In this document: piece by piece, positions 1 to 33,981 of the stretch | Position numbering within the stretch: the stretch's first letter is position 1 | Layout of the letters: the number at the start of each line of letters is the position of its first letter | From: a virus | Taxonomy: Duplodnaviria; Heunggongvirae; Uroviricota; Caudoviricetes | DNA: 33,981 nt | Virus record (IMG/VR): IMGVR_UViG_2563366983_000010 | Direction: 5' to 3' (one strand) | The notes under the pieces: generated by a model | The model's input: the letters and a program-made list of their open reading frames with translations, nothing else | The model's database searches: none | Told to the model about the DNA's origin: nothing | Position numbers and translations under genes: made by a program

Positions 1-8756: not shown

Positions 8757-9817
8757 GTGGCCACCGCCTTTGTTTTCTTCGTCTTCGCTTTCATTTCCGG
8801 CATGTCCAGTGATTCAGGCGGAACCAGCGCCAGAACCGTCATCCGCCCCTGTGCGCCATCCGTCCAGGTCACCCCGGATATCAGCCAGGTGGTTTTCAGG
8901 TTCTGAATGCTGTCGTCGATATCGACAAGGCGATTGGTCTGCCACAGCGGGCCGCTGTCGCCCTGTTCGCGCCAGCCTGCCACCGTGATTTCCGTCGTGC
9001 GGGATTCCCCCAGCATCCGGGCTTTGTACCATTCCCCGCGAATGCTGGCCCCGCCCACGGTCAGGCTGTCTTCATTGACCAGAATGCGCGGGCGGTAACG
9101 GTTAATTTCCGGGTCTTCGGTGATGTACTGGCGACCGCCCACCATCGAGGCAGGCTGGCTGTCCCACAGTTTGCCACCGGCACTGGTGGTGCCTTTGATG
9201 ATGTACTGGCTGTTACGCTCCCGCCAGCTGAAGCGTCCACGGGCGGCGAGGATATTTTTCCCCAGCACCAGTGACACACCCGCGCGAACGGAAGAGGCGC
9301 GGGTGATAATCAGGTTACCTGCGCCGTCAGACGTCAGCAGAACGCCGCGCTGTTTTGCCAGCCGGTCGAGCAGTTCAAAACCCGTTTCACCCTGTTCCAG
9401 AACGACAGACGCAAACGCCTCCCCGGTCGGGGTTTCCGTAATGACGGTTATCCCGAACGGGCAGCAGACATCAGCCGCCACCTGTTCAAGCCGCACGCCT
9501 TTCCATTTCCCGGACGAATGCACCACAGAGCAGTCAACCAGGTCGCCGGTTTTGTCGCGCCCCATGACGCGAATCTCCACGTTATCTGCGTCATAGCTGG
9601 GGATAAAATCATCGATATACCCCGTCAGCACGGTATCCGCGCCCAGCCTGACCGTGCAGGGTTGCCCCTCACGAATCACGCGCGGTGCCGCCGCCGACCA
9701 GCGGGTTGTCACACTGAGATCAAACTCACCGGCAATCGCCTTCAGGGAACGGCTGATGGACATTTCCGTCCAGCCTTCCCACAATTTGCCGTCAACGGTA
9801 AGAATCACGGATTCCAT
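8747..9817 (-). CDS. Tail/baseplate hub protein (Mu P-like, gpD-like)
   Basis: 356 aa; start is ATGA-coupled to the upstream N-like gene. Confidence 0.6.
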   Translation of the reverse strand: MESVILTVDGKLWEGWTEMSISRSLKAIAGEFDLSVTTRWSAAAPRVIREGQPCTVRLGADTVLTGYIDDFIPSYDADNVEIRVMGRDKTGDLVDCSVVHSSGKWKGVRLEQVAADVCCPFGITVITETPTGEAFASVVLEQGETGFELLDRLAKQRGVLLTSDGAGNLIITRASSVRAGVSLVLGKNILAARGRFSWRERNSQYIIKGTTSAGGKLWDSQPASMVGGRQYITEDPEINRYRPRILVNEDSLTVGGASIRGEWYKARMLGESRTTEITVAGWREQGDSGPLWQTNRLVDIDDSIQNLKTTWLISGVTWTDGAQGRMTVLALVPPESLDMPEMKAKTKKTKAVATWD

Positions 9818-11091
9818 CAGTCGGTAATCTCCACAGGTTGCGTCGGCAGGATGAATGACGGATGGCGCAGGCGGTTACGCTGCACGATTTCATCCCGTCG
9901 GCTGGTGTCACCATGCTCGCGCCATGCCAGCAATGCGGCAGATGTGGTTGTGGTCAGCGTCACCTGCCGGGTTTCCGGCAGACGGGCGGCACGCTCGCGG
10001 GCATCCGTAATCACGGCCTGCCGTAAATCACGCAGCGTTCGCCACAATGCCCGCTGGTTATTTTCCACCGCTGCCACCGCCTGCTCATGCAGTTCAGCCG
10101 CCAGCGTGTCGCCGGCAGATAAGGCCGCATCACTGGTATCGAACGTCATCGAGGCCACGGCATTTGCCTGTCCCAGCAGGGTTTCCAGCACCACCACCTG
10201 GCGGAAGTCGTCAATGTTCTTCTGCAGGCTGTCAGATACCGGCTGATAATCCGGTGACAACCCGATAGCAAAGCCAATCTCGCCGTCTGCCACGCTGCCT
10301 GGCTTCACGGTGATATCTTCCGGCAGTGCGCCGGTGGCAACCTGTCGGGCGCGTTCTCCGGCCCACTGGTTGCGTAATGTCGTGTAAACCGCCAGTGCTT
10401 CGGGTGGTTCCGTCACCAGATCAACCACGCCGTCGATGAACGATGACAACTCACTGACCAGACGTCCCGGCGTGGCAATAATGGTTCCGGCCATCTCCTT
10501 AAAATGGTTCAGCCTGTCCATCCACTGATTCAGTGCTGCCGGTAACGTGGGCAGATTAGCCACAAGGTTTTCCATATCGGCCAGAAAGCTGTCGGCCATC
10601 TCACCCAGCCCGTCAAGTGCGCCGAACCAGTCGCCATCGTCAATGGCCGCTTTTACCGCATCAATGCCCGTCAGCACTTCCTGCTGCGTGTTATCCGCCG
10701 CAGACGGGAACAGGCGCTCGCCTGCCTCAAACACTTCAAAGGTGACATACGCAATGCCGTCTTCCTCCGTGCTGAGGCGATGGGTGACCTTGCCAACCTG
10801 TACGGTCTGTATCCCGAACCACGGGTGGATAAGCTCGCCGGGGCCGGGGGTATTGAGCGCGTCTAAAAGGGCGTTTAAATCATCCCGGAAGTTTTTACCT
10901 GGCAGCTTTGCGTTAATCTGCTGTTGCCCCGGAACGGCCCCGTTATCATCCGTCCAGGCGGTTTCGCGCCGGGGGTAAGCACGGGGAATAGCCCTGCGGC
11001 CACCGGTGCCTTCCGTATCCACCAGAAAGAAGGGGACGCCGCGAAACGAGGCATCGCGCAGCCCGTCCCATTTGCCTTTGCCTGTTGTCAT
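9817..11091 (-). CDS. Mu N-like tail protein (DNA circularisation protein family)
   Basis: 424 aa, directly downstream of the tape measure gene as in Mu. Confidence 0.6.
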   Translation of the reverse strand: MTTGKGKWDGLRDASFRGVPFFLVDTEGTGGRRAIPRAYPRRETAWTDDNGAVPGQQQINAKLPGKNFRDDLNALLDALNTPGPGELIHPWFGIQTVQVGKVTHRLSTEEDGIAYVTFEVFEAGERLFPSAADNTQQEVLTGIDAVKAAIDDGDWFGALDGLGEMADSFLADMENLVANLPTLPAALNQWMDRLNHFKEMAGTIIATPGRLVSELSSFIDGVVDLVTEPPEALAVYTTLRNQWAGERARQVATGALPEDITVKPGSVADGEIGFAIGLSPDYQPVSDSLQKNIDDFRQVVVLETLLGQANAVASMTFDTSDAALSAGDTLAAELHEQAVAAVENNQRALWRTLRDLRQAVITDARERAARLPETRQVTLTTTTSAALLAWREHGDTSRRDEIVQRNRLRHPSFILPTQPVEITD

Positions 11092-12938
11092 TACCCTTGC
11101 TCCACGCTGGTGACGCCAGCCTGCGCACTGAGTCTGACGCCGGGTTGATCCACTCTGACGCTTTTCACGCGGGCGTCACCTTCCACTACCACACGGATTT
11201 CCCCCTGCAATTGCTGCGGAAGGAAAGGATAATTCTGTGTGGGTTGCATACCTGCCCACGGTCGCGGGTCGGCAATGTTCTTGTCACCCAGCGAGTTGAA
11301 CCAGTCCGTTACCTTACGCCAGACGGACTCGAGCGCTTTCTGATTGTTCTGACTCTGTTGTGCGAACTCGCGCTCCCACGGGCTGGCGCTGGCATCACCG
11401 GCAACGGATTTAGTGAGACTGTCAACCTCACCCGGCAGGGCGTATTGCGTGGTCAGAAAATCGTAAAACTCCAGAGCACCGGCAATGATGCCAGCGCCTT
11501 TACCTGCCTTTCCTCCACGGTTACCCGGACCCCGAGGATTGCGGGGATTGCGCGATGAATCCGGCGCATCCGGCAGACCTCCGGTATTACCATTCATCCC
11601 GCCACTGCCCATATTAACCACATAAACCGGCATCACACCGGAGCCGAAAACATCTGTGATGCCACCGGGTATCCCTTTGCCTTTCCCTTTGGGATTCATG
11701 ATGTCGTGGATGGTTTTACCGAACTGATACGTCTTTCTGATGGCGATAATGCCTCCCAGCGCAATCGCCATATATTTACCGACCTGCAACCAGTTCTGGA
11801 CAGTGTTCTGGTCCACGCTGTTGAGCGCATCAGCCAGGTCCTGAACGGGCTTTGCCAGTTGCCCTTCAGCAAAACGTTGCCATTCGTTATTCAGTGACTG
11901 TATTGCGGCATTAAAGCCTTCGGCATTGGTCTGTGCGGCCTTTTGCGTGGAACCCAGCTCAATCGTGCCGTAAATCATTTGTTCCATCAGTTGCCGGTTT
12001 TCAGGGTTAAGCAGCGCCTTAATCCCCTGCATTCCGGTCAGATCAAACACATCCTGAAGTTTCAGCGGGTCGTATTTGGCCCGTTTAAGGATTTCCATCA
12101 TCAGCTCATAGGGCTTTTTGATGTCTTTTGTGCCTTTGACAAAAACGTCAATGCCGTTTTTTTTCAGGAACTCGATGTTCTTTTTGTCCGACAGGGAAGC
12201 ATACATGGCCTGAATACTGGTTACCGTCTCATCAATGCTACCTTTGTTTTTGGCGAACACCTGAGCAAATGCCCCCATCTGGGCAATGGCTTCCGGTCCC
12301 TGATCCTGAATGATGGAAAACAGTTTCGGGGCAGCGCGGGCAACATCGGCAACGCTCACAGACCCCACTGCGAACTGTGAATACAGCCTGTCCATCATGT
12401 TACTGACCGCATCAGCGCCCCGGACGTTTTTTTCCCAGAATTGCGCCATCAGCCCGGCAGCAACCTGTCCGTCAACACCAAACGCCTGCATTACCAGTCC
12501 CATGTTGCGAAGATTATCCACCACATACTGATAATCACCTGTTTTCCCCAGAAGTTCGCTGGCCCCCTGACCAAGCGCAGAGGCATCAATACGAATATCT
12601 TTCTGGTTCGACACATCCCTGATTTTGTCGTGAAGCGTCTTTACCTGTTCAGTGGTTAACTGGGCATCCGTACCCATCCGGCGCATCTGCGCATCAAAAT
12701 CGGCAACCTGTTTGATGGTAAGGCTACTGCCAAGCCCGGCAATCATCGCCGTGTAGCGGTTACCCAGCGTGTCAAGGCCACGCGTGGCGGCCTCCGTTGT
12801 GGCTTTGACAAGGCGCATGGCCTTCTGATGGTTCCGGGCGAACTGCGACATGTTTGCGCCGTACTGCCGGGCTTTGGCGGTCAGGTTCCCGGCAAGGTTG
12901 ATCATGATTTCCGTGCTGAGACGGTTACCTGTTGCCAT
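11091..12938 (-). CDS. Tail tape measure protein
   Basis: 615 aa; helical N-terminal two-thirds, Gly-rich low-complexity segment (GSGGMNGNTGGLPD...GPGNRGGKAGKGAG); lies between the chaperone and baseplate genes. Confidence 0.8.
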   Translation of the reverse strand: MATGNRLSTEIMINLAGNLTAKARQYGANMSQFARNHQKAMRLVKATTEAATRGLDTLGNRYTAMIAGLGSSLTIKQVADFDAQMRRMGTDAQLTTEQVKTLHDKIRDVSNQKDIRIDASALGQGASELLGKTGDYQYVVDNLRNMGLVMQAFGVDGQVAAGLMAQFWEKNVRGADAVSNMMDRLYSQFAVGSVSVADVARAAPKLFSIIQDQGPEAIAQMGAFAQVFAKNKGSIDETVTSIQAMYASLSDKKNIEFLKKNGIDVFVKGTKDIKKPYELMMEILKRAKYDPLKLQDVFDLTGMQGIKALLNPENRQLMEQMIYGTIELGSTQKAAQTNAEGFNAAIQSLNNEWQRFAEGQLAKPVQDLADALNSVDQNTVQNWLQVGKYMAIALGGIIAIRKTYQFGKTIHDIMNPKGKGKGIPGGITDVFGSGVMPVYVVNMGSGGMNGNTGGLPDAPDSSRNPRNPRGPGNRGGKAGKGAGIIAGALEFYDFLTTQYALPGEVDSLTKSVAGDASASPWEREFAQQSQNNQKALESVWRKVTDWFNSLGDKNIADPRPWAGMQPTQNYPFLPQQLQGEIRVVVEGDARVKSVRVDQPGVRLSAQAGVTSVEQG

Positions 12939-12965
12939 GCTGTTTCTCCAGTTGCTTTATCAGGC

Positions 12966-12994
12966 GGAACAGCTGCCGCAGGGGCAGCTGTTCC
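12966..12994 (-). repeat. Perfect 12-bp-stem inverted repeat in the chaperone to tape-measure intergenic gap
   Basis: GGAACAGCTGCC-GCAGG-GGCAGCTGTTCC, sitting 28 nt upstream of the tape measure ATG. Confidence 0.5.
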
Positions 12995-13024
12995 AGGTAC
13001 TGAATACTGAATCGCTGAGACAGG

Positions 13025-13420
13025 TTAACCAGCAGGTTCATCAGTGCCGCCGCCAGCGGCATCAGTTCGCCCCCGCGTTGCTACCTCCTCAAGCATGTCA
13101 TCCAGCGCAGCAGCTTTCGTGCTGATAAGCTCAAGGTCTGCCGGGTGGAGCATTCGCAGCTGTCTCATGTCCAGCGGGCCGGGAATGCTGCCGATGGCCG
13201 CAACCTGACGGCGCATCATCTCCAGCCCCATCAGCACTTCCGAGCAGTAAGCCACCGCCTTTCCGTTCCCGCCCATGACGACGCGTTCTGCGGCCAGTTG
13301 CGCATCAATCACGTCACTGGCGGTCAGTTCGCGCAGCTTCACGGTTTTATGCAGGGTTTCATCTGCCGTGCCTTTGCCGGTCAGAAGCCCGTGTTTCAGT
13401 TCAAATTCCATTGCGGCCAT
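13025..13420 (-). CDS. Tail assembly chaperone-like protein (Mu gp41-like)
   Basis: 131 aa, located between the tail tube and tape measure genes. Confidence 0.55.
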   Translation of the reverse strand: MAAMEFELKHGLLTGKGTADETLHKTVKLRELTASDVIDAQLAAERVVMGGNGKAVAYCSEVLMGLEMMRRQVAAIGSIPGPLDMRQLRMLHPADLELISTKAAALDDMLEEVATRGRTDAAGGGTDEPAG

Positions 13421-13421
13421 G

Positions 13422-13778
13422 TCACACCTTCACGCATTTTTCACCGATAAAGTTCGCACTGATGGTGCCGGAATCCTCGTCCAGCTCCGCCGGGTTATCC
13501 GTGGCTGAACCCGTCATCATGTAGTTCAGGCCGTTGTCGCCGTAGAACATCACCGTGACGTCTTCCCAGCTGCTGATTTCAATCACGTCCATATCCGCTG
13601 CTGCCGCAATGGTCACCTTGATGGACGGCGAGGCCATCTTGCTGGAGATGCCCCAGACCTTGCCGCCGCCCATATGCTGGGTGCGGCTGAAGCCGCCCAG
13701 ATTCAGTATGGATTTCCCCTCGGTTTTAATTTCGCGGCCATTCACGCGAATGGTCGCCATGCCAAGAATTTTTGCCAT
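13422..13778 (-). CDS. Tail tube protein (Mu M-like)
   Basis: 118 aa, immediately downstream of the sheath gene. Confidence 0.7.
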   Translation of the reverse strand: MAKILGMATIRVNGREIKTEGKSILNLGGFSRTQHMGGGKVWGISSKMASPSIKVTIAAAADMDVIEISSWEDVTVMFYGDNGLNYMMTGSATDNPAELDEDSGTISANFIGEKCVKV

Positions 13779-13787
13779 GCGGTCCCC

Positions 13788-15263
13788 TTAAAGTTTGAAC
13801 TGAATCAGGCCTGCCAGCACACGCAGCTGGTTCACCAGATTCGGGTGGCAGATAAAGTTCAGGCGGTTTTTATCGCTGCTGTCGCGTGTCACCTGAAGCG
13901 TGTCCCTGTAATCGCTGAAGTTCTCCACAAGGCCTGCCGGGAGAAGTTCGGTCTGGCAGATATCCAGCAGCTCTGCGGTGCACAGCTTCGGCGTCATCAC
14001 CGGCTGACCGGCATCCAGTGAGTCCAGCACGTCATCATCCGCCAGCTTGTGGCGCGGATAACGGTTCGTGAAACGGTTTTTGATGATGTAGCGGATACGG
14101 CCCAGCGTGGCGGGTGACTGCACATCCAGGTACGACACATCCGCATCACCGTACTGATTAACCCGGTACATGGTGATTTCACGCTCGATGCAGACGTTAT
14201 CCCCGGCGTCCACCATGTGCGTGGCAATGCCGTCATGCAGCAGCAGATTACGCTCCGGCATATCCCAGCGAACATTACGCGCAGGCGGCAGAATGCCGGT
14301 CAGAACCAGCGTCTGAAGCGGACGCGCCGGGTCAATGGCAAGGTGATACGCTGCCGTTGCGCCGTATGACGCGGCCCACATCCACGCCGGGTGCGGTGAC
14401 AGGTTGGTGCCGATACAGCTAATCAGCCAGTCATTGCGGGTTTCACCAAACGTGCCGGTTTCCCCGTGTGTGCCACGAAACGCCGTCCACAACTGCGCCT
14501 CCATCATTTTGAGCGGCCCCCAGCGATTCAGCAGTTCATCACGCAGGGTGTTCAGGCTTTTCGTGTCGGTAAACGGGGCGATGATATCGGTAAACCACTC
14601 CGGGCCGATGGCCGCAACGGCATCCGCCATTTCCGGTGTCCCGGTGCCGCCGGTAAACGCAGTAGCGGTCACCTTCACACCTGCCGGGAAGGCTTCACCG
14701 GTGTAGTAGTTCAGGCGAACGTCGGCACCGTTGCCGGTGACGCCGTGCCAGTTCACGGTCAGCTCCACGGTATCCGTGGCATCATCCTTCACCGCAGCGG
14801 CCACCTGCGTGGCAGGCTTTTTCGTCACCGCATCAGCAATGGCTTTTGCAATGTTTTCCTTCGTAGCCCCGGCGCTCACGCTCACCTGAACGGACACACC
14901 GTTAATCAGCAGTGCCACCGTTCCGGCTTCAGTCGCTGTACCCAGCACGGTCAGCGTGGCTTTTGCGGCAGCGCCTTCAGGCGCGGCAACCGGCATTGCC
15001 CAGGTTTCCGTGTACGTGTTGGCACGACGCAGCATTTTGAGCATTTCAGCCAGCATCGACCCTTTGCCATAAAGCTGGTCTGCCTGGCTGTCACTGGTGA
15101 TGCGGGTCAGTGACAGGGCGTCTGCGCTGCCGGACGATACCGCATGGCCCATGACCAGAATTTTTCGGCTTTGCGCGGATGCACCCTCCAGCGCCTGTGA
15201 ATTGTCGATATCGATCCAGACAAGCGGGACGCGGATATCATCAGGAATTGAACCCAGCGACAT
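13788..15263 (-). CDS. Contractile tail sheath protein (Mu L-like)
   Basis: 491 aa; size and position fit the sheath family. Confidence 0.8.
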   Translation of the reverse strand: MSLGSIPDDIRVPLVWIDIDNSQALEGASAQSRKILVMGHAVSSGSADALSLTRITSDSQADQLYGKGSMLAEMLKMLRRANTYTETWAMPVAAPEGAAAKATLTVLGTATEAGTVALLINGVSVQVSVSAGATKENIAKAIADAVTKKPATQVAAAVKDDATDTVELTVNWHGVTGNGADVRLNYYTGEAFPAGVKVTATAFTGGTGTPEMADAVAAIGPEWFTDIIAPFTDTKSLNTLRDELLNRWGPLKMMEAQLWTAFRGTHGETGTFGETRNDWLISCIGTNLSPHPAWMWAASYGATAAYHLAIDPARPLQTLVLTGILPPARNVRWDMPERNLLLHDGIATHMVDAGDNVCIEREITMYRVNQYGDADVSYLDVQSPATLGRIRYIIKNRFTNRYPRHKLADDDVLDSLDAGQPVMTPKLCTAELLDICQTELLPAGLVENFSDYRDTLQVTRDSSDKNRLNFICHPNLVNQLRVLAGLIQFKL

Positions 15264-15463
15264 TATTTTTTCCCTCTGGTTTTGTTGCTATTTTTCGGAA
15301 GCGCGGTTATTTCCACATCTCCTTCGGCTTCACGGCGCAGCCAGTAAGCGCAGACGTCGAGACGTTCCCCTTCCGGGGATAAATGCGCGCCATCCGGTTT
15401 ACGGACACGGACGTTTTCCCGCGCTGGCTTAATCAGTTTCTGTTCCATCGTCACCCCGTACAT
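15263..15463 (-). CDS. Small tail-region protein (Mu gp38-like)
   Basis: 66 aa basic ORF, ATGA-coupled to the sheath gene. Confidence 0.4.
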   Translation of the reverse strand: MYGVTMEQKLIKPARENVRVRKPDGAHLSPEGERLDVCAYWLRREAEGDVEITALPKNSNKTRGKK

Positions 15464-16040
15464 GGATCACGTCGTTAATCTCAGTATGTTCACCGCTACG
15501 CAGCGTTGCCCCGAGGCGCAGGAAGTCCGGGAGCGCGGCGAGATCAATCTCTTCATCCAGCTGAAATTCCTGCTCCCACGTCACCGCCCACATGGTGACG
15601 CCCAGCCCGTCGAGGCTGGCGGAGTAAATGTTGTCTGCCCGCACATCAGCAGCCATGCGTTCAGCCCCCATGCCCCCGGTGGCATCCGACGACAACAGGC
15701 GTTTGATCACCTTCCCGGCCAGCACTTCACAGCGCACGTCGCGGGAGTACCCCCACGAATCCGTCGCCATGATGTAAGCCACCCAGGTAACCAGACCGGA
15801 CAGCCCGCCGCGCGGGTTGATATCCCGGACACGCAGGGCAGCTACCCGGATACAGCCGGTGCGACCGGACAGATAGCGTTTGACTTCCTCCGGGCTGTTG
15901 AACTGGCCGATGTGACGCTCCACCACGTCAGCCCGGTCAGGGGTTTTCCCCTGAAGTGCTGTTTTCAGCCAGGCCACAATGCGCTCTGCGGCCGCAACGG
16001 TGCTCCCCGGTGTGCGCAGTTCAGGGCGTTGTTCTGTCAT
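15429..16040 (-). CDS. Tail completion / virion protein (Mu gp37-like)
   Basis: 203 aa; position only. Confidence 0.5.
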   Translation of the reverse strand: MTEQRPELRTPGSTVAAAERIVAWLKTALQGKTPDRADVVERHIGQFNSPEEVKRYLSGRTGCIRVAALRVRDINPRGGLSGLVTWVAYIMATDSWGYSRDVRCEVLAGKVIKRLLSSDATGGMGAERMAADVRADNIYSASLDGLGVTMWAVTWEQEFQLDEEIDLAALPDFLRLGATLRSGEHTEINDVIHVRGDDGTETD

Positions 16041-16582
16041 GGCAGAACCTCCTTCCAGAAATGACTGATAACCTGTTGCAGCTCCTGCTGGTTGGCAGAA
16101 GACAGCCCCAGAAATTCACGTTGCGGAATGTTCATCATGCGGTTATGTGCGCCGACGGTCTGCCAGACCGGATATTTCAGCGCCCGCCCGAAACACTGCG
16201 AGATAAGCCGTTTGTGGGCGCTGACCGGCACACTGCCGGAAAAGCCGTCATTCATGATGCGGGCATAATCCAGCGGTGAACCGATACGCACCACGCGGTT
16301 TTCCACGATGTACTGGATACTCTCCAGCAGATGGCCTTCACCACGCAGCAGACTCTGGTTGCCGTGGCGGGTCTTTTTGTACCCGTCAGACCAGTCCGGC
16401 CAGCGTTCGCCACCCGGACTGGTTTTCTCATCAATGATGCGGCGGCGGGTCTGTGATTCCACCACCGCACCGATGCTCTCCAGCAGCTCTGCCTGCAATG
16501 AACCATCTGCCAGCTTTTCAACGGCACGGCGGATATCCTCCAGCCGCTGGTCACCGCTGACCTGTACAGAAATCCCCATCAC
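16037..16582 (-). CDS. Virion morphogenesis protein (Mu G-like)
   Basis: 181 aa; position only. Confidence 0.55.
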   Translation of the reverse strand: MMGISVQVSGDQRLEDIRRAVEKLADGSLQAELLESIGAVVESQTRRRIIDEKTSPGGERWPDWSDGYKKTRHGNQSLLRGEGHLLESIQYIVENRVVRIGSPLDYARIMNDGFSGSVPVSAHKRLISQCFGRALKYPVWQTVGAHNRMMNIPQREFLGLSSANQQELQQVISHFWKEVLP

Positions 16583-17016
16583 AGCACCCCTTTCAGGTTG
16601 TTACGGGTGAACAGCCGGGCATTGGCACCCACCACAATGATCTTCCCGTGGTCGGTTTCTGCCGGGGTGGCATACGTCGGCAGACCCAGGTCACGGGTGC
16701 CGTTCGCCATCTCACGCAGGGTTTTAATGGCGTCGTCGTAGCGTTTCTGGATCAGCTCCGTGATTTGATTGTCACGCTCTGACAACCAGTAAAACGCCAG
16801 CGATACCGCCACGCGTTGCAGCGGGCGCGGGATTTCCGTCACCCCCAGCGGCAGCTGGTAGCGGCGGGACAGAAACGAATCAATTTCCGCTTCGGCATCA
16901 CTGATGGCCTGACGGATTTTGTCTTCATCCAGTTCGTTGGTTTCCCGGTTAATCGCCATGTTCCAGACAAGATTGCCGTCCGCGCGTAACAGGTCTTCCT
17001 GCGTGATATACCCCAT
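16579..17016 (-). CDS. Head completion / connector-like protein (Mu gp36-like)
   Basis: 145 aa; position only. Confidence 0.5.
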   Translation of the reverse strand: MGYITQEDLLRADGNLVWNMAINRETNELDEDKIRQAISDAEAEIDSFLSRRYQLPLGVTEIPRPLQRVAVSLAFYWLSERDNQITELIQKRYDDAIKTLREMANGTRDLGLPTYATPAETDHGKIIVVGANARLFTRNNLKGVL

Positions 17017-17327
17017 CAGCCTTTCTCCGCTTCCCGGACAATCAGATTCGGCTCTGCCATCAGGCGGGTGGCAACCGCAGCGCTCACCGCCACATCCTCA
17101 CCGGCATGTGACCAGAAACGACCACAGCGCCAGAACCCGTTTTCAGACACGGCCCGGACGTTCAGCCGGACAGGGGCGTCCCCCTGTACAACAGCCGGGT
17201 CTTCAGCCGGACGTGGTTCATTCGCCTGACCGTCAGCCACAATAACGTCTGCCAGCGGTGCCGGGTTTTCCTGTGCTGCGCTGTTCTTTGCGGCTTTCGC
17301 GCCTTTGGTTCCTGCTTTTTCACTCAT
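17016..17327 (-). CDS. Small Ala/Pro-rich head-region protein, unknown function
   Basis: 103 aa directly after the major capsid gene; its RBS lies inside a hairpin at 17332-17349. Confidence 0.45.
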   Translation of the reverse strand: MSEKAGTKGAKAAKNSAAQENPAPLADVIVADGQANEPRPAEDPAVVQGDAPVRLNVRAVSENGFWRCGRFWSHAGEDVAVSAAVATRLMAEPNLIVREAEKG

Positions 17328-17398
17328 GACTCTGCCTTTTGAAAGGCAGTTAAAAGGGCATTCACAACGCCTTTTAACTGCAATTTACGGATGACGGG

Positions 17399-18301
17399 TT
17401 ATGCCGGGGTGGTGATGAACGGACTGACCACGATGTCCACATCCTTGTACCAGATGTTGGAATCGCCGCCGTTTACCAGCATGGCGTCAATGATGCGCTT
17501 CGCAGCCGCGCGATTTTTCGGTCCCACCACAAGGGTGGTCGGGCGGATGCCCAGCGGTTCACCGTTGGTGGCCTTCATACCCAGCAGCAGATTACTGGCG
17601 CTCTCGTAGTTCTCCGCTGTCAGTGCCGCACGGGAACCGACGGCGGTTTGCCAGAAGCCGAATCCTGCATTACAGCGACCGTCCACCCCGTACAGGAACT
17701 CGTTATTCTTGAAGGTGTGCTCGCTGTTCAGATCGTCCAGGGCTTCAAACTTAAAGGCGCGTCGCGTCTGCCAGATGATGGGTTTCAGTACCTGAGAATC
17801 ATCAATCAGAAACCACGGTTCCCCCTGGTCTGATGCCGGGGTGCCGACAACGTTGCTGTATGTGCCGTCGCCCAGCGGGTGGTCTTCATCAAAGAAGTTC
17901 TGACCGTCAAAACACAGGGTGTTAAACCCGGCACACAGCAGGGGGTAACACAGCTTGTCCGGGAACTCTGACGTCTGGCGGCCATAGCGTTCAGCGATAA
18001 TGCTGTACTGACCAATCTGATCGTCTTCAATGTGTTCGCGTTTAACGCGGATCGAACTTTCCCAGGTTTTGTTCGCAAGGGTGTAACCATAACCGTCCAG
18101 CGTTGCCATCTGACGGGCGCTGACCCATTCTTTAATCTCCGGTAAATCTTTCATCCAGCCGTAGGTATTGGAAGCGGACGAACTCGGGATTTCAGAGGCG
18201 ATGCGCTGCCACTGTGGGGTAACACCACTCAGACCACGGGTATAAGCGGCGCTCAGGCAGGTGGTCAGCGCGTGAAGGACTTCGGAAGTGACTGCTCCCA
18301 T
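17399..18301 (-). CDS. Major capsid protein (Mu T-like)
   Basis: 300 aa, immediately downstream of the protease/scaffold gene (ATGA overlap). Confidence 0.8.
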   Translation of the reverse strand: MGAVTSEVLHALTTCLSAAYTRGLSGVTPQWQRIASEIPSSSASNTYGWMKDLPEIKEWVSARQMATLDGYGYTLANKTWESSIRVKREHIEDDQIGQYSIIAERYGRQTSEFPDKLCYPLLCAGFNTLCFDGQNFFDEDHPLGDGTYSNVVGTPASDQGEPWFLIDDSQVLKPIIWQTRRAFKFEALDDLNSEHTFKNNEFLYGVDGRCNAGFGFWQTAVGSRAALTAENYESASNLLLGMKATNGEPLGIRPTTLVVGPKNRAAAKRIIDAMLVNGGDSNIWYKDVDIVVSPFITTPA

Positions 18302-19263
18302 CAGTTATTCTCCTGTTTCGGTTTAGCGGCGAGGAACTCTTCCCCGGTAATACCCATGCTGCGGCACATCGCCAGTTCGGCGTCGGTCAGTGTCTGCGCG
18401 GGTTTATCCTTGCCCTGGCTGGGCTTGTCGTTGTTCACCAGCGGCTGTGCACCTCTGGTGTATTCCGCAAACTGTTTGCGGCCTTCTTCCGTGCGGCAGG
18501 TGGCAAGGAACATGTCACGGTTTGCCGGGGCCACTTTTCCGGCTTCGATGGCCGCATCCACAAGCGCTTCTGCTTCCTTAGCTTCCAGTTGCTGAAGGCG
18601 TTGTTCTGCGGTTTCTGCACGGTTCAGTGCCAGATTGTGGGTTTCCACCGGCACAAACTTCGTCAGGTCAGGTGTCTGTGCGCGGTTCAGCGCCACCTGT
18701 TCGCTCTCCTGAAGTTGTTTAATGGCGGCCACGGTATCGTCCACCGTGGCGGATTCAGCCAGCCCAAGCAGGCCGGTGATTTGCACAGGTACTGTCATCG
18801 GGTTTTTCTCCGTATTCAGTGCAGGAAAATCCAGGTTAGGTTTGTTGGTCAGCCCGACGCTGGACAGGCGCGTCACCACACCCTCCGCGTCATGGAAAAA
18901 CGCCGGGCTGTAATAGCGATAGCGGCGCTCGCTCAGCATCCACCTGGCGGATTCACTCCAGACAACACGCCCTTCAATGATGCCGTTGTCCGTCACCCGC
19001 AGTTCTTCCACCCAGCCATACGCCGGGGCTTCATCACCGCGTTGCCCTTTAATTTCGGTGGCGTGTTCAATGTCCACCGGAATTTTGATGTCGGACGAGC
19101 GGGTGACCACCTCATGCGGATTGCGGTTAATCCACGTCCGGCCATCGCGCCCGGTGAACTCACCCGCAGGGACGAGTTCAAGCCATTCCGGCAGTTGAGC
19201 GGGTGTCAGCTCAGGGATGGGTTCTGGCAGGGAAAAACACAGCGCCAGCAGTTCCGGTTGCAT
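18301..19263 (-). CDS. Head maturation protease / scaffold (Mu I-like)
   Basis: 320 aa; first gene after the F-I intergenic region; ATG at 19261-19263 with GGAG RBS. Confidence 0.75.
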   Translation of the reverse strand: MQPELLALCFSLPEPIPELTPAQLPEWLELVPAGEFTGRDGRTWINRNPHEVVTRSSDIKIPVDIEHATEIKGQRGDEAPAYGWVEELRVTDNGIIEGRVVWSESARWMLSERRYRYYSPAFFHDAEGVVTRLSSVGLTNKPNLDFPALNTEKNPMTVPVQITGLLGLAESATVDDTVAAIKQLQESEQVALNRAQTPDLTKFVPVETHNLALNRAETAEQRLQQLEAKEAEALVDAAIEAGKVAPANRDMFLATCRTEEGRKQFAEYTRGAQPLVNNDKPSQGKDKPAQTLTDAELAMCRSMGITGEEFLAAKPKQENN

Positions 19264-19312
19264 GTCAGTCTCCGTCGTTTGGGGTTACCGACGGTCAGTA
19301 TGCGGAAGGCAG

Positions 19313-19338
19313 AAAAAAAGCCGGATTTACCGGCTTCA
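19313..19338 (-). terminator. Intrinsic-terminator-like hairpin plus U-run (GAAGCCGG-TAAAT-CCGGCTTTTTTT); copy 1 of a duplicated element
   Basis: Minus strand reads TGAAGCCGGTAAATCCGGCTTTTTTT, identical over 26 bp to 26879-26904. Confidence 0.5.
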
Positions 19339-19476
19339 CTGAAAACGGGAAAATACCCCCTTCAAAACCCCTTCAAAAACGCCACAGCATCTTCAAAAAC
19401 GTCAGAATGCACATTCACGCCATCAGAATAAAAAACGCGTTTCTGATGCGTTTCAGGGGGATTTGCGGCGGGAGGG

Positions 19477-20241
19477 TTACTCTCTGTCAAAACGGGCCTG
19501 TTTTGTCGCCAGCTGGCGCGCCAGCGCCTGCTCACGGTTTATGCCGGGATTGTAGTTCCAGCCCGGATCAATCCCTTCCGGCACCTCTTCCTCTTCGCCC
19601 GTGCGTTTGTTCACCCAGCGGACAGTTCTGATTTCCGGCGCTTCGGTGTGAATGGTGCCCTGTGCCGCCAGTTGCGCATATTCACCACGGCTGACCTGAC
19701 GGATGGTGCATTTGCAGCCCCAGCCGTTAGGGGCGAAATGTGTCAGCCAGAACGGATGATCAACCGGCAGACACAGACGTGCCCATTTCACATGCTCCGC
19801 CCGGTGCTCGCGGGATGGTCCCAGCTCGTAAATCAGATACGGCATGGCCCGCTTTGTCCGCTGGATGCGTTCCCACTGGCCCGCCGCGCGGGCGGTGCGC
19901 ATGTTGGTATCAAAAATCGTGCGGAGGCGGCGGTCGCTGCCCAGTTGCACGGTGCGGGTTTCGCCCGTCAGCGGATCATCCATCTCCTGTACGCCCCACC
20001 ATCCGCGTTTTATCAGCAGCGGTTGCAGCGCCTCCCGGAACTCGCTGAACGTCTGTCCGCTTTGCAGGGCGTCTTCCACAAGGGCTTTCACATCCGACAA
20101 CAAATCCAGTTGCAGCATTTTTGCCACGGTGAAGCTGTTCCGGTGTTCTTCCCGCCACACATCCCGGTAATCAAAACCGGGGCGCAGCTTCTTCGCCTTC
20201 AGCCACGCCAGCGCCTCTTTCGGGATGAGGGTTTCACGCAT
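19477..20241 (-). CDS. Head morphogenesis / minor head protein (Mu F-like)
   Basis: Start chosen at Met20 of ORF 19477..20298 (GGGGGA RBS, minimal overlap with the portal stop). Confidence 0.65.
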   Translation of the reverse strand: MRETLIPKEALAWLKAKKLRPGFDYRDVWREEHRNSFTVAKMLQLDLLSDVKALVEDALQSGQTFSEFREALQPLLIKRGWWGVQEMDDPLTGETRTVQLGSDRRLRTIFDTNMRTARAAGQWERIQRTKRAMPYLIYELGPSREHRAEHVKWARLCLPVDHPFWLTHFAPNGWGCKCTIRQVSRGEYAQLAAQGTIHTEAPEIRTVRWVNKRTGEEEEVPEGIDPGWNYNPGINREQALARQLATKQARFDRE

Positions 20242-21805
20242 GGCCGGTGTCCCCCAGCGCACGCGCCTTAAAGCACACCTCCGCCAGTTGCAGGGCAAAG
20301 TCGTCCGCGTTCAGCGTTTCCTGAAGCTCAGGCAGACGTTTCAGAAAGTCATCAAAACTGTCGCATTCCTGCGCCAGTGTCAGCACCGGGTTTGTGAACG
20401 CCTCGCCGGTTTTCTGCCAGTCACGCAGGGCATCATCCACCATCTGAGCCAGTTCGTCGGGGTGTTCCCGGTTCAGGGCGACGCGCTCGCGGTTCATCGC
20501 CATTTCACCTGACATTCCGGCAGAAACCGGATGCAGAACATCAGCCCCTTCGTCCGGTTCCGCCAGGCCGAACCGATCCCGCAGCTCCGATTCCTGAACC
20601 CGCATCCCCCGGTCAATCAGTGGCACCAGAGCATCAGTCAGCGCCTTCAGATCTTCGGCTTCACTGATACGCAGAACAACACGGGGATAGTGCGCCTGTG
20701 GCCCGTAGTTGGCCTCGATGTAGGGACGCACCAGATATTCATTCAGCGTGTTAGCCAGCTGTCGCGCGTCCCAGCGCACAATGTCCATGCGCACCTGATT
20801 GTGCACGTCCGCCTGTGAACGCGAACTGCCGTTATCTGTGGTCATGGTCTGCCCCAGTACGGCTTTACTGATTTGCGCATCGCACCATTCCGCCATTTCA
20901 CGGAACAGTGCGCCGCCGTTATTCCGGCTGGCGGTTTCCTTCATTTCCAGTTGCATGGACTGCGGAATGGCACACCCGGCATCCGAGGCAATGGAAGCAA
21001 TCGCATCAATCAGCACGCGGATTTGCTCCTCCGTGGCGTTGGGGCCGTATTTCCCCACTGTAACCGGAATGCCGAACTTTTCCGCAAATGCCCACCAGTC
21101 GCGCACGGTAAAGGATTTCAGCATGTACATCACCGCCACCAGACGGGCCAGACCGTTACGCAGCGGCAGACCGGATTTCAGGCGCGGCTGGTGAACAATG
21201 AATTTTCCCGGTGTCAGCGGTACGCCATCCACCGGTTCATCGTCAGTCAGCAGGCGGAACTGGCGCAGCGTGGTTTTTTCGGCTTTCAGAAAACGGGGAT
21301 CAACCCACTCATAATCACGGGGAATCCAGTGGTTTTTGTGGGTATTCCAGAGGATTTCACAGACCGCCACGCCTTTTCCCAGCCCGTCGAGCAAATCAAA
21401 CATCAGTTCGGGGATTTGCGGGGCTTCCATCAGTGCACGGATGGCGTCCGCCAGTTGCACGTCAGCATCGTCATCACTGGCGGCCACCACCACCGGTTCG
21501 ATACCCGCCACCGTCAGCTTGCGGGTGCGCAGCACCGAGGCGTAATGCAAATCACGTTCTTCCATCTCTTCGGCAAGGATAAAAAAATCACGCGTGATGC
21601 CGTCGGCGGCATTGCGCAGAATGCCTGCCAGCCTGCCGGGATTCAGCCCGGAAGCAATGCTGATGCCCGGCGAGGCCGAACGTACGCCAGCCTGACGCGG
21701 GCGGGCCTGTGCTTCATTGAGCGTCTCTTTTTTCAGGGTGTCGCCCTCACCGGTTGTCGGGTTCAGCAAATGACGAACATCCCCGGTCTGTTGTTTCAGG
21801 TTCAC
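20234..21805 (-). CDS. Portal protein (Mu H / gp29-like)
   Basis: 523 aa directly downstream of the terminase large subunit; apparent GTG start overlapping the terminase stop. Confidence 0.75.
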   Translation of the reverse strand: MNLKQQTGDVRHLLNPTTGEGDTLKKETLNEAQARPRQAGVRSASPGISIASGLNPGRLAGILRNAADGITRDFFILAEEMEERDLHYASVLRTRKLTVAGIEPVVVAASDDDADVQLADAIRALMEAPQIPELMFDLLDGLGKGVAVCEILWNTHKNHWIPRDYEWVDPRFLKAEKTTLRQFRLLTDDEPVDGVPLTPGKFIVHQPRLKSGLPLRNGLARLVAVMYMLKSFTVRDWWAFAEKFGIPVTVGKYGPNATEEQIRVLIDAIASIASDAGCAIPQSMQLEMKETASRNNGGALFREMAEWCDAQISKAVLGQTMTTDNGSSRSQADVHNQVRMDIVRWDARQLANTLNEYLVRPYIEANYGPQAHYPRVVLRISEAEDLKALTDALVPLIDRGMRVQESELRDRFGLAEPDEGADVLHPVSAGMSGEMAMNRERVALNREHPDELAQMVDDALRDWQKTGEAFTNPVLTLAQECDSFDDFLKRLPELQETLNADDFALQLAEVCFKARALGDTGHA

Positions 21806-23337
21806 AGTAAACCTCCCTCATTTTTCAGGCCGCGTGTCAGTTTCATCTGGCGGCGCGTGTTGCCTTCTTCCGGTTTCGCCGGGCGGTTCAGGCGGTGCAG
21901 CTCGTAACGGTGGCAGTCATCCTTGCTGGCAAGGAAGCCCAGGAAAATGGCCACAGCGGCATCGCCGTGACGCTTGCGGCCATCGCTACCTTTAGTACGG
22001 GCATCGTCAATGCCGGGAACACCACGCAGTAACTGAATGGCCCCGAGGTCATTGATCACGTCTTCATGCTTCGGAAGGATCAGCTCATCATCTTCAAACG
22101 CTGCACGGAAACGGGGCATGTTTTCGCGGTAGAACGCCACGGACAGCATCACCTGTTCCACCTCATCGCCGTACCGCTCCGCCGCCTGTTCTGCCAGATA
22201 CTGACCATTCCCCCGTGCATCCATTTTGATACCGTCACGACGGGGCAGACGATCGCAAAGCCAGAACAGCACCTGCTCCTGCTGTTTAAACGGCACATTG
22301 CCAAGCTCAACCAGGAACGGCACCTCGCGGGTGGTGTCATCGTTCACCGTCACAGGGGCCAGTACGGTCAGGTCCCCCGAACGCGCAAAGTCTTCCCCCA
22401 GACAGTGGCGCAGGTTCTTCGGGAGTTTTTCCAGCTCGGGGCGCACCACCGTTTCCAGCCATTCCCGGATATCTGCCCGGCGCTGGCTTTCCGTCAGTGC
22501 GTTAAATTCCGGTGTGCCGGTAAAGCGCAACACTTTCCCGGTGCCACGGGCCGCACGTTCACGCAGTGAGCGGGGGATATACGTGCCGCCGCCGTTTTTC
22601 GGGACGCAGTAGTATTCCTCCAGGGCGTCTTCGCGGGTGGCGGTATTTCTCAGCAGACCTTCTTTCCATTCCGCCTCGGCCTCCGGTGACCACACCATGC
22701 CGCGCACCTGACAGATACGCCGGTACAGCCCGTCATTGCAGGCATCATCCAGCGTGATGGTGTGAATACGGTAATCTTTTTTGCCTGCGCGGCTTTCCTG
22801 AATCAGCTGGTTAAACGGGTTGTCCACGCCGTCATGGGTGGAAATAAGGCGAACCTTACCGCCCCACGTGGTCAGTGGTGTGACCGCCTTGAGTACCTCA
22901 TCCAGTTGTTCATGAAACGCCGCTTCGTCGATGGTGACATTCCCCTGCATCCCGCGAATGTTGCCCGGATTACTGGACAGCGCCTTGACCTTAAATCCGC
23001 TGGCGAAGTACACGACGAACGTCAGAATGTCCTTGTCTTCGTCGGTGATCACTTCCTCGCGGATTTCTTCTGCTGCCGCATTAAACGCTTTCGCCCACAT
23101 CGCCACGGCGTCGATAAATTCGCGGGCCATCTCCTTATTCGAACCGATATAAAAGTGATCGCTCCCGCCGTTTTCCTTCTTCAGTGATGCGGTCAGTGCC
23201 GCATCTGCCGCTTCTGCCCAGGTTAAACCGGTACGGCGGGATTTCTCGGCGATTTTCAGTTTTGAATCATCCGCAACCCAGCGTTTCTGATACGGCAGCA
23301 GAACATCGGATTCACTGAACGTGTTCATCTGTGTCAT
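21802..23337 (-). CDS. Terminase large subunit (Mu gp28-like)
   Basis: 511 aa; size and position upstream of the portal gene. Confidence 0.8.
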   Translation of the reverse strand: MTQMNTFSESDVLLPYQKRWVADDSKLKIAEKSRRTGLTWAEAADAALTASLKKENGGSDHFYIGSNKEMAREFIDAVAMWAKAFNAAAEEIREEVITDEDKDILTFVVYFASGFKVKALSSNPGNIRGMQGNVTIDEAAFHEQLDEVLKAVTPLTTWGGKVRLISTHDGVDNPFNQLIQESRAGKKDYRIHTITLDDACNDGLYRRICQVRGMVWSPEAEAEWKEGLLRNTATREDALEEYYCVPKNGGGTYIPRSLRERAARGTGKVLRFTGTPEFNALTESQRRADIREWLETVVRPELEKLPKNLRHCLGEDFARSGDLTVLAPVTVNDDTTREVPFLVELGNVPFKQQEQVLFWLCDRLPRRDGIKMDARGNGQYLAEQAAERYGDEVEQVMLSVAFYRENMPRFRAAFEDDELILPKHEDVINDLGAIQLLRGVPGIDDARTKGSDGRKRHGDAAVAIFLGFLASKDDCHRYELHRLNRPAKPEEGNTRRQMKLTRGLKNEGGLL

Positions 23338-23915
23338 GCGCTAATCCCCAGAATGTCCCGTTTGATGGTGTCAGCCGCACCGCCTGACAGACCGCCCGTT
23401 CTGACCAGCTCTTCGGTTTTTTCTGCCATCTCCTGCGCAAACGCATCGCGGATCGCTTTCTCGCGTTTATGGCTGGTCATGGCGGCCGCTTCCAGACGCT
23501 GGGCAACCAGCGCCAGTTGGCCCAGCGCCTTCGGTGCAACGGGCTTGTCGTCTTCTGCCATCGACATGGACGTTTCAAAGGCCAGCGTTTTTACAAACTC
23601 CATCAGCAGCTTGCCGACGTCTGACGTCGGCGCGGAACCCAGCTTTGCCGCCCAGACCTCGGCCATCTCGCGGGAGGCGCGGATTTTGGCCCCGACTTTT
23701 TCCATACGGCTGGCATAGCGGTTTAAGCCCGTCCGGCTTAACTGCATCTCTTCCGGCAGGTTGTGTTCGTCAATCAGGGCGTTGATGGCTTCGCGGATTT
23801 CTTCCTGCGTGTGCCGCTTTTCCCGCAGCATCTGATGTAACTGCTCCCGGATGCTGTCCGGGAGTAAATCCACTTTGGAAAGACGGCCACGGGTGGGGCG
23901 TTGTTCATTTTCCAT
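23334..23915 (-). CDS. Terminase small subunit-like protein (Mu gp27-like)
   Basis: 193 aa, ATGA-coupled to the terminase large subunit. Confidence 0.55.
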   Translation of the reverse strand: MENEQRPTRGRLSKVDLLPDSIREQLHQMLREKRHTQEEIREAINALIDEHNLPEEMQLSRTGLNRYASRMEKVGAKIRASREMAEVWAAKLGSAPTSDVGKLLMEFVKTLAFETSMSMAEDDKPVAPKALGQLALVAQRLEAAAMTSHKREKAIRDAFAQEMAEKTEELVRTGGLSGGAADTIKRDILGISA

Positions 23916-24192
23916 CTTCAGACCTCTGCGTTTTCAGACCGGCGTATATTTCTTCACGAACGGACTGAATATCCTTACTTAACAGCTTCCACAGCCGCGC
24001 ACATGCCGGTGATGATCGCAGGGCGCGTTTCATGGGGGTATCCGGTGCATCCGGGTTCCAGGGCTTTCCTGTCTGTTTTTCGTATGCACGGACAATGGCG
24101 TTTTGCTCAATATCTGCCAGCACAAGGCAGTACGCCAGTTGCCGCACGACGGCCCGTTCTCCGCGACTTAACGGCTTCAGTTTTCGGGCCAT
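23905..24192 (-). CDS. Hypothetical late protein (95 aa)
   Basis: ORF in the late operon with overlapping start/stop to neighbours. Confidence 0.4.
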   Translation of the reverse strand: MARKLKPLSRGERAVVRQLAYCLVLADIEQNAIVRAYEKQTGKPWNPDAPDTPMKRALRSSPACARLWKLLSKDIQSVREEIYAGLKTQRSEDGK

Positions 24193-24194
24193 GC

Positions 24195-24488
24195 TCAGTC
24201 CCTCGCACGGGGTTTTTTAACGCCCGGAACGCTGGACAGGCCGTTTGCCACATCCTCGCCGCTGCCGGTGATTTCAGCCACGTAACAGCCGCCCACATCA
24301 GACAGACGAACCAGCCCCTGCTCGCGAAGCCATGCAAGCTGAGTGCGCACCACATCACGGGATACCTTATGACCGTAAGCCTGAAGGCAGGTCTGCAACA
24401 CGGATTCATTCGCGCTGTCGCCACAGTCCAGCAGGGAACGCAGCAACACAAGACGACGGTCTTCAGTGAGGATCTCTTTCATCGCCAT
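24195..24488 (-). CDS. Hypothetical late protein, possible winged-helix fold (97 aa)
   Basis: Segment RTQLAWLREQGLVRL is winged-helix-like; function unknown. Confidence 0.4.
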   Translation of the reverse strand: MAMKEILTEDRRLVLLRSLLDCGDSANESVLQTCLQAYGHKVSRDVVRTQLAWLREQGLVRLSDVGGCYVAEITGSGEDVANGLSSVPGVKKPRARD

Positions 24489-24793
24489 TAATTTTTTTCC
24501 TTTAACTCGTTCTCTAATAACAAATCGCTGATGCGGGATACCTGGCGGATGGATGGCCCCAGTTCTTTGATTTCTCCCCGCAGATTGCTGATATCCAGTT
24601 GCAGGCGGTGGAACTCATCACGGTCGGGTAAATGGTGTACCTGGCTTTCCATCACCGACACGCGGGAACGGAGTGAATCAAACTCTTCACGTTTGACGTA
24701 GGTTTTCGCCAGAATCAGCTGAAGCAGGTTTATTCCTGTCATCAGCAATGCCCACAGAATGGGCCAGTTGGCTCTGATCATTTCCCAGGACAC
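24488..24793 (-). CDS. Membrane-anchored coiled-coil protein (i-spanin-like or lysis accessory)
   Basis: 101 aa; N-terminal hydrophobic segment (WPILWALLMTGINLLQLIL) followed by a charged helical region. Apparent GTG start, with an alternative ATG at 24781. Confidence 0.45.
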   Translation of the reverse strand: MSWEMIRANWPILWALLMTGINLLQLILAKTYVKREEFDSLRSRVSVMESQVHHLPDRDEFHRLQLDISNLRGEIKELGPSIRQVSRISDLLLENELKEKN

Positions 24794-25005
24794 GTTTTCC
24801 TCCTGCGTTCCCGCATCTGCTGACAGTCAATACAGGTCACCACATCCGGCAGCGCCGCAAGGCGCTGTGCCGGAATAACGTTCCCGCAGTCATTGCAGAA
24901 GCCCCGGCTGTGGGGCGTTTCTTTTGTCCGTGTTTGCCAGGCTTTAACGACGCTCTGACGCTCGTTCAGAACCACTTCACTGATGCGATCGATTTCGTCG
25001 GTCAT
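24778..25005 (-). CDS. TraR/DksA-family C4 zinc-finger protein
   Basis: 75 aa with CNDCGNVIP...CIDCQ spacing typical of TraR/DksA zinc ribbons; ATGA-coupled to the upstream gene. Confidence 0.6.
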   Translation of the reverse strand: MTDEIDRISEVVLNERQSVVKAWQTRTKETPHSRGFCNDCGNVIPAQRLAALPDVVTCIDCQQMRERRRKTCPGK

Positions 25006-25610
25006 TTCAGCCCCGCAGACATTTTGTGACGGCTTGATTTGCTGTAACGGGCAAAGCCGTCAAGGGTTCTTACACCGAGATAGCCCAGCGCCGGGGTAAG
25101 CAACATCAGCGTGATATCCCAGTCCGGTGATGGCATATGCAGCGTGATACCTCTGGCACCGGCAATGGCTCCGGCAATCTGGCCGCAGGAGAGCAACAGC
25201 ACATAGGCCAGACTGCTGTAACAGGAAAGGCGGGCCAGCAGCGGGCGTGTCTGGCGCACATAGCTGTCCGTGGCGTTGTCACCATTGCGGATGGTTTCCT
25301 GCTGTTCGTGGTGTGCGGCCTGCTGGTCAGCCAGCACCAGCTTCTGCCGTTCCACCTCCAGCTGTTGCAGCTGAACTTTCAGGGTTTCCAGCTGCATCAG
25401 TTGCTCCGGTGACAGCATCACCAGTTTTTGTTCCAGAATGCGTTGCTGTTCAGCCACCGGCAGGCTTTCCCGGACGCTTTCCACCATACCGGCCACCGAG
25501 TCAGCAGCGGCAGATGTGCTGCCACCAAACCAGCGCCCGACGGAACGAATCAGCCCCGGCCCGGCTTTCAGCAGAACAGAGGCGATGCCTGAAAGGGTTA
25601 ACGGATCCAC
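25002..25610 (-). CDS. Coiled-coil protein with C-terminal transmembrane segments (lysis-associated?)
   Basis: Start placed at the GTG at 25608-25610, preceded by GGAGG at 6-nt spacing. Gln/Leu-rich helical region, then hydrophobic segments (LAYVLLLSCGQIAGAIAGA and ITLMLLTPALGYLGV). Confidence 0.4.
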   Translation of the reverse strand: MDPLTLSGIASVLLKAGPGLIRSVGRWFGGSTSAAADSVAGMVESVRESLPVAEQQRILEQKLVMLSPEQLMQLETLKVQLQQLEVERQKLVLADQQAAHHEQQETIRNGDNATDSYVRQTRPLLARLSCYSSLAYVLLLSCGQIAGAIAGARGITLHMPSPDWDITLMLLTPALGYLGVRTLDGFARYSKSSRHKMSAGLK

Positions 25611-26023
25611 GGGAAACCTCCATACAGATAACGCTGAAGACAGAGCAGACCGCCGCAACAACCACCACACAGCCAGAACACCGGATGCACCGGTGACATC
25701 ATCATCAGCGTGCTGAAGACGCAGCAGAAATATCCCAGCGCCCAGACCACCCATGACCACACGATAATGTGGCGACCAAAAGCCCGGTAACGGACCTCAG
25801 GCAGCAGGCGAAATGGCACATTCCCGAGGCTTGCGCTGTATGAAAACAACACCACCCCGGCAAAGGACAACAACATCAACACGAACGATCGCCAGCCACA
25901 TAACATGCTGATGATGAACATGCAGAGTGTCAGTCCGGCCAGCGGCCATGGGGTTCTCATCAGTCGGGAACAAAGCAGCCAGTCACACAGTTTTAAAATT
26001 TTGTTCATTACCTTTTTCCACAT
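25598..26023 (-). CDS. Polytopic Cys-rich membrane protein (holin candidate or membrane moron)
   Basis: Start at Met58 of ORF 25598..26194 (MWKKVMNKILKL...), 141 aa with about four hydrophobic segments and many Cys. Confidence 0.4.
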   Translation of the reverse strand: MWKKVMNKILKLCDWLLCSRLMRTPWPLAGLTLCMFIISMLCGWRSFVLMLLSFAGVVLFSYSASLGNVPFRLLPEVRYRAFGRHIIVWSWVVWALGYFCCVFSTLMMMSPVHPVFWLCGGCCGGLLCLQRYLYGGFPWIR

Positions 26024-26234
26024 TGAATTTTTCCCTGTACTTCTGGCACTGCCAGAAAATGTCCCGTGTATCCACGGAGTTCCAGCCACGCATGTAGTAG
26101 CTGGCGTGTGTGCCGTCATGGCCGGTATAGTCCAGCGGTTTCGGAGGCGGGCCTCCGGCCATGCGGTGTAAAACCTCCTGACGCAGGCGGTCACGCCGCC
26201 CGGCTTTCAGGGAGGCGTCCCAGCCTTTGCCCAT
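25983..26234 (-). CDS. Hypothetical hydrophilic protein (83 aa)
   Basis: ATG one nt after the endolysin stop, with GGGGG RBS; overlaps the start of the membrane-protein gene in another frame. Confidence 0.3.
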   Translation of the reverse strand: MGKGWDASLKAGRRDRLRQEVLHRMAGGPPPKPLDYTGHDGTHASYYMRGWNSVDTRDIFWQCQKYREKFNVEKGNEQNFKTV

Positions 26235-26235
26235 G

Positions 26236-26823
26236 TCACCCCCGCGTGGTGGACGGCGCGTTGTCGATGATTTCCAGACAGGCGTCGGTCAGTTTTTCCA
26301 TGCGGTTAAACCAGCCATTCAGGTATTTGCCCTGGGCGGGTTTGGATTTGATGATTTCGGCATAAAAGCGGGAACGACGGACAATGCAGCGGGTCAGCAA
26401 CCAGTCCGGGGTGGACAGGCTCACGGCCTTACGGGTACGCGGGCCGATGATGCCGTCAGCATCCACATCAGTGGCTTCCTGCAAAATTTTGATAGCTTTT
26501 TTAACGCCATGCTGAACCGCCGCATCGAACACAAACATCGCCACGCCATCAGGCCACTGGTCACATCCGGCAGGCAGCCAGTAATCGCGCCAGTAAATCT
26601 GCGCAACCTGTTCGCGGGTTAAATCCTTAATGCGGGTGTCGGGTTTACCATCGCCGTTGACATCGGTTTTGCCGTCAATCACACCGTCGCGGCGGTCAGA
26701 AATGCCGTATTTGGTTTCGCCGCCACGGTCTGTGGGGTCATTGACATAGACGCCTTCGATATCAGGACGCAGAATAAAATTCAGCGCATGTTCAAAGGCC
26801 GGAGAGAATTTTTGATTTTCCAT
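26236..26823 (-). CDS. Endolysin, GH108-like lysozyme domain with C-terminal peptidoglycan-binding domain
   Basis: N-terminal EGVYVNDPTDRGGETKYGIS motif typical of glycoside hydrolase family 108; C-terminal DGIIGPRTRKAV motif typical of PG_binding_3. No signal peptide or SAR segment. Confidence 0.75.
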   Translation of the reverse strand: MENQKFSPAFEHALNFILRPDIEGVYVNDPTDRGGETKYGISDRRDGVIDGKTDVNGDGKPDTRIKDLTREQVAQIYWRDYWLPAGCDQWPDGVAMFVFDAAVQHGVKKAIKILQEATDVDADGIIGPRTRKAVSLSTPDWLLTRCIVRRSRFYAEIIKSKPAQGKYLNGWFNRMEKLTDACLEIIDNAPSTTRG

Positions 26824-26878
26824 AAAAGCACCTGTGAAGCAGAGTTAAACGTGGTCTGCTTCATAGTGCCGGAGGCAC

Positions 26879-26904
26879 AAAAAAAGCCGGATTTACCGGC
26901 TTCA
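26879..26904 (-). terminator. Intrinsic-terminator-like hairpin plus U-run; copy 2 of the duplicated element
   Basis: Identical 26 bp to 19313-19338; lies 20 nt after the stop of the 159-aa secreted-protein gene and 55 nt before the endolysin ATG. Confidence 0.55.
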
Positions 26905-26923
26905 TTGAATTAAGGGAAGATAA

Positions 26924-27403
26924 CTACTCATCTCCTTTGATGGAGCAATCTATTACCATATCGTTACCCATCTTGAGAAATTTGGTTTGCATGAGAAAAC
27001 CCTGTATCACGTCAGTTAACCCATACCCTTCAACTTTTGTAGCTGAAACTACCATGTCAATAATTCGTTTCTGCTGCTTCTCTGTTAGTTCACCAATTGC
27101 TGACTCTGCAACCCGCGAGCATGCTACAAAGGAAGACAACACACCTGAAGGATTGTTTTCAAAATCCTTTACAGTCGTCCTTGAGCTGACGACTTTATTA
27201 TTGATCGTAAATACCCCGAATTTGCTGTGAGCAGTTTCAGTTCCACCGTTCTTAATAGAATCGCCTCCCTTAAGAGGCATCCAGCTATTTAGTGCAATGA
27301 AATCTTTTTCTGTCAGACGTTTTTTGATGACATCTTCAGCTGGCAACTTTGCCGCATTAGCGCAAAATACGCTCAGTAAAAGTATAAGAGGAAAGTATTT
27401 CAT
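26924..27403 (-). CDS. Secreted/periplasmic protein with cleavable signal peptide, unknown function (159 aa)
   Basis: N-terminus MKYFPLILLLSVFCANA-AKLP is a classic Sec signal peptide. ATG overlaps the stop of the Mor-family gene (ATGA); AT-rich relative to neighbours; followed by the terminator hairpin. Confidence 0.6.
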   Translation of the reverse strand: MKYFPLILLLSVFCANAAKLPAEDVIKKRLTEKDFIALNSWMPLKGGDSIKNGGTETAHSKFGVFTINNKVVSSRTTVKDFENNPSGVLSSFVACSRVAESAIGELTEKQQKRIIDMVVSATKVEGYGLTDVIQGFLMQTKFLKMGNDMVIDCSIKGDE

Positions 27404-27810
27404 GACTCATCCTTAAACAGTTGCATTTGATATTTTCCACGCTCCAGCCTTCGCATTCTTTTGATAGCTTGATATACCGTTTTGTATGTCACTTTGTAAC
27501 GCTGCACCAGTTCCGCTACGTTTTTCCCATCAAAATCACGCCAGATGCGCATGTCTCTGATAAGATTTTCCAGTATTTTCCCTTTAGGAACATATACCTG
27601 AATCCCACCGATATGATTACAAATCGCCACTACCAACTCAAGGGAATAGACCGGGTTAACCCCAAGCCTTATCAGTTCCTGTCGCAACAGAGCATTCAGC
27701 TCTGAAAGTAGCGCCGGATAAACATATTTTTCCTGATAATCGTGAAGATATTCCAGAACGGTGTCGTCCCGGAAGTCTTCGAATAAATCCTGCTCTTTCA
27801 TCTGTTTCAT
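27400..27810 (-). CDS. mor: Mor/C-family transcription activator (middle/late gene activator)
   Basis: 136 aa with C-terminal helix-turn-helix (NVAELVQRYKVTYKTVYQAIKRMRRL); ATGA-coupled to gemA as mor is in Mu. Whether it acts as Mor, C, or both cannot be decided from sequence. Confidence 0.7.
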   Translation of the reverse strand: MKQMKEQDLFEDFRDDTVLEYLHDYQEKYVYPALLSELNALLRQELIRLGVNPVYSLELVVAICNHIGGIQVYVPKGKILENLIRDMRIWRDFDGKNVAELVQRYKVTYKTVYQAIKRMRRLERGKYQMQLFKDES

Positions 27811-28358
27811 ACAGCAATTCTCCCGCTGTTTCGTGCGCGGGCATACGCACTGGTCAGTGCATCATAGCCGCGCAGCTCCCGACCGGTTTCGCTCACAGGT
27901 AAAGGCACACCATGTCGGGCAAAGGCTTCACGGATGCAGCGCATATGCCACTGTTTGAGCGTTTCGAGCACAACCTGCAACGATTCCCCGTGACACCAGG
28001 CCAGTGTGGAAACCCCCTGACCGCCATTACGTCTGGCCGTCAGGCGCTCAACGTATTTGTCCAGCGCGGCGTCGCTGATATCGGAAACGAAACCATCAAG
28101 GAACATCTGCTGCCAGATTTTGTAAATCTTCTCGCGTGGTGTGACATGCCCCTTAAAGCGACGGCGGGGATGTTTTTTCTGCTTCTTAAAACCGCGCTTT
28201 TTCATGGCATCGAGCACTTGTTCCAGTTGTGCAACGGACAGCTCGCGGCAACTGGTTTTGCCCGTGCACTGCACCAGAAAAGCTCGGTAAGTGTCATCGT
28301 CGAGTTGCAACTCCCGACGGGCAACATGAATTAATTTAATCAGGGATGTGCGGCTCAT
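27807..28358 (-). CDS. gemA: GemA-like early protein (Mu gp16 family)
   Basis: Start at Met16 of ORF 27807..28403 (MSRTSLIKLIHVARRELQLDDDTYRAF), AAGGAG RBS; sits directly upstream of the Mor-family gene. Confidence 0.65.
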   Translation of the reverse strand: MSRTSLIKLIHVARRELQLDDDTYRAFLVQCTGKTSCRELSVAQLEQVLDAMKKRGFKKQKKHPRRRFKGHVTPREKIYKIWQQMFLDGFVSDISDAALDKYVERLTARRNGGQGVSTLAWCHGESLQVVLETLKQWHMRCIREAFARHGVPLPVSETGRELRGYDALTSAYARARNSGRIAV

Positions 28359-28725
28359 TATGTCCCATCTCCTTAATGCAGTGTTTTTCGACCCATGCCA
28401 CACGAGCAGAATTCAGGTGACATCTGCCAAGTCTGCATTCCTCATGATAGTGCGCTCTACTTTCATTGAAAGGTAATAATTCATCCAACTCGTTCGCGAT
28501 AAAATCTGCACGTAATTGTTCTAATATATCTTCGGTATCCACTCCGATTTCGTCAAAATAACGACAAGCATTTGCACATAATCCTGAATATTGAACAAAT
28601 ATTTCACCCTCTGTTTCTGGTGCACCATTTTTTAACCACTGGTTATAGGCAACATAAAAATCATAAAGATGTTTTCTGGTGCTGGCGGATGTGGATTTAA
28701 TTTCATTTTTCTCTGCGTTATTCAT
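28336..28725 (-). CDS. Hypothetical early protein, Cys/His-rich C-terminus (129 aa)
   Basis: Start at Met12 of ORF 28336..28758 with AAGAGG RBS at 9-nt spacing; C-terminal HYHEECRLGRCH...HC could bind metal. Confidence 0.45.
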   Translation of the reverse strand: MNNAEKNEIKSTSASTRKHLYDFYVAYNQWLKNGAPETEGEIFVQYSGLCANACRYFDEIGVDTEDILEQLRADFIANELDELLPFNESRAHYHEECRLGRCHLNSARVAWVEKHCIKEMGHNEPHIPD

Positions 28726-28900
28726 TTCGTAATACCTCTTCGCAATAAAAGATTTCACTGGGATAATGTTTTTGTATGCGCTCCATCACCTGCATACAGG
28801 CCTGCTCTGTGGGCCAGATTTTTTCCGTTACCGGGATGGCATCGCAGGCATCATTCCCGCAGGTGCCAACCAGCAGGACAAAGCCAATTGACTTAACCAT
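28718..28900 (-). CDS. Small Cys-rich protein with hydrophobic N-terminus (60 aa)
   Basis: Start at Met23 of ORF 28718..28966 (MVKSIGFVLLVGTCGNDACD...); possible signal or lipoprotein-like leader; six Cys. Confidence 0.35.
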   Translation of the reverse strand: MVKSIGFVLLVGTCGNDACDAIPVTEKIWPTEQACMQVMERIQKHYPSEIFYCEEVLRNE

Positions 28901-29432
28901 GCTCGCTGACTTCCTGTGTTGTCGCCGGAACCGGTGAATAATCAAGAATGAGATAACGCACCACATGGTCGGTGATATTCCAGCCGCTTAAACTGCAAAT
29001 AAAACGCCCCAGCCGTAAATCGATATGCGCCATCGCAAAACGAGGCATTCCCTGTTTGCACATCTCGTCATCCACTTCTGCAACGATGTGAACCGACTCG
29101 CAGGTCAGTACGCCTGTCGCAAATTCTTTTGCCAGTGCCGGAATGGCGTTGCTTTCCAGCCAGGGCAACGAACGACGGAACGTGCACCATTTAGCATCAT
29201 CAACAGCGGGTTGCTCCGTTGCGTTTCGTCTTACTGGCGGCGTCTGACGAGGGCGCGGAACGTCATAAAATCCGTTGCTTTCAGTGAGAACTCCGGCATC
29301 AACCGCATCACGCAGGAAATACACCATTGAGGAAGGTGGCATATTCATTTTTTCAGCCAGAACGCCACAGGTCAGACGCCCGTAAGCCCGTAATAATGTG
29401 CTGACACCGTTCAGAACTTTTGCATCAACCAT
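28893..29432 (-). CDS. Hypothetical early protein with N-terminal winged-helix-like region (179 aa)
   Basis: ATG at 29430-29432 with AAGGA RBS; N-terminal TLLRAYGRLTCGVLAEKMNMPPSSMVYFLRDAVDAGVL resembles a wHTH. Confidence 0.5.
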   Translation of the reverse strand: MVDAKVLNGVSTLLRAYGRLTCGVLAEKMNMPPSSMVYFLRDAVDAGVLTESNGFYDVPRPRQTPPVRRNATEQPAVDDAKWCTFRRSLPWLESNAIPALAKEFATGVLTCESVHIVAEVDDEMCKQGMPRFAMAHIDLRLGRFICSLSGWNITDHVVRYLILDYSPVPATTQEVSEHG

Positions 29433-29530
29433 TTTTTATTCCTTAGTAATCTGTTTCAGGCGCGAGCAATCCCCTGACGCATCGCGCCATAATTAAAAGA
29501 AAGTGAACTAATTAAATATTAATGGTGATA

Positions 29531-30055
29531 TTAAATACCGGCTTCCTGTTCAAACGGAATAATAGAAAAATCTTCAATGCCTGATTTAACTGTAATTCCG
29601 GCAACACCTGCGACCGCTTTCGGTTCCAGTAAAATCGCTTCCTTGTTGATTTCCTGTTTCGTGCGAATAAAGCGTTGCAGGCCAAGACGCTCCAGTGTTT
29701 CCATCACCGCATCCACACCGCGAATATTTACTGATGGTGGGCGCTGACGCCATGACACATCGCCGGTTACCAGATTTGCCGTCTTCACCTTACCGCCGTT
29801 CGTCAGTTCGTCACGGTTCGCTTCACACCATCCCTGAACGCCTTTTGAAAGGGTTTCAATGCTGGTTTTAAGCGGCGTAATCTGTGAGGCGTATTTCTCA
29901 GTAATTTCAGCGATAGCGTCATTCATTTCCGTTTCAAGTCGTGCCGCTTCGCGTTGCAGGTCACCAATCCGGCGAATATCACACATCACTGCATCGCGGG
30001 ACTGTGGAACATAAGCCGCTGCGGCGTTCTTGATTCGTTTTACTGGTCTAGCCAT
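29531..30055 (-). CDS. gam: Gam host-nuclease inhibitor (Ku-like DNA end-binding protein)
   Basis: 174 aa, near-identical over most of its length to Mu Gam as I recall it (e.g. GWCEANRDELTNGGKVKTANLVTGDVSWR, KEAILLEPKAVAGVAGITVKSGIEDFSIIPFEQEAGI). Confidence 0.9.
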   Translation of the reverse strand: MARPVKRIKNAAAAYVPQSRDAVMCDIRRIGDLQREAARLETEMNDAIAEITEKYASQITPLKTSIETLSKGVQGWCEANRDELTNGGKVKTANLVTGDVSWRQRPPSVNIRGVDAVMETLERLGLQRFIRTKQEINKEAILLEPKAVAGVAGITVKSGIEDFSIIPFEQEAGI

Positions 30056-30073
30056 AAATAAAGCTCCTGTTAA

Positions 30074-30364
30074 TTAATATTCGCTGTATACAATGCCGGA
30101 TACAGCACGATTGCTTAATTCCATCTTCTGGGCTATCACATGAATAGCCAGCCCTTCTTTATAAAGTTCACGACACAAATATTTGTCGTGCTCACTGACC
30201 CGGTATGCACACAACGATATTCCGTGCCTTCTGGCATGCGCCTGTAGGGCGGTTGGGGCAACGTTCAGTTTTTTCGCCATTTCTTCAACGGTCAGTTTCC
30301 CGACGTTGGCTTCGATAAATTCCCGGTCTTCGCGTGACCATCTTTTGCGAGGGATTATCATCAT
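30074..30364 (-). CDS. Small early protein with two helix-turn-helix-like segments (96 aa)
   Basis: Start chosen at the tandem ATG (Met26/27) of ORF 30074..30439; start is uncertain. Confidence 0.4.
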   Translation of the reverse strand: MMIIPRKRWSREDREFIEANVGKLTVEEMAKKLNVAPTALQAHARRHGISLCAYRVSEHDKYLCRELYKEGLAIHVIAQKMELSNRAVSGIVYSEY

Positions 30365-30380
30365 GCCTCCTTCCCTGAAA

Positions 30381-30650
30381 TTAATGTTTGGCTGCATCCG
30401 GGTTATACCGGAATAACTCGCCTTCGGCTTCCAGCCCAAGTTCTCTGGCTGACTTCAACAACTCCTGGGTTGCTTTTTCAATAATTTCAGGAGCCATGCT
30501 CTTGATAATGCCTGCCATCACGTCATGCGGTCCGATTTGCTCCTTAGGAGACTGTTCTTCCAGTTGCACACTCATTCCTACAAAGAAACCTCCTTTTTTC
30601 TGAAACTCAACATCTTCCATGCGGTTAAATTCAAAGATTACTTTTGCCAT
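30381..30650 (-). CDS. Hypothetical early protein (89 aa)
   Basis: Start at Met19 of ORF 30381..30704 with GAGGAA RBS. Confidence 0.45.
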   Translation of the reverse strand: MAKVIFEFNRMEDVEFQKKGGFFVGMSVQLEEQSPKEQIGPHDVMAGIIKSMAPEIIEKATQELLKSARELGLEAEGELFRYNPDAAKH

Positions 30651-30682
30651 TTTGTTATTCCTCACAAATAAATAAGCCGTTA

Positions 30683-30910
30683 TTAACGCCAGATAATCTG
30701 GCAACCATTAAGGCGGGCCGTCCATACGGAACGGGCAACCCCTGATTTATGCTCCATAATCCTGACAGCGTTTCTGACCAGCTCCGGTGGCGGGCAGGTA
30801 ATTTCAAGCACCGGGCGGGCCACGCCCAGCCAGGATTCGTTGACGTGGCTGCCGCGCTCCTGTAACCAGGTCTTTACTTCCGTCGCCATTTTGATATTCC
30901 GTGACATCAT
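30683..30910 (-). CDS. Kil-like small early protein
   Basis: 75 aa starting [21 protein letters not shown], first gene after B as kil is in Mu; name assigned by position and size. Confidence 0.5.
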
Positions 30911-30923
30911 GATTTCGCTCTCC

Positions 30924-31862
30924 TTACGTGCGCAGCAGGGTTGAAATATCAACGTCCAGGTCTAATTCACGGAAAGCCTGACGCAGATAATTTTCATTAA
31001 CACGATCGCCTTTACCGTAGGCTGTCATGGCCGCAAGGCGCAGCGAGTGATTCAGGATACGAAGCGCACCTGGTTTTTGTGCAATCTGTTGTAATAATTC
31101 CCGCTCGTTTTCGCCGGTAATTTGCCAGGCATCCGCAATGGCTTTTACATCGTCAATTTTGGTTTTATTGATTGCCGTCCGTTTGGCAATACGGGAAAAC
31201 AGGCGGGCAAATTCAACCGTTCTGTTACCACCGGTCATGTTTGAATAAACGCGGTGATTCCCCATCAGAACAAGACCAATACGGGCGGACTCCTGTAACA
31301 GGCGGAGTTCTTCCAGAACCTCAGCGCCAAGATGATCAGCTTCGTCGATAATGACCAGCCCCTGCGTACCTTCAAGACGGCGTCTCAAAGCGCGGGAGAG
31401 TGGCCCCTTACGGCGCGGTGCGTCATTCATTCCCAGTTCATAAGCCAGTTCAGTCAGGCATTCCAGAACACTGGCACAGGATGGGGTAATGGTGATCATC
31501 CAGACATTGTTATTGGTGCGACGAAATTCGCGGGCCGCTTCAGTTTTTCCCACTCCTGGATTACCACAGATAACAGAAATACTTTCAGTCAGGCTGGCAA
31601 AACGCATACTTGTCCAGATTTGGCGGACCGTTCTGGTTTCCACAAAACGCGGGGGTTCTGGCAGTTCTGCGGCGCGGTGATAGTTCTCCAGCCAGCGTTC
31701 AAGAGACTGCGCGACACGTTCATTGTCGCCGTTGTACTTGTCATTCACGAATGCGCTTAACGTTCCTGCGGCCACCCCAGACTCGCGGGCGATTTGTGCA
31801 TAAGTTGTTTTTTCATTTTCTACAAGCGTGCGCAGTCCTGCACGAATATCGGAAATATTCAT
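30924..31862 (-). CDS. B: Transposition ATPase / target DNA activator B (MuB, AAA+)
   Basis: 312 aa; [17 protein letters not shown]-terminus with HTH, Walker A (GNPGVGKTE) and Walker B ([10 protein letters not shown]); closely matches Mu B as recalled. Confidence 0.9.
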
Positions 31863-31899
31863 CTGATAACCTCGTAATTAAATTTTGTTTAAACGTTAA

Positions 31900-33981
31900 T
31901 TAAATGGCTTTTTTACGTCTGTTCTGTTCCAGAATATCCAGTGAATTATTCAGATATTCGTCGCGGTCGCTTTCATATTCATCGTCCGGTTCATCTGCCA
32001 GCACTGGCACGACTTTCTCCACTGGTCTGTAGACGTTGCTGAACAACCCGTTGCCTGTAACAGGAGCTGGCAGTGTTCGGGTATTCTCTGCCTCGGCCAG
32101 TCTGATTTTTTCCTCTCCGCGCTGACGCATCCCTTTGATACGCTGCTGGCGCTGATGGTATTCCGCAGTGACCGGGAATGCCTGCTGTTTATTGCCATCC
32201 CAGACAGCCTCACAGATATAGGAACCGTCCATGCGGCGGATAATTACTTTTGTTGCATCATGAATATCGTAATTCACCAGCACCTTATTACCGTGCTCAT
32301 ATTCCAGGTCAGTTGAATAATAAATATTATTAAACAGCCTGACTTCACAGCGGTTGACTGTACGTTCAATCTGGGGCATAAACATTTCACGCAGTTCAAG
32401 GTCGGACAACCATTCGATTTCCGTCGCTTCTTTTTCCAGTTTGTAGCGTCGGAACTGCGCCGGGGTGTAATGTTCACCGTTTCCACGTAGTGGTAGCGAA
32501 CTATGCGGACGGTTGTTGTACCATTCCACACCAGCTTCAATAGCAGCAATAAGTTCATTCCATGACGGCAGGTTTTTTAAAGCCTGCCGTTGTTTTTCAG
32601 TCAGCTCCCGTCCTTTGTTTGCCGCATTTGTTGCAGATATCAGAGCCTTTGTCGTCCGGCGAACCGTTCCACGGTCGGCACCGGTGCCATAATACGTGGC
32701 AAACTGGCGTGATATGCGCATAGCCAGAGTACGGTTCAGACGCTCTATAATCCCTCGCCCTTGCGGGTTTTCCGGTATACCAAGACGGTGATCAATTCCA
32801 AGACGCGGTAAGACACCCGTAATATCAGCATCGAACGTGTTATTGGTTTCACCGCCGCCATTATCTGAATAATAGATATACGGTTTGCCGTGATTTTTTA
32901 TTCCGTGGCGTAACGCATCAGCAACAGCAACCACACTTTCAGAAAGTGCCAGACTCCAGCCCACAATAAAGCGGCAACTGCCGTCCATGATAAAGGTGAC
33001 TTCTGGGGAAAATGGATTGCCGTGATCAGGATGTGCCACTTTCATCTTCATGCCGTGACCATCACCAATCCAGGCATAATTTACCGGTAAAGATAACCAG
33101 TCCCGACGCACGAAGCCTTCATACTGCCGGAACTCGCTGCCTGTAACGCGCCCACGTTGTTTCACAACAACCGGGAGTTTGTTCATGGCATAGCAAACCT
33201 GATCATACGACGGCAGTGCTGCACACATCGCAGGATTGTCCTGATGCACTTCATACCATTCCGCAGCAAAATCATCATAAGCCTCTCGTATTCCGCACCC
33301 GTTCGGACGGCGGTAAAAGCGAAGAAACTCTGGTAACCAGCGAATCTGGTCTGGTTTTATGGGCTGACGTTTGCCTGGTGCCAGCATGATCAGACGTTCA
33401 GCCGGAGTGGTTGCTTTTTTAAAATCAGCAATCCAGCGTTTCAGTGATATTTCACTAAGGGAGCGCAAAGAACCTTTTTTCGCGTTCGCAGTTGCAACGG
33501 TTTCCACCAGGTGTGCCGGTAACTCACCGTTTTGAGCCTGTTTCACAAACTCACGGATAGCGGCGGCCTGGCTGATTCCTGGTAGTTCACAAACGCGCAA
33601 AACTTCGCTGACAATCGCAATCCGGGCATCCGCTGTTTCTTTTTGCGTAGCGGTTAACGTTCCGAGTTTCTGCTCAAACAGCGCAGGACATTTGCGGTAA
33701 ACCGCAATTTTGCCGTCTTCACGTTTTTTTAAACGCGGAGATTCAGGTTCTTTTGCCTCAGTTGCTGGCTGATTCATTAACGCCTTAATCTGGCGAGCCT
33801 GTAACGCCTTACGCGCCACATCAGGCAAACAGTCGACATGGAACTCAAAAGCCTTTGTCCCTGCACGCTTACGCATCATTCCTTCTGATTCGCCGCAATA
33901 ACGGCGCAATGCTTCCCGAATTCCTTTAATTGTTTTTGGTAATCCTGGTACACCGACCAGCTCTTTGGCGAGAACAAACAT
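31900..33981 (-). CDS. A: DDE transposase A (MuA family), apparently complete
   Basis: 693 aa. N-terminal GLPKT motif as in MuA domain I; WIGDGHG (DDE Asp region); C-terminal DDEYESDRDEYLNNSLDILEQNRRKKAI matches the MuA C-terminal tail. ATG at 33979-33981 is the last codon of the window. Confidence 0.85.
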   Translation of the reverse strand: MFVLAKELVGVPGLPKTIKGIREALRRYCGESEGMMRKRAGTKAFEFHVDCLPDVARKALQARQIKALMNQPATEAKEPESPRLKKREDGKIAVYRKCPALFEQKLGTLTATQKETADARIAIVSEVLRVCELPGISQAAAIREFVKQAQNGELPAHLVETVATANAKKGSLRSLSEISLKRWIADFKKATTPAERLIMLAPGKRQPIKPDQIRWLPEFLRFYRRPNGCGIREAYDDFAAEWYEVHQDNPAMCAALPSYDQVCYAMNKLPVVVKQRGRVTGSEFRQYEGFVRRDWLSLPVNYAWIGDGHGMKMKVAHPDHGNPFSPEVTFIMDGSCRFIVGWSLALSESVVAVADALRHGIKNHGKPYIYYSDNGGGETNNTFDADITGVLPRLGIDHRLGIPENPQGRGIIERLNRTLAMRISRQFATYYGTGADRGTVRRTTKALISATNAANKGRELTEKQRQALKNLPSWNELIAAIEAGVEWYNNRPHSSLPLRGNGEHYTPAQFRRYKLEKEATEIEWLSDLELREMFMPQIERTVNRCEVRLFNNIYYSTDLEYEHGNKVLVNYDIHDATKVIIRRMDGSYICEAVWDGNKQQAFPVTAEYHQRQQRIKGMRQRGEEKIRLAEAENTRTLPAPVTGNGLFSNVYRPVEKVVPVLADEPDDEYESDRDEYLNNSLDILEQNRRKKAI

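Follow-up and report, generated by a model that had tools for sequence, protein, structure and literature searches.

Each of the two copies of a short repeated element in a Mu-like prophage of E. coli is most probably (at roughly 80%, judged from homology, gene context and conservation) a module of the phage Mu Pm type, in which a Mor-dependent promoter overlaps an intrinsic terminator, with a possible fold-back layer in the leader. The window, that is, the whole stretch of 33,981 nucleotides that was analyzed, is one such prophage with all genes on the minus strand, 95-97% identical to prophages of 46 complete E. coli genomes. The original prediction regarded the element as a terminator fused to an activator-dependent late promoter, a description supported by the homology to Mu Pm, which includes the Mor dyad, the -10 hexamer and the placement of the terminator inside the promoter. 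The promoter type is already known from Mu; the instances described here are unannotated. At these places no promoter is annotated in the E. coli records in which the element occurs, and no description of these promoters was found in the literature searched.

The repeated element and its gene context

The duplication of the element is confirmed. Plus-strand positions 19295-19338 and 26861-26904 read as first reported, with 26 of 26 positions identical in the core and 12 of 18 in the adjoining nucleotides. A repeat search of the window pairs 19301-19343 with 26867-26909 (family D5, 91% identity over 43 nt). With up to three mismatches allowed, the window contains exactly two occurrences of the 26-mer AAAAAAAGCCGGATTTACCGGCTTCA, against 0.00 expected from 100 shuffles. 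A profile HMM built from 39 distinct elements of relatives gives two significant matches in the window (E = 6e-15 and 7e-15), two in Klebsiella phage Kp4866-3 and one in Mu. No additional full copy is found in the window by mismatch scans or by the profile HMM, whose best extra match on the coding strand is at 8392-8372 (E = 0.08-0.2). Rfam families are absent across the entire window.

On the minus (coding) strand, both copies contain the GC hairpin and T7 previously described, and are called terminator-like: the stem has eight pairs, five of them GC, the loop has five nucleotides and the fold reaches -12.6 kcal/mol (z = -4.5). The predicted intrinsic terminator of copy 1 covers 19313-19337 (stem 19337-19330/19324-19317, loop 19329-19325, T7 19319-19313) and that of copy 2 covers 26879-26903 (stem 26903-26896/26890-26883, loop 26895-26891, T7 26885-26879). 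The box that follows lies 31 nt before the start codon in copy 1 (ATG 19263) and 37 nt before it in copy 2 (ATG 26823), within the 30-37 nt originally proposed. The box motif TGCCTYCSGCAY alone is not enriched in the window (25 matches at up to two mismatches versus 23.7 expected) and was dropped as a separate motif.

Copy 2 is placed between the end of an early gene block and the lysis genes. The block contains gemA (27807-28403, minus strand) and, directly downstream, mor (27400-27810, minus; Pfam PF08765 Mor, E = 3.9e-29), followed by a 159-aa open reading frame (26924-27403, minus) that overlaps the mor stop codon (ATGA). Copy 2 begins 21 nt past the stop of this frame and precedes the GH108 endolysin gene (26236-26823, minus; Pfam PF05838, E = 1e-23, and PF09374), the first gene of the lysis/packaging operon. 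The 159-aa product has no Pfam or PADLOC match and corresponds to one PHROG of unknown function. The slot between mor and copy 2 holds variable cargo, and in relatives mor either abuts the element or is followed by a different insert.

Copy 1 begins 140 nt past the stop of a Mu F-like head morphogenesis gene (19477-20298, minus; Pfam PF04233, E = 8e-14). It precedes the Mu I-type head protease gene (18301-19263, minus; Pfam PF10123, E = 1.4e-44), which is the first gene of the head/tail operon and is followed by the major head gene. The two copies occupy, before the endolysin gene and before protease I, the positions of the Mu late promoters Plys and PI.

In relatives, where the original prediction had proposed to look, about 150 instances were found, all of them in the mor-to-endolysin or the F-to-protease I context. 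A small dispersed repeat, such as a mobile hairpin of the REP or MITE kind inserted at two sites of the prophage, could explain the short length, the palindrome and the recurrence of the element. However, of 5,426 E. coli genomes, none contains the element apart from the 46 with the prophage, and in these it is found at two places in each prophage and nowhere else. The viral contigs always show one of the two fixed gene contexts, and neither target duplications nor flanking repeats are found. The probability of such an origin is close to nil.

Homology to the phage Mu promoter Pm

In Mu Pm, the Mor dyad extends from -51 to -36 and the Mor footprint from -56 to -33/-36, a -10 hexamer is present and a -35 hexamer is not, and the dyad is composed of two 5-bp arms with a G/C-rich hexanucleotide between them (PMC4287176, PMC4390567). 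The Mu numbering was checked with primer JM6 and Table 3 of PMC4390567, where positions -57 to -52 read GTAAAC and are followed by AGTA; the Mor site is therefore AGTAA-AGCCGG-TTAAT. Both copies align to Pm without gaps (Pm, ...cAGTAAAGCCGGTTAATCCGGCTTTTTTTacgtcctcaaTATCCTgtgatgaA; copy 1, cAGTGAAGCCGGTAAATCCGGCTTTTTTTctgccttccgCATACTgaccgtcG; copy 2, cAATGAAGCCGGTAAATCCGGCTTTTTTTgtgcctccggCACTATgaagcagA). At the predicted positions -51 to -36, copy 1 contains the Mor-type 16-bp dyad AGTGA-AGCCGG-TAAAT (19325-19340, minus) and copy 2 contains AATGA-AGCCGG-TAAAT (26891-26906, minus), which are identical to the Mu dyad AGTAAAGCCGGTTAAT at 13 and 12 of 16 positions, respectively, in ungapped alignment. 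The dyad spacer AGCCGG is the same in both copies and in Mu, and the 28-nt core AGTAAAGCCGGTTAATCCGGCTTTTTTT differs from that of Mu by 2-3 bases only.

The resemblance continues downstream. The hexamers CATACT (copy 1) and CACTAT (copy 2) occupy positions 11-16 after the T-run, the same offset as the TATCCT of Mu, and the conserved box is not an activator box but corresponds to the promoter spacer plus this -10 hexamer. In copy 1 the box covers 19289-19312 (minus), with the spacer CTGCCTTCCG at 19312-19303 and CATACT at 19302-19297. In copy 2 it covers 26855-26878 (minus), with the spacer GTGCCTCCGG at 26878-26869 and CACTAT at 26868-26863. Since the hexamers coincide exactly with the position of TATCCT, transfer of the Mu +1 places the predicted starts at approximately 19289 and 26855. 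Only 3-4 of the 6 positions in the hexamers agree with TATAAT, and the -35 region of both copies consists of CCGGCT and the T-run, with no -35 hexamer. The equal spacing to a weak -10 hexamer and the missing -35 element are thus common to Pm and to both copies, as are an upstream A/T-rich stretch with C at -52, a location downstream of a Mor gene that comes after gemA, and a leader predicted to mask the ribosome-binding site in read-through RNA.

The terminator is also part of the Mu arrangement. The GenBank record of Mu contains a predicted terminator (9179-9200) inside Pm (9163-9233), as well as terminators directly before the late promoters Plys and PI. The hairpin inside Pm presumably terminates early transcription in Mu, as assumed from its TransTermHP annotation and from the terminator called 't9.2'.

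Several differences separate the copies from Pm. Mu has a single Pm, which drives the middle operon encoding C, whereas the window prophage has two copies, which would act directly on the lysis/packaging and head/tail operons. The half-sites are AGTGA or AATGA and TAAAT, in place of AGTAA and TTAAT in Mu; the left one in particular deviates, and the symmetry of the dyad is weak. In addition, a variable cargo gene separates mor from the element in the window prophage.

The Mu promoters Plys and PI, which depend on C, share with the copies the genomic positions and the layout of a terminator followed by a promoter. The homology is visible in sequence for PI: the spacer and -10 region of copy 1 correspond to it (CCGCATACTGAC versus CCGCAAACTGAC), and the copy 1 stretch CTTCCGCATACTGAC aligns with CTCCCGCAAACTGAC of PI, whose CAAACT is at the -10 of the annotated late promoter. 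On the other hand, the terminator and the promoter are about 25 bp apart in Mu PI and overlap here, and the activator site is of the Mor type here and of the C type in Mu. The C site is taken to be TTAT-N6-ATAA, as in Mu Pmom ATTATGCCCCAATAA. A C-dependent late promoter of the Mu kind was ruled out, given the Mor-type dyad and the lack of a C gene in the window prophage.

A single activator gene of the Mor type

The original prediction invoked a protein of the Mor/C family. Of this family, a Mor orthologue is encoded in the window, and C is absent by tblastn. The window Mor (136 aa) shares 59% identity with Mu Mor and 32% with Mu C. A tblastn search of the window with Mu C matches only the mor gene (31% identity). 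The window and 27 related loci each contain one Mor/C gene, of the Mor type, and tblastn detects no second one in any of them; among the loci compared, Mor and C occur together only in Mu. It is therefore supported, from gene content and from the type of the dyad, that the activator acting on both elements would be the Mor orthologue and not C.

Promoter calling returns no match to the sigma-70 consensus on the coding strand of the window, so the late genes must depend on promoters of the activator type. The presence of Mor in a prophage that lacks C implies that the three-tier cascade of Mu (early, Mor, C, late) would collapse to two tiers, by reuse of the Pm design at the late operons.

Conservation of the predicted activator site and decay of the predicted terminator

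Three sets of relatives were collected: viral contigs encoding a Mor 79-100% identical to that of the window; genomes of Pluralibacter, Klebsiella, Raoultella, Brenneria and Serratia (Mor 60-64%) together with Klebsiella phage Kp4866-3; and 98 stretches from an exact-pattern scan of viral contigs. The element is present in all of the relatives collected. A blastn search of the element against isolated phages returned only a spurious 30-nt match in Klebsiella phage Soft, and with this short low-complexity query even Mu was missed.

The two positions evolve differently. Before the endolysin gene, the hairpin and U7 CCGGCTTTTTTT are invariant in every copy found. Before the protease gene, 8 of 13 diverged lineages, among them Klebsiella, Raoultella and Pluralibacter, have a weakened or missing terminator half, with losses in the U-run and in part of the 3' arm. 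The degraded 3' arms read CCGGT, CCACT, CTACT or CCACC, and the U-run is replaced by TTTCTTCT or TATCCCC. The 16-bp dyad is kept in all protease-side copies, followed at equal spacing (within 1 nt) by an nAnnnT hexamer. The A at position 2 and the T at position 6 of this hexamer are retained in nearly all of 51 distinct relatives. A comparison of 21 distinct 28-mers shows no variation at columns A1, A5, A6, C9, G10, G11, T12, A14, A15, T16, C17 and T22, nearly all of them within the dyad.

This pattern bears on the earlier suggestion that the palindrome GCCGG-N5-CCGGC is itself the activator site. The suggestion is not upheld, as the 3' arm decays in protease-side relatives and 16 bp remain fixed. 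Instead, a predicted activator site of 16 bp, made up of 5-6 bases upstream of the hairpin, the hairpin 5' arm and the loop, is supported by the conservation.

The same pattern weighs on the view that the elements are intrinsic terminators only, duplicated or homogenized by recombination, with the late genes reached by read-through or by an unrecognized promoter. Both copies do have canonical terminator anatomy, and gene conversion could account for the 26-nt identity. However, the loss of the U-run and part of the 3' arm with retention of dyad and hexamer, in 8 of the 13 protease-side lineages, is the opposite of what this view predicts. The colinearity of the element with an experimentally defined promoter, Mu Pm, and the lack of any other promoter candidate on the coding strand also speak against it. 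The base at -50 argues in the same direction: it is G before the protease gene and A before the endolysin gene, and this copy-specific difference is stable across lineages whose Mor is 63-100% identical to the window Mor. The persistence of these bases indicates two old copies that are maintained separately and not freshly converted, and suggests that each has long evolved on its own under selection. In 13 of 14 distinct genome pairs, both copies have an identical right half-site variant (TAAAT or TTAAT), which fits a common activator and would also be produced by gene conversion. Overall, a terminator without a promoter is very improbable.

The converse view, in which only an activator-dependent promoter exists and the hairpin is a by-product of a symmetric protein site that does not terminate, is somewhat less improbable and still unlikely. 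The hairpin overlaps the activator site, and Mor and C are reported to bind as centrosymmetric tetramers over nearly three helical turns (preprint, bioRxiv 10.1101/2025.05.02.651988). Moreover, the stem is paired in 88% of cells, with double changes at two positions, even among copies without a U-run, so that the potential to form a hairpin decays slowly and not abruptly. Against this view, the combination of an 8-bp stem of -12.6 kcal/mol and an adjoining U7 where an operon ends is typical of an intrinsic terminator, the endolysin-side stem and U7 are invariant in every relative, and the Mu dyad, as defined by mutation and footprinting, ends at -36 and does not include the 3' arm (PMC4287176).

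The module that combines promoter and terminator is, in this respect, dissected naturally by the relatives. The hairpin and U7 are invariant after the early operon, where a terminator would be needed; where the terminator would be optional, the hairpin and U-run decay and the activator site persists. Two functions carried by the same bases are in this way separated.

Predicted leader structure and the ribosome-binding site

A hairpin of variable sequence starts directly after the -10 hexamer in every lineage. In copy 2, the predicted leader structure (26824-26870, minus) contains an inner hairpin (26863-26835) and an outer helix (GGCACT 26870-26865/GGTGCT 26832-26827), which covers the Shine-Dalgarno sequence AGGTG (26833-26829) ahead of the endolysin ATG at 26823. 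The minimum free energy of this leader is -19.4 kcal/mol (z = -3.6). In copy 1, the leader hairpin (19264-19294, minus; CCGTCG 19294-19289/CGACGG 19277-19272) overlaps the Shine-Dalgarno sequence GGAGA (19273-19269) ahead of the protease ATG at 19263. The first 10 nt past the U-run in endolysin-side copies have their complement in the region of the Shine-Dalgarno sequence and start codon, for example ATGCCTGC/GCAGGCAT and GGCAC/GTGCC. Compensatory variants are found between lineages, GGCA/TGCC versus GGAA/TTCC, as well as ATGCCTGC/GCAGGCAT. In two viral contigs (L033, at about 8215-8233, and L037, at about 8375-8393), an inverted sequence resembling a Mor site, GGAAACCGGTTAATCCGGT, lies on the opposite strand in the endolysin-side leader hairpin.

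As the pairing register differs between lineages, no single covariation model applies, and an accessibility calculation with shuffled controls was used instead. Accessibility is expressed as the free-energy cost of making a 16-nt ribosome-binding window single-stranded, in 30 diverged representatives that include Mu Pm. The mean cost is 13.5 kcal/mol in read-through RNA, 4.7 kcal/mol in RNA that begins at the predicted +1 and 6.1 kcal/mol in read-through RNA with the 23 nt before +1 shuffled. The read-through cost is the highest in all 30 representatives (Wilcoxon p = 2e-9), which are phylogenetically related. The cost drops once the 5' end passes positions 17-19 after the U-run. For copy 2, a 5' end at position 1, 5 or about 24 past the U-run gives 7.9, 14.3 or about 4.3 kcal/mol, respectively; for copy 1, the cost is 9.9 kcal/mol at position 1 and 2.9 from the predicted start. 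The read-through values of the window copies, 9.3 and 10.3 kcal/mol, fall in the upper range of those of 39 other prophage genes (6.5 +/- 2.4, maximum 13.4) and are not extreme.

These calculations make fold-back masking of the ribosome-binding site in read-through transcripts a plausible additional layer. A stronger proposal is that the box acts as a safety catch: throughout the family, Mu Pm included, selection would keep the 18-23 nt between U-run and start complementary to the ribosome-binding site of the operon's first gene, so that endolysin and protease would be translated only from RNA initiated at the activator-dependent promoter. This proposal is tentative, at somewhat under even odds. 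If it is true, transcripts that leak through from the early operon or the cargo gene would be translationally silent, and an activator site, a terminator and an anti-ribosome-binding-site segment over the core promoter would overlap within about 75 bp. The predicted occlusion of the endolysin ribosome-binding site would provide a mechanism against premature lysis, testable also in Mu, where the start is known.

A parallel is found in IS10/Tn10, for which Davis, Simons and Kleckner reportedly described in 1985 a fold-back inhibition of transposase translation in read-through transcripts. In both cases the ribosome-binding site has its complement in a segment that directly precedes the element's own start, and only transcripts initiated outside would contain the masking segment. 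The present case differs in being predicted only, in its location behind a terminator in a phage late operon, and in pairing partners that vary between lineages.

Proposed mode of action

In the proposed mechanism, the binding of Mor, the transcription starts, the termination and the fold-back are transferred from Mu or predicted from sequence. The 16-bp imperfect dyad A-R-K-G-A/A-R-S-C-G-G/T-W-A-A-T, centered at about -43.5, would bind the single Mor of the prophage. Mor would then recruit sigma-70 RNA polymerase to the weak -10 hexamer (CATACT or CACTAT) that lacks a -35 partner, and transcription would start at about 19289 in copy 1 and 26855 in copy 2. On the other hand, RNA made by polymerases arriving from upstream would fold into the 8-bp GC-rich hairpin followed by U7, an intrinsic terminator composed of the GC-rich spacer of the dyad, the right half-site as loop and the complementary CCGGC. 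At copy 2 this terminator would end the early operon (mor and the 159-aa cargo frame), and at copy 1 it would end the lysis/packaging operon after gene F.

In RNA from polymerases that pass the terminator, the segment of 18-23 nt that separates the U-run from the start would pair with the region of the Shine-Dalgarno sequence and start codon and hide the ribosome-binding site. Mor-dependent transcripts would not contain this segment and would hence be translatable. Promoters of the Pm type would in this manner take the positions of Mu Plys and PI, and the element would be present twice because a prophage without C drives both the lysis/packaging and the head/tail operons directly from Mor. This reading would supply late promoters for a widespread family of Mu-like prophages, whose hosts include E. 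coli (with STEC and ETEC strains), Klebsiella, Raoultella, Pluralibacter, Brenneria and Serratia.

Further features of the prophage

Mismatch scans and the profile HMM give no convincing Mor-type site upstream of com/mom. The region upstream of com (2879-3015, minus) contains a perfect inverted repeat with GATC, CGATCGATA-N6-TATCGATCG, reminiscent of the Dam/OxyR control region in Mu mom. A third site of the Mor type, AGGGAAAACGGTAAAT, may lie at 8373-8388 (minus) inside a gp45-like baseplate gene (8220-8756). Its score is marginal (nhmmer E = 0.08-0.2). The sequence TATTAT lies downstream (8344-8349) at the spacing of the protease-side copies, and the synonymous positions GGG, GTA/GTT and AAT of the site do not vary among 21 distinct relatives, whose protein identity goes down to about 60%. 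The candidate could be a functional analogue of Mu PP, which is likewise inside a gene. With no convincing site at com/mom and a marginal one in the tail region, Mor as the sole late activator is not fully accounted for.

Two intergenic regions have further features. Between F and I, units resembling GTTTTTGAAG recur upstream of copy 1 (about 19345-19400, minus), and the sequence GTTTTTGAAGATGCTGTGGCGTTTTTGAAGGGG of this intergenic region aligns with Mu TTTTTAAAACGCGCCACGGGATTTTTAAACCGG, around the annotated strong gyrase cut site. From this alignment, the region probably corresponds by homology to the central strong gyrase site of Mu. After the major head gene, a 71-nt gap (17328-17398, minus) contains a weak terminator-like hairpin (17371-17357) at the position of the terminator predicted after gene T in Mu. 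It may be an attenuator that raises the expression of the capsid gene relative to the genes downstream.

Follow-up and report, generated by a model that had tools for sequence, protein, structure and literature searches.

Genes F and I of a Mu-like prophage of E. coli are separated by a 213 bp gap, which contains three closely spaced direct repeats: which function may be assigned to this sequence? The gap lies near the middle of the prophage, within the whole stretch of 33,981 nucleotides that was analyzed (the window), and an initial annotation had proposed it as the counterpart of the strong gyrase site (SGS) of phage Mu. The explanation favored here is that the gap probably hosts two modules: a homologue of the Mu SGS, taking up the F-proximal two-thirds (~19350-19479), and a separate late promoter module of the P_I type on the I side.

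The element in the window is identified by Pfam assignments as a Mu-like prophage. Its genes are all located on the minus strand, in the same order as in Mu: MuA, MuB, Mor/C-type activator, lysis, terminase, portal, F, I, T. The relevant features are:

31900-33981, minus strand: MuA-type transposase (Pfam)
30924-31862, minus strand: MuB (Pfam)
27400-27810, minus strand: Mor/C-family late transcriptional activator gene (phrog_532 'late transcriptional activator', E = 4.8e-39)
26236-26823, minus strand: GH108 lysis gene (lys)
21802-23337, minus strand: terminase (Pfam)
20234-21805, minus strand: Mu portal (Pfam)
19477-20298, minus strand: gene F, Mu F-like minor head protein (Phage_Mu_F PF04233, E = 8e-14), adjoining the gap upstream
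19264-19476, minus strand: F-I intergenic gap, 213 bp (ORFs and Pfam; alignment to the Mu G-I gap)
18301-19263, minus strand: gene I, Mu-like head protease/scaffold (Mu-like_Pro PF10123, E = 1.4e-44), adjoining the gap downstream
17399-18301, minus strand: major head protein T (Pfam)
16037-16582: G-like Phage_tail_S gene

The extent of the gap, between the Phage_Mu_F and Mu-like_Pro ORFs, is the same as initially annotated. The true start of gene F may be at ~20241, as in the RefSeq annotation of the copy found in strain KFu019. The ORF adjoining lys (26924-27403) has no Pfam match, and the activator is encoded by the next ORF upstream.

Positions 1-1926 of the window correspond to the eptB region of the E. 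coli chromosome, with 100% identity to many strains; the right end of the prophage is therefore placed at ~1927. The F-I region was found in ~49 of 5,426 complete E. coli genomes, with 95-100% identity. In strain KFu019, the gap and its surroundings (451 bp) match the window at 100% identity; the prophage of this strain, 33,567 bp long, features Mu-type ends, flanked by the 5-bp duplication ATGGT. The two elements differ elsewhere: the transposase of the window and the Mu-type MuA of the KFu019 prophage share only 24% identity, and the right end of the window prophage carries two copies of the repeat AAATTATTTGATAC, differing from the KFu019 end repeats. Judging from these comparisons, the window prophage is a mosaic relative of the KFu019 one. 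Transposase-binding sites, considered as a possible identity for the repeats of the gap, were rejected, because the identical gap occurs along with unrelated transposases and ends. A blastn search against an annotated phage collection returned weak coding matches only, and scanning a genome collection with a single I protein produced one relative only, from Brenneria.

The repeats are formed by CTTCAAAA, found at 19360, 19371 and 19391, at distances of 11 and 20 bp; the second and third copies are exact CTTCAAAAAC. Coordinates, copies and spacings were all correct in the initial annotation; the repeat units, however, are longer than those given there, as CCCCTTCAAAA is present twice in tandem and CTTCAAAAACGYCA twice. 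On the coding strand, the repeats read CGTTTTTGAAG (19401-19391), CGTTTTTGAAG (19381-19371) and GGTTTTGAAG (19369-19360). Their significance was evaluated on 5000 dinucleotide-preserving shuffles of the gap: an 8-mer is present at least three times in 2.9% of them, and an exact 10-mer twice in 4.6%. The A/T periodicity at 10-11 bp ranks 82 among 33,917 positions. Taken on their own, these statistics, all obtained within the window, are weak; the non-random nature of the repeats is rather shown by the comparison with other phages.

Homology to the gyrase site of phage Mu

The Mu record places a gyrase cut site in the G-I gap, at 17879/80. The 133-bp fragment of the Mu SGS, which served for Topo-Seq validation (PMC6379681), maps to Mu 17812-17944, and the 4-bp stagger corresponds to AATC, 17876-17879, in the coordinate convention of the same paper. 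[quoted passage not shown]

Read on the minus strand, the window gap can be aligned with the G-I gap of Mu. The alignment is ungapped from the cleavage tetranucleotide through the right arm (Mu, AATCAGCCGCACAGATTTTTTAAAACGCGCCACGGGATTTTTAAACCGGTATTTAACGGTGTA; window, GAATGTGCATTCTGACGTTTTTGAAGATGCTGTGGCGTTTTTGAAGGGGTTTTGAAGGGGGTA): starting from the cut, 34 out of 63 positions are identical, 30 out of 49 in the right arm, and the T-tracts occupy equal positions. Because of this ungapped alignment, the three repeats are identified with the three T-tract units of the SGS right arm, the CTTCAAAA copies being their reading on the other strand:

19355-19401, minus strand: SGS right arm, three phased T-tract repeats (alignments, signature scans)

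Alignment with the Mu SGS had been indicated in the initial annotation as a way to check its proposal, and the repeats do fall, in register, on the Mu right arm. The core next to the cut is identical to Mu at only 4 of 14 positions, and homology to the Mu SGS therefore rests on the right arm; the left arm likewise shows little identity.

A Mu-type prophage from E. coli SE11 represents an intermediate. Its G, I and T genes equal those of Mu in length, its G, I and left flank are Mu-like, and its G-I gap is 74.8% identical to that of Mu; in the right arm, 46 nt are 95.7% identical to window positions 19354-19399.

The gap was compared in an alignment of seven phages (Mu, SE11, the window, a Brenneria prophage, Klebsiella phage Kp4866-3 and two IMG/VR groups), whose I proteins are 29-61% identical. 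Two blocks are conserved, corresponding to the right arm and to the promoter. Right-arm bases invariant in all seven phages are G-TTTTT-AA---G--TT-AA-G--GT; the conserved 26-nt signature is located at 19380-19355 in the window. When IMG/VR was scanned with this signature, RTTTTTRAASNNGNNTTNAASGNNGT, at least 120 matching stretches were found. An I homologue, with identity down to ~31%, is located 118-340 nt downstream, on the same strand, in 94 of the 120 matches listed. Many Mu-like phages, with only 31-60% identity in their I proteins, carry the signature upstream of this gene.

Since the IMG/VR set had been picked by the motif itself, loci were also gathered by the I protein alone. Of the 49 non-redundant upstream regions so obtained, 22 match the signature with four mismatches or fewer, as compared with 1 out of 49 on the reverse strand and 0 out of 49 in coding sequence; in the 14 regions where I identity reaches 56% or more, it is always present with two mismatches at most. 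The idea that the repeats arose by chance, as low-complexity sequence of an AT-rich spacer, could appeal to the frequency at which a triple 8-mer arises in shuffled gaps, but the recurrence of the signature upstream of I, both in the viral contigs and in the I-selected loci, reduces its probability almost to nothing.

Among 19 close relatives, 35% of the sites are variable in the left arm and 31% in the core, against 17-18% in flanking coding sequence, while repeats 2 and 3 vary at 2 of 31 sites. This distribution of sequence variation matches what would be expected from the dispensable left arm and essential right arm of Mu.

Gyrase motif scores and position in the element

The gap was also evaluated for its resemblance to the gyrase motif from E. 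coli. The matrix used is an approximate reconstruction from published Topo-Seq data, not the published matrix itself: it was trained by symmetric ridge regression on 269 cleavage sites with published scores (PMC6379681 supplement), with sequence from W3110, 420-570 kb, and reached a cross-validated r of ~0.82 without count-based prior. Coordinate registration was checked by the quinolone signature, G at position 0 and C at +3. Two simpler procedures were discarded. Consensus-only proxies, based on base or S/W matches to the published 133-bp consensus, were dropped because the Mu positive control failed, the SGS ranking just 68-210 out of 36,585; with a count-only matrix from the 269 sites, the Mu SGS was outside the ten top-scoring positions, and ridge regression was used instead.

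The Mu SGS, absent from the training set, is found by the rebuilt matrix with position 0 at Mu 17876, the exact mapped register. Its rank was 3-4 out of 36,588 in the first fits, and about 7th or lower with a consensus constraint, with a bootstrap median of 16.5: it thus stands from 3rd to ~17th in Mu, as compared with 1st in the published analysis, where its score is 14.3. In the window, position 0 at 19413 ranks 1 in one model and 2 in the other, out of 33,852 positions, scoring 12.5-12.7, against 9.8-10.3 for the Mu SGS in the same models. Over 200 bootstrap refits, the window site ranks 1 in 61.5% and within the first five in 96%, and is always in the top 0.1%; the same site also outscores all others in the 42-kb KFu019 locus. 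Of the score, 6.7 comes from the right arm (background SD 1.8), 5.5 from the left arm and 2.2 from the core, with a background SD of 1.5-1.8 per part; since about half of the score comes from the right arm, this test is partly dependent on homology. The corresponding predicted features are:

19350-19479, minus strand: predicted 130-bp gyrase-bound segment, motif -63 to +66 (rebuilt matrix)
19413-19416, minus strand: predicted 4-bp staggered cleavage tetranucleotide GAAT, context GGCGT^GAAT^GTGC (matrix and register)

The predicted segment is bounded by the F stop codon on one side and by the end of the repeats on the other, and nearly coincides with the interval initially annotated. The predicted cut falls 36 nt upstream of the signature start (19380); likewise, AATC in Mu is 36 nt from the Mu signature start, 17912. 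When 106 non-redundant signature contexts were scored, the best matrix site was within 1 nt of -36 in 81 of them, though the cores differ by lineage.

Optimal SGS function has been reported to need a central location (PMC10052514, PMC3820752). The gap had been initially placed near the prophage midpoint, and this is borne out by the KFu019 copy, whose ends are set by the ATGGT duplication: here 16,038 of the 33,567 bp separate the site from the left end, a relative position of 0.478. The Mu site is located at 0.487 (17,878/36,717). For the window prophage, position could only be estimated, because the left end lies beyond position 33981: if ~1.3 kb is allowed for the repressor, ner and the end sequence past this point, the site is at ~0.476.

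Right-arm homology, matrix rank, signature conservation and central location, taken together, provide computational support for the initial reading of the gap as a counterpart of the Mu SGS. Strength and function are a different matter. Among the SGS substitutes tested by Oram and Pato (2004), only the site from the Mu-like prophage of E. coli O157 Sakai promoted Mu replication, as summarized in PMC10052514, and for this reason neither property of the window site can be assumed from homology and position. The gap might then contain an inherited relic, homologous to the Mu site but weak, inactive or not needed in this prophage, as could be suspected from the failure, in the same account, of several candidate sites from Mu-like prophages to replace the Mu SGS, and from the divergence of core and left arm from Mu. 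Against such a relic stand the nearly invariant right arm, next to genes that vary at 17-18% of their sites, and a predicted motif score above that of the Mu SGS in the same model; moreover, the Mu-like gene content is intact, and so are the KFu019 ends, with their target-site duplication. A relic is accordingly regarded as very unlikely.

The putative late promoter module and the inverted repeat

In the I-proximal part of the gap, the sequence AAGCCGG-TAAAT-CCGGCTT (19336-19318) forms a perfect dyad, after which come a T7 run and GCATACTGAC. A similar module is found upstream of the lysis gene:

19291-19340, minus strand: putative P_I-type late promoter module (aligns to the Mu P_I region)
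26857-26906, minus strand: second dyad/promoter copy (dyad 26902-26884), in the gap upstream of lys

An exact 21-mer recurs at 26883-26903, inside a similar stretch of ~45 nt. Only these two copies of the dyad module were found in the window, and none for P_P or P_mom equivalents; the T-tract repeats, unlike the dyad, are not duplicated at the lys gap. A -10-like hexamer, CATACT (19302-19297), has 4 matches out of 6, and is aligned with CAAACT of Mu P_I. Scanning the gap region with the sigma-70 consensus revealed no full promoter, as expected if the promoter is activator-dependent.

Late promoters of Mu, dependent on C (P_lys, P_I, P_P, P_mom), have a -10 hexamer, lack a -35 one, and contain a dyad to which C binds (PMC2582627). 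The window module resembles them in its -10-like hexamer, in the apparent lack of a -35 hexamer and in a dyad that would overlap the -35 region; as in Mu, copies lie upstream of both the lysis gene and gene I, and a Mor/C-family activator is encoded upstream. TAAATCC, within the dyad, is located within 1 nt of the position of the ATAATCC half-site in Mu P_lys, relative to the -10 hexamer. Differences are also evident: the window dyad is a perfect 7+5+7 palindrome followed by T7, a terminator-like arrangement, and its center would lie at about -37 from the inferred start, while a value of -43.5 has been reported for Mu C sites. Among the 19 close relatives, the dyad shows no variation. Alignment with Mu P_I, the copy at the lys gap, the encoded Mor/C-family activator and the invariance of the dyad together led to reading the module as a late promoter equivalent to P_I. 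The product of 27400-27810 is presumed to be the activator acting on both dyad modules.

Behavior as a promoter only had been indicated in the initial annotation as evidence against a gyrase site. A putative late promoter is indeed present, but it cannot serve to exclude gyrase: promoter behavior is compatible with a gyrase site, because in Mu both share the G-I gap.

The most serious alternative is that the repeats themselves belong to the promoter, as an upstream regulatory element (curved DNA, or sites for the late activator, IHF, Fis or other proteins) timing or boosting the expression of I and the head genes, with no role for gyrase. They are located ~60-105 nt upstream of the putative -10 hexamer, i.e. 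from about -70 to -115 from the inferred start; direct repeats with a spacing of one or two turns of the helix are commonly seen in protein-binding arrays, and exact-base conservation in seven phages seems stricter than bendability needs. On the other hand, the homologous bases of Mu constitute the right arm of the experimentally defined SGS, and the gyrase matrix peaks here in the register of Mu. The likely activator site, moreover, is the separate dyad, copied at the lys gap without the repeats. Deletion of the Mu SGS leaves transcription and protein production normal and delays replication (PMC10052514); the delay seen is of ~100 minutes. A regulatory element could coexist with a gyrase role, but Mu genetics argue against it as the main one, and the alternative in its full form is considered unlikely.

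The gap could also act mainly as RNA, where hairpins formed by the dyad and by the inverted repeat found nearer to F would terminate or attenuate the late transcript running from the lysis gene through F, the repeats being incidental U-rich sequence. The inverted repeat is located as initially annotated:

19421-19428 and 19441-19448: 8-bp inverted repeat, CATCAGAA/TTCTGATG, inside the predicted left arm

On the mRNA strand, dyad and U7 have the form of a canonical intrinsic terminator, with an 8-bp stem and a 5-nt loop (-13.8 kcal/mol; hairpin z = -3.0), and in Mu a hairpin and T-run directly follow gene C. In relatives with ~60% I identity, however, the left half and TTAATCC are retained and both the second dyad arm and the T-run have disappeared: because of this unequal decay, the dyad reads better as a protein site than as a hairpin. 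A terminator role may be secondary, or the dyad may serve both as protein-binding site and as terminator.

As to the inverted repeat, perfect 8-bp ones arise in 5.7% of the 5000 gap shuffles, and its RNA fold is no better than that of shuffled sequence (z = -1.27). Position 19446, in one of its arms, varies among close relatives without compensation, and the repeat is missing from the more distant relatives of the seven-phage alignment. As a hairpin or terminator it was therefore rejected, being neither significant nor conserved, and not followed by a U-run. While its coordinates were exact in the initial annotation, its standing as a feature in its own right is not supported: it lies in the poorly conserved left arm, with no sign of a function of its own. 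The RNA reading, in addition, leaves the conservation of the repeats unexplained, and no Rfam family matches the gap, where only sub-threshold, chance similarities were scored (sroD, 22 bits versus a gathering score of 50); an RNA role as the main one is very unlikely.

Proposed mechanism and relation to known systems

The preferred reading, an SGS homologue next to a late promoter, would operate as follows. [quoted passage not shown] Wrapping could be favored by the three T-tract/GAAG repeats: with their distances of 20 and 11 bp, a geometry directly visible in the gap, they would expose bendable A/T stretches on one helix face. Processive supercoiling from the center of the prophage may then, as proposed for Mu, extrude the prophage as a loop; its ends would thereby come into proximity for transpososome assembly, resulting in faster replicative transposition after induction. 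The 75 bp closest to I would provide a late promoter, probably driven by the Mor/C-family activator through the dyad overlapping the -35 region.

With the Mu SGS, the window site shares the central location upstream of gene I, the three phased T-tracts of the right arm, the 36-nt distance from cut to signature, a high gyrase-motif score and the late promoter next to it in the same gap. It differs in the gene upstream of the gap (F here, G in Mu), in the repeat unit (TTTTGAAG here, TTTTAAAC in Mu) and in core and left arm, largely unrelated in sequence. Other candidate SGSs, those of Mu-like prophages tested by Oram and Pato (2004), for instance in E. coli O157:H7 Sakai, are likewise central and intergenic, and were proposed from position and similarity to the Mu SGS, as summarized in PMC10052514 and PMC3820752. 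The O157-type site was not among the BLAST matches to either the window gap or the Mu gap, and is therefore considered as a different sequence lineage. The E. coli Topo-Seq motif (Sutormin et al. 2018, PMC6379681) has the same general organization, extending over 130 bp with a central cleavage region, two arms and a G/C-A/T periodicity of ~10.7 bp; it is, however, degenerate and shared by thousands of ordinary chromosomal sites, while the phage element adds a base-specific signature in one arm.

This signature may be approximately described as RTTTTTRAAS-NN-G-NN-TT-N-AAS-G-NN-GT, with consensus GCGTTTTTAAACGGGTTTTAAACGCGGT. It occurs in phages of many hosts, high-GC ones included, where I proteins are only 31-45% identical. 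The breadth of right-arm conservation, and its strictness at the base level, may exceed what is documented in the papers cited here. It is conceivable, if rather doubtful, that the right arm represents, beyond bendable DNA, a base-specific conserved signature, marking the center of transposable phages. In that case, its strict conservation would point to the GyrA C-terminal domain recognizing the sequence specifically, or else to a further conserved factor that binds the repeats. The TTTTGAAG variant of the window seems to result from the exchange of a module with the Mu-type prophage of SE11.

A central SGS-like gap is an expected feature of Mu-like phages, not a new type of element, and the present understanding of how the SGS works is left unchanged by these results. 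What is supported, by sequence comparison, is the identification of the site as the SGS homologue of an uncharacterized lineage of E. coli Mu-like prophages, which supplies an annotation for an otherwise unannotated gap of this family. The 26-nt signature locates gene I and the center of Mu-like prophages in viral contigs with few false matches, and may be used in their annotation; it could also help to test how general a central gyrase site is among transposable phages, which has been treated as an open question (PMC5977238). Finally, the site represents a natural SGS variant, where a right arm homologous to that of Mu is combined with a different core and left arm, with a predicted score higher than that of Mu: as such, it could help to separate the contribution of the right arm from that of the core to processive supercoiling.

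Mosaic early region and prophage ends

The head region and the F-I gap, the interval between the Mu F-like and I-like head genes, are 99.9-100% identical in the window and in the prophage at the E. coli KFu019 locus (L003). The transposase, instead, encoded at 31900-33981 of the window, shares only 24% identity with the Mu-type MuA of KFu019 (L003 33835-35826). Because of this disparity the window prophage is, on sequence comparison, a mosaic, with early region and ends swapped. At the right end, two features are distinguished:

Window 1-1926: host chromosome, eptB region (100% identity to many E. coli strains)
Window from ~1927 (~1927-2010): prophage right end

The latter contains two exact copies of AAATTATTTGATAC, at 1938 and 1995. 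In KFu019, whose prophage is similar in other respects, the right end is of Mu type, and these repeats do not resemble it.

Further inward, the gap upstream of com/mom (window 2879-3015, minus strand) contains a GATC-rich palindrome, CGATCGATAGCATCATATCGATCG. It is reminiscent of the region that precedes mom in Mu, where Dam methylation and OxyR exert control.

A dyad module in two copies

A module of ~45 nt occurs twice in the window:

Window 19291-19340, minus strand: copy 1, upstream of gene I
Window 26857-26906, minus strand: copy 2, upstream of the GH108 lysis gene

Its parts are a perfect dyad, AAGCCGGTAAATCCGGCTT, a run of seven T and a GC-rich, conserved segment that includes a -10-like hexamer. 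In form, the module is like a Mor/C-type late promoter and equally like an intrinsic terminator. A sub-threshold match to the Rfam family sroD (window 19312-19400, minus strand; 22.1 bits, gathering threshold 50, E = 0.09) was put down to chance, with the terminator-like hairpin as its source.

An ORF with no assigned function lies between the late activator and lysis genes; Pfam and NCBIfam gave no match for it, while phrog_38744 did:

Window 26924-27403, minus strand: 159-aa ORF

Arms of the predicted gyrase site and their relatives

The F-I gap holds the predicted homologue of the strong gyrase site (SGS) of phage Mu. The following loci are compared below with its two arms, the I-proximal right arm and the F-side left arm, or with their surroundings in Mu:

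Window 16037-16582: G-like virion morphogenesis gene (Phage_tail_S)
Mu (L005) 205-225: a pair of TTCAAA(A) units in phase
KFu019 prophage (L003 ~36930-36955, 205-225 bp in from the left end): a similar pair of TTCAAA(A) units
E. coli SE11 (L004, NC_011415) 5879-6079: hybrid SGS of a Mu-type prophage

In Mu, G sits between F and I, whereas the G-like gene of the window is downstream of T. In the left arm, CATCAGAAACGCGT (window 19435-19448) resembles CATCAGAAAACGCGT at the 3' end of Mu G, and may be what is left of a G gene since lost.

The TTCAAA(A) pairs, CTTCAAAAAACGTTCAAAACC in Mu and CTTCAAAAACGCTTCAAACCC in KFu019, are located outside the window, ~205 bp inward of the left end, with a spacing of 11 bp. 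They are similar to the right-arm repeats, but opposite in orientation; the gyrase matrix, an approximate motif model, gave no high score in this region (4.9-5.6).

In the SE11 prophage, whose G, I and T genes equal those of Mu in length, the left arm and core of the SGS are Mu-like (GATAAAATCAC...), while the right arm matches the TTTTGAAG type of the window almost exactly. The joining of a Mu-like left arm and core to a window-type right arm suggests that modules have been exchanged at this site.

Follow-up and report, generated by a model that had tools for sequence, protein, structure and literature searches.

A TraR-family zinc-finger gene close to the lysis genes in the probable late operon of a Mu-like Escherichia coli prophage

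Introduction

Why should a phage carry, among its lysis and packaging genes, a small protein of a family that acts on RNA polymerase (RNAP)? The question is posed by a stretch of phage DNA of 33,981 nucleotides (the window), in which a 75-residue protein with a C4 zinc ribbon had been picked out from the sequence alone. This original prediction assigned the protein to the TraR/DksA family, placed its gene in the late operon and suggested that it could redirect host transcription during late development.

In cryo-EM structures TraR of the F plasmid consists of an N-terminal helix (residues 2–27), a globular domain (28–57) and a C-terminal helix (58–73), with S2 positioned 4.3 Å from the active-site Mg2+ (PMC6970531). 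Binding in the RNAP secondary channel and a reprogramming of transcription that resembles the stringent response but does without ppGpp have been shown for F TraR and also for five homologues from phages, which were characterised in 2022 (PMC9239242). The determinants of the family are the DxxDxA tip, the C4 site and R48, which contacts the β' rim helices; further contacts are made by R49 with β'Si3 and by the C-terminal helix with β Si1 (PMC9239242). The phage homologues tested, which are 32–49% identical to F TraR, are all encoded in early or regulatory regions and none of them in a late operon (PMC9239242). The residue roles used below are drawn from these 2019 eLife (PMC6970531) and 2022 mBio (PMC9239242) papers.

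The reading frame and its family

The predicted reading frame is present, with an ATG start.

24778..25005, minus strand: TraR-family coding sequence, 75 aa (start codon ATG, 25005..25003; stop codon TGA, 24780..24778)

Its translation is MTDEIDRISEVVLNERQSVVKAWQTRTKETPHSRGFCNDCGNVIPAQRLAALPDVVTCIDCQQMRERRRKTCPGK, in which the zinc-ribbon spacing noticed originally is found as C37-x2-C40-x17-C58-x2-C61 (CxxC-x17-CxxC). The profile search proposed with the prediction returned PF01258 (zf-dskA_traR) with an E value of 7.2e-11 and 42.3 bits, compared with a gathering cut-off of 24.9. TIGR02419, the NCBIfam model named 'phage/conjugal plasmid C-4 type zinc finger protein, TraR family', is covered from end to end (profile positions 1–64 of 64) and scores 62.3 bits against a cut-off of 59.7, which is a small margin of +2.6 bits. 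Residues 1–73 give a full-length match to phrog_54 ('DksA-like zinc-finger protein'; E = 2.3e-20). Since the profile scores lie above curated cut-offs, the C4 pattern is not a product of chance. In a sequence search of the PDB the top matches are TraR entries (5w1s_M, E = 2e-6; 6n57_M, E = 3e-6), followed by DksA. Models specific to DksA are missed widely (29.6 versus 289 bits for NF008045 and 28.7 versus 115.5 bits for TIGR02420), and the architecture of the protein is TraR-like, not DksA-like. Pfam, NCBIfam, PHROG, the PDB search and the AF2 model examined with Foldseek all agree on the TraR/DksA family. The observation that underlay the original prediction is therefore confirmed, and these comparisons support its reading of the family.

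An Ogr/Delta-type late activator was also considered; it is ruled out, PF01258 being the sole Pfam family above its own cut-off. Generic zinc-ribbon matches stay below threshold and are weak (DZR, E = 6e-4).

An identical protein is present in RefSeq (WP_000128966.1, from E. coli STEC388), where the gene carries the names 'TraR/DksA C4-type zinc finger protein' and 'TraR/DksA family transcriptional regulator'. A word-index protein search returned solely close relatives, with identities of at least 66%. An exhaustive search of representative sequences gave 451 matches at E ≤ 1e-3, from which an alignment of 98 relatives of TraR size was derived. Within the E. coli clade, comparison of 13 distinct alleles yielded a dN/dS of about 0.25 (mean dN 0.035, mean dS 0.140), and this low ratio places the reading frame under purifying selection.

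A terminator-like hairpin on the plus strand lies inside the gene (24901..24916) and has no T-run on the coding strand. The scan for terminator-like hairpins gave 13 sites, with a chance expectation of 9.3 ± 3.7.

Conserved residues and predicted fold

The elements of the protein that are discussed below map to the DNA as follows.

24982..24999, minus strand: tip motif D-E-I-D-R-I, codons 3–8 (family consensus DxxDxA), from alignments
24925..24996, minus strand: predicted N-terminal helix, residues 4–27, from AF2
24823..24897, minus strand: C4 zinc ribbon C37/C40/C58/C61, with I44 and R48, from profiles and alignments
24862..24864, minus strand: codon of R48
24793..24831, minus strand: predicted C-terminal helix, residues 59–71, with the conserved Q62 and E66, from AF2 and alignments

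In the MAFFT alignment of the 98 TraR-size relatives, six columns are invariant (D6, C37, C40, R48, C58 and C61) and four more are conserved at 90% or above (D3, I44, Q62 and E66). All ten are retained in the protein from the window. Loss of the acidic tip residues had been named as the observation that would speak against the prediction; D3 and D6 are both present at the positions that they occupy in F TraR, with A8 replaced by isoleucine. D6 and C37 are 31 residues apart; F TraR has the same spacing, which is also the commonest in the family.

An AF2 model computed on the 98-sequence alignment predicts helices at residues 4–27, 46–51 and 59–71 with a moderate pLDDT of 76.7. These correspond to the TraR_N (2–27), TraR_G (28–57) and TraR_C (58–73) layout, and the coiled coil of DksA is absent from the model. 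Foldseek places the model closest to TraR in its RNAP complex among PDB entries (6n57_M, probability 1.00, 70 of 72 columns), followed by DksA–RNAP complexes and YbiI; in a library of viral structures the best matches are DksA-like zinc fingers. The superposition on 6n57_M has a TM score of about 0.5 and an r.m.s.d. of 4.5 Å. Given this score and the moderate confidence, the model indicates a TraR-type fold but does not establish the placement of the helices relative to one another.

Departures from F TraR

Throughout the E. coli clade, position 8 is isoleucine. Orf82 of phage P2 is likewise reported to lack A8 (PMC9239242), and its translation begins MPDNVDFIQ, giving the tip D-N-V-D-F-I and thus I8. 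Orf82 equals TraR in binding to RNAP and can complement a dksA deletion; its IC50 at rrnB P1 is 250 nM, compared with about 50 nM for TraR, i.e. an approximately fivefold lower potency (PMC9239242). Because Orf82 stays active without A8, we regard I8 as tolerated variation that does not exclude the protein from the TraR family.

Position 3 varies within the same Mu-like group, the Klebsiella-type branch having lysine or arginine in place of D3. Gp34 of Xenorhabdus bovienii, translated from its construct sequence, starts MSKALDLA and so has lysine at position 3, as in that branch. This protein, too, matches TraR in RNAP binding and can complement a dksA deletion; its IC50 for inhibition of rrnB P1 is 415 nM (PMC9239242).

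The residues that form the β'Si3 interface of TraR (E46, R49 and K50) are A46, L49 and A50 in the window. In TraR the substitutions E46A, R49A and K50A each reduce activation by a factor of about two or more, while inhibition is mildly impaired by E46A and R49A and is unchanged by K50A (PMC6970531). From A46, L49 and A50 together with I8, binding is therefore expected to be efficient, inhibition to be somewhat below that of F TraR and activation of promoters to be weak. Judged by its residues, the protein should be a competent binder and inhibitor of RNAP and a poor activator.

Genomic context

The window corresponds to a Mu-like prophage of E. coli. All of its long ORFs are on the minus strand and their order is that of a Mu-like transposable prophage. 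In the direction of transcription, the products are transposase, AAA ATPase, Gam, GemA, Mor, endolysin, those of small ORFs, a gp27-type small terminase, large terminase, DUF935 portal, head morphogenesis protein, protease and the gpT major head protein. The features around the TraR-like gene are listed in the same direction.

27400..27810, minus strand: Mor-family transcription activator, presumed activator of the operon (Pfam, E = 3.9e-29)
26879..26904, minus strand: hairpin with T-run, 56 nt upstream of the endolysin start
26236..26823, minus strand: endolysin with GH108 and PG_binding_3 domains (Pfam), first gene of the operon
25002..25610, minus strand: 202-aa membrane ORF upstream of the TraR-like gene, phrog_1544 (PHROG)
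25002..25005, minus strand: ATGA overlap between the stop of the 202-aa ORF and the start of the TraR-like gene
24799..24804, minus strand: AGGAGG ribosome-binding site of the DUF2730 gene, within TraR codons R67–R69
24488..24793, minus strand: DUF2730 protein (Mu gp25 releasin family), next gene downstream (Pfam, E = 1.3e-30)
23334..23915, minus strand: gp27-type small terminase
21802..23337, minus strand: large terminase (TerL)
19313..19338, minus strand: the hairpin repeated identically, 50 nt before the start of the protease gene (ATG at 19263)

From the endolysin start at 26823 to the end of the large-terminase gene at 21802, genes of the same strand overlap or abut without gaps. The endolysin stop is separated by 1 nt from an 83-aa ORF, which overlaps the next ORF (start about 26011; 137 aa in the window and 136 aa in RefSeq), and this in turn overlaps the 202-aa ORF. 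The DUF2730 gene starts with GTG (24793..24791) and overlaps the TraR-like gene by 16 nt, as in the RefSeq annotation. Its stop shares the sequence TAATG with the following start; two small ORFs follow, the second of which (95 aa) overlaps gp27, and gp27 and TerL share ATGA. The gene boundaries in the RefSeq annotation are the same as in the window. From the overlaps, translation of the TraR-like gene is probably coupled to that of both neighbours.

The original prediction had placed the gene between lysis-associated membrane proteins and the terminases. This is roughly right on the upstream side, where only the last of the three ORFs between the endolysin and the TraR-like gene, that of 202 aa, has a holin-like Pfam match, albeit a weak one below the cut-off (GTA_holin_3TM, E = 8.6e-4). 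The next gene downstream is not a terminase but encodes the DUF2730 protein. Mu gp25, the 'releasin', provides the function known for the DUF2730 family (Chamblee et al., PMC9239132). With endolysin and membrane ORFs upstream and DUF2730 downstream, the gene lies within the lysis-proximal part of the operon and not at its border.

The hairpin with T-run, TGAAGCCGGTAAATCCGGCTTTTTTT, is 26 nt long and occurs exactly twice in the window, where none would be expected by chance. The sequences downstream of the two copies are similar. Among 86 loci, 36 have the element without a single base change; these comprise, among others, both copies in STEC388 and those in Klebsiella-type phages whose DUF2730 proteins are only about 58–64% identical to that of the window. 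The late promoters Plys and PI of Mu offer the comparison for a hairpin and promoter module of this kind. By this analogy the copy near the endolysin is a candidate terminator of the preceding unit and a candidate part of an activator-dependent late-promoter module, and the second copy probably marks where the operon with the TraR-like gene ends; on this reading the operon would extend from about 26823 to 19477. A scan of the minus strand between 21000 and 29000 for the sigma-70 consensus found no promoter, which is consistent with dependence on an activator. Together, the gene overlaps and the identical hairpin modules before the endolysin and protease genes support the late-operon placement well as a matter of anatomy, and late timing of the TraR-like gene would be expected by analogy with Mu.

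Conservation of the locus

DUF2730 loci were collected with a three-protein DUF2730 alignment from 80 viral and 27 genome contigs. The latter comprise enterobacteria (Pluralibacter, Kluyvera, Raoultella, Klebsiella, Serratia and Brenneria) as well as Aeromonas, Neptunomonas, Oceanospirillum, Enterovibrio and Vibrio. A TraR-like ORF lies directly upstream of DUF2730 in 79 of the 80 viral loci, the exception being cut by the contig end. It is intact in 25 of the 27 genome loci; one of the others is cut by a contig end and one, in Kluyvera, is frameshifted. Every locus with upstream DNA present (105 of 105, from 107 in all) thus carries TraR-like sequence, one copy of which is frameshifted. The synteny spans four gammaproteobacterial lineages (Enterobacterales, Aeromonas, Neptunomonas and Vibrio), and E. 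coli STEC388, Klebsiella phage Kp4866-3, Vibrio phage 1.142.O and Mu share this gene order.

Among 72 distinct orthologues encoded directly upstream of DUF2730, the C4 site, I44 and R48 are present in all 72. Position 6 is acidic throughout (aspartate in 68, glutamate in four), Q62 is found in 71 and position 66 is glutamate in 62 and aspartate in ten. L49, a departure from F TraR, is the rule in this Mu-like branch (66 of 72 proteins). Since the residues that contact RNAP are kept in 71–72 of the 72 proteins, they are under selection in precisely the branch that adjoins DUF2730, and this selection argues against a slot that merely needs some zinc ribbon.

Comparison with known relatives

F TraR (PDB entries 6N57, 6N58 and 5W1S) resembles the protein in length (73 versus 75 aa), in its three-element architecture and in D3, D6, the C4 spacing, I44, R48, Q62 and E66. 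It differs in that it is encoded by a conjugative plasmid and not by a phage, the identity is 28%, and A8, E46, R49 and K50 are I, A, L and A here. A further parallel is that the F TraR gene, too, is embedded among structural genes, in the long tra operon.

P2 Orf82 (NP_046793) is of similar length (about 75 aa) and shares the D3-x-x-D6-x-I8 tip. It is, however, 29% identical, retains R49 and is encoded with replication genes in the early Pe operon. Orf73 of phage lambda, another phage-encoded homologue, slows host growth and raises the burst size, and its D3N and D6N variants are inactive (PMC9239242). Orf73 provides the best-supported model for what the TraR-like protein may do biologically, albeit one transferred by analogy: the two are 28% identical, and Orf73 has a perfect DxxDxA tip and both R48 and R49 and is encoded in the early exo–xis region on the pL side. 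TraR of phage VP882 causes a growth arrest that depends on DxxDxA and is strengthened by a phage partner, QisA, with which it forms a complex.

A counterpart in genomic position was described in 2008 in the Burkholderia transposable phage KS10, whose gp7 is a 74-aa dksA/traR C4 zinc-finger gene (PMC2628397). Like the gene studied here, it lies in the interval between endolysin and small terminase of a Mu-like transposable phage. The host of KS10 is betaproteobacterial, and the likeness is one of position and description.

In Mu itself the slot immediately upstream of gp25 (DUF2730) is occupied by gp24 (NP_050628), which shares the CxxC-x17-CxxC pattern. In an hhalign comparison of gp24 with the TraR-size alignment, the ribbon part gave a modest match (probability 67%, E = 5e-5). 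Gp24 differs in being 64 aa long, with asparagine for D6, valine for R48 and four residues after the last cysteine, so that the C-terminal helix is missing. It belongs to a separate PHROG, phrog_3260, and gave no match to PF01258. From its sequence, gp24 is probably not a factor of the RNAP secondary channel; it seems to be a relative that has decayed or been put to another use.

DksA of E. coli is a member of this zinc-ribbon family, and the stretch Q-R-L-A-A-L-P of the window's protein resembles R-R-L-E-A-R-P of DksA. DksA also has leucine at the position of TraR R49, as does the protein studied here. The tip has an acidic residue with arginine next to it (D-R), like D74-R75 of DksA, and L52 takes the place of the ppGpp-contacting R129 of DksA site 2. 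DksA nevertheless differs in its length (151 aa), its two-helix coiled coil and its need for ppGpp.

Proposed function and alternatives

We propose that the gene encodes a TraR-family RNAP factor, made from the Mor-dependent late operon, that inhibits host promoters independently of ppGpp. Arguing from homology, we give this reading a probability of about 75%. The N-terminal helix would enter the secondary channel of the host RNA polymerase and bring the tip with D3 and D6 near to the active site, R48 would grip the β' rim helices and the C-terminal helix would touch the β lobe/Si1. Acting without ppGpp, the protein would inhibit promoters with short-lived open complexes, such as those of rRNA and ribosomal-protein genes, and polymerase and other resources would thereby become available to the phage. 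Its production from the Mor-dependent late (lysis/packaging) operon and its coupling to the neighbouring genes would imply action in the late phase of lytic growth. By analogy with the characterized homologues, then, the protein should bind RNAP and affect promoters, and by analogy with Mu it should appear late. A role at a late stage is an extrapolation, since the homologues tested belong to early or regulatory regions and include no late-operon case. Counting against the proposal are also the identity of 28% to F TraR, which is below the 32–49% of the tested homologues, the small TIGR02419 margin, and the departures at positions 8, 46, 49 and 50.

The same contacts with RNAP might instead have been selected for boosting the phage's own Mor-dependent late promoters, the protein serving as a positive co-factor, like F TraR at the F tra promoters. 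F TraR significantly raises transcription from F-element promoters in vitro (PMC9239242). A conserved hairpin and promoter module precedes the operon and recurs before the protease gene, and the finding of no sigma-70 consensus promoter at the module would fit an activator-dependent start. Against such a role, the β'Si3 residues that support activation, E46, R49 and K50, are all replaced. Moreover, a factor encoded inside the operon that it activates could provide positive feedback only and not the initial activation. We consider selection for this purpose unlikely. Further from the TraR mechanism, the protein could mainly pair with one of two neighbours, the membrane-tethered DUF2730 protein or the membrane protein encoded before it; it would then be part of the apparatus for lysis, and binding of RNAP would be lost or of minor importance. 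The strict synteny at 105 of 105 DUF2730 loci and the overlap of the gene with both neighbours are what one would expect of such a partner; the VP882 TraR–QisA complex sets a precedent, and Mu gp24, which keeps the ribbon without D6, R48 or the C-terminal helix, suggests that a function of the ribbon by itself may exist. The order of late-operon genes in phages is, however, conserved for many reasons, and the study of Mu lysis gives the releasin function to gp25 without mention of gp24 (PMC9239132). The RNAP-contact residues (acidic 6, R48, Q62 and acidic 66), kept in 71–72 of the 72 orthologues, weigh against RNAP binding having become dispensable, and we hold this explanation to be very unlikely.

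There is scarcely any likelihood that the protein is a generic C4 zinc-ribbon binder of nucleic acids, for example one engaged in packaging. The proximity of the terminases (gp27 and TerL) and the sub-threshold DZR match would be in keeping with such a binder, but three genes separate the TraR-like gene from the small terminase and no DNA-binding family scores above threshold in Pfam. The match to TraR-specific models is, furthermore, full-length and includes the N-terminal helix and the tip.

A further reading can be sketched, although its chances are slim. The L49-type, DUF2730-adjacent TraR proteins may form a distinct late subfamily that became fixed in the Mu-like lysis/packaging operon. 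They would be partnered with DUF2730 or the 202-aa ORF, as VP882 TraR is with QisA, and would tie lysis timing to the switching-off of host transcription; in this view Mu gp24 is a remnant in which just the partner-binding zinc ribbon is left.

In its identification the gene is as the RefSeq annotation and the curated models already have it, and the mechanism suggested in the original prediction is the published one. Considering the RefSeq name, the curated models, the published mechanism and the 2008 description of KS10, the finding as such is already known. As a discovery it is of little weight; two modest points of interest are left. Firstly, the phage homologues that have been tested belong to early or regulatory regions, whereas this branch is tied to late lysis and packaging genes in a position that is conserved across several orders of Gammaproteobacteria; the phenotype of a deletion (burst size and lysis timing) would bear on whether reprogramming of RNAP pays late in infection. 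Secondly, a branch that is naturally devoid of the β'Si3-contact residues constitutes a natural test of separating inhibition from activation.

Occurrence of the prophage

DNA resembling the window, with 94–99% identity, is contained in 46 of 5,426 complete E. coli genomes. When the phage collection was searched for DNA nearly identical to the segment 23300..27900, no match was obtained, so that the prophage has no close phage record at the DNA level in that collection. By protein, Klebsiella phage Kp4866-3 comes closest (48.6% identity), and a group of Vibrio Mu-like phages comes next at 35%.

Variation amongst the TraR-like proteins

The tip motif is not constant within the Mu-like branch. 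In 23 of its 72 distinct proteins the N-terminus has the form MT[KR]AFDRAS, with D3 replaced by a basic residue. The loci with a variant tip are L026-L076 and L087-L094, of Klebsiella, Raoultella and Pluralibacter type, together with L100-L102 from Neptunomonas, where the sequence is ...E-E-Q-L-E-L-A; the resulting ExxExA is a Gre-factor-like form of the motif. Amongst DUF2730 loci with upstream DNA present, only one is without an intact TraR-like ORF. At this locus, from Kluyvera intermedia (L088 2790..3020, NZ_JAKCNS010000076.1), one frameshift, after codon ~17, interrupts the copy, which reads MTDAFERASNLETTDRD with the remainder in another frame; it is a pseudogene or else results from misassembly.

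In phage Mu the corresponding slot, directly upstream of the gp25 releasin (DUF2730), is taken by gp24.

L006 3025..3219 (phage Mu NC_000929 11524..11718): Mu gp24

This protein keeps CxxC-x17-CxxC but is without D6, R48 and the C-terminal helix, and has no PF01258 match. Compared by hhalign with the alignment of TraR-size proteins, it gave a probability of 67% with E 5e-5. Mu gp24 may be a degenerate TraR relative; it goes unmentioned in the Mu lysis paper.

On the strand opposite the TraR-like gene, at 24901..24916 (+), is a terminator-like hairpin, GCCCCGGCTGTGGGGC, with a T-rich tail after it. It may well be a product of chance, since the scan for such hairpins found 13 sites against 9.3 expected.

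The late region upstream of the TraR-like gene

The interval between the endolysin and TraR-like genes holds three consecutive ORFs.

25983..26234 (-): first ORF
25598..26011 (-): second ORF
25002..25610 (-): third ORF

All three match phrog_2121 (284 positions), each at a different part of the profile. They may be fused in other phages; alternatively, the model of this family may extend across several genes. The lysis region of the window yielded no positive identification of a spanin or holin.

Further upstream is a hairpin, of which the window holds a second, identical copy.

26879..26904 (-): hairpin and T-run, 26 nt, TGAAGCCGGTAAATCCGGCTTTTTTT, 56 nt upstream of the endolysin start
19313..19338 (-): hairpin and T-run, TGAAGCCGGTAAATCCGGCTTTTTTT, 50 nt upstream of the protease start
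26924..27403 (-): 159-aa ORF (phrog_38744), hydrophobic N-terminus, between Mor and the late-operon hairpin

The downstream flanks of the two copies resemble each other, and a possible -10 element can be read in each (CACTAT and CATACT). Of the 86 loci compared, 36 have the 26 nt without a single change, including Klebsiella-type phages with protein identity of only ~60%. The hairpin is a candidate terminator and Mor-dependent late-promoter module. The STEC388 prophage, though otherwise collinear, does not have the 159-aa ORF, and its hairpin comes directly after Mor; the ORF looks like a moron-type insertion.

Prophage copies in E. coli genomes

In E. coli 06-00048 the prophage segment (93.9% identity) is present on both the chromosome, NZ_CP015229.1, and the 136-kb record NZ_CP012497.1, which was counted as a plasmid (matches H47 and H48). 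Up to three copies occur in some genomes, which fits a transposable phage.

Follow-up and report, generated by a model that had tools for sequence, protein, structure and literature searches.

A divergent relative of the GTA-release holins as the probable holin in the lysis cassette of a Mu-like Escherichia coli prophage

Gene content and conservation of the lysis cassette

The window, by which we mean the whole analysed stretch of 33,981 nucleotides (IMG/VR record IMGVR_UViG_2563366983_000010), is a Mu-like transposable prophage of Escherichia coli. Its minus strand carries a late operon in which a GH108 endolysin gene is followed by orf83, a gene for a membrane protein with four transmembrane segments (four-TM), the gene of a 202-aa protein, and the DksA/TraR and DUF2730 genes (Table 1). 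All genes of the cassette are intact; between neighbours there is either an overlap of 4-41 nt or a gap of 1 nt. On its upstream side the late lysis/head operon is bounded by a terminator-like hairpin. The late promoter would be located in the ~60 nt preceding the endolysin start; a scan of 24000-28000 returned no promoter-like sites. On the other side of the hairpin lies orf159, a low-GC signal-peptide gene (GC 0.41 compared to ~0.55 for the cassette, GC3 0.39), which fits the description of a moron as an autonomously expressed lysogenic-conversion gene of deviant composition.

Table 1. Coordinates of the cassette genes and of neighbouring features in the window
Feature	Position	Strand	Description	Basis
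GH108 endolysin	26236-26823	-	195 aa, soluble, GH108 muramidase + PG_binding_3	Pfam
orf83	25983-26234	-	83 aa, PF26867 family, starts 1 nt after endolysin	
Four-TM protein	25598-26023	-	inner-membrane protein (predicted), Cys-rich allele	hydropathy, charges
202-aa protein	25002-25610	-	probable holin, divergent PF11351 relative (TC 1.E.54)	Pfam, relatives, model
DksA/TraR protein	24778-25005	-	75 aa, C4 zinc finger	PF01258 7e-11; TIGR02419 4.8e-17
DUF2730 protein	24488-24793	-	101 aa	PF10805, Mu gp25 similarity
Hairpin	26883..26903	-	terminator-like, 8 bp stem then T-run, 3' of orf159	terminator scan
orf159	26924-27403		low-GC signal-peptide gene	

The synteny of the cassette reaches across many genera, and 50 of the 5426 complete E. 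coli genomes keep it. The module order Mor-x-endolysin-orf83-(4TM)-holin-DksA-DUF2730-gp26-TerS was found in Enterobacterales, Aeromonas, Rheinheimera, Vibrio and Shewanella, and the module is also kept in an Idiomarina locus in which orf83 is not detectable. Phage relatives surfaced by tblastn only; a megablast search with the cassette found none in the phage collection. The genes of the cassette are real and under purifying selection, with dN/dS values of 0.04-0.27 for orf83, 0.03-0.19 for the 202-aa gene and ~0.36 for two alleles of the four-TM gene. One could nevertheless take the small ORFs in 25598-26234 for chance frames or decayed remnants, given that they overlap, that an alternative 198-aa GTG frame covers both orf83 and the four-TM gene, and that PHROG 2121 pools matches to three different ORFs, which suggests a messy annotation. 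This reading is refuted by the conservation data and retains hardly any probability: besides the dN/dS values (as low as 0.04 in orf83), a family motif of orf83 is kept from E. coli to Vibrio, the four-TM slot, wherever it is retained (nine Enterobacterales loci), contains a four-TM ORF of preserved length and architecture, and PGAP calls both genes.

The GH108 endolysin and the 202-aa holin candidate

The endolysin matches PF05838 (E 1e-23) and PF09374 (E 8.6e-17) in Pfam, the endolysin family phrog_315 in PHROGs (4e-55) and, under the cut-off, the NCBIfam model NF040573 'holin-associated N-acetylmuramidase' (1.1e-20). It has no TM, signal or SAR segment, and none of its 19-residue windows reaches a Kyte-Doolittle (KD) value of 1.5. 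The Pfam domains and the hydropathy thus agree with an earlier note on this DNA, which had described a soluble GH108 enzyme that depends on a holin; a soluble enzyme does need a membrane lesion.

The 202-aa gene begins with a GTG codon preceded by a GGAGG Shine-Dalgarno sequence 7 nt upstream. The protein has an N-terminal helical/coiled-coil domain of ~125 aa, clearly hydrophobic segments at 128-151 and 164-180 and a C-terminal tail of basic character, and contains a conserved YVRxTRPxxAR motif. The coiled coil with C-terminal hydrophobic segments that had been noted before is therefore confirmed. The N-terminal helix (3-28) is weakly hydrophobic and amphipathic (mean KD about 1.5, muH 0.26-0.61). 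The only Pfam family matched is PF11351, GTA_holin_3TM (E 8.6e-4), with 20.2-20.4 bits, which stay below the gathering threshold of 24.8 bits. Part of this match runs through the coiled coil. Homologues from Klebsiella, Shewanella and Janthinobacterium are likewise sub-threshold (17.8-19 bits). A phmmer search with the window protein as query provided relatives in 134 representative clusters; PF11351 is matched at E<=0.01 by 44 of 101 representative relatives, the best of them at 1.7e-9, and no other family is matched by more than one of the 101. The AlphaFold model has a pLDDT of 91.6, and its top Foldseek match in BFVD is A0A6J5PC24, annotated 'Holin of 3TMs, for gene-transfer release' (E 1.3e-7, probability 1.00, 31% identity over 194 columns). 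The TM-scores are just 0.44-0.47, as expected for flexible helical proteins. A profile search of the PDB with the holin family returned coiled-coil noise only. By its profile matches, its relatives and its model, the 202-aa protein can be classified as a divergent relative of the PF11351 or GTA-release holin family.

The 202-aa gene is located two small genes downstream of the endolysin gene, and its homologues neighbour endolysins of at least four enzyme families in unrelated genomes. They adjoin GH108 endolysins in three loci, a GH24 endolysin in one and an M15_3 endolysin in another. In a further locus an 84-aa ORF is placed between the GH24 gene and the holin homologue, two loci have weaker M15_4 endolysin matches flanking the homologue, and in phage Martha and Janthinobacterium phage Donnerlittchen the neighbour is a DUF5675 protein and a CwlK-like enzyme, respectively. 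The C-terminal 'TM' segments of the Shewanella, Vibrio and Janthinobacterium homologues contain charged residues and stay under KD 1.5, and thus membrane insertion is uncertain across the family. Donnerlittchen encodes its homologue alongside a bona fide LydA-type holin (PF16083, 6e-13), so that the family could serve a second role as antiholin or in a late lysis step. In the window, however, the 202-aa protein is most likely the missing pore-former of the cassette, with predicted holin activity. The claim that no canonical holin is present holds insofar as the cassette lacks a textbook small holin of classes I-III, but not for the 202-aa gene, which is a PF11351 relative. Profile searches have thus essentially brought up an ORF with homology to a characterised holin class, just outside the stretch 25598-26234 to which the earlier note had drawn attention.

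A spanin-like reading of the 202-aa protein, suggested by gene position in Mu and Donnerlittchen, was dismissed by the positive-inside rule: both ends of the protein are basic and therefore cytoplasmic. An internal lipoprotein start at 'LLSC' inside the gene was also dismissed, its Cys not being conserved. Apart from this in-frame piece, a lipobox scan of the whole window gave just a spurious 43-aa ORF, and 38 related loci gave no spanin in the vicinity of the holin homologue. The scan is a regular-expression heuristic, which recovers Mu gp23.1. With spanins consistently absent around this type of holin, the breaching of the outer membrane calls for an explanation.

orf83

The 83-aa hydrophilic ORF following the endolysin is present as previously described, 1 nt downstream of it. 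The protein is basic and predicted to be cytoplasmic and three-helical; its AlphaFold model is a three-helix bundle (pLDDT 79.5). Searches with orf83 in Pfam, NCBIfam and PADLOC were empty, and PHROGs gave only phrog_2121 ('unknown function'). A fold search of BFVD found nothing better than E 0.7, and there are no sequence relatives in the PDB. The homologues all carry PF26867 in the precomputed Pfam annotation and share the motif MGKxW..GR..RL..E...GT..S.F..GW.SV. In the Mu-like cassettes of E. coli, Vibrio and Shewanella, orf83 is the kept partner between the endolysin and the holin homologue. Natural fusions of orf83 with the holin, at which PHROG 2121 had hinted, were not found; the long ORFs in two loci are artefacts of ORF extension.

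Related cassettes in Vibrio and Shewanella

A close comparison is provided by the Mu-like Vibrio phages 1.028.O._10N.286.45.B6 (Nahant) and Martha 12B12 and by the Shewanella prophage MuM16-2, which encode an endolysin, an orf83 homologue, a holin homologue, DksA and DUF2730. Their holin homologues are 39-41% identical to the 202-aa protein and have less hydrophobic C-terminal segments. The endolysin is of the GH108 + PG_binding_3 type, and DUF5675 in Martha. Four-TM-free cassettes thus occur in plaque-forming Vibrio phages (1.028.O and others, Martha) as well as in MuM16-2. Here, nothing separates the orf83 homologue from the holin gene, the two being adjacent or overlapping, and the cassettes contain no other TM protein. 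The plaque-forming Vibrio relatives do without the four-TM gene, and the Cys-rich protein is therefore not part of the essential core of the cassette.

The four-TM protein

The four-TM protein has 141 aa if translated from the ATG at 26023, 136 aa from the ATG at 26008, and 120 aa in the PHROG model. The ATG at 26008 is the PGAP start in two copies of >97% identity and in the allele of locus L002. A topology with both ends in the cytoplasm is predicted, with a basic central cytoplasmic loop (GNVPFRLLPEVRYRAFGRH). Of the earlier description, the four segments and the GGCCGG tract stand, but the protein contains 10 Cys (7%) and not about 15. Cys-richness is a peculiarity of the allele because no Cys column is conserved across alleles; a metal or disulfide site was ruled out for the same reason and because the periplasmic loops comprise just 2 and 9 residues. 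The start of the gene overlaps orf83, its stop overlaps the start of the holin gene by 13 nt, and the GGAGG preceding the holin GTG is part of the four-TM gene. By its sequence, the four-TM gene appears to be translationally coupled to the holin gene.

A sequence search identified only four clusters of relatives, all from E. coli. Divergent positional homologues are found in Enterobacterales Mu-like prophages only, where the nine loci retaining the slot come from seven genera (Raoultella, Klebsiella, Kluyvera, Pluralibacter, Serratia, Brenneria and Trabulsiella). Length, four-TM architecture and the loop motif are preserved across alleles, which are only 20-40% identical at the protein level compared to 70-80% for the neighbouring genes. 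Within E. coli two deeply diverged alleles segregate (9 versus 37 genomes), and the window gene differs from the L002 allele by dS 1.6 and dN 0.58. The mosaic block spans ~26040-25610 with roughly 50% DNA identity, whereas the flanks are mostly 85-100% identical. The four-TM gene is a hypervariable allelic cassette limited to the Mu-like prophages of Enterobacterales. Pfam, PHROGs and NCBIfam place it in no annotated family of holins or antiholins, and PADLOC places it in no defence family; PHROGs gave phrog_12596 and phrog_2121 only, both of 'unknown function', and in the NCBIfam search the L002 allele has a sub-threshold match to ClsA (19.2 bits, cut-off 240).

The alternative that the Cys-rich gene is a membrane-targeted moron is weakened. 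The scan found neither a promoter of its own nor a flanking terminator, its composition is not deviant (GC3 0.657, neighbours 0.62-0.66), and it overlaps the holin gene. It retains some probability, since the gene forms a hypervariable allelic block confined to one lineage. Since it is coupled to the holin gene and missing from the plaque-forming Vibrio relatives, we regard it as an accessory gene, perhaps antiholin-like, and not as a compositional moron.

Two further readings of the four-TM gene have to be weighed. It could encode the holin itself, or a second holin, of a class-I-like, dual-start type, and the 202-aa protein would then be a regulator or act in another lysis step. The protein is small, polytopic and highly variable, the gene follows the endolysin in the lysis cassette and thus sits in the typical place of a holin, and the PF11351-like family coexists with another holin in Donnerlittchen. 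In addition, both E. coli alleles open with two close in-frame Met with basic residues between them (MWKKVM, MHRM), which is reminiscent of the dual start of lambda S107/S105. However, the dual start is missing in the Klebsiella, Serratia and Brenneria alleles, and given the N-in topology an added N-terminal charge would not be expected to alter the topology as in lambda S. No holin family is matched, and the Vibrio relatives and MuM16-2 lack the gene while having the same soluble GH108 endolysin. We therefore consider this reading unlikely. It is also rather improbable that the gene is cargo unrelated to lysis, which would provide the lysogen or the infected cell with some other property, for example superinfection exclusion, and just ride in the late operon. 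The confinement to the Enterobacterales clade, the sharp recombination block inside conserved flanks and the two deep E. coli alleles, a pattern typical of diversifying or frequency-dependent selection, would agree with cargo. But the gene overlaps both neighbours and would therefore be made only alongside the late lysis proteins and not in the lysogen; promoter-like sites and flanking terminators are missing, GC3 resembles that of the neighbours and not that of the truly foreign orf159, PADLOC gave no defence family, and length, architecture and loop motif are kept despite the divergence.

The DksA/TraR and DUF2730 proteins

The DksA/TraR gene is kept between the holin homologue and DUF2730 in such cassettes, and its product probably has a regulatory role, with no obvious sign of being a lysis effector. 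The 101-aa N-anchored coiled-coil protein near the cassette is present as noted before, but it is not a neighbour without family: it matches PF10805 over profile positions 1-102 of 102 (E 1.3e-30, 105.9 bits, cut-off 24.9) and is 27% identical to Mu gp25 (E 4e-12). On this similarity it is assigned to the DUF2730 family, that is the family of the Mu gp25 'releasin' (PMC9239132). Its N-terminal TM (10-29) is predicted to be N-out/C-in and is followed by basic residues and a cytoplasmic coiled coil. Hydropathy and charge, the topology check that had been proposed, thus place membrane segments in the four-TM, the 202-aa and the 101-aa proteins, all topologies being predicted.

Lysis might be independent of a holin and proceed via DUF2730 as in Mu, leaving the 202-aa protein, the four-TM protein and orf83 irrelevant to endolysin export. 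[quoted passage not shown] However, Mu gp25 works on a membrane-tethered SAR endolysin and acts via basic residues in its short cytoplasmic tail (PMC9239132). A cognate SAR endolysin is absent here, the endolysin of the window having no hydrophobic N-terminus, and therefore the DUF2730 protein cannot act as SAR releasin. According to the authors of that study, the releasin models do not cover DUF2730 proteins paired with non-SAR endolysins, and Mu gp25 did not cause holin-like lethality upon triggering with DNP (PMC9239132). A holin-independent pathway is thus very improbable, and the 202-aa protein remains the preferred candidate for the lesion.

Comparison with known lysis systems

Mu shares the operon skeleton with the window (late promoter, endolysin, ..., small protein, DUF2730, gp26-like, TerS, TerL). 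However, it has a GH24 SAR endolysin (gp22), no holin, and the two-component spanin gp23/gp23.1, whereas the endolysin of the window is a soluble GH108 enzyme and the gp23/gp23.1 slot is occupied by orf83, the four-TM gene and the PF11351-like gene. Mu gp24 and the DksA/TraR protein are not similar.

P2 LysA is a polytopic membrane protein that affects lysis timing, and T4 RIII is an 82-aa cytoplasmic antiholin. The four-TM protein resembles LysA as a polytopic membrane protein of ~140 aa in a lysis cassette, a likeness of size and location class only. With ~80 aa, orf83 resembles RIII as a small cytoplasmic protein, for which the large cytoplasmic domain of the 202-aa protein might be a binding partner. 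Neither has sequence or structural similarity to an annotated holin or antiholin, as judged by PHROGs and, for orf83, the fold search.

Like the window, the gene transfer agent of Rhodobacter capsulatus (RcGTA) has an endolysin gene, rcc00555, beside a PF11351-type membrane protein. We take rcc00555 to be a GH108-type endolysin, and we know of no spanin described for the RcGTA pair. Compared to RcGTA, the 202-aa protein is under the Pfam cut-off, its helical domain at the N-terminus is longer, no more than two of its segments are clearly hydrophobic, and its gene is part of a Mu-like late operon with orf83, DksA/TraR, DUF2730 and the four-TM gene as additional partners. Both rcc00556, the founder of PF11351, and rcc00555 are required for the lytic release of RcGTA (PMC5026251).

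The holin TeaA of phage ICP1 was assigned to PF11351 by its authors, collapses the PMF, is DNP-triggerable, and is encoded directly beside a TMD-containing antiholin, ArrA (bioRxiv 10.1101/790493). Published evidence of holin activity in the family thus covers rcc00556, by genetic requirement, and TeaA, by PMF collapse and DNP triggering, and no other member. The ICP1 layout resembles that of the four-TM gene beside the 202-aa gene, although ICP1 is a large virulent myophage and not a Mu-like phage. We did not obtain a match of TeaA to PF11351 with hmmscan. An hhalign comparison aligned its N-terminal 'FGG...A..V...P' region to the 202-aa family with a probability of 81%, over ~50 N-terminal columns only. 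ORF138, the neighbour of TeaA (ORF137), is likely the ArrA gene and does not resemble the four-TM family (hhalign probability 0.1%).

A model for lysis and its implications

We propose, with a probability of roughly 0.6, that 25598-26234 encodes two accessory lysis proteins and not the trigger, and that the 202-aa PF11351 relative makes the lesion. Late transcription from just upstream of the endolysin would produce a translationally coupled string of genes through DUF2730, and the GH108 muramidase would accumulate in the cytoplasm. The 202-aa protein would form an N-in/C-in hairpin in the inner membrane, its large coiled-coil domain lying in the cytoplasm, and its oligomerisation would create the lesion through which the endolysin could reach the wall. 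orf83 and the four-TM protein most likely tune holin timing in the fashion of an antiholin or holin partner, and DUF2730 may be a further membrane-tethered accessory. In a bolder version, which we regard as quite doubtful, the orf83/four-TM/PF11351-like block would be a self-contained substitute for the Mu spanin module in the same slot. This would imply spanin-free Gram-negative lysis, with the four-TM protein as an allele-specific holin partner (antiholin or lysis-inhibition sensor) kept polymorphic by selection and DUF2730 as a general lesion trigger.

The cassette looks odd, and an unconventional lysis trigger had been suggested earlier, but it is largely explained if the 202-aa protein, a divergent relative of a known holin family, makes the lesion. 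Such cassettes are annotated almost wholly as 'hypothetical protein' in about 1% of the complete E. coli genomes and in many prophages, whose hosts include Klebsiella, Raoultella, Serratia, Aeromonas and Vibrio. If the 202-aa gene is read as a relative of the PF11351-type holins, these Mu-like phages gain a plausible lysis pathway. Chamblee et al., who also tabulated Vibrio phages as GH108/DUF2730 pairs (Table S1), asked what role DUF2730 has when the endolysin is soluble (PMC9239132). The cassette is an E. coli system that bears on this question, combining a probable holin, a DUF2730 protein, a cytoplasmic partner and a polymorphic four-TM protein.

Organisation of the lysis cassette

The window is a nearly complete Mu-like (transposable) prophage of 34 kb encoded on the minus strand (see table). 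Its 693-aa and 312-aa ORFs are found at the end that carries the transposase A and B genes in Mu, and the further large ORFs beyond the large terminase presumably encode head and tail proteins. The endolysin contains no hydrophobic 19-residue window and is thus soluble, as the earlier note had said, and all ORFs listed there were recovered: the endolysin, the 83-aa ORF, the four-segment ORF, the coiled-coil ORF at 25002-25610, and the 101-aa N-anchored ORF. From the endolysin to the DUF2730 gene the junctions consist of a 1-nt gap followed by overlaps of 26-41 nt, 13 nt, 4 nt, and 16 nt. Because a strong terminator-like hairpin (26903-26883) separates the low-GC orf159 from the endolysin, the late operon appears to begin at the endolysin. 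Purifying selection acts on orf83 (dN/dS 0.04-0.27), the 202-aa gene (0.03-0.19), and the four-TM gene (about 0.36, two alleles compared).

Features of the prophage and its lysis region
Feature	Coordinates	Strand	Remarks
693-aa ORF	31900-33981		right end; position of Mu transposase A/B
312-aa ORF	30924-31862		right end; position of Mu transposase A/B
GemA/gp16-like gene			next after the 693-aa and 312-aa ORFs, before the Mor-family activator
Mor-family activator	27400-27810		
orf159	26924-27403	minus	signal-peptide protein; GC 0.41, GC3 0.39
Endolysin, 195 aa	26236-26823	minus	GH108 and PG_binding_3 (Pfam 1e-23 and 8.6e-17)
orf83, 83 aa	25983-26234	minus	hydrophilic
Four-TM protein, 141 or 136 aa	ATG 26023 or 26008, stop at 25598	minus	four-segment membrane ORF; contains LCGGCCGGLLCL
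202-aa protein	25002-25610	minus	GTG start, GGAGG 7 nt upstream
DksA/TraR zinc finger, 75 aa			between the 202-aa and DUF2730 genes
DUF2730 protein, 101 aa	24488-24793	minus	N-anchored coiled coil
DUF3486 small terminase	23334-23915		
Large terminase	21802-23337		

Of 5426 complete E. coli genomes, 50 carry the cassette. Identity is 90-99% for most copies and 60-80% for four records, and PGAP names most of the genes 'hypothetical protein'. Some copies are decaying, since the GH108 endolysin of E. coli STEC388 (L003:1593-2189) is an annotated pseudogene with an internal stop; the rest of that cassette is intact. The GH108 domain contains an Asp/Gly-rich insertion at residues ~43-66 (DRRDGVIDGKTDVNGDGKPDTRIKD), which looks like a calcium-binding loop. 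Homologues from Klebsiella, Serratia, and Brenneria share this insertion, and the Shewanella enzyme lacks it. What lies between Mor and the endolysin differs elsewhere and is unrelated to orf159, for example a 110-aa three-TM protein in a Klebsiella phage and signal-peptide proteins in Shewanella and Vibrio phages.

A divergent relative of the PF11351 holins

The 202-aa protein is a divergent relative of the characterised holin family PF11351 and the probable holin of the cassette. Its sole Pfam match is PF11351 ('GTA_holin_3TM', E 8.6e-4), with 20.2 bits against a gathering score of 24.8. An exhaustive phmmer search collected relatives of ~170-200 aa in 134 representative clusters; 44 of the 101 full-length relatives match PF11351 (best 1.7e-9), and no second family recurs. 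The AlphaFold model built from the relatives' alignment is confident and all-helical (pLDDT 91.6; helices 3-28, 30-46, 52-63, 68-111, 116-152, and 164-177). Compared with a library of viral structures, it matches best a phage protein that carries the annotation 'Holin of 3TMs, for gene-transfer release' (E 1.3e-7; 194 aligned columns, 31% identical). In the Rhodobacter capsulatus gene transfer agent (RcGTA), lysis and release need the endolysin/holin pair rcc00555/rcc00556 (PMC5026251; see also PMC3423380). TeaA, the holin of Vibrio phage ICP1, collapses the PMF, can be triggered by DNP, and was assigned to PF11351 by its authors (bioRxiv 10.1101/790493). We obtained no PF11351 match for TeaA by hmmscan, and its alignment to the 202-aa family is limited to 50 N-terminal columns (hhalign probability 81%). 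Because of this missing and short match, and the score below cut-off, we describe the 202-aa protein as divergently related to PF11351 and do not count it as a formal member. PGAP names the homologue in E. coli TD225-C4 (L002:2882-3490, WP_032239570.1) 'twin-arginine translocase TatA/TatE family subunit', which is probably spurious given that an NCBIfam scan of the window protein gave no TatA/TatE match.

The protein contains two clear hydrophobic segments (128-151 and 164-180). Since basic residues are found on both sides (R119, R122, and R127 on the N-side, six K/R in the C-tail) and the 12-residue loop between the segments is neutral, it would form an N-in/C-in hairpin preceded by a cytoplasmic helical/coiled-coil domain of ~125 aa. 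The family motif Q.TIR.GD...D.YVR.TRP..AR.S....Y is located directly ahead of the first segment. Membrane insertion is less certain across the family because the Vibrio, Shewanella, and Janthinobacterium homologues have charged residues within both segments.

The genomic context supports a lysis role of the 202-aa protein. A genome scan with local HMMs revealed a conserved Mu-like module, Mor - x - endolysin - orf83 - (four-TM) - 202-aa - DksA - DUF2730 - gp26-like - TerS, in Raoultella, Klebsiella, Kluyvera, Pluralibacter, Serratia, Brenneria, Trabulsiella, Aeromonas, Rheinheimera, Vibrio, Shewanella, and Idiomarina, orf83 being undetectable in the Idiomarina copy. Outside Mu-like phages, distant homologues adjoin endolysins of varied enzyme families. 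The neighbouring enzyme belongs to GH108 in Sulfurovum, Pseudidiomarina, and Sessilibacter and to GH24 in a Francisella MAG; a Vampirovibrionales MAG also has a GH24 gene, separated from the homologue by one small ORF. Haematospirillum has a Peptidase_M15_3 at this place, Idiomarina and a Saprospiraceae MAG give weaker M15_4 matches, and the neighbour in Janthinobacterium phage Donnerlittchen is a CwlK-like endopeptidase. A constant partner beside changing endolysins is classically the mark of a holin-type protein.

In Donnerlittchen, a non-Mu siphophage (L006:2208-3462), a LydA-type holin (PF16083, 6e-13) is followed by the LD-endopeptidase and then by the PF11351-like homologue, which lies where a spanin would usually be encoded; the annotation lists no spanin. 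The 202-aa family can thus coexist with another holin and might have a second role there. Two distant non-Mu loci combine a holin homologue and a GH24 lysozyme with a small protein of 79-90 aa (L035:3561-3833, L039:2954-3193), whose N-terminal TM segment and coiled coil resemble the DUF2730 architecture and which has no Pfam match.

Accessory proteins and the missing spanin

The orf83 protein belongs to PF26867 according to precomputed annotation, and its motif MGKxW..GR..RL..E...GT..S.F..GW.SV is kept from E. coli to Vibrio and Shewanella. It has neither a TM nor a signal segment. The predicted model consists of three helices (pLDDT 79.5), for which no structural or PDB relatives were found. 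Because orf83 is absent from one Rheinheimera locus (L026) and from non-Mu contexts, it counts as an accessory of Mu-like cassettes. Within the profile phrog_2121 ('unknown function'), positions 3-85 match orf83, 89-273 the 202-aa protein, and 198-259 the four-TM alleles of E. coli. The profile probably unites three adjacent genes as a result of mis-called or concatenated ORFs, and a look for natural fusions found none.

The 101-aa protein matches DUF2730 over its full length (E 1.3e-30) and shares 27% identity with Mu gp25. DUF2730 'releasins' free the SAR endolysin of Mu, and the family is also found paired with soluble endolysins, including Vibrio phages with GH108 + PG_binding_3 (Table S1 in PMC9239132). 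According to its authors the releasin models do not apply to such pairs, where they call the DUF2730 function untested (PMC9239132). Those Vibrio phages also encode orf83 and 202-aa homologues, and the holin candidate therefore fills a gap in that survey.

Using regular expressions and hydropathy to find lipobox-bearing o-spanin and u-spanin candidates, a scan that recovered Mu gp23.1 as positive control (L043:2727-3068), we detected no lipoprotein spanin in the whole window or, at 38 related loci (L004-L007, L009-L042), in the 4 kb on either side of the holin homologue. In Mu, the spanin genes lie exactly where this prophage has orf83, the four-TM gene, and the 202-aa gene. Lysis without spanins is known elsewhere, e.g. 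in phiKT (cited in bioRxiv 10.1101/2024.01.23.576932).

The polymorphic four-TM gene

Two equally long four-TM alleles exist in E. coli, the Cys-rich type in nine genomes and the type of strain TD225-C4 (L002) in 37. The divergent block between them has sharp edges at ~26040 and ~25610, with ~50% DNA identity inside and mostly 85-100% outside. The alleles differ by a dS of 1.6 and a dN of 0.58, compared to a dS of 0.16 for the flanking 202-aa gene. The block also alters the C-terminal tail of orf83, which is 83 aa long compared to 72-75 aa in most homologues. The Klebsiella phage version is 28% identical to the window protein, while its neighbours are 79% (orf83) and 71% (202-aa) identical, and Serratia and Brenneria have still other four-TM ORFs in the same slot. 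The alleles have kept the four segments, the G(R/W)xAF motif, the basic loop LGN(L/V)P(Y/F)RL..P, and SWx(V/I)W; the C-terminal WIR that they share arises where the gene overlaps the holin start by 13 nt (xTGGATCCGxTGA/TAA). Both termini are predicted to be cytoplasmic (N-in/C-in) and the periplasmic loops to be two and nine residues long. The window protein contains ten cysteines, not about 15 as first estimated, and the counts in three alleles are 10, 4, and 1. There is no conserved Cys column among the alleles, which together with the short periplasmic loops disfavours disulfide or metal chemistry.

The earlier note had suggested, as an alternative, that the Cys-rich protein could be a membrane-targeted moron. 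By composition the gene is not a moron: GC3 is 0.657, the same as in the adjacent genes, and neither a promoter nor a terminator belonging to it was found. In this region the description of a moron truly fits orf159, which has a terminator of its own.

Proposed mechanism

The composition of the cassette, the coupling of its genes, and their family links are observed, and the way it works is inferred from them. We favour, with a probability of about 0.6, a late-operon lysis cassette in which the PF11351-like protein forms the lesion and accessories tune the timing. The late operon would produce both the cytoplasmic muramidase and the 202-aa protein, which would build up in the inner membrane and then make the lesion. 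The flagged genes, orf83 and four-TM, are real accessories of this cassette; their products, one cytoplasmic and the other a co-translated membrane protein, would tune the timing of the 202-aa protein. In ICP1 the antiholin gene arrA next to teaA is a positional precedent for a four-TM gene beside the 202-aa gene, and T4 RIII and P2 LysA are analogous timing modulators. By this analogy the four-TM protein could be antiholin-like, which is much less certain than the explanation of the cassette as a whole.

That the four-TM protein is itself a holin seems unlikely. Both E. coli alleles (window 26023/26008; L002:2484-2894) start with two close in-frame Met with basic residues in between (MWKKVM and MHRM), similar to the lambda-S-type dual start, and this speaks for a holin; alleles from Klebsiella, Serratia, and Brenneria lack the paired Met. 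The gene is confined to an Enterobacterales clade, and the Vibrio, Shewanella, Aeromonas, and Rheinheimera cassettes pass directly from orf83 to the 202-aa gene. Because some cassettes without it belong to plaque-forming phages, the four-TM protein is dispensable for lysis with a soluble GH108 endolysin. The other rival reading, that the gene is non-lysis cargo, we consider slightly less likely still.

What the earlier note observed is mostly right. The absence of a canonical holin and the unconventional trigger suspected at first hold only in part: a PF11351 relative adjoins the flagged stretch, and a releasin-family DUF2730 protein follows. The system is an RcGTA/PF11351-type holin-endolysin cassette on a Mu-like backbone, modestly notable for its DUF2730 protein beside a soluble endolysin, its missing spanin, and its polymorphic four-TM gene.

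Follow-up and report, generated by a model that had tools for sequence, protein, structure and literature searches.

The 44-bp element found twice in the window (the whole stretch of viral DNA analysed, 33,981 nucleotides) is very probably a Mor-dependent promoter of the Pm type with a built-in terminator, used twice on late operons. The duplication reported in the first-pass annotation was borne out: on the + strand, 26861–26904 (TCATAGTGCCGGAGGCACAAAAAAAGCCGGATTTACCGGCTTCA) and 19295–19338 (TCAGTATGCGGAAGGCAGAAAAAAAGCCGGATTTACCGGCTTCA) are identical at 38 of 44 positions and share an exact 26-bp core (26879–26904 = 19313–19338). At up to three mismatches the 26-mer core was present at these two places only in the window, and 0 of 100 dinucleotide shuffles matched it; no such copy is expected at random. 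All genes in the window lie on the minus strand, and both copies are read on this coding strand. Because the likeness of the two copies continues upstream there (TTCA[A/G]TGA, to 26909 and 19343), we take the functional unit to be about 57 nt (26856–26912 and 19290–19346) and not 44. Copy 2 lies, as had been noted, between the stop of a gene for a secreted protein (26924–27403) and the endolysin ATG (26821–26823), and copy 1 sits between F and protease I. Their parts are as follows, with promoter positions in Mu Pm numbering.

Copy 2 and its neighbours:
27400–27810, minus strand: gene for a Mor-family transcription activator (Pfam PF08765, E 3.9e-29)
26924–27403, minus strand: 159-aa ORF whose translation has an N-terminal signal peptide (MKYFPLILLLSVFCANA...), last gene of the early operon
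26907–26912, minus strand: A/T-rich TAATTC (−57 to −52) ending in C(−52), matching the proximal UP-element subsite GTAAAC of Mu Pm
26891–26906, minus strand: Mor-binding-site homolog AATGA-AGCCGG-TAAAT (−51 to −36), 13/16 identical to Mu Pm AGTAA-AGCCGG-TTAAT
26879–26903, minus strand: terminator-like hairpin (26883–26903) and T7 (26879–26885), from scan, fold and Mu homolog
26869–26878, minus strand: spacer box GTGCCTCCGG (−23 to −14), from the conservation table
26863–26868, minus strand: −10 hexamer CACTAT (−13 to −8), then an invariant G, placed by register with Mu TATCCT
26855, minus strand: predicted +1 of the lysis/packaging operon, taken by homology from the mapped Mu Pm +1
26835–26863, minus strand: leader inverted repeat, 5′ arm TGAAGCAG at 26856–26863 (−8 to −1) and 3′ arm CTGCTTCA at 26835–26842 (−14.2 kcal/mol, z −2.8)
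26236–26833, minus strand: Shine-Dalgarno (SD) sequence AGGTG (26829–26833), ATG (26821–26823) and GH108 endolysin gene (Pfam PF05838, PF09374)

Copy 1 and its neighbour:
19325–19346, minus strand: GTTTTC (−57 to −52) and Mor-site homolog AGTGA-AGCCGG-TAAAT (−51 to −36), 14/16 identical to Mu Pm
19313–19337, minus strand: hairpin (19317–19337) and T7 (19313–19319), same sequence as copy 2, from the fold
19297–19312, minus strand: spacer box CTGCCTTCCG (19303–19312) and −10 hexamer CATACT (19297–19302), from the alignment
19272–19294, minus strand: predicted +1 (19289) and leader repeat CCGTCG (19289–19294, −5 to +1) / CGACGG (19272–19277), from Mu spacing
18301–19263, minus strand: Mu-type protease/scaffold gene I (Pfam PF10123, E 1.4e-44)

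What places the element in the Pm class is its register with Mu. Mu Pm is an experimentally defined Mor-dependent promoter (PMC4390567), and its Mor site, centred at −43.5, is 16 bp long, with 5-bp inverted repeats flanking a G/C-rich spacer of 6 bp (PMC4390567, PMC4287176). Mu 9163–9233 reads ...CAGTAAAGCCGGTTAATCCGGCTTTTTTTACGTCCTCAATATCCTG... and agrees with the window copies in core, T-run and −10 register; the Mu record, which labels this region 'middle promoter, activated by Mor', places a TransTermHP terminator within it (9179–9200). We calibrated the numbering on published mutants, for which wild-type −57 to −52 is GTAAAC (PMC4390567, Table 3); this sets Mu +1 at 9224 and puts the Mu Mor site at AGTAAAGCCGGTTAAT. 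The predicted window start sites (26855 and 19289) were moved over from Mu by spacing. In this register Mu and the window have in common a 16-bp Mor site at −51 to −36 with an AGCCGG spacer followed by TWAAT, the C at −52, CCGGC at −35 to −31, T7 at −30 to −24 and a −10 hexamer at −13 to −8. Both window sites consist of 5-bp imperfect repeats around the 6-bp G/C-rich spacer and lie as far from the −10 as the Mu site does, and their half-sites are AATGA or AGTGA and TAAAT, whereas those of Mu are AGTAA and TTAAT. The A/T-rich proximal UP subsite ends in C at −52 in both copies (TAATT-C and GTTTT-C); changing this C to A or T halves Mu Pm activity (PMC4390567).

The −10 hexamers are recognisable (CACTAT and CATACT) and, as in Mu, stand without a −35 hexamer, the −35 region reading CCGGCT. 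They are not extended either, with no TGn in front (GG-CACTAT, CG-CATACT), and a scan of the minus strand for consensus sigma-70 promoters found none at the element copies. The copy 2 hexamer lies 25–30 nt from the centre of the hairpin loop, the register of Mu TATCCT. Two alternative hexamers, TATGAA and TTTTAT in the T-run, were ruled out, being without the A2 and T6 that are invariant across the family. The 'box' of the first-pass annotation does exist, but not as a separate unit: it comprises the promoter spacer and the −10 hexamer, and half of the activator site falls outside the 44-mer. Family-wide, the spacer box reads n-T-G-C-C-Y. The core of copy 1 (CCGCATACTGAC) can also be aligned with that of Mu P_I (CCGCAAACTGAC).

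The presumed activator of both copies is the Mor-family protein encoded, as in Mu, upstream of the element in the early operon (27400–27810, minus strand), downstream of gemA. Its identity is 59% with Mu Mor and 31% with Mu C, and the recognition helix of its HTH resembles that of Mor (VTYKTVYQAIKRMRRL; Mu Mor, VTFNTVYKAIRRMRRL). Its specificity for the window sites is a prediction from Mu, against which stand the identity of only 59% and half-sites that differ from those of Mu at 2–3 of 16 positions. No second Mor/C-family gene was matched in the window, neither the window nor the complete relative in E. coli UMNF18 yielded a C homolog, and the annotation of that full prophage gives a single Mor-family protein. 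In the absence of a C gene, the Pm position falls at the early/late boundary, and the cascade would have two tiers (early, Mor, late) and not the three of Mu. Neither copy is followed by a middle operon ending in C; the genes downstream are endolysin and protease I, the predicted first genes of the operons driven by copies 2 and 1, respectively. The element thus appears to be a Pm-type promoter by structure and not 'the middle promoter' by role. The earlier reading of copy 2 as the position of the early terminator and Plys of Mu stood as to the early/lysis operon junction but not as to the promoter, whose sequence is of Pm type and not that of a C-dependent Plys.

We propose that the early operon supplies the single Mor-family activator, which would bind the 16-bp site at −51 to −36 (A[A/G]TGA-AGCCGG-TAAAT) and recruit sigma-70 RNA polymerase to a promoter with a −10 (CACTAT or CATACT) and without a −35 hexamer. 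Transcripts starting near 26855 would serve the endolysin, lysis, terminase, portal and F genes, and those starting near 19289 protease I and the capsid and tail genes. Because the Mor-site spacer GCCGG complements CCGGC in the −35 region, and T7 follows, RNA made from upstream would contain an intrinsic terminator, with which copy 2 may close the early operon and copy 1 the lysis/packaging operon. The bases from −10 to −1 would then pair with sequence 5′ of, or overlapping, the SD sequence or start codon, so that any read-through RNA leaking past the terminator would fold over the ribosome-binding site and be poorly translated, whereas Mor-started RNA would be without the 5′ arm and open.

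The element belongs to a family with members recognised in E. coli, Klebsiella and Serratia. Our main sample of 130 occurrences was collected with the core pattern −46 to −28, and core conservation within it is partly by construction. Mu-like prophage contexts account for 125 of the 130, which recur at two or three set positions and share a single orientation with respect to the genes: a GH108 endolysin gene follows 85 of them (18 of these directly after mor), 27 lie between F and protease I, and 13 are Pm sites of the genuine Mu type (mor upstream, gp18/19 downstream); the other 5 have other contexts. Mu-like prophages with the element were present in 56 of 5,426 complete E. coli genomes. Across 31 clusters, conservation upstream was 31/31 for A−51, 27/31 for T−49, 31/31 for A−47 and 26/31 for C−52, and in the −10 hexamer A2, T6 and the following G were each present in 31/31. 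The slot between mor and the element is a variable accessory slot in which relatives carry other ORFs or none; the 159-aa ORF found there in the window (26924–27403) had no Pfam match. Megablast of 2.5 kb around the site against the phage collection returned nothing, and the family appears in that collection at the protein level only, for example in the unannotated Klebsiella phage Kp4866-3. Relatives sampled through protease I (~60% identical) carry AGTGAAGCCGGTTAAT, then 22–23 nt, then CACACT, before gene I; the 3′ arm and T-run of the hairpin are gone from these P_I sites, whereas the pre-lys copies in the same phages have hairpin and T-run complete. The P_I copies of L146–L154 and Kp4866-3 are without the 3′ arm and T-run, and L145 and L001 are without an intact T-run.

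A profile built from 86 unique elements found exactly two sites in the window (E ~1e-18) and two in E. coli UMNF18. Searches for extra copies in the window, with the 26-mer at three mismatches and with the nhmmer profile at E up to 1000, gave only marginal matches besides the two sites, several of them on the wrong strand. By these profile and mismatch searches the window has no Mor-type site for the baseplate/tail-fibre genes or com-mom, and no Mor-type equivalent of P_P or Pmom was found in it. This is a point against the explanation we favour: two promoters must serve ~24 kb, or further promoters exist. Rfam, searched at gathering thresholds over the whole window, matched no family.

Directly after the −10, both copies carry an inverted repeat, as does Mu Pm. 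For copy 2 a repeat had been described at about 26834–26858, between the box and the endolysin start. The repeat exists, but its arms are 26835–26842 and 26856–26863; the upstream arm abuts the −10 hexamer, beginning at its last base and ending at about −1, and includes the 44-mer's first 3 nt, while the 3′ arm ends 1 nt before the SD sequence. In copy 1 the 3′ arm overlaps the SD sequence GGAG (19270–19273). With +1 placed as in Mu, the 5′ arms span −8 to −1 and −5 to +1 and the 3′ arms stop 1 nt short of the SD sequence or overlap it, the geometry of a fold-back; because the 5′ arm is by this placement upstream of +1, only read-through RNA could fold over the ribosome-binding region. In the predicted fold of copy 2 read-through RNA, the 3′ end of the box and the −10 hexamer (GGCACU) also pair with the Shine-Dalgarno region (GGUGCU).

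The arms co-vary. The 5′ arm pairs with its own 3′ region at −9.7 kcal/mol, compared with −5.3 when arms are swapped among 32 clusters (Mann–Whitney p 1.6e-13), although the complementarity is partly due to arms that are in general purine-rich and pyrimidine-rich. In a fixed register, 69% of positions are paired vs 59 ± 2% with permuted partners, a significant but modest difference, and the stem is disrupted in one cluster representative (the L005 P_I variant). The predicted energy for opening the ribosome-binding region was 12.95 kcal/mol in read-through RNA, 8.29 behind a foreign family promoter and 4.91 in promoter-initiated RNA (Wilcoxon p 2e-8); for the window copies it was 10.8 vs 4.3 and 9.0 vs 3.0 kcal/mol (read-through vs promoter-initiated). 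Modulation of translation by this repeat, suggested in the first-pass annotation, is by these predictions probably borne out. That its purpose is insulation from read-through is more speculative, and we give it about an even chance.

Like-placed inverted repeats are present in Mu at Pm (−6 to −1), Plys (−8 to +1) and P_I (−4 to +3), with +1 taken for Pm from the published mutant numbering and for Plys and P_I from the record's promoter annotation and the centre of C sites that were placed without confidence. We tentatively suggest, a shade less confidently than insulation in the window itself, a built-in 'anti-ribosome-site' at the Mor/C-dependent promoters of Mu-like phages, including Mu Pm, Plys and P_I. 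DNA from −10 to about +1 may be kept complementary to the downstream ribosome-binding site, so that only activator-initiated RNA would be translatable; this, too, we put just short of even. As far as literature searches showed, there is no earlier description of such a site in Mu.

It is less probable, though worth weighing, that the repeat across the start site has some other use, such as processing by RNase III or another enzyme, stabilisation of the mRNA if transcription starts upstream of the arm, or promoter opening at the DNA level. Co-variation shows selection for pairing and not its purpose, and the window start sites are those given by Mu spacing. Moreover, in the endolysin group the inner stem stops 1 nt before the SD sequence and leaves it uncovered, so that an effect there would depend on a weaker outer helix and on thermodynamic prediction. 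Insulation is favoured by the position of the 3′ arm, which always tracks the ribosome-binding region despite a loop that varies from 4 to ~25 nt and which overlaps the SD sequence or AUG itself in Mu Pm and Plys as well as in the gene I group. A 5′-terminal stabiliser is also at odds with Mu, where by the start sites used the 5′ arm is wholly or mostly upstream of +1.

The hairpin is read on the coding strand as GAAGCCGG-TAAAT-CCGGCTTT, followed by T7. It has the structure of an intrinsic terminator, an 8-bp stem that includes 5 G-C pairs, a loop of 5 nt and U7, and the terminator scan lists it as terminator-like. As RNA, copy 2 folds at −13.3 kcal/mol (z −3.8) and copy 1 at −12.8 kcal/mol (z −3.5), with 0 of 200 shuffles as stable. 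The hairpin is real, and the first-pass reading of the element as hairpin plus box on the coding strand was right. The hairpin is inside the promoter: its 5′ arm is the Mor-site spacer, its 3′ arm occupies −35 to −31 and its T-run −30 to −24. The Mor site sits one half-turn upstream of the hairpin dyad and covers the 5′ arm and loop only. We had also considered the hairpin dyad as the activator dyad; the published description of the Mor site and the bases at −57 to −52 ruled this out. The hairpins lie 20 nt past the stop of the 159-aa ORF (copy 2) and 139 nt past that of F (copy 1), both at the ends of gene blocks. The Mu counterpart is a TransTermHP prediction only, in the record annotation. 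The earlier reading of the site as a terminator with a late-operon promoter is most likely right.

The GCCGG-N5-CCGGC palindrome might instead be kept only as a symmetric DNA contact for the activator, for example for a second Mor dimer or tetramer or at the −35-adjacent region, with no useful termination. In Mu, promoter function also requires the bases that follow immediately downstream of the activator dyad (PMC2582627), and a 2025 preprint has a Mor tetramer acting at A and B sites. The T-run is broken both in L145, where the stem shows a symmetric, compensatory change (GGCGG/CCGCC), and in L001, whose stem is imperfect (GCGG/CCGCC, one bulged base); these fit DNA symmetry and RNA structure alike. 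We nevertheless consider this reading improbable: a run of T7–8 follows the stem unbroken at every copy that ends an early operon, independently sampled relatives included, and the P_I copies without 3′ arm and T-run imply that the promoter needs neither, so that termination is the likely reason why both are kept at the operon boundary.

Still less probable is a terminator alone, duplicated at two operon ends, with the late genes served by read-through or by other promoters. The hairpin with its T7 and the location of both sites at gene-block ends would suit it. A terminator needs structure alone, yet A−51, T−49, A−47, C−52 and the −10 invariants are conserved outside the hairpin; the gene I sites of relatives retain these flanks after loss of the 3′ arm and T-run, and the same sequence in Mu is the experimentally defined promoter. 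The copies occupy the positions of Mu Plys and P_I and are short and palindromic, but a C-type late promoter (strict Plys or P_I) or a REP/MITE-like mobile repeat unrelated to phage regulation can be dismissed as extremely improbable, given the absence of a C gene from the window and UMNF18 and of the MuC consensus TTAT-N5-6-ATAA (PMC12867686) from both copies, the 125 of 130 occurrences in Mu-like contexts in one orientation, and the lack of further copies in the window or the 44 kb of UMNF18.

As a Pm-type promoter with an embedded terminator, the element differs from Mu Pm mainly in its deployment. It is present twice here and once in Mu, where Pm follows mor and stands in front of the C operon and not in front of lys. 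Here copy 2 is parted from mor by an accessory ORF and copy 1 lies 7.5 kb downstream; both are predicted to drive late operons directly, whereas Mu Pm drives a middle operon ending in C. Genomic positions and downstream genes (lysis cassette; protease I) are instead those of Mu Plys and P_I. These, too, are activator-dependent sigma-70 promoters without a −35, as predicted here, each preceded by a terminator and with inverted repeats across the start site (from the record annotation in Mu, by Pm homology in the window). They differ in having C-type sites where the window, which has no C gene, has Mor-type sites, and their terminators are not embedded in the promoter but form hairpins of their own upstream of it.

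In IS10 and IS50, studied by Davis, Simons & Kleckner in 1985 and Krebs & Reznikoff in 1986, fold-back inhibition of the transposase mRNA reportedly protects from outside read-through. The likeness to the leader repeat is in a 5′ arm upstream of the element's own start (by Mu spacing here), a 3′ arm at the ribosome-binding site and folding of upstream transcripts alone. Here, however, the 5′ arm is the −10 and discriminator of a promoter at a phage operon junction, a terminator is added, the effect is predicted, and the stem of many family members ends next to the SD sequence without covering it.

Literature searches on Mu-like cascades without C and on the fold-back inhibition of IS10 returned nothing directly usable. 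An unannotated repeat of a widespread group of Mu-like prophages gains a proposed function and activator, and the phage offers what may be a two-tier natural relative of the three-tier Mu cascade, in which Pm-type modules replace C-type sites before otherwise orthologous core promoters. This would be a clean case of regulatory rewiring by an activator-site swap. One stretch of 50 bp would be read in two ways, as DNA (activator site and promoter) and as RNA (terminator). The co-varying repeat across the start suggests how read-through transcripts might avoid early expression of lysis genes, which is testable in Mu itself; if the anti-ribosome-site is real, it and the embedded terminator would make a three-layer lock on the lysis and morphogenesis genes. 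For annotation, the starts of late operons in this group can be sought with the consensus CA[A/G]TGAAGCCGGTWAATCC, then ~22 nt, then NANNNTG.

The duplication reported in the first-pass annotation is real: the two stretches are identical at 38 of 44 positions, and a 26-bp core matches exactly (26879-26904 and 19313-19338). Similarity lies at the reported coordinates but reaches about 8 nt farther upstream than was stated. No further copy of the core with up to three mismatches was found in the window, and 0 of 100 shuffles matched. A profile search for the element detected exactly two sites in the window, and the full prophage of E. coli UMNF18 also had two. The coding-strand sequence of both copies is TTCA(A/G)TGAAGCCGGTAAATCCGGCTTTTTTTnTGCCTnCnGCA, then CACTAT or CATACT. 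The hairpin, likewise genuine, is GAAGCCGG-TAAAT-CCGGCTTT followed by T7 and was terminator-like in a terminator scan; its RNA folds at -13.3 and -12.8 kcal/mol in the two copies, and 200 of 200 shuffles were weaker. All genes of this Mu-like prophage lie on the minus strand:

31900-33981, minus, transposase A
30924-31862, minus, transposase B
27807-28403, minus, GemA
27400-27810, minus, Mor-family protein
26924-27403, minus, 159-aa signal-peptide ORF
26236-26823, minus, GH108 endolysin
after the endolysin, minus, terminase, portal and F (F at 19477-20298)
18301-19263, minus, protease I, then capsid, tail and baseplate genes
2023-2851, minus, com-mom

We scanned viral contigs by pattern and found more than 120 loci among the matches listed. 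A recurrent variant among them, TGTAAACAGTAAAGCCGGTTAATCCGGCTTTTTTTACGTCCTCAATATCCTG, belongs to phage Mu (9163-9233); the Mu record labels this stretch 'middle promoter, activated by Mor' and places a predicted terminator within it at 9179-9200. Mu Pm has a -10 hexamer but lacks a -35, and the Mor dimer binds a 16-bp element of 5-bp inverted repeats flanking a G/C-rich hexanucleotide, centred at -43.5 and spanning -51 to -36 (PMC4390567, PMC4287176). Numbering on the Mu sequence was anchored by the published wild-type bases -57 to -52, GTAAAC, and the spacing was carried over to the window:

Mu Pm, Mor site, AGTAA-AGCCGG-TTAAT
Mu Pm, -35 to -31, hairpin 3' arm CCGGC
Mu Pm, -30 to -24, T-run
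Mu Pm, -13 to -8, -10 hexamer TATCCT
Mu Pm, +1 at Mu 9224
Copy 2, Mor-site homolog AATGA-AGCCGG-TAAAT, 13/16 match to the Mu site at identical offset
Copy 2, -57 to -52 TAATT-C; -10 hexamer CACTAT; predicted +1 at 26855
Copy 1, Mor-site homolog AGTGA-AGCCGG-TAAAT, 14/16 match to the Mu site at identical offset
Copy 1, -57 to -52 GTTTT-C; -10 hexamer CATACT; predicted +1 at 19289

The activator encoded in the window is, judged by its sequence, Mor-like rather than C-like, with 59% identity to Mu Mor versus 31% to Mu C and a recognition helix near-identical to that of Mor. A search of the window found no second Mor/C gene, and the annotation of the complete UMNF18 relative lists a single one. 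The first-pass annotation had assigned the copy before the endolysin the position of the early terminator and Plys in Mu; its position and terminator-like character stand, but the C-dependent late promoter type does not, as the element has no TTAT-N5-6-ATAA site and the phage no C gene. By structure the element passes, on every testable point, as a putative Pm-type Mor-dependent promoter plus intrinsic terminator. It differs from Mu Pm in occurring twice and in its predicted output, late operons, whereas Mu Pm drives the middle operon encoding C. The activator ends in ...YQMQLFKDES (27400-27425, minus), resembling QPDLF, the C-terminal clamp-binding motif reported for MuC (PMC12867686); the Mu Mor C-terminus is QPSLL. 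An ortholog of Mor in the role of C may have a C-like clamp contact.

Among the 130 occurrences examined, the element precedes a GH108 endolysin in 85 (in 18 of these directly after mor) and lies between F and protease I in 27; Mu-type Pm sites account for 13, and five are other or chance matches. This context agrees with a promoter combined with an operon-boundary terminator. In two Serratia prophages whose endolysins are 61-65% identical to that of the window, the upstream genes differ and the element before the endolysin is nearly unchanged. The slot between mor and the element is filled by small accessory ORFs that are unrelated from one relative to another (window 26924-27403, secreted-looking and without a Pfam match; L001, a Serratia locus, 9359-9874; L002, another related locus, 9548-9880), and mor adjoins the element directly in 18 loci; the slot looks like a cargo slot closing the early operon.

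A terminator alone is a rival reading to a promoter. The main sample was collected with a pattern that fixes the element core; outside that pattern, A-51 and A-47 are each present in 31/31 clusters, T-49 in 27/31 and C-52 in 26/31, and A at position 2 and T at position 6 of the -10 hexamer and the following G each in 31/31, counts to be read as coming from clusters that are not phylogenetically independent. Such conservation is as expected of a putative activator half-site and sigma-70 -10 element and does not fit a terminator. A second sample, gathered independently via protease I homologs, weighs decisively for the promoter. In phages with a ~60%-identical protease, the site before gene I retains ACAGTGAAGCCGGTTAAT and CACACT, the latter one base farther from the site, and lacks the 3' arm and T-run (…TTAATCCACCTGAGTCCCCG…); Klebsiella phage Kp4866-3 behaves likewise. 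The T-run is also broken at the corresponding sites of L145, a related locus whose stem is retained by a compensatory pair change (GGCGG/CCGCC), and of Serratia L001, whose stem is imperfect (GCGG/CCGCC, one bulged base). In these phages the hairpin and T7-8 are without exception complete in the copy at the early-operon end. The Mor site and -10 hexamer are therefore the constant parts, and the terminator half is retained at places where an operon has to stop.

The second inverted repeat, which the first-pass annotation had suggested might modulate translation, also exists, as TGAAGCAG…CTGCTTCA (26856-26863 / 26835-26842). In every family member there is complementarity between the bases that directly follow the -10 hexamer and a stretch near the SD or AUG, with the 3' arm placed as follows:

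endolysin group, just 5' of the SD
gene I group, overlapping the SD
Mu Pm, overlapping the AUG

The arms differ between clusters (GAAGCAG/CTGCTTC, AGAAGG/CCTTCT, GGGATT/AATCCC, CCGTCG/CGACGG, GTCCGG/CCGGAC and others), and the leader loop ranges from 4 to ~25 nt. Native arms paired with their own 3' regions at a mean of -9.7 kcal/mol versus -5.3 when arms were swapped between clusters (p 1.6e-13). In a fixed-register test, 69% of cells were paired versus 59 +/- 2% with permuted partners (0/2000 permutations as high), again across non-independent clusters. If +1 is set by analogy with Mu, the 5' arm covers -8 to -1 in copy 2 and -5 to +1 in copy 1, so that a Mor-started RNA would lack the arm and a read-through RNA would carry it. 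For copy 2, the predicted fold of read-through RNA also has an outer helix between GGCACU (box end plus -10) and GGUGCU (SD). The predicted cost of opening the ribosome-binding region was 12.95 kcal/mol for read-through RNA, 8.97 with -7 to -1 shuffled, 8.29 with another member's promoter region and 4.91 for promoter-initiated RNA; read-through versus promoter-initiated costs were 10.8 and 4.3 kcal/mol for window copy 2 and 9.0 and 3.0 for copy 1.

Mu promoters carry inverted repeats placed alike, at Pm -6 to -1 and, among the C-dependent promoters, at Plys about -8 to +1 (CUGCCAUCA/UGAUGGCGG over the lys AUG; Mu 10445-10490) and P_I about -4 to +3 (Mu 18020-18060; 3' arm immediately ahead of the gene I SD). 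The Pm start was taken from published mutant numbering, and those of Plys and P_I from record promoter annotation and a C-site centre at -43.5. The Pmom repeat lies mostly within the transcript. In L007 and L012, two related loci, the leader hairpin loop ~20-35 nt after the -10 contains ACCGGATTAACCGGT, an inverted copy of the Mor-site hairpin core palindrome. The fold-back logic is that of the IS10 and IS50 transposase mRNAs, and we put the chances at roughly even that such a lock would keep leaky read-through RNA untranslated. Alternatively, the inverted repeat may serve processing, stability or a DNA-level role.

We infer Mor binding, start sites and termination in the window from homology. 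With the element as promoter and terminator, early transcription from the left end would pass mor and the accessory ORF before halting at the copy-2 hairpin/U-run. Mor would accumulate, bind -51 to -36 of both copies and recruit RNA polymerase; transcription would then start near 26855 for the lysis/packaging operon and near 19289 for the head/tail operon, and the lysis/packaging transcript would terminate at the copy-1 hairpin immediately upstream of P_I. As there is no C gene, the cascade would be two-tier. The F-I intergenic region aligns with the Mu G-I region and the P_I core CCGCATACTGAC with that of Mu, CCGCAAACTGAC, so the core promoter is orthologous and the activator module alone differs; in Mu, the place of the copy-1 hairpin is taken by a separate hairpin predicted to be a terminator. 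We found no description of the two-tier wiring or of start-site-spanning inverted repeats in the searchable literature, and earlier mention in older Mu papers is possible. Most of the element's interest lies in the rewired cascade and the testable insulation hypothesis.

In the Mu record, the G-I region carries annotations for a gyrase cut site and a predicted terminator. Upstream of copy 1 (19339-19476, minus), the window has a separate terminator-like AAACGCGTTTTTT hairpin and three TTTTGAAG repeats (TTTTAAAC in relatives and Mu). Com and mom are present despite the absence of C (region 2023-3016, minus): Com is 71% identical to that of Mu and Mom 96.5%, far above the rest of the phage. Upstream of mom the GATC cluster of Mu Pmom is retained, but the C site TTATGCCCCAATAA is degenerate (ATTAAATACCCCCAG). 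A search for Mor-type sites gave none upstream of com-mom or for the baseplate genes.

The UMNF18 prophage (NZ_AGTD01000001.1 3087316-3117936), the closest complete relative with 96.9% identity over the lysis region, sits in a zinc-binding dehydrogenase gene beside yphB, with two partial gene fragments at its ends. It is decayed (sheath gene truncated, baseplate P and J frameshifted), and both element copies are intact. Kp4866-3 (OK490420.1), an unannotated 'UNVERIFIED' 33-kb record, is a family member with one Mor. Its Pm-type site (8297-8359) precedes a GH108 endolysin, behind which lies a Mu gp18 homolog (region 7569-9190); before gene I it has a degenerate site without a hairpin (15978-16004). 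The phage could be an experimental model for the family.

What the first reader, a model, noticed from the sequence alone, without database searches (positions are those of the whole stretch)
27400..27810. Only one Mor/C-family activator detectable; middle-to-late cascade may be collapsed
Mu uses two paralogous activators: Mor (early operon, activates Pm) and C (middle transcript, activates Plys, PI, PP, Pmom). In this window only one Mor/C-type protein is found, overlapping gemA like mor. Either this single protein directly activates the late promoters, or a C-like gene is highly diverged or encoded elsewhere. The shared 44-bp element upstream of lys and I would be the natural target.
Basis: inference. 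Interest (0 to 1): 0.5.

Follow-up and report, generated by a model that had tools for sequence, protein, structure and literature searches.

The report
Single Mor activator with Pm-type late promoters
This Mu-like prophage has only one Mor/C-type activator, and near-copies of phage Mu's Mor-dependent middle promoter sit in front of its lysis and head genes, so it probably runs a two-step rather than Mu's three-step gene cascade, a layout that is the norm among Mu relatives.

Summary
The window is a Mu-like prophage on the minus strand. It encodes one Mor/C-family protein (27400-27810, 136 aa), which overlaps gemA by 4 bp as mor does in Mu. The protein is 59% identical to Mu Mor and 32% identical to Mu C. 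Family HMMs run on all 778 six-frame ORFs find no second copy, although the same approach recovers both Mor and C in Mu. The shared element upstream of lys and I is essentially Mu's middle promoter Pm. It has a 16-bp Mor box overlapping an intrinsic terminator hairpin, then T7, 10 nt and a -10-like hexamer. It does not resemble the Mu late promoters examined. Eleven related prophages, in six other genera and E. coli, show one activator within the stretch examined (Mor +-10 kb; in ECONIH4 from Mor to beyond the right end). All have the box before lys and most before I. In some of them the hairpin has decayed while the box is kept. A third candidate box lies inside the gp45-like baseplate gene. 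I found no box for com-mom. Among phage records, only Mu's own genus carries two copies. This is probably a direct Mor-to-late two-tier cascade. It is ordinary as gene content, but the promoter wiring is worth noting. All of it is untested experimentally.

The parts
27807..28403 (-). gemA homolog, the penultimate conserved gene of the early operon
   Evidence: Pfam PF06252 GemA at E=1.1e-32. Its stop overlaps the Mor ATG (ATGA).
27400..27810 (-). Mor ortholog (136 aa), the only Mor/C-family gene in the window
   Evidence: PF08765 at E=3.9e-29 and phrog_532 'late transcriptional activator' at 4.8e-39. It is 59% identical to Mu Mor and 32% to Mu C. It is the only hit of the family HMMs in six frames. 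It carries an N-terminal EQDLF and a C-terminal QMQLF.
26924..27403 (-). 159-aa ORF with a hydrophobic N-terminus resembling a signal peptide (judged by eye), lying between mor and the terminator/promoter; its start overlaps the mor stop (ATGA)
   Evidence: No Pfam hit; phrog_38744, function unknown. Mu has no gene here: the Pm element starts 8 bp after the mor stop. This slot holds different ORFs in relatives.
26891..26906 (-). Mor box 1 (AATGA-AGCCGG-TAAAT), a candidate Mor-binding dyad upstream of lys
   Evidence: It aligns with the Mu Pm dyad AGTAA-AGCCGG-TTAAT, which I placed at -51..-36 from the published description (PMC4287176). PWM score is 29.3 against a shuffle maximum of 17.2. It is conserved upstream of lys in all related loci.
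26879..26903 (-). Intrinsic terminator (8-bp stem, 5-nt loop, T7) overlapping box 1; the probable end of the early transcript
   Evidence: Terminator scan. RNA fold is -19.4 kcal/mol, z=-4.85. Mu has the same hairpin after mor.
26863..26868 (-). -10-like hexamer CACTAT of the lys promoter, 22 nt after the box, with no -35
   Evidence: The spacing is the same as Mu Pm TATCCT. The hexamers at this position in the relatives fit a CAnAnT pattern in most sites; A at position 2 and T at position 6 are not universal.
26236..26823 (-). Endolysin (GH108 plus a PG-binding domain), first gene of the lysis/packaging operon
   Evidence: Pfam PF05838 at 1e-23 and PF09374 at 8.6e-17.
19325..19340 (-). Mor box 2 (AGTGA-AGCCGG-TAAAT) upstream of the protease/scaffold gene I
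   Evidence: PWM score 28.9. Related I-upstream sites keep the 16-bp box even where the 3' hairpin arm is lost (L008, L009, L017).
19313..19337 (-). Second copy of the intrinsic terminator, overlapping box 2; the probable end of the lys-to-F operon
   Evidence: -13.8 kcal/mol.
19297..19302 (-). -10-like hexamer CATACT of the I promoter
   Evidence: It lies 22 nt after the box. The core CCTTCCGCATACTGAC matches the Mu PI core CCTCCCGCAAACTGAC at 14 of 16 positions.
18301..19263 (-). Gene I homolog (phage protease), first gene of the head/tail operon
   Evidence: PGAP calls the ortholog in L002 'phage protease'. tblastn synteny across the relatives.
8373..8388 (-). Candidate Mor box 3 (AGGGA-AAACGG-TAAAT) inside the gp45-like baseplate gene, about 150 bp before the gp46-like gene
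   Evidence: PWM score 21.4 against a shuffle maximum of 17.2. In 22 distinct homologs (aligned proteins 48-100% identical) the codons read GGG in 21/22, AAT in 21/21 and only GTA/GTT, and the residue at codon 126 varies (T/S/R/K) while the final G is kept. Mu has no box at the homologous codons.
8344..8349 (-). -10-like hexamer TATTAT, 23 nt after box 3
   Evidence: The 23-nt spacing equals that of the I-type sites in L006, L008, L009 and L017. The hexamer is less clear in homologs.
2008..2878 (-). com (2666-2878) and mom (2008-2757), late genes that need C in Mu; no Mor- or C-type box is recognisable upstream here
   Evidence: Pfam Zn_ribbon_Com at 3.1e-7 and Mom at 3.3e-76. The upstream sequence has a GATC cluster but no PWM hit. 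Mu Pmom box for comparison.

Best explanation
The prophage runs a two-tier lytic cascade. The early operon (A, B ... gemA, mor, ORF159) ends at an intrinsic terminator. The 5' half of that terminator, with the bases just upstream, forms a 16-bp Mor box.

Once the Mor ortholog accumulates, it binds this box, centred near -43.5 of a promoter that has a -10-like hexamer but no -35, and recruits sigma-70 RNA polymerase as Mu Mor does at Pm. Here the promoter drives the lysis/packaging operon (lys to F) directly, not a middle operon that carries C.

A second copy of the same terminator-plus-box module ends that operon and restarts transcription at gene I for head and tail genes. A third, hairpin-less box inside the gp45-like gene may boost baseplate and tail-fibre genes.

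Shown directly:
- gene content;
- sequence identity of the elements to Mu Pm;
- their conservation across relatives.

Inferred:
- Mor binding;
- promoter activity and transcription start sites;
- timing of expression.
For: There is a single Mor ortholog and no paralog.

Boxes 1 and 2 match Mu Pm in box, T7, spacing and -10 position. In Mu, Pm is Mor-dependent and its Mor dyad lies at -51 to -36. Mor does not activate C-type promoters and C does not activate Pm (PMC4287176, PMC4390567).

The Mu late promoters I read (Plys, PI, Pmom) have different upstream sequences.

The architecture recurs in relatives. Ten related loci from Raoultella, Pluralibacter, Serratia, Klebsiella, Kluyvera and Brenneria, plus two E. 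coli prophages, share the order mor - variable ORF - box - lys ... F - box - I. Each shows one Mor/C homolog over the stretch searched or annotated.

The 16-bp box survives where the 3' hairpin arm and T-tract have decayed (L008, L009, L017 I-sites). Where stem bases changed, the change is compensated in the stretch that Howe's group describe as the G/C-rich spacer of the dyad (L004_I, L012_I).

Box 3 shows nucleotide-level constraint inside a coding region and is absent from Mu.

The protein carries a C-terminal QMQLF. Most orthologs in alignment A1 also end in Q-x-x-L-F, resembling the C-terminal clamp-binding motif QPDLF of MuC. The authors of PMC12867686 report only an N-terminal motif for Mu Mor, whose C-terminus ends QPSLL.
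Against: There are no experimental data for this phage.

The half-sites differ from Mu at one position each (AGTGA or AATGA against AGTAA; TAAAT against TTAAT), and the protein is only 59% identical to Mu Mor, so binding is assumed rather than shown.

The -10-like hexamers are weak (CACTAT, CATACT), and start sites are unknown.

Only two strong boxes serve about 25 kb of late genes. Box 3 is coding sequence, its score in the divergent prophage L017 (16.2) is below the shuffle maximum, and the related sequences are not independent.

The com-mom promoter, which is C-dependent in Mu, has no recognisable box, so at least one late unit is unexplained.

A lysis operon fired directly by an early-operon product raises a timing problem that I cannot resolve from sequence.
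Confidence: 0.75

Rival explanations
1. The repeated element is only an intrinsic terminator or operon insulator. It was inherited together with the Mu-like early-operon end and duplicated, and has no promoter role. Late genes would then be expressed by read-through or from promoters not recognised here.
For: Both window copies are textbook terminators: an 8-bp GC-rich stem followed by T7. The compensatory stem changes in L004_I and L012_I are what an RNA hairpin predicts.
Against: In L008, L009 and L017 the I-upstream copy has lost the 3' arm and the T-tract but keeps the 16-bp box and the 23-nt distance to a conserved hexamer. Box 3 has no hairpin at all. The identical Mu element is a proven Mor-dependent promoter (PMC4287176). 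A terminator with no restart point immediately upstream of lys and of I would block late expression.
Confidence: 0.1
2. A second-tier late activator exists but is not a recognisable Mor/C homolog. Candidates are a small conserved protein of the lysis/packaging operon, such as the TraR/DksA-type zinc-finger protein (24778-25005), or one of the unknown ORFs. In this reading Mor turns on the lys operon only, and that factor turns on the remaining late units, for example mom or the tail genes.
For: com-mom has no Mor box. Only two or three boxes serve all late genes. A TraR/DksA-like gene is conserved in every relative. From my own knowledge, TraR-family proteins act on RNA polymerase.
Against: The I promoter carries the same box as lys, so head genes need no extra factor. 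No DNA-binding activator family was detected in the unknown ORFs. TraR/DksA proteins are not sequence-specific promoter activators (my own knowledge). The gp26-like ORF (24195-24488) is also present in Mu, which has C, so it is not a substitute for C.
Confidence: 0.1
3. The prophage is a regulatory cripple. It descends from a Mu-type three-tier phage that lost C, and its late genes are no longer properly expressed.
For: Compared with Mu, the region between mor and lys lacks gp20 and C. Homologs of gp18 and gp19 sit after lys instead.
Against: The same layout with intact ORFs is found in at least six other genera and in about 46 complete E. coli genomes. Of 54 phage records with a family member, including isolated phages, only the 14 two-copy records from Mu and its close relatives (Mu, D108, SfMu, the Yersinia vB_YpM phages and others) carry two copies. 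The boxes are under purifying selection.
Confidence: 0.03

Closest known systems
Phage Mu middle promoter Pm with its activator Mor
   Same: The activator is 59% identical to Mu Mor and its gene overlaps gemA in the same way. The promoter module is nearly the same: a box in the Mu pattern AGTAA-AGCCGG-TTAAT overlapping the hairpin after the early operon, then T7, 10 nt and a -10 hexamer, with no -35.
   Different: In Mu, Pm occurs once and drives a short middle operon (gp18-gp20 and C). Here the module occurs twice, possibly three times, and drives lysis/packaging and head/tail genes directly. One base differs in each half-site. An extra 159-aa gene sits between mor and the module.
[quoted passage not shown]
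   Same: The same target genes are placed under a Mor/C-family activator: lys first, I first. The I core promoter is homologous (14 of 16 bases). The protein has a C-like C-terminal Q-x-x-L-F motif.
   Different: There is no C gene. The protein is only 32% identical to C. The boxes are Pm-type, not the C-type ATTAT-N6-ATAAC seen at Pmom. There is no box at the N/P junction or upstream of com.
Other Mu-like phages annotated with a single Mor/C-family gene (BcepMu, phiE255, SuMu, KS10, Vibrio, Shewanella and Pasteurella Mu-like phages)
   Same: They have one family member per genome. The SuMu and KS10 genome papers list only Mor (PMC3447690, PMC2628397).
   Different: I found no description of those phages' late promoters in the searchable library. 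Their activators are much more distant from Mu Mor than this one, so a Pm-type box cannot be assumed for them.

Membership tests
[quoted passage not shown] | Significant match to the family profile over the whole domain | tested here: met
   PF08765 at E=3.9e-29, 101.2 bits against a cut-off of 24.9, residues 31-131 on profile positions 3-107 of 107. phrog_532 at 4.8e-39.
[quoted passage not shown] | Small protein (about 100-150 aa) with an acidic N-terminal half, a basic C-terminal half with an HTH, and a conserved linker strand (GGxQ.Y.P) | tested here: met
   The protein is 136 aa. Residues 1-68 have 12 D/E and 6 K/R; residues 69-136 have 8 D/E and 16 K/R. G68, G69, Q71, Y73 and P75 are invariant in alignment A1. 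There are weak HTH_28/HTH_23 hits at residues 94-121. Family description from PMC2582627.
[quoted passage not shown] | Binds a 16-bp imperfect dyad centred near -43.5 of a promoter that lacks a -35, and activates sigma-70 RNA polymerase | not testable with these tools
   Candidate sites with the right geometry exist. Binding and activation need EMSA or footprinting and transcription assays.
Ortholog of Mu Mor rather than Mu C | Closer in sequence to Mor than to C, and in the same genomic position (last conserved early gene, overlapping gemA) | tested here: met
   59% identity to Mor (E=1.4e-56) against 32% to C (E=9e-17). ATGA overlap with gemA.
Mu Pm-type (Mor-dependent) promoter | Dyad of two 5-bp arms around a G/C-rich 6-bp spacer at -51..-36, a recognisable -10, and no -35 | tested here: met
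   Boxes 1 and 2 align base for base with the Mu Pm box and share T7 plus 10 nt before the hexamer. Positions are as published (PMC4287176, PMC4390567). I inferred which Mu bases are -51..-36 from the published description, because the figure is not held in the library.
Mu Pm-type (Mor-dependent) promoter | Transcription depends on Mor in vivo and in vitro | not testable with these tools
   Needs reporter fusions or in vitro transcription.
Mu-type three-tier cascade (Mor -> Pm -> C -> late promoters) | A second paralog (C) encoded downstream of Pm | tested here: not met
   No second family member in six frames with three HMM/phmmer searches and a positive control. lys follows the Pm-like module directly.
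Mu-type three-tier cascade (Mor -> Pm -> C -> late promoters) | C-type boxes (TTAT-N5-6-ATAA at about -43.5) upstream of lys, I, P and com | tested here: not met
   The three TTAT-N5-6-ATAA matches in the window lie at 1271, 30403 and 30747, none near a late operon. The motif is weakly specific even in Mu.
Beta-clamp-dependent Mor/MuC activators (PMC12867686) | Clamp-binding motifs: N-terminal Qx[DE][LM]F and C-terminal QPDLF-like | tested here: inconclusive
   The N-terminus reads EQDLF and the C-terminus QMQLF. Both are near-consensus, but clamp binding is untested. Motif definitions.

The most novel reading that the evidence does not exclude
The roughly 45-bp module is a reusable, bifunctional 'stop-and-restart' cassette. 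One sequence acts both as an intrinsic terminator that insulates each operon from upstream read-through and as the Mor-dependent promoter of the next operon.

On this reading, the ancestral Mu-like programme was two-tier, with Mor driving all late operons from such cassettes. Mu's C protein and its four C-specific promoters would be a later rewiring. That rewiring replaced the activator box on otherwise homologous core promoters (as at PI) and split the original Pm operon, leaving gp18 and gp19 behind as 'middle' genes.
Probability: 0.35. Interest if true: 0.55.

Novelty: new variant of a known kind. Interest (0 to 1): 0.4.

Why it matters
Mu is the textbook example of an early-middle-late cascade built from two paralogous activators. 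The evidence here suggests that close relatives, including prophages in dozens of E. coli genomes, place Mu's middle-promoter module directly in front of late operons and do without C.

If that is right, three things follow.
- It gives a natural experiment on how a regulatory tier is added or removed.
- It gives a simple test of Mor/C promoter specificity, because the homologous I core promoters carry different activator boxes.
- It gives a set of predicted Mor boxes for annotating late promoters in Mu-like prophages.

It also raises a question about timing. Lysis and packaging must be delayed relative to transposition without a middle step, possibly through the clamp-binding motifs recently described for MuC.

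Tried and rejected
- **Second Mor/C paralog.** I ran HMM and phmmer searches on all six-frame ORFs of at least 25 aa, with a positive control in Mu. Nothing was found.
- **Other regulators among the unknown ORFs.** Pfam and PHROGs scans of ORFs around mor, the lysis region and the right end found no other activator family. The only notable hit was a TraR/DksA-type zinc finger.
- **C-type boxes.** Searching TTAT-N5-6-ATAA gave three hits, none near a late operon. The motif is unspecific even in Mu.
- **Loose dyad searches.** GCCGG-N5-CCGGC with mismatches and CCGG-N4-8-CCGG produced only noise apart from the two elements. A hairpin-anchored search also gave only the two on the coding strand.
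- **A Mor box upstream of com-mom.** None was found. There is only GTGA-T-TAAAT, which lacks the 6-bp spacer, and I judged it coincidental. A relative fetched for comparison turned out to be a true Mu-type prophage with the Mu Pmom sequence, so it was uninformative.
- **Weaker PWM hits.** Sites at 24181 and 29789 score 14.0 and 12.9, below the shuffle maximum of 17.2, and were dropped.
- **Literature.** Searches for a published statement on Mor boxes in single-activator Mu-like phages, or on the Mu early terminator t9.2, found nothing usable in the library. That the Mu hairpin acts as the early terminator therefore rests on my own recollection plus the fold.
- **Inverted repeat downstream of the -10.** I considered reading it as a 5' mRNA hairpin. 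If the -10 assignment is right, the predicted start falls inside its 5' arm, so I leave it unexplained.

Full report
**What the window is**

All long ORFs lie on the minus strand and form a Mu-like prophage. It runs from transposase A (31900-33981) and B through gam, gemA and mor to lysis, packaging, head, tail, tail-fibre, com and mom genes. Beyond the right end lies an EptA/EptB-type gene (1-1725). The B-to-gam early segment (window about 28900-31000) is about 87% identical in DNA to Mu, D108 and SfMu; the rest of the 24000-31000 query is too diverged for megablast. About 46 complete E. coli genomes carry 90-97% identical copies of the mor-to-I region. One strain is 99.8% identical over a 601-bp gp45/gp46 query and another is 100% identical over a 481-bp com-region query.

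**The observation**

The ORF at 27400-27810 is a Mor-family protein (PF08765, E=3.9e-29). Its ATG overlaps the gemA stop in an ATGA, as in Mu. It is 59% identical to Mu Mor and 32% to Mu C, while Mu Mor and C are 37% identical to each other. It is therefore a Mor ortholog.

To test 'only one', I translated every stop-to-stop ORF of at least 25 aa in six frames (778 ORFs) and ran three kinds of search:
- an HMM of Mor orthologs plus Mu Mor and C;
- phmmer with Mu C and with Mu Mor;
- an HMM of 119 diverse family members taken from a search of 1.8 billion representatives.

Each search returns this ORF alone. The broad HMM scores it at E=1.4e-42 and the next ORF at E=1.5. Built without Mu sequences, the same broad HMM finds both C (7.8e-43) and Mor (5.3e-39) in Mu, so a C-like paralog would have been seen.

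Only the c/ner left end lies outside the window. In a 96.6%-identical E. coli relative, that end holds only ner- and c-like genes.

**The shared element**

The repeat is real: 19301-19343 and 26867-26909, with a 23-nt core found exactly twice in the window and never in shuffles. Read on the coding strand, the two copies are:
- lys copy: AATGA-AGCCGG-TAAAT-CCGGC-T7-GTGCCTCCGG-CACTAT;
- I copy: AGTGA-AGCCGG-TAAAT-CCGGC-T7-CTGCCTTCCG-CATACT.

The sequence just after mor in Mu is AGTAA-AGCCGG-TTAAT-CCGGC-T7-ACGTCCTCAA-TATCCT. That is Mu's middle promoter Pm. A published cloning primer named 'Mu Pm nt9163' spans this sequence (PMC9239132).

Howe's group showed that Mor binds a 16-bp dyad of two 5-bp arms around a G/C-rich 6-bp spacer. 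The dyad lies at -51 to -36, centred at -43.5, in a promoter with a -10 but no -35. They also showed that Mor does not activate C-dependent promoters and C does not activate Pm (PMC4390567, PMC4287176).

The only 16-mer in Mu that fits that description is AGTAA-AGCCGG-TTAAT. This placement is my inference, because the figure is not held in the library. The window elements keep this 16-mer with one change per arm, and keep the exact 22-nt distance to a -10-like hexamer.

The upstream regions of Mu Plys, PI and Pmom look different. Pmom, for example, reads ATTAT-GCCCCA-ATAAC.

The same sequence is also a canonical intrinsic terminator: an 8-bp stem, a 5-nt loop and T7, folding at -19.4 and -13.8 kcal/mol.

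**Comparative test**

A pattern scan of one genome per species returned 13 loci with Mor orthologs (60-68% identical). Ten of them are long enough to analyse, from Raoultella, Pluralibacter, Serratia, Klebsiella, Kluyvera and Brenneria. I also used the annotated UMNF18 relative (L002) and fetched a diverged E. coli prophage whose gp45/gp46 region is 67% identical in DNA (ECONIH4, L017).

- **Copy number.** The HMM finds one Mor/C homolog in each of the ten loci and L002 within the stretch held, and two in Mu. For L017 the evidence is the PGAP annotation, which lists a single Mor-family CDS.
- **Gene order.** All share mor - variable small ORF - box - lys - ... - F - box - I - T.
- **lys copies.** Every lys copy has a perfect hairpin and a T-tract, as expected if it also terminates the early operon.
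- **I copies.** These are informative. L004 and L012 carry compensatory stem changes (AACCGG/CCGGTT and AGGCGG/CCGCCT) that fall in the spacer of the Mor dyad. L008, L009 and L017 have lost the 3' arm and the T-tract altogether, yet retain the pattern A..GA-A..CGG-TTAAT and a conserved hexamer 23 nt downstream.

So the 16-bp box is conserved independently of the terminator. That argues for a DNA-binding site and against the 'terminator only' rival.

**Other late units**

A position weight matrix built from the aligned boxes scores the two window sites at 29.3 and 28.9. It finds one more site above the shuffle maximum of 17.2: AGGGA-AAACGG-TAAAT at 8388-8373 on the coding strand, score 21.4. 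This lies inside the gp45-like baseplate gene, with TATTAT 23 nt downstream and the gp46-like start about 150 bp further on.

Because the site is coding, I aligned 22 distinct homologs by codon (aligned proteins 48-100% identical). At the box:
- Gly is GGG in 21/22, the lowest codon entropy of 13 conserved Gly columns;
- Asn is AAT in 21/21, whereas another conserved Asn column splits 13 to 9;
- Val is only GTA or GTT, which matches the A/T position of the box;
- the residue at codon 126 varies (T, S, R or K) while its last base stays G.

Mu, which has the C-dependent PP upstream of P, reads TGT AAA ACG GTT GAG at these codons, which is not a box. I regard box 3 as a reasonable candidate at about 50%. 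The related sequences are not independent, and the -10 is unclear in homologs.

The com-mom module has a GATC cluster like Mu Pmom and a -10-like TATTAC without a -35. It has neither a Mor box nor a C box. How mom is activated remains open.

**How unusual this is**

A tblastn search with Mu C against 50,697 phage records finds 54 records with a family member. Fourteen have two copies: Mu, D108, SfMu, the Yersinia vB_YpM phages, PhiR68_1 and Mu_3F6. Every other listed record has one, including complete phages of Burkholderia, Vibrio, Shewanella, Pasteurella, Pseudomonas, Ralstonia, Klebsiella and Pseudoalteromonas; two short Mu fragments that do not span both genes also show one. The SuMu and KS10 genome papers likewise list only Mor.

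Single copy is therefore the norm, and the bare observation is ordinary. What I could not find in the searchable literature is the point that relatives place Pm-type modules in front of late operons.

Two further details fit a rewiring scenario in which Mu's third tier is the derived state, though the direction is not proven:
- Homologs of Mu's middle genes gp18 (69% identical) and gp19 sit after lys here.
- The I core promoter is homologous to Mu PI (14 of 16 bases), while the activator box upstream differs.

**A C-like trait in the single activator**

A 2026 study showed that MuC needs two beta-clamp-binding motifs (QHDLF and QPDLF) for late transcription. It found only an N-terminal DLF motif in Mu Mor (PMC12867686). 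The window protein has EQDLF at its N-terminus and QMQLF at its C-terminus. Most orthologs in alignment A1 also end in Q-x-x-L-F, some exactly QPDLF, whereas Mu Mor ends QPSLL. This is compatible with the single activator also coupling late transcription to replication. It is only a motif match.

**Verdict**

The gene content is ordinary. The promoter wiring is a modest new variant of a well-known system and is directly testable.

Noticed in passing
window 26924-27403 (-): A 159-aa ORF whose hydrophobic N-terminus (MKYFPLILLLSVFCANA) looks like a signal peptide (judged by eye). It is inserted between mor and the terminator/promoter, and its start overlaps the mor stop (ATGA). It has no Pfam hit and matches phrog_38744 (function unknown). 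Relatives carry different ORFs in this slot, and Mu has none. It looks like a cargo ('moron') position at the end of the early operon.
   Followed up: partly
window 24778-25005 (-): A TraR/DksA-type C4 zinc-finger protein (PF01258 at 7e-11; phrog_54) lies just upstream of the DUF2730 releasin-like gene. It is conserved in every related prophage examined. Mu gp24, at the equivalent position, gave no such Pfam hit. It may modulate RNA polymerase during late development.
   Followed up: partly
window 2879-2977 (-), upstream of com: The com-mom module carries a cluster of four GATC sites, reminiscent of the Dam/OxyR control region of Mu Pmom. It has a -10-like TATTAC with no -35, and no Mor- or C-type box. 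Similarity to relatives starts abruptly at about 2977, which marks a mosaic joint with the tail-fibre genes.
   Followed up: partly
window 19272-19294 (-), and the I-upstream regions of L003-L012 and L017: There is an inverted repeat between the -10-like hexamer and the I start codon (CCGTCG ... CGACGG). It is conserved across genera with compensatory changes (for example TCCGTCAG/CGACGGA, TCCGG/CCGGA, TCTGCAT/ATGCGGA) and overlaps the likely ribosome-binding site. Mu PI has an analogous repeat. Its role is unknown, and the predicted transcription start may fall inside its 5' arm.
   Followed up: partly
window 19360-19400 (-): Three copies of GTTTTTGAAG / GGTTTTGAAGG lie just upstream of the I box. 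The region resembles the sequence next to the annotated strong gyrase site of Mu (between G and I) and is conserved in relatives. It may be a gyrase-site homolog.
   Followed up: no
window 25983-26234 and 25598-26194 (-): Homologs of Mu middle-operon genes gp18 (69% identical) and gp19 (32% identical) sit directly after lys here, inside the lysis cluster, rather than before C as in Mu.
   Followed up: partly
window 1-1725 (-): A phosphoethanolamine transferase gene of the EptA/EptB family (Sulfatase plus EptA_B_N domains) lies about 280 bp beyond mom. It is probably the host gene flanking the prophage right end. MuA-site-like TTTCGCGCGC lies near 1940-1950.
   Followed up: no
proteins P0057, P0058, P0065, P0074, P0083 and others: The representative library holds proteins of 200-280 aa with two tandem Mor-like stretches, that is, apparently fused double Mor/C domains. 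This is of interest given the reported tetrameric binding of Mor and C.
   Followed up: no
window 3016-5368 (-): The tail-fibre region has a lambda-type 'prophage tail fibre N-terminal' protein (605 aa) and a Caudo_TAP assembly protein. There is no invertible G segment or gin invertase, unlike Mu and the diverged E. coli relative L017.
   Followed up: no

Follow-up and report, generated by a model that had tools for sequence, protein, structure and literature searches.

Between gam and gemA of a Mu-like E. coli prophage lie three small open reading frames, and the question is whether these are unrecognized accessory genes and what their products might do for the phage. The window, i.e., the whole stretch of 33,981 nucleotides analyzed here, is such a prophage, and its early operon is read from the minus strand. 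Mu's semi-essential (SE) region shares one early transcript with A and B, and its deletion restored the viability of the host after infection (PMC3325207). The function of most Mu SE genes is unknown (PMC3820752). A reading made earlier from the sequence alone had assigned the three genes to this semi-essential early region, an assignment that is supported. The three back-to-back frames (179, 60, and 129 aa) lie at 28336–29432 on the minus strand. It had furthermore described all three as unrecognized. The features discussed below are as follows.

27807–28358, minus strand: gemA (gp16 family), downstream context gene (Pfam GemA 1.1e-32; 81% aa identity to Mu GemA)
28336–28725, minus strand: gene of the 129-aa protein, with a predicted five-helix domain at residues ~18–116 (phrog_6418 1.5e-42, phrog_2510 1e-30)
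28359–28695, minus strand: low-GC core of the 129-aa gene, acquired horizontally, between two recombination junctions (from junctions, GC, rarity, and dS)
28718–28900, minus strand: gene of a 60-aa four-cysteine mini-protein, mobile cargo (phrog_16556 8e-28)
28893–29432, minus strand: 179-aa gene, ortholog of Mu gp11 and core Muvirus early gene (Pfam PF25754 Gp11_C 4.8e-35; phrog_1949 1.3e-99)
29459–29488, minus strand: conserved GC-rich inverted repeat, a hairpin without a T-run (arms 29459–29465 and 29482–29488)
29531–30055, minus strand: gam, host-nuclease inhibitor, upstream context gene (Pfam Phage_Mu_Gam 8.6e-43; 90% aa identity to Mu Gam)

Gene content of the locus

The three frames are closely packed. 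The start of the 60-aa gene lies over the stop of the 179-aa gene (overlap ATGGTTAA), the 60-aa and 129-aa genes overlap as well (ATGAATAA), and the 129-aa frame runs 23 nt over the start of gemA. Each of the three ATGs has a Shine-Dalgarno-like motif upstream. The lengths of the two smaller proteins were counted from these ATGs; the mechanical ORF list holds a longer version of the first (82 aa), and the second would reach 140 aa from an upstream GTG.

Since all three frames match PHROG families and their dN/dS against E. coli alleles is low (0.15 for the 179-aa gene, 0.09–0.52 for the 60-aa gene, and 0.25–0.30 for the 129-aa gene), they are evidently real genes and not chance ORFs, and the same ratios indicate purifying selection on each of them. 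The two smaller genes were already contained in PHROG families 16556 and 6418/2510, so they had not gone unrecognized; the matches span residues 2–59 and 13–123, respectively, and the families are annotated as 'unknown function'. None of the three corresponds to a conserved Mu gene with a known housekeeping function.

The 179-aa protein

The 179-aa gene is orthologous to Mu gp11 (Mup11, NP_050615), which has a Pfam family of its own, and the label 'unrecognized' was wrong for it. The Gp11_C domain (PF25754) was matched with 120.2 bits against a Pfam gathering cut-off of 27, with all of the profile covered (positions 1–78 of 78). Amino acid identity to Mu gp11 amounts to 86% over residues 1–176, end to end, and the DNA of the gene is 88% identical to Mu. 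The two share the same domain and the same place directly after gam, behind a 98-nt spacer with the same conserved hairpin upstream, and differ in that the 179-aa protein carries three extra C-terminal residues. The last part of the gene departs from Mu: the DNA match stops ~35 nt before the gp11 stop (about 28927), at the start of a foreign cassette.

Homologs of constant length numbered 211 in E. coli and Salmonella, and the gene is present in 318 of the 5426 complete E. coli genomes. The protein is laid out as a highly conserved N-terminal part of ~60 aa, a variable linker, and the Gp11_C domain. Its N-terminus resembled the Pfam families HTH_10, HTH_24, HTH_20, and HTH_CodY below threshold (E 0.026–0.2), and no match was obtained in the PDB, either with the sequence or with the family profile. 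The protein may consist of two domains with a winged-helix-like head, for which these sub-threshold matches are the only basis, and its target in early lytic growth would be DNA or a factor of the host or the phage. Our literature searches, which covered gp11, Mup11–15, the Mu early region, and the accessions of the PHROG and Pfam families, found no functional study of these genes. The annotation is corrected to the extent that one of the supposed unknowns turns out to be gp11 of Mu, a model phage, and belongs to the core genes of Muvirus.

Gene exchange between gp11 and gemA

The 60-aa and 129-aa proteins had no homolog among the early proteins of Mu and SfMu in BLASTP searches (best E = 5). 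They resemble Mu gp12–gp15 in their location between gp11 and gemA, in their orientation (Mu gp15 excepted), and in being small accessory proteins, but not in sequence, for which no similarity to gp12, gp13, gp14, or gp15 was detectable (E > 1). Mu gp13 is likewise a Cys-rich protein of 60 aa; it has CxxC pairs, whereas the 60-aa protein lacks them and shows a C-x4-C ... C-x17-C spacing. At least six gene contents of the gp11–gemA slot were found, including the following.

Mu and SfMu: in Mu, gp12–gp15
The window, RM9088, and RM11911: in the window, the 60-aa and 129-aa genes
TD225-C4: the 129-aa gene alone
cS51a: the 60-aa gene with gp14-like and gp15-like genes
JCKP02: the domain of the 129-aa protein joined to the Mu gp13 zinc ribbon in one protein of 231 aa

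The comparison indicates that the block consists of the conserved Muvirus gp11 and a replaceable cargo of two genes in the slot that Mu fills with gp12–gp15. The two cargo genes are independent modules: some sister prophages have both, some have neither, and others have just the 60-aa or just the 129-aa gene. We discarded the idea of a functional pairing of the two, since either gene is found where its neighbor is missing. Among the 5426 complete E. coli genomes, the 60-aa gene is present in 49 and the body of the 129-aa gene in only 14.

The composition of the cargo is foreign. The GC content averages 0.54 over the window; the 129-aa gene, at 0.39 (GC3 0.32), ranks in the lowest 0.5% of 390-nt windows, and the 60-aa gene has 0.46, so that the AT-rich stretch pointed out by the sequence-only reading was confirmed. 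Comparison with the Mu early region, a check that the same reading had proposed, showed these two of the three to be lineage-specific and gp11 to be conserved.

The borders of the foreign DNA could be placed. On the right, the foreign DNA starts only after ~9 codons of the 129-aa ORF, and these codons are common to the gp14-like gene of sister prophages; the left junction falls at the ribosome-binding site and ATG of gemA. The 129-aa gene therefore retains the first ~9 codons of the resident gp14-like gene and ends at the gemA ribosome-binding site, and both cargo genes were brought in by recombination at gene boundaries. Within the 129-aa gene, dS is ~1.0 in the central codons 40–100 and 0.13–0.41 toward the ends. 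Positive selection on the variable center was rejected, given a dN/dS of 0.23–0.32 there; together with the dS of ~1, this ratio points to replacement by an old, divergent allele, and the central segment has evidently been swapped again between alleles.

These results map the gp11–gemA interval as a recombination hot spot where in-frame exchange of modules takes place at the starts of genes. The case is one of ordinary phage mosaicism with one moderately interesting uncharacterized domain, and it leaves the current understanding as it stands. Taken as a whole, the explanation that we prefer, i.e., a Mu-like early operon with gp11 and a swappable two-gene cargo, together with the molecular roles suggested for their products, is on balance likely.

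The 60-aa protein

The four cysteines of the 60-aa protein (C14, C19, C35, and C53) keep an invariant C-x4-C-x15-C-x17-C spacing in all 10 homologs compared, which gives the family four invariant potential metal-ligand residues. Temperate phages of Yersinia, Aeromonas, and Hafnia encode homologs in their early-left operons, and further homologs were found in E. coli, Salmonella, Cronobacter, and Tatumella. We suggest that the protein is a small cytoplasmic domain which the four cysteines would stabilize, in all likelihood by forming a zinc site. Its hydrophobic N-terminus and a relative that bears the name 'Secreted protein' leave some doubt about the location in the cytoplasm.

Alternatively, the protein could be exported or anchored in the membrane as an envelope protein, with its leader acting as a signal or lipoprotein peptide and its cysteines paired in two disulfides, and serve superinfection exclusion or envelope modification. 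We regard this as possible, if rather unlikely. Hydrophobicity peaks in the first 11 residues of the protein (KD 2.2), a cysteine follows the hydrophobic run in every homolog, one relative of 66 aa is called 'Secreted protein' in UniRef, and the Tatumella and Yersinia homologs carry VSAC and VSSC, which resemble a lipobox. However, a PROSITE-type lipoprotein rule, which combines the lipobox pattern with a Cys at 15–35 and a K/R in the first seven residues, was satisfied in full by none of the 10 family members. Specifically, the first Cys is found at 12–14 in 9 of the 10, short of the required range, a T or P stands at position −1 in 8 (in the window protein, V-G-T precedes Cys14), and K/R is absent from the first seven residues in 4. 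Furthermore, the leader comprises just 11–14 residues, and other phages carry the gene in cytoplasmic recombination and early operons. The 'hydrophobic leader' proposed from the sequence alone is thus real as a short hydrophobic N-terminus and failed as a lipoprotein signal in all 10 homologs. A small cytoplasmic, probably zinc-binding domain is the reading that we retain.

The 129-aa protein and its domain

A word-indexed protein search returned only close relatives of the 129-aa protein, and the family became visible in an exhaustive HMMER search (E ≤ 1e-3), in which 674 protein clusters, of temperate as well as virulent phages, contained the all-helical domain of ~100 aa. Separately, 235 phage records matched. 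The AF2 model of the 129-aa protein is confident (pLDDT 87.7); an earlier prediction from 5 close sequences only had reached a pLDDT of 55 and was useless. By fold, no solved structural relative of the model was found in the PDB. Sequence and profile searches of the PDB with the protein gave nothing, rows for macrophage migration inhibitory factor at E ~1 being noise, and Pfam had no family for any of 108 members of the domain family.

The domain has the signature FY.AY..W...GA ... GLC.N ... PFN ... Y..E ... H.N..R..WV. Across the 108 diverse members, W30, G48, C50, P85, F86, and R108 are invariant and Y93 and N105 near-invariant, while H103, N87, and E96 are commonly conserved. The protein had been called Cys/His-rich, which is literally correct (5 Cys and 7 His); the hint of metal binding was not borne out, as Cys50 alone of these residues is invariant in the family.

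The ~100-aa helical domain and its signature are common to PHROG 6418, 2510, and 27059, which include proteins of the lambdoid nin region, where the domain lies beside DUF551, hok, DUF968, and rusA, and the three paralogs (VOG7392) that Phapecoctavirus anhysbys encodes within an array of small early genes. Here, in a transposable phage, the domain is unfused and follows a borrowed N-terminal tag, whereas elsewhere it occurs in tandem copies or in fusions to partners such as the Mu gp13 ribbon, a Lar-like zinc ribbon, DUF551-type modules, or a dATP/dGTP pyrophosphohydrolase. A single protein is fused to the Lar restriction-alleviation domain, and one relative to the pyrophosphohydrolase domain. 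Apart from Lar, dATP/dGTP pyrophosphohydrolase, and DUF7415, Pfam and PHROGs assigned only partners of unknown function to the fused relatives.

We infer that the domain would be a non-enzymatic binder of a host protein, with a role in host takeover or counter-defense, possibly in anti-restriction. With a median pI of 5.3, the family is no more than mildly acidic, and we therefore discarded the idea of an Ocr-like DNA mimic. As a separate observation, the conserved polar residues C50, R108, N105, and Y93 (with H103, N87, and E96) could form a catalytic or ligand site, which counts against a protein-binding surface.

Along these lines, the domain might instead be a small enzyme or small-molecule binder, e.g., a hydrolase, sponge, or modifier of a nucleotide or signal molecule, with Cys50, Arg108, Asn105, Tyr93, His103, Asn87, and Glu96 making up its site. 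The invariant and near-invariant residues would suit such a function, as would the pyrophosphohydrolase fusion of one relative, and the several paralogs per genome fit variants that differ in ligand specificity; we nevertheless judge this reading to be improbable. Binding of a host protein is the function that we favor for the domain. Being widely spread in phages, confidently modeled, and without a Pfam entry, it is a reasonable candidate for functional screens.

Possible relation to host takeover and defense

Our best guess for the role of these genes is binding of host proteins, in takeover or anti-defense, and it is a guess by inference. Searches of the three proteins against PADLOC and NCBIfam gave no match at E ≤ 1 beyond chance level, and comparisons of sequence and fold with the entries of Pfam, NCBIfam, PADLOC, and the PDB brought up no functional homolog of any of them. 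Similarly, within these databases no sequence or fold similarity to characterized anti-defense proteins (anti-restriction proteins, Acr, nucleotide sponges) was found, and neither they nor the literature supplied a functional link for the three genes.

The cargo genes are like Lar/Ral-type restriction alleviation genes and other early morons in being small, non-essential, compositionally foreign, and swapped between phages. The Lar fusion mentioned above belongs to the same context, as does the position of the 60-aa family near a Lar gene in Yersinia phages. The likeness is one of context only: unlike Lar/Ral, neither the 60-aa nor the 129-aa protein has a Lar domain or matches a characterized anti-restriction protein. 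Several paralogs per virulent-phage genome, repeated recruitment to the Mu early region in different architectures, allelic replacement of the central segment, and the Lar fusion would be the marks of an arms race in which the host target varies. That the ~100-aa domain is a new, widespread phage family for counter-defense or host takeover is put forward tentatively, and we consider it unlikely.

Expression and the inverted repeat

The three genes would share one transcript from the early promoter, and their translation would be coupled. The Mu early transcript runs through the gam–gp11 gap to beyond mor. This is consistent with the account in PMC3325207.

The gap between gam and gp11 (29433–29530, 98 nt) holds the inverted repeat that had been noticed earlier, with 7-bp arms (GGCGCGA and TCGCGCC) separated by a loop of 16 nt. 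By a rough estimate, ~0.1 such repeats are expected by chance per 98 nt, and the repeat folds only marginally better than shuffled sequences (z-score −1.78); for these two reasons, the repeat alone is weak evidence. Rfam had no match in the region, a weak match to sroD (E 0.58) being due to chance.

A transcription terminator or attenuator that parts gam from the downstream accessory genes could be proposed for this site, as the repeat is intergenic, its GC-rich 7-bp stem lengthens to about 12 pairs when folded as RNA, and both arms are unchanged in seven Mu-like phages, the loop being variable. We consider this decidedly improbable. An intrinsic (Rho-independent) terminator combines a GC-rich stem, which is present, with a following T-run, which is absent (the sequence after the stem is UGAAACAG); the terminator scan made no call at the repeat, the fold is close to that of shuffles, the arms in the seven phages lack covariation, and in Mu the early transcript runs on past this point. 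Since there is no covariation, an RNA role and a DNA-site role of the repeat are indistinguishable.

Finally, the notion that the 60-aa and 129-aa ORFs are decaying remnants or selfish filler of no use to the phage, which would agree with their rarity among Mu-like prophages and the absence of one or both from sister prophages, is extremely improbable and already largely refuted by selection and conservation, as both frames are uninterrupted, have ribosome-binding sites, and are coupled through their starts and stops, dN/dS is 0.09–0.5 for the cargo genes, the 60-aa family is ~50% identical with all four cysteines kept in Yersinia and Aeromonas phages, and the domain of the 129-aa protein is kept across hundreds of phage lineages.

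Organization of the gam–gemA interval

Most of a Mu-like prophage lies within the window, and its early operon runs on the minus strand, as assigned from ORF, Pfam and PHROG matches. The features are, in gene order:

31900-33981, minus: transposase A
30924-31862, minus: B
between B and gam, early operon: Kil-like gene, then phrog_2230 gene, then gp9-like regulator
29531-30055, minus: gam
28893-29432, minus: 179-aa ORF
28718-28900, minus: 60-aa ORF
28336-28725, minus: 129-aa ORF
27807-28358, minus: gemA
27400-27810, minus: mor
after mor: 159-aa gene, then GH108 endolysin

The ATG of transposase A occupies the final three bases of the window, which therefore does not extend to the repressor, ner or the prophage left end. 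The transposase A ORF (31900-33981, minus) encodes 693 aa, compared to 663 aa in the annotated Mu A CDS. Exact copies of the 179-aa sequence were found on 50 E. coli contigs, and the best complete-genome match to window 27400-29500 is ~96% identical; these matches identify the host as E. coli or a very close relative.

The three ORFs of 179, 60 and 129 aa that the sequence-only reading placed between gam and gemA were all present on the minus strand and preceded by Shine-Dalgarno-like motifs. The stop and start codons of successive ORFs overlap (ATGGTTAA, ATGAATAA), the 129-aa ORF extends 23 nt into gemA, and the three genes are tightly packed in the early operon. Strong PHROG matches, homologs in other genomes and dN/dS values of 0.09-0.5 identify them as real genes, and purifying selection acts on all three. 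The AT-richness of the stretch was also verified, with a GC of 0.39 and a GC3 of 0.32 for the 129-aa gene versus a window mean of 0.54 (lowest 0.5% of same-size windows). The description as unrecognised genes failed for the 179-aa gene, which is Mu gp11; the other two fall into existing PHROG families of unknown function. Overall, the initial observation was confirmed and its interpretation partly supported.

In Mu, a single long early transcript spans A, B and the semi-essential early region, which comprises 14 ORFs, most without known function, and whose deletion restores host viability after infection (PMC3325207). Low-level expression in lysogens is possible (PMC3820752). The three proteins would be made early in lytic growth.

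A conserved gene followed by exchanged cargo

The gp11–gemA block is a mosaic accessory cassette in the phage early region, an ordinary and well-defined case of phage mosaicism in which a conserved gene, gp11, is combined with two independent, horizontally exchanged cargo genes. Confidence is high for this evolutionary part of the explanation and low for the functional roles proposed for gp11 and the 60-aa and 129-aa proteins.

By sequence, the 179-aa protein belongs to the Mu gp11 family, and its gene is a recognised and conserved one. It matched Pfam PF25754 (Phage Mu Gp11 C-terminal domain, 4.8e-35) and phrog_1949 (1.3e-99), residues 1-176 are 86% identical to Mu gp11, and every testable defining feature of the family was found. 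At the DNA level, the gam-to-gp11 stretch shares 88% identity with Mu, D108, SfMu and the Yersinia Mu-like phages; this match stops at about window 28927, ~35 nt before the gp11 stop codon. Homologs numbered 211 at E<=1e-3. Among the 120 listed, almost all are 174-183 aa long and from E. coli and Salmonella, and are annotated merely as hypothetical or 'Gp11 C-terminal domain-containing'. The N-terminal 60 residues are nearly invariant, the proline-rich linker is variable and the C-terminal domain is conserved. Helix-turn-helix or winged-helix matches to the N-terminus stayed sub-threshold throughout (E 0.026-0.2), and no solved structure was found with the single sequence or the family profile. 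A putative winged-helix-like head may act on DNA or on a partner protein.

At least six gene contents of the gp11–gemA slot were found among the related prophages compared.

Contents of the gp11–gemA slot in Mu-like phages and prophages
Mu: gp12, gp13, gp14, reverse-strand gp15
SfMu: one extra gene; DUF5420 gene inserted ahead of gp11
window, RM9088, RM11911: 60-aa and 129-aa genes
TD225-C4: 129-aa gene only, plus 44-nt remnant of the 60-aa gene
cS51a: 60-aa gene, then gp14-like and gp15-like genes
JCKP02: 231-aa protein, then 77-aa gene (95% identical to part of SfMu gp14), Mu gp14 homolog

The 60-aa and 129-aa proteins showed no resemblance to Mu gp12-gp15 (best E = 5). Of 5426 complete E. 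coli genomes, 318 carry gp11, 49 the 60-aa gene and 14 the body of the 129-aa gene. Between the window and cS51a, the sequence is near-identical through the 60-aa gene and ~9 codons of the next ORF and diverges completely beyond; likeness to Mu and cS51a returns exactly at the gemA ribosome-binding site. These sharp junctions indicate that the 129-aa domain was joined in frame to the opening codons of a resident gp14-like gene. The 231-aa protein of JCKP02 (L013 3292-3987) is an in-frame fusion in which an uncharacterised ~55-aa N-terminus and a copy of the 129-aa domain (61% identical) are joined to the Mu gp13 zinc ribbon. It occupies the gp12/gp13 slot and equals the phrog_6418 profile in length (231 positions); the Mu gp13 part comprises residues 5-60 of the ribbon protein (93-96% identical).

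Exchange also reached into the 129-aa gene. Among E. coli alleles, codons 40-100 (window 28426-28608) have a dS of ~1.0 at a dN/dS of 0.23-0.32, compared to a dS of 0.13-0.41 at both ends of the gene and ~0.15 in gemA. These values led us to reject positive selection and indicate that old divergent alleles have replaced the central patch, which makes it a mosaic segment within one small gene.

In Mu (L001 8163-8232), the reverse-strand gp15 and gemA are 70 nt apart, and the gap between them contains a GC-rich hairpin of its own (GGCGGTGTTGC..GCACCGCC). This gap is gone from the window, where the 129-aa ORF runs into gemA (28336-28358); any gemA-proximal Mu control element there is therefore absent.

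The gam–gp11 gap

The inverted repeat GGCGCGA/TCGCGCC seen in the sequence-only reading was located at 29459-29465 and 29482-29488, inside the 98-nt gap. Seven Mu-like phages show hardly any variation from the gam stop codon to the far end of the hairpin: neither arm differs between them, and the variation in the loop falls in its 3' half. No covariation was seen in these seven, so an RNA structure and a DNA site are indistinguishable. The RNA fold is just marginally better than that of shuffled sequence (z -1.78), and Rfam gave no match. With invariant arms, no T-run after the stem and no call from the terminator scan, the repeat is a conserved Mu feature, neither specific to this prophage nor an intrinsic terminator.

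Similarity among Mu-like phages collapses just downstream of the hairpin. The DNA from there to the gp11 start (window 29433-29458, with equivalents in SfMu, JCKP02 and RM9088) resembles a hot spot for insertions: an additional DUF5420-type gene is present at this point in SfMu and JCKP02, and RM9088 has an IS66-family element between gp11 and gam. In RM9088, the closest complete-genome relative, the annotation of gemA (L003 3408-3959) is that of a pseudogene interrupted by an internal stop, and this prophage copy is probably defective.

The cargo proteins

Neither cargo protein belongs to the Mu gp12-gp15, lipoprotein, Lar, PADLOC or NCBIfam families. The 60-aa protein matches phrog_16556 and has relatives in other genomes of E. 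coli, Salmonella, Cronobacter and Tatumella, as well as in temperate Yersinia, Aeromonas and Hafnia phages, where the homologs sit in the early-left accessory operon. They adjoin polymerase theta-subunit, Lar and methyltransferase genes in Yersinia phages, and lie between recT and xis in Aeromonas phage pAEv1818. All ten family sequences examined have exactly four cysteines in a constant C-x4-C-x15-C-x17-C spacing and share a CG.DACDA.PV.E motif. One source labels one relative 'Secreted protein'. The hydrophobic N-terminus before the first cysteine spans just 11-14 residues, and none of the ten sequences satisfied the lipoprotein rule. A small cytoplasmic cysteine-stabilised mini-domain, probably zinc-binding and with the hydrophobic start as a buried strand, is favoured, and export is less likely.

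For the 129-aa protein, a word-indexed search returned close relatives only. An exhaustive HMMER search yielded 674 clusters at E<=1e-3 (135 at E<=1e-10); among the best 150 of these, ~70% consist of a stand-alone protein no longer than 150 aa. Some relatives have extensions, others two or three tandem domain copies. By tblastn, the domain was detected in 235 phage records, the majority Escherichia phages, the remainder including Rhizobium, Achromobacter, Salmonella, Klebsiella, Erwinia, Campylobacter and Burkholderia phages. The Phapecoctavirus-type Escherichia phages at the top of the hit list have three to four copies each. Lambdoid E. coli prophages encode a 196-aa relative in the nin region, between replication genes and DUF551, hok, DUF968, rusA and Q.

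In a 108-sequence alignment, W30, G48, C50, P85, F86 and R108 are invariant and L20, F23, Y24, Y27, G34, L49, F75, Y93, N105, W111 and V112 near-invariant. One of five cysteines is conserved, so the earlier label 'Cys/His-rich' is no sign of a metal site. The AlphaFold2 model built on this alignment has five helices (pLDDT 87.7, pTM 0.78). Foldseek against the PDB gave nothing with E below 1, the viral structure library returned uncharacterised phage proteins only, and no family member matched Pfam. This helical domain, widespread, absent from Pfam, confidently modelled and with no solved relative, is the most interesting element of the block.

The domain may bind a host protein for takeover or counter-defence. 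A DNA mimic is argued against by the just mild acidity of the family (median pI 5.3). The only named fusion partners are a Lar restriction-alleviation domain (one protein), dATP/dGTP pyrophosphohydrolase plus DUF7415 (one other protein), DUF551, as sources name it, and the Mu gp13 zinc ribbon. An anti-restriction role, suggested by context and the one Lar fusion, is a low-confidence idea.

Region downstream of mor

The 159-aa gene (26924-27403, minus) follows mor, its start overlapping the mor stop. It is AT-rich (GC 0.41), matches phrog_38744 (1e-109) and has an N-terminus resembling a signal peptide (MKYFPLILLLSVFCANAAK); Mu has no counterpart at this position. A strong terminator-like hairpin with a T-run lies 3' of the gene (26903-26883, minus). 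It may mark the end of the early transcript, as the counterpart of Mu t9.2. The Mu gp18 homolog (MGKGWDASL..., 25983-26234, minus) lies downstream of the endolysin and in Mu directly after mor, a displacement which indicates that the middle region is further rearranged.

Follow-up and report, generated by a model that had tools for sequence, protein, structure and literature searches.

A distant Mu-family transposase with a Mu-type C-terminal tail in a mosaic Mu-like prophage of Escherichia coli

Bacteriophage Mu transposition is the standard of reference for work on both DDE transposases and retroviral integrases. The A proteins of Mu and D108 are 93.7% identical overall, most of their differences lying at the N terminus, and the two phages share their ends. 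In the Mu/D108 mosaic, the classical example of modules exchanged in the early region of Mu, the exchanged recognition module includes part of A while the B-interacting end of the protein is kept. Mu insertions follow the rule of 5'-TG...CA-3' termini and a 5-bp target duplication (PMC3562280, PMC8705779), and the C-terminal tail of MuA (domain III-beta) contacts both MuB and ClpX (PMC3562280, PMC3362531). Sp18, whose relatives in E. coli are considered below, was reported to be intact and to have its DNA packaged (PMC2669165).

The DNA analysed here (hereafter the window, 33,981 nucleotides) carries a Mu-like prophage of E. coli in reverse orientation; its right end is at 1927, and the start codon of gene A, at 33981, closes the window. 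Compared with the Mu/D108 mosaic, the whole body of A bar about 28 residues appears to be replaced, and both ends as well. Positions 1..1926 are host flank, with the 5' portion of eptB and, between eptB and yhjX, the intergenic terminator hairpin, which is the insertion point; this flank is 100% identical to UTI89, ATCC 11775 and further strains, the empty site of UTI89 reads ...GCTAACT|GGCCC, and the chromosome match stops at 1926. The right end alone is visible in this copy, attL, ner and c falling outside the window. Adjoining the right end are com and mom of Mu type (2008..2878, minus strand; Pfam Mom, 256 bits, and Zn_ribbon_Com), with 89.3% nucleotide identity to Mu over 2024-2841, and the 3' end of mom is the limit of the Mu-like DNA. 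Mu Gp48 was found by Pfam along with Com and Mom, and the late genes are related to those of Klebsiella phage Kp4866-3. Gene A adjoins a gene for a MuB-type AAA+ ATPase in the early operon, as in Mu-family prophages of about 37 kb with Gam, Mor/GemA-type and Mu-type morphogenesis genes, and the gene order is that annotated for the STEC388 and XJ34 prophages.

Gene B (30924..31862, minus strand) encodes a MuB-type AAA+ transposition ATPase of 312 amino acids, in which the AAA+ and MuB C-terminal domains are both found (AAA_22, 75 bits; Phage-MuB_C, 110 bits) together with a high identity to MuB, namely 89.7% at the protein level over 312 amino acids without gaps, the value for D108 being equal. 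It is 97-98% identical to the B proteins of XJ34 and STEC388. The gam gene (29531..30055, minus strand) encodes a host-nuclease inhibitor of 174 amino acids (Pfam Phage_Mu_Gam, E = 9e-43) that is 90.2% identical to Gam of Mu and D108, and at the nucleotide level B and gam are about 85-88% identical to Mu. A preliminary description of this DNA had called B and Gam almost Mu-identical; the two are indeed orthologues of the Mu lineage, but these values fall short of near-identity.

Gene A and its branch of the Mu transposase family

Gene A (31900..33981, minus strand) encodes a DDE transposase of 693 amino acids which is placed, from its sequence, in the Sp18/SuMu-like branch of the Mu transposase family, referred to here as X-type. 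The proposal that A is diverged from MuA outside its C-terminal tail is borne out by a global alignment identity of 28.6% to MuA (177/618) and of 28.1% to D108 A; BLASTP aligned A with MuA over the full length at 24% identity (E = 8e-23), and outside the tail the identity is 24-29%. Neither a uniform identity of about 90% to MuA nor ends of the Mu consensus were found. The motifs GLPKT (residues 13-17) and WIGDGHG (residues 304-310), put forward earlier as marks of the MuA family, are both present, and the order of domains is common to A and to MuA of Mu and D108 (NP_050607, YP_003335751), from the winged helix through a helical DNA-binding region, DDE core and beta-barrel to the C-terminal tail. 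MuA itself scores 453 bits against the Pfam model DDE_2 and 163 bits against HTH_Tnp_Mu_2 (the I-gamma end-binding domain); window A gave no match to either Pfam model, even at E <= 1, and matches rve-type models and Mu-transpos_C instead.

The closest sequences lie elsewhere in the family. A tblastn search with A gave 50% identity to VW-6B, 40% to SuMu and 30% to D3112 (E = 1e-75), and against MuA it aligned residues 552-693 only (E = 1e-12). The transposases of SuMu (Haemophilus), VW-6B and D3112/DMS3 (Pseudomonas) are homologous to A over about 90% of its length, at 40%, 50% and 30-31% identity, respectively, with E values down to 1e-143; they are without the Mu-type tail, the matches ending at residue 622-660 of the query. 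More than 1600 homologues of A were found across Enterobacterales. When A was compared with PDB sequences by phmmer, integrase cores and MuA domain I-alpha were the only matches and the MuA core was not found, a miss which indicates that A is distant from MuA but does not thereby deny homology. No model specific to A or MuA exists in NCBIfam, and only sub-threshold matches to IS481 and IS3 cores were obtained. On these comparisons, A has the general features of Mu-family DDE transposases of the MuA, Sp18, SuMu and D3112 type, and belongs to a widespread branch of that family, with an integrase-like (rve-like) core, which is distinct from MuA, rather than being a drifted MuA. The branch takes in the Sp18-like prophages of E. 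coli as well as prophages of Klebsiella and of Serratia; SuMu and D3112 are more distant members. The weak full-length alignment could also be read as the trace of a vertical orthologue of MuA that diverged fast while selection from MuB and ClpX kept its tail, with no exchange of DNA, but the lack of the MuA-specific Pfam domains and the closer relationship to the SuMu and D3112 transposases both speak against such a descent, to which the evidence from the relatives given below is also relevant.

Individual domains of A could be assigned with differing success. Residues 1-70 (33772..33981, minus strand) form an N-terminal winged helix, matched by Pfam HTH_Tnp_Mu_1 at residues 6-96 (29.1 bits, above the cut-off) and by phmmer to 1TNS (E = 9e-4); the model of this domain has a pLDDT of about 85 and superposes on 1TNS in Foldseek with a TM-score of 0.68, an rmsd of 2.1 A and 37% identity. 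It resembles MuA domain I-alpha, the enhancer/operator binder in Mu. The catalytic region (32743..33063, minus strand) contains a candidate DDE triad, D307, D373 and E413, in an RNase H-like core, with a spacing of 66/40 compared with 67/56 in MuA. These three residues and about 200 further positions are invariant in 18 homologues down to 58% identity, residues 372-425 align with retroviral integrase cores (E about 1e-4), and Pfam rve scores 24.9 bits, which is under its cut-off of 32.6. Residues 532-591 (32209..32388, minus strand) are matched by Pfam Mu-transpos_C (67.8 bits, cut-off 21.7; E = 8e-19) and form a beta-barrel equivalent to MuA domain II-beta, the model placing beta strands at residues 537-594. 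The structure model of the whole protein, built from an 18-sequence alignment, is poor (mean pLDDT 57.6, pTM 0.29, catalytic core below 50), and its use was restricted to the N-terminal domain and to the ranking of Foldseek matches, whole-chain TM-scores being meaningless. The top Foldseek matches were the MuA transpososome 4FCY (E = 1.7e-7) and the MuA core 1BCM, the core of the model being unreliable. With its reading frame intact and the DDE residues invariant in the 18 homologues, A is likely to be functional.

Prophage ends, termini and target duplications

The right end of the prophage (attR, X type, 1927..2026) has the terminus 5'-TAAAGCGCGCG and contains three direct TTTGATAC repeats at 1944-1951, 1966-1973 and 2001-2008, that is 18, 40 and 75 nt from the terminus, respectively; TTTGATAC occurs six times in the 34-kb window (both strands), with three of the occurrences in the right end. 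The difference between these repeats and Mu R1-R3, noted in the preliminary description, is real, and the repeats sit outside the interval of gene A to which that description was attached. The MuA-site consensus YMYNWRAARYRCGAAAR, which recovers 6/6 Mu sites at <=1 mismatch, was found neither in the right end of the window at <=3 mismatches nor in the whole window at <=1 mismatch. Mu and window-type ends nevertheless have three sites each at like spacing, with 22 nt between R1 and R2 in both, 106 nt (X-type) and 105 nt (Mu) between L1 and L2, and 41 and 40 nt, respectively, between L2 and L3, whereas the site core is TTTGATAC in X-type ends and ..RCGAAAR in Mu. The Sp18-like A proteins of E. 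coli (O157 and others), the bodies of which are 57-58% identical to that of window A, also go with 4-bp duplications, and their ends have the same TTTGATAC core, 18 nt from the termini.

The A allele of the window is rare, being present in 2/5426 complete E. coli genomes. The same allele was found in Yersinia phage vB_YpM_Tongde (MT591577, hereafter Tongde; 97.4% protein identity), where A is annotated as 'hypothetical protein' (QMP18955.1), and in E. coli STEC388 (99.7%) and A21 (98.1%), represented in RefSeq by WP_063269192.1 and WP_201482034.1. The database record of Tongde gives a complete phage genome, names Yersinia pestis as host and has host DNA attached at either end. No paper on the window A allele was found, and the only paper naming Tongde is unrelated to it. 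The right end of the window prophage recurs in Tongde, A21, STEC388 and O111 strain 12A, and in carriers of the A allele the stop codon of mom marks its junction precisely. The left end, too, is alike in Tongde, A21 and STEC388, with three repeats at each end of these relatives, and the left junction of the window prophage is predicted to read ...CTCAATA|AACTGGCCC.

Six distinct insertion sites were recorded among the window prophage and its relatives; the target duplications are short, and each end that could be read has more than one transposase site. The TG...CA termini and 5-bp duplication of MuA proper are not seen here, the right terminus of the window being 5'-TA and the duplications of its relatives 4 bp. 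In A21 and STEC388, which carry the window A allele, TA is present at both ends and the duplications are of 4 bp, that of A21 being fixed at this length by the K-12 empty site. The XJ34 prophage, with a transposase of MuA type, has TG/CA termini and a 5-bp duplication.

In the wider family of the window-A transposase, 4-bp target duplications were observed in 5/5 insertions with both flanks readable, and 5'-TA starts 7/7 of the right ends read. Shifted termini giving a 5-bp duplication were considered; they fit 2/5 insertions by chance and fail in A21, O111 12A and M1. A search of openly accessible papers returned no account of X-type ends, none of a 4-bp duplication and none of the junction between tail and B.

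These observations bear on whether A might be the dead remnant of a decaying hybrid prophage, its ends being degenerate rather than cognate. Several pseudogenes, including a frameshifted gam and a lysis gene with an internal stop, are present in STEC388, the nearest relative with a complete genome, and the rarity of the allele and the position of the left end of the window copy outside the window would suit such decay. Against this, the A reading frame is of full length and 97-99.7% identical in four independent hosts or phages, the DDE residues and the roughly 200 further positions are under the conservation described above, and the ends are identical in sequence and register across independent insertions, each with a clean 4-bp duplication. 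B, Gam, com and mom are also intact in the window, and the same A and ends occur in Tongde, a phage genome deposited as complete. It is thus very unlikely that A is a relic.

The Mu-type tail, the A/B junction and the reassortment of A, ends and B

The C-terminal tail of A (residues 666-693 and the stop codon, 31900..31986, minus strand) is of Mu type, DDEYESDRDEYLNNSLDILEQNRRKKAI, and is the sole part of A that matches Mu DNA, its 87 nt being 88.5-89.7% identical to Mu, D108 and SfMu. Over the last 31 residues of A and MuA, 26 are identical, including all of the final 16, and the tail has the ending ..LDILEQNRRKKAI of the III-beta tail of MuA proper. A MuA-like tail of 35 residues had been described; the likeness stands but the length does not, since it extends over about 28 residues from D666 (DDEYE...RRKKAI). 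A lies directly upstream of B, with a spacer of 37-38 nt in the window and Mu alike. The tail, the 37-nt spacer and the first ~14 codons of B together make up a junction island of ~170 nt (31820..31992, minus strand), in which seven phages with three A bodies and two B lineages show a mean pairwise identity of 93-98%, compared with less than 70% upstream and 74-85% downstream. The core of the island has 1-5 differences in 127 columns while the rest of B diverges by 15.5-16.6% (P <= 1.6e-5, 12/12 pairs). The jump in identity at the A/B junction is far beyond chance.

The relatives differ in what is joined at this island. Tongde and A21 have the same A, right end and tail as the window, but their B matches MuB at 99-99.7% identity and their late genes are Mu-like; in the window, this A is found with a B of a second lineage, 90% identical to MuB, and with the Kp4866-3-related late genes. 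Ends of TTTGATAC type accompany the A allele in Tongde, STEC388 and A21, whatever the B lineage or late region. The XJ34 prophage provides the converse case: it is 91-97% identical to the window at the nucleotide level over 1984-31992, from mom to the A tail, and its B is 97% identical to window B, but it has an A that shares 92% identity with MuA, and ends of Mu type at both termini, while a relic of the innermost TTTGATAC repeat is retained beside mom. Both classes of A are therefore seen with both B lineages. The earlier suggestion that transposase and ends co-evolved and were combined with a B like that of Mu gains support from the pairing of the A allele with TTTGATAC-type ends and from this contrast with XJ34.

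The tail follows a different partner. The Mu-type tail was found in seven lineages, the B of which is at least 65% identical to MuB, and an alternative tail (..FQRG.ALL..) in four lineages with a B 47-59% identical to MuB, these 11 lineages being phylogenetically non-independent. The body of Edwardsiella A is 69% identical to that of window A, yet it has the alternative tail and the alternative B. Likewise, the A bodies of Ec58 and O157 Z1825 are 82% identical, whereas the tail and B of Ec58 are 99-100% Mu and the O157-type A ends in another tail (..NFQRGLQLLEAKLKENDPLA) next to a B only 47% identical to MuB. Tail type thus tracks the B lineage and not the A body, and these alignments assign the Mu-like tail to the B module.

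Purifying selection on the protein has also contributed to the likeness of the tails alongside recombination, as is indicated by Kp4866-3 and Kp67, in which the motif DEYLNxSLDxLE.N.RK..I is kept at the protein level although the DNA has diverged. This conservation is what descent of A from MuA without exchange would lead one to expect of the tail. Such descent would not, however, yield 99-100% identity in B between phages that share 25% in the A body (Tongde, A21 and Ec58 compared with Mu), nor the pairing of both A classes with both B lineages, nor the leap, over a few nucleotides, from DNA that cannot be aligned to 90-100% identity, and a purely vertical origin of A from MuA is exceedingly improbable.

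The near-identity of the island might instead reflect a functional nucleotide element, for example an mRNA structure coupling translation of B to that of the A tail. A 181-nt RNA spanning the island folds modestly better than its shuffled versions (z = -2.55, 3/200 shuffles folding as well), and a 7-bp helix between the DEYL codons of the A tail (GAAUAUC) and codons 5-7 of B (GAUAUUC) can be drawn in 7/7 sequences, including Kp4866-3 and Kp67. The columns of this helix are invariant, so that there is no covariation, and the corresponding term is unfavourable (+1.45); an Rfam scan of 31600-32200 gave no match; and both paired segments encode conserved peptides, which could alone explain the invariance. 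The remainder of the Kp4866-3 island is only 43-90% identical, which argues that its sequence is not strictly required. An RNA element would also leave unexplained why the module boundaries coincide with the island, although it could coexist with recombination. As the reason for the near-identity it is considered unlikely, but the island could bear extra constraints such as the ribosome site of B or an RNA helix. The island at 31820-31992 is more readily understood as a crossover region at which a module of A plus ends would have been joined to the B module by homologous recombination.

A modular reading and its implications

Together, it is considered very probable that the window prophage arose through a natural swap in which an X-type A with its own ends was joined, via the shared tail island, to a Mu-type B module. 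In such an arrangement, one module would consist of the A body and both ends, with ner and c, and the other of the A tail, B and the genes downstream, and the two would have been exchanged repeatedly by homologous recombination in the ~170-nt island, with a second junction at the 3' end of mom. By analogy with MuA, the N-terminal DNA-binding domains of A would recognise TTTGATAC-type sites and the ~28-residue tail would couple the protein to the Mu-type B ATPase and to host ClpX, while the integrase-like core with D307, D373 and E413 would be responsible for cutting and joining the prophage ends.

A broader proposal, advanced here tentatively and with somewhat less than even confidence, is that the tail may be a portable adaptor that puts deeply different DDE transposases under one MuB and ClpX, the island serving as a standing linker for cassette swaps, and that the X-type enzyme may work with another strand-transfer geometry, with a 4-bp stagger and 5'-TA termini rather than the 5 or 6 bp and TG/CA of Mu and B3. 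Phage mosaicism is commonplace, the swap is of a familiar kind and the allele was already in public databases, so that the advance is incremental. For annotation, a prophage called 'Mu-like' on the basis of B, Gam or mom may hide a transposase and ends that are not those of Mu. Phages of this type amount to natural domain-swap experiments, in which MuB (99-100% identical) and a 28-residue tail are found with three A bodies, down to 25% identity, and with different ends. They lead to the prediction that the tail alone would suffice for activation by MuB and remodelling by ClpX, and that end recognition would be fully separable from both. The 4-bp duplication and TA termini suggest that an enzyme functionally close to MuA joins its targets with a differing geometry, and could help to explain what sets the stagger.

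Insertion site and composition of the prophage

The first part of the window (1-1926) is E. coli chromosome, comprising eptB and the eptB-yhjX intergenic region, and is 100% identical to UTI89, ATCC 11775 and many other strains. Because the uninterrupted site in UTI89 reads ...GGGCCAGCTAACT|GGCCC..., foreign DNA is seen to begin at 1927, from where a Mu-like prophage in reverse orientation extends to the window end in the order right end, mom and com, tail and head genes, early region (gam, B) and A. The last base of the window is that of the A start codon, and ner, c and the left end fall outside. The insertion lies inside the stem of a hairpin, GGGCCAGCTAACTGGCCC (1905-1935), between eptB and yhjX, which is probably a transcription terminator.

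The late (morphogenesis) region (5900-27700) gave no match to Mu by megablast and shares 66-79% identity with the unverified Klebsiella phage Kp4866-3. Similarity to Mu DNA is limited to the B-gam region and com-mom, so the prophage is a mosaic of at least three sources. The tail-fibre region (2880-6130) is unlike that of Mu; its products include a gpK-type assembly protein and one of 605 aa that has a lambdoid 'prophage tail fibre N-terminal' domain, and parts of the region are 87-94% identical to Stx phage phiSTEC1575-Stx2k and phiP27. Neither an invertase (gin) gene nor an invertible G segment was found between the fibre genes and com.

The transposase and its relatives

The preliminary description had proposed that A (31900-33981, minus strand, 693 aa) is diverged from MuA, and this was borne out: A shares 28.6% identity with MuA and 28.1% with D108 A, and it carries the motifs GLPKT (aa 13-17) and WIGDGHG (aa 304-310) as described. 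The Mu-like C-terminal tail is also genuine, with 26 of the last 31 residues identical to MuA, but the MuA-like stretch starts at D666 and spans about 28 residues rather than the 35 claimed. In DNA, the match of A to Mu, D108 or SfMu (88.5-89.7%) is confined to its final 87 nt (31900-31986), from where Mu-like sequence runs on through B to ~28924; B and Gam, thought to be almost identical to those of Mu, are in fact about 90% identical (B 89.7%, Gam 90.2%, versus both Mu and D108). A is not a drifted MuA. Of the Pfam families hit by MuA, namely DDE_2 (453 bits), HTH_Tnp_Mu_1, HTH_Tnp_Mu_2 and Mu-transpos_C, the window A hits only Mu-transpos_C (68 bits) and the beginning of HTH_Tnp_Mu_1 (29 bits), with rve-type integrase cores scoring sub-threshold. 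Searched by phmmer against PDB sequences, A recovered retroviral integrase cores and the MuA I-alpha domain, and no match to the MuA core. The best Foldseek matches of its low-confidence AlphaFold model (pLDDT 57.6) were the MuA transpososome (4FCY), TnsB and the MuA core, and the N-terminal domain of this model fits MuA I-alpha with a TM of 0.68. The putative catalytic triad, D307, D373 and E413, does not vary among 18 homologues, and its D-to-E spacing is 40 residues, compared with 56 in MuA.

Among sequenced phages, the nearest relatives of A are those of Yersinia phage vB_YpM_Tongde (97%), Pseudomonas VW-6B (50%) and Haemophilus SuMu (40%), followed by D3112-group transposases (30-31%, E about 1e-75); in the same comparison MuA aligned over residues 552-693 only. 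More than 1600 homologues, spread over Enterobacterales, were found in the protein database, with 76% identity in Serratia and Klebsiella, 74% in Citrobacter and 58% in a large E. coli/Salmonella group; the A of O157 Mu-like prophages, of which Sp18 of O157 Sakai is the described example (PMC2669165), is 57% identical. The Sp18/SuMu-like branch that includes the window A is labelled X-type here. The A body (A minus its tail) was carried by 2 of 5426 complete E. coli genomes (megablast), and the B-to-gam region found matches in 96 genomes. The allele is already public (Tongde, RefSeq); no paper describing it was found.

Prophage ends and target duplications

The right-end repeats, TTTGATAC, had been placed 30 kb from their actual position but are real, starting at 1944, 1966 and 2001 (three of the six occurrences in the window, both strands), and they differ from the Mu consensus as suspected: the MuA-site consensus, taken from the D108 RefSeq record and recovering 6/6 Mu sites, is absent from this right end when up to 3 mismatches are allowed, and from the entire window when up to 1 is allowed. 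Mu-like DNA ends exactly at the mom 3' end. Within 2001-2030, the mom frame extends ~7 codons past the stop position of Mu mom, and the final base of the innermost TTTGATAC repeat falls within its TAG stop. The right end is common to all four carriers of this allele (the window, Tongde and the prophages of E. coli STEC388 and A21) and reads TAAAGCGCGC(G/A)AAAT(T/C)ATTTGATACC..., and the left end common to Tongde, STEC388 and A21, that of the window lying outside it, finishes ...GGTATCAAATAAACTCCTTCTCAATA. The end type goes with the A body. Measured from the right terminus, X-type site cores start at 18, 40 and 75 nt (Mu sites at 11 and 33), and measured from the left terminus at 18, 124 and 165 nt (Mu sites at 11, 116 and 156), so that the spacings correspond (right, 22 nt in both; left, 105-106 and 40-41 nt). 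Recognisable homology between the X-type end and Mu is found in the L1-L2 spacer, whereas the flanking transposase sites differ completely. These spacers read AAACCGGGAGGACATTGGATTATTCGGGAT.. in Mu (L001 28-80) and AAACCGGGAGAACATTAGAATAAACGGGAT.. in X-type Tongde (L002, about 37060-37186). The end scaffold is shared with Mu and the recognition sequence replaced.

All five X-type prophages readable at both flanks carry a 4-bp target duplication, namely A21 (TACT, confirmed by the K-12 empty site GGTCTACTCAACGG), STEC388 (CGCA), O111:H2 12A (CGCG), O157:H7 Z1825 (AGCT) and M1 (CGCA); AACT is predicted for the window copy, whose left end is outside the window. Each of the 7 right ends read starts 5'-TA, and X-type left ends start TA or TG, whereas the Mu-type prophage of E. 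coli XJ34 (NZ_CP098231) has a 5-bp duplication (AACGC) and TG/CA termini. Termini were read at window 1922-1930 and, in further loci compared, at L015:2290-2310, L005:10010-10035, L017:7360-7375, L004:10170-10190, L018:370-380 and 37565-37580, L019:1015-1025 and 41570-41585, and L020:1020-1030 and 39585-39600. According to a 2021 survey (PMC8705779), every Mu-like and B3-like phage described up to that time had conserved TG-CA ends, with duplications of 5 or 6 bp; the survey presented TA-TA ends, in Leptospira, as new. Among the papers that could be searched, none was found to describe a transposable phage with a 4-bp duplication.

Probable exchange at the A-B junction

Over window 1984-31992 the prophage of XJ34 shares 91-97% nucleotide identity with this one, yet its A is 92% identical to MuA and its left and right ends are Mu-type. 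Its right end (L008:6312-7140) carries an extra 504-nt ORF between the Mu-type end and mom, and a relic of the innermost TTTGATAC repeat is retained beside mom, suggesting that this backbone once had X-type ends and later gained MuA and Mu ends. Tongde and A21 combine window-type A (97-98%) with a B 99-99.7% identical to MuB, so that each A class is found with each B lineage. 'Ec58', a third A body sharing 58% identity with that of the window A, precedes a tail and B 99-100% identical to those of Mu.

Alignment of the A 3' end through B in 7 phages (3 A bodies, 2 B lineages) delimits an island at 31820-31992, comprising the last ~90 nt of A, a 37-nt spacer and ~14 B codons, which is 93-98% identical in all pairs. 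Upstream the sequences are unalignable; downstream the N-terminal part of B falls to 57-85% before settling near 90%. B residues about 15-75 (31640-31820), immediately after the island, are the most diverged part between B lineages. Between B lineages the island core shows 1-5 differences per 127 columns, whereas the remainder of B is 15.5-16.6% divergent (binomial P <= 1.6e-5 in 12/12 pairs). The simplest reading of these alignments is that the island is the homology stretch where crossovers would exchange a module of A body plus ends, repeated exchange keeping it uniform. The island may also be under some constraint at the nucleotide level: its RNA, which had no match in Rfam, folds somewhat better than shuffles (z = -2.55), and in a predicted 7-bp helix (31815-31995, minus strand) the A-tail codons D-E-Y-L (GAAUAUC) pair with B codons 5-7 (GAUAUUC), so that the A stop, the spacer, and the ribosome site and start codon of B would lie between the paired strands. 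This putative helix is present in 7/7 relatives and never varies, and hence shows no covariation; it may couple B translation to A translation.

X-type tails are of two types, Mu-type (DEYLNxSLDxLE.N.RK..I) and alternative (..(A/N)FQRG(V/L)(A/Q)LL..). Across the 11 lineages with B readable, the B that accompanies a Mu-type tail always has at least 65% identity to MuB, and the one that accompanies an alternative tail always 47-59%, a pairing that cuts across A-body relationships: Edwardsiella A is 69% identical to the window A, yet has the alternative tail and alternative B, and the A bodies of Ec58 and an O157 prophage are 82% identical, with unrelated tails and B proteins only 47% identical. 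The A tail belongs with B, which fits the established role of MuA domain III-beta in MuB and ClpX contacts (PMC3562280, PMC3362531).

The mosaic transposition module is real, and its proposed origin, a co-evolved transposase and ends joined to a Mu-like B, is supported. The N-terminal domains of A would bind the TTTGATAC sites, A would then build a transpososome on the ends, whose layout is that of Mu, and its canonical DDE core would cut and join them; Mu-type B would stimulate and target A through the shared tail, and ClpX would recognise the same tail for disassembly. Tongde suggests that the combination of this A with a Mu-type B works. Phage mosaicism is ordinary, and this is a variant of a well-known system, marked by a clean division into two modules, by the recombination island and by termini and a duplication length that differ from those of Mu.
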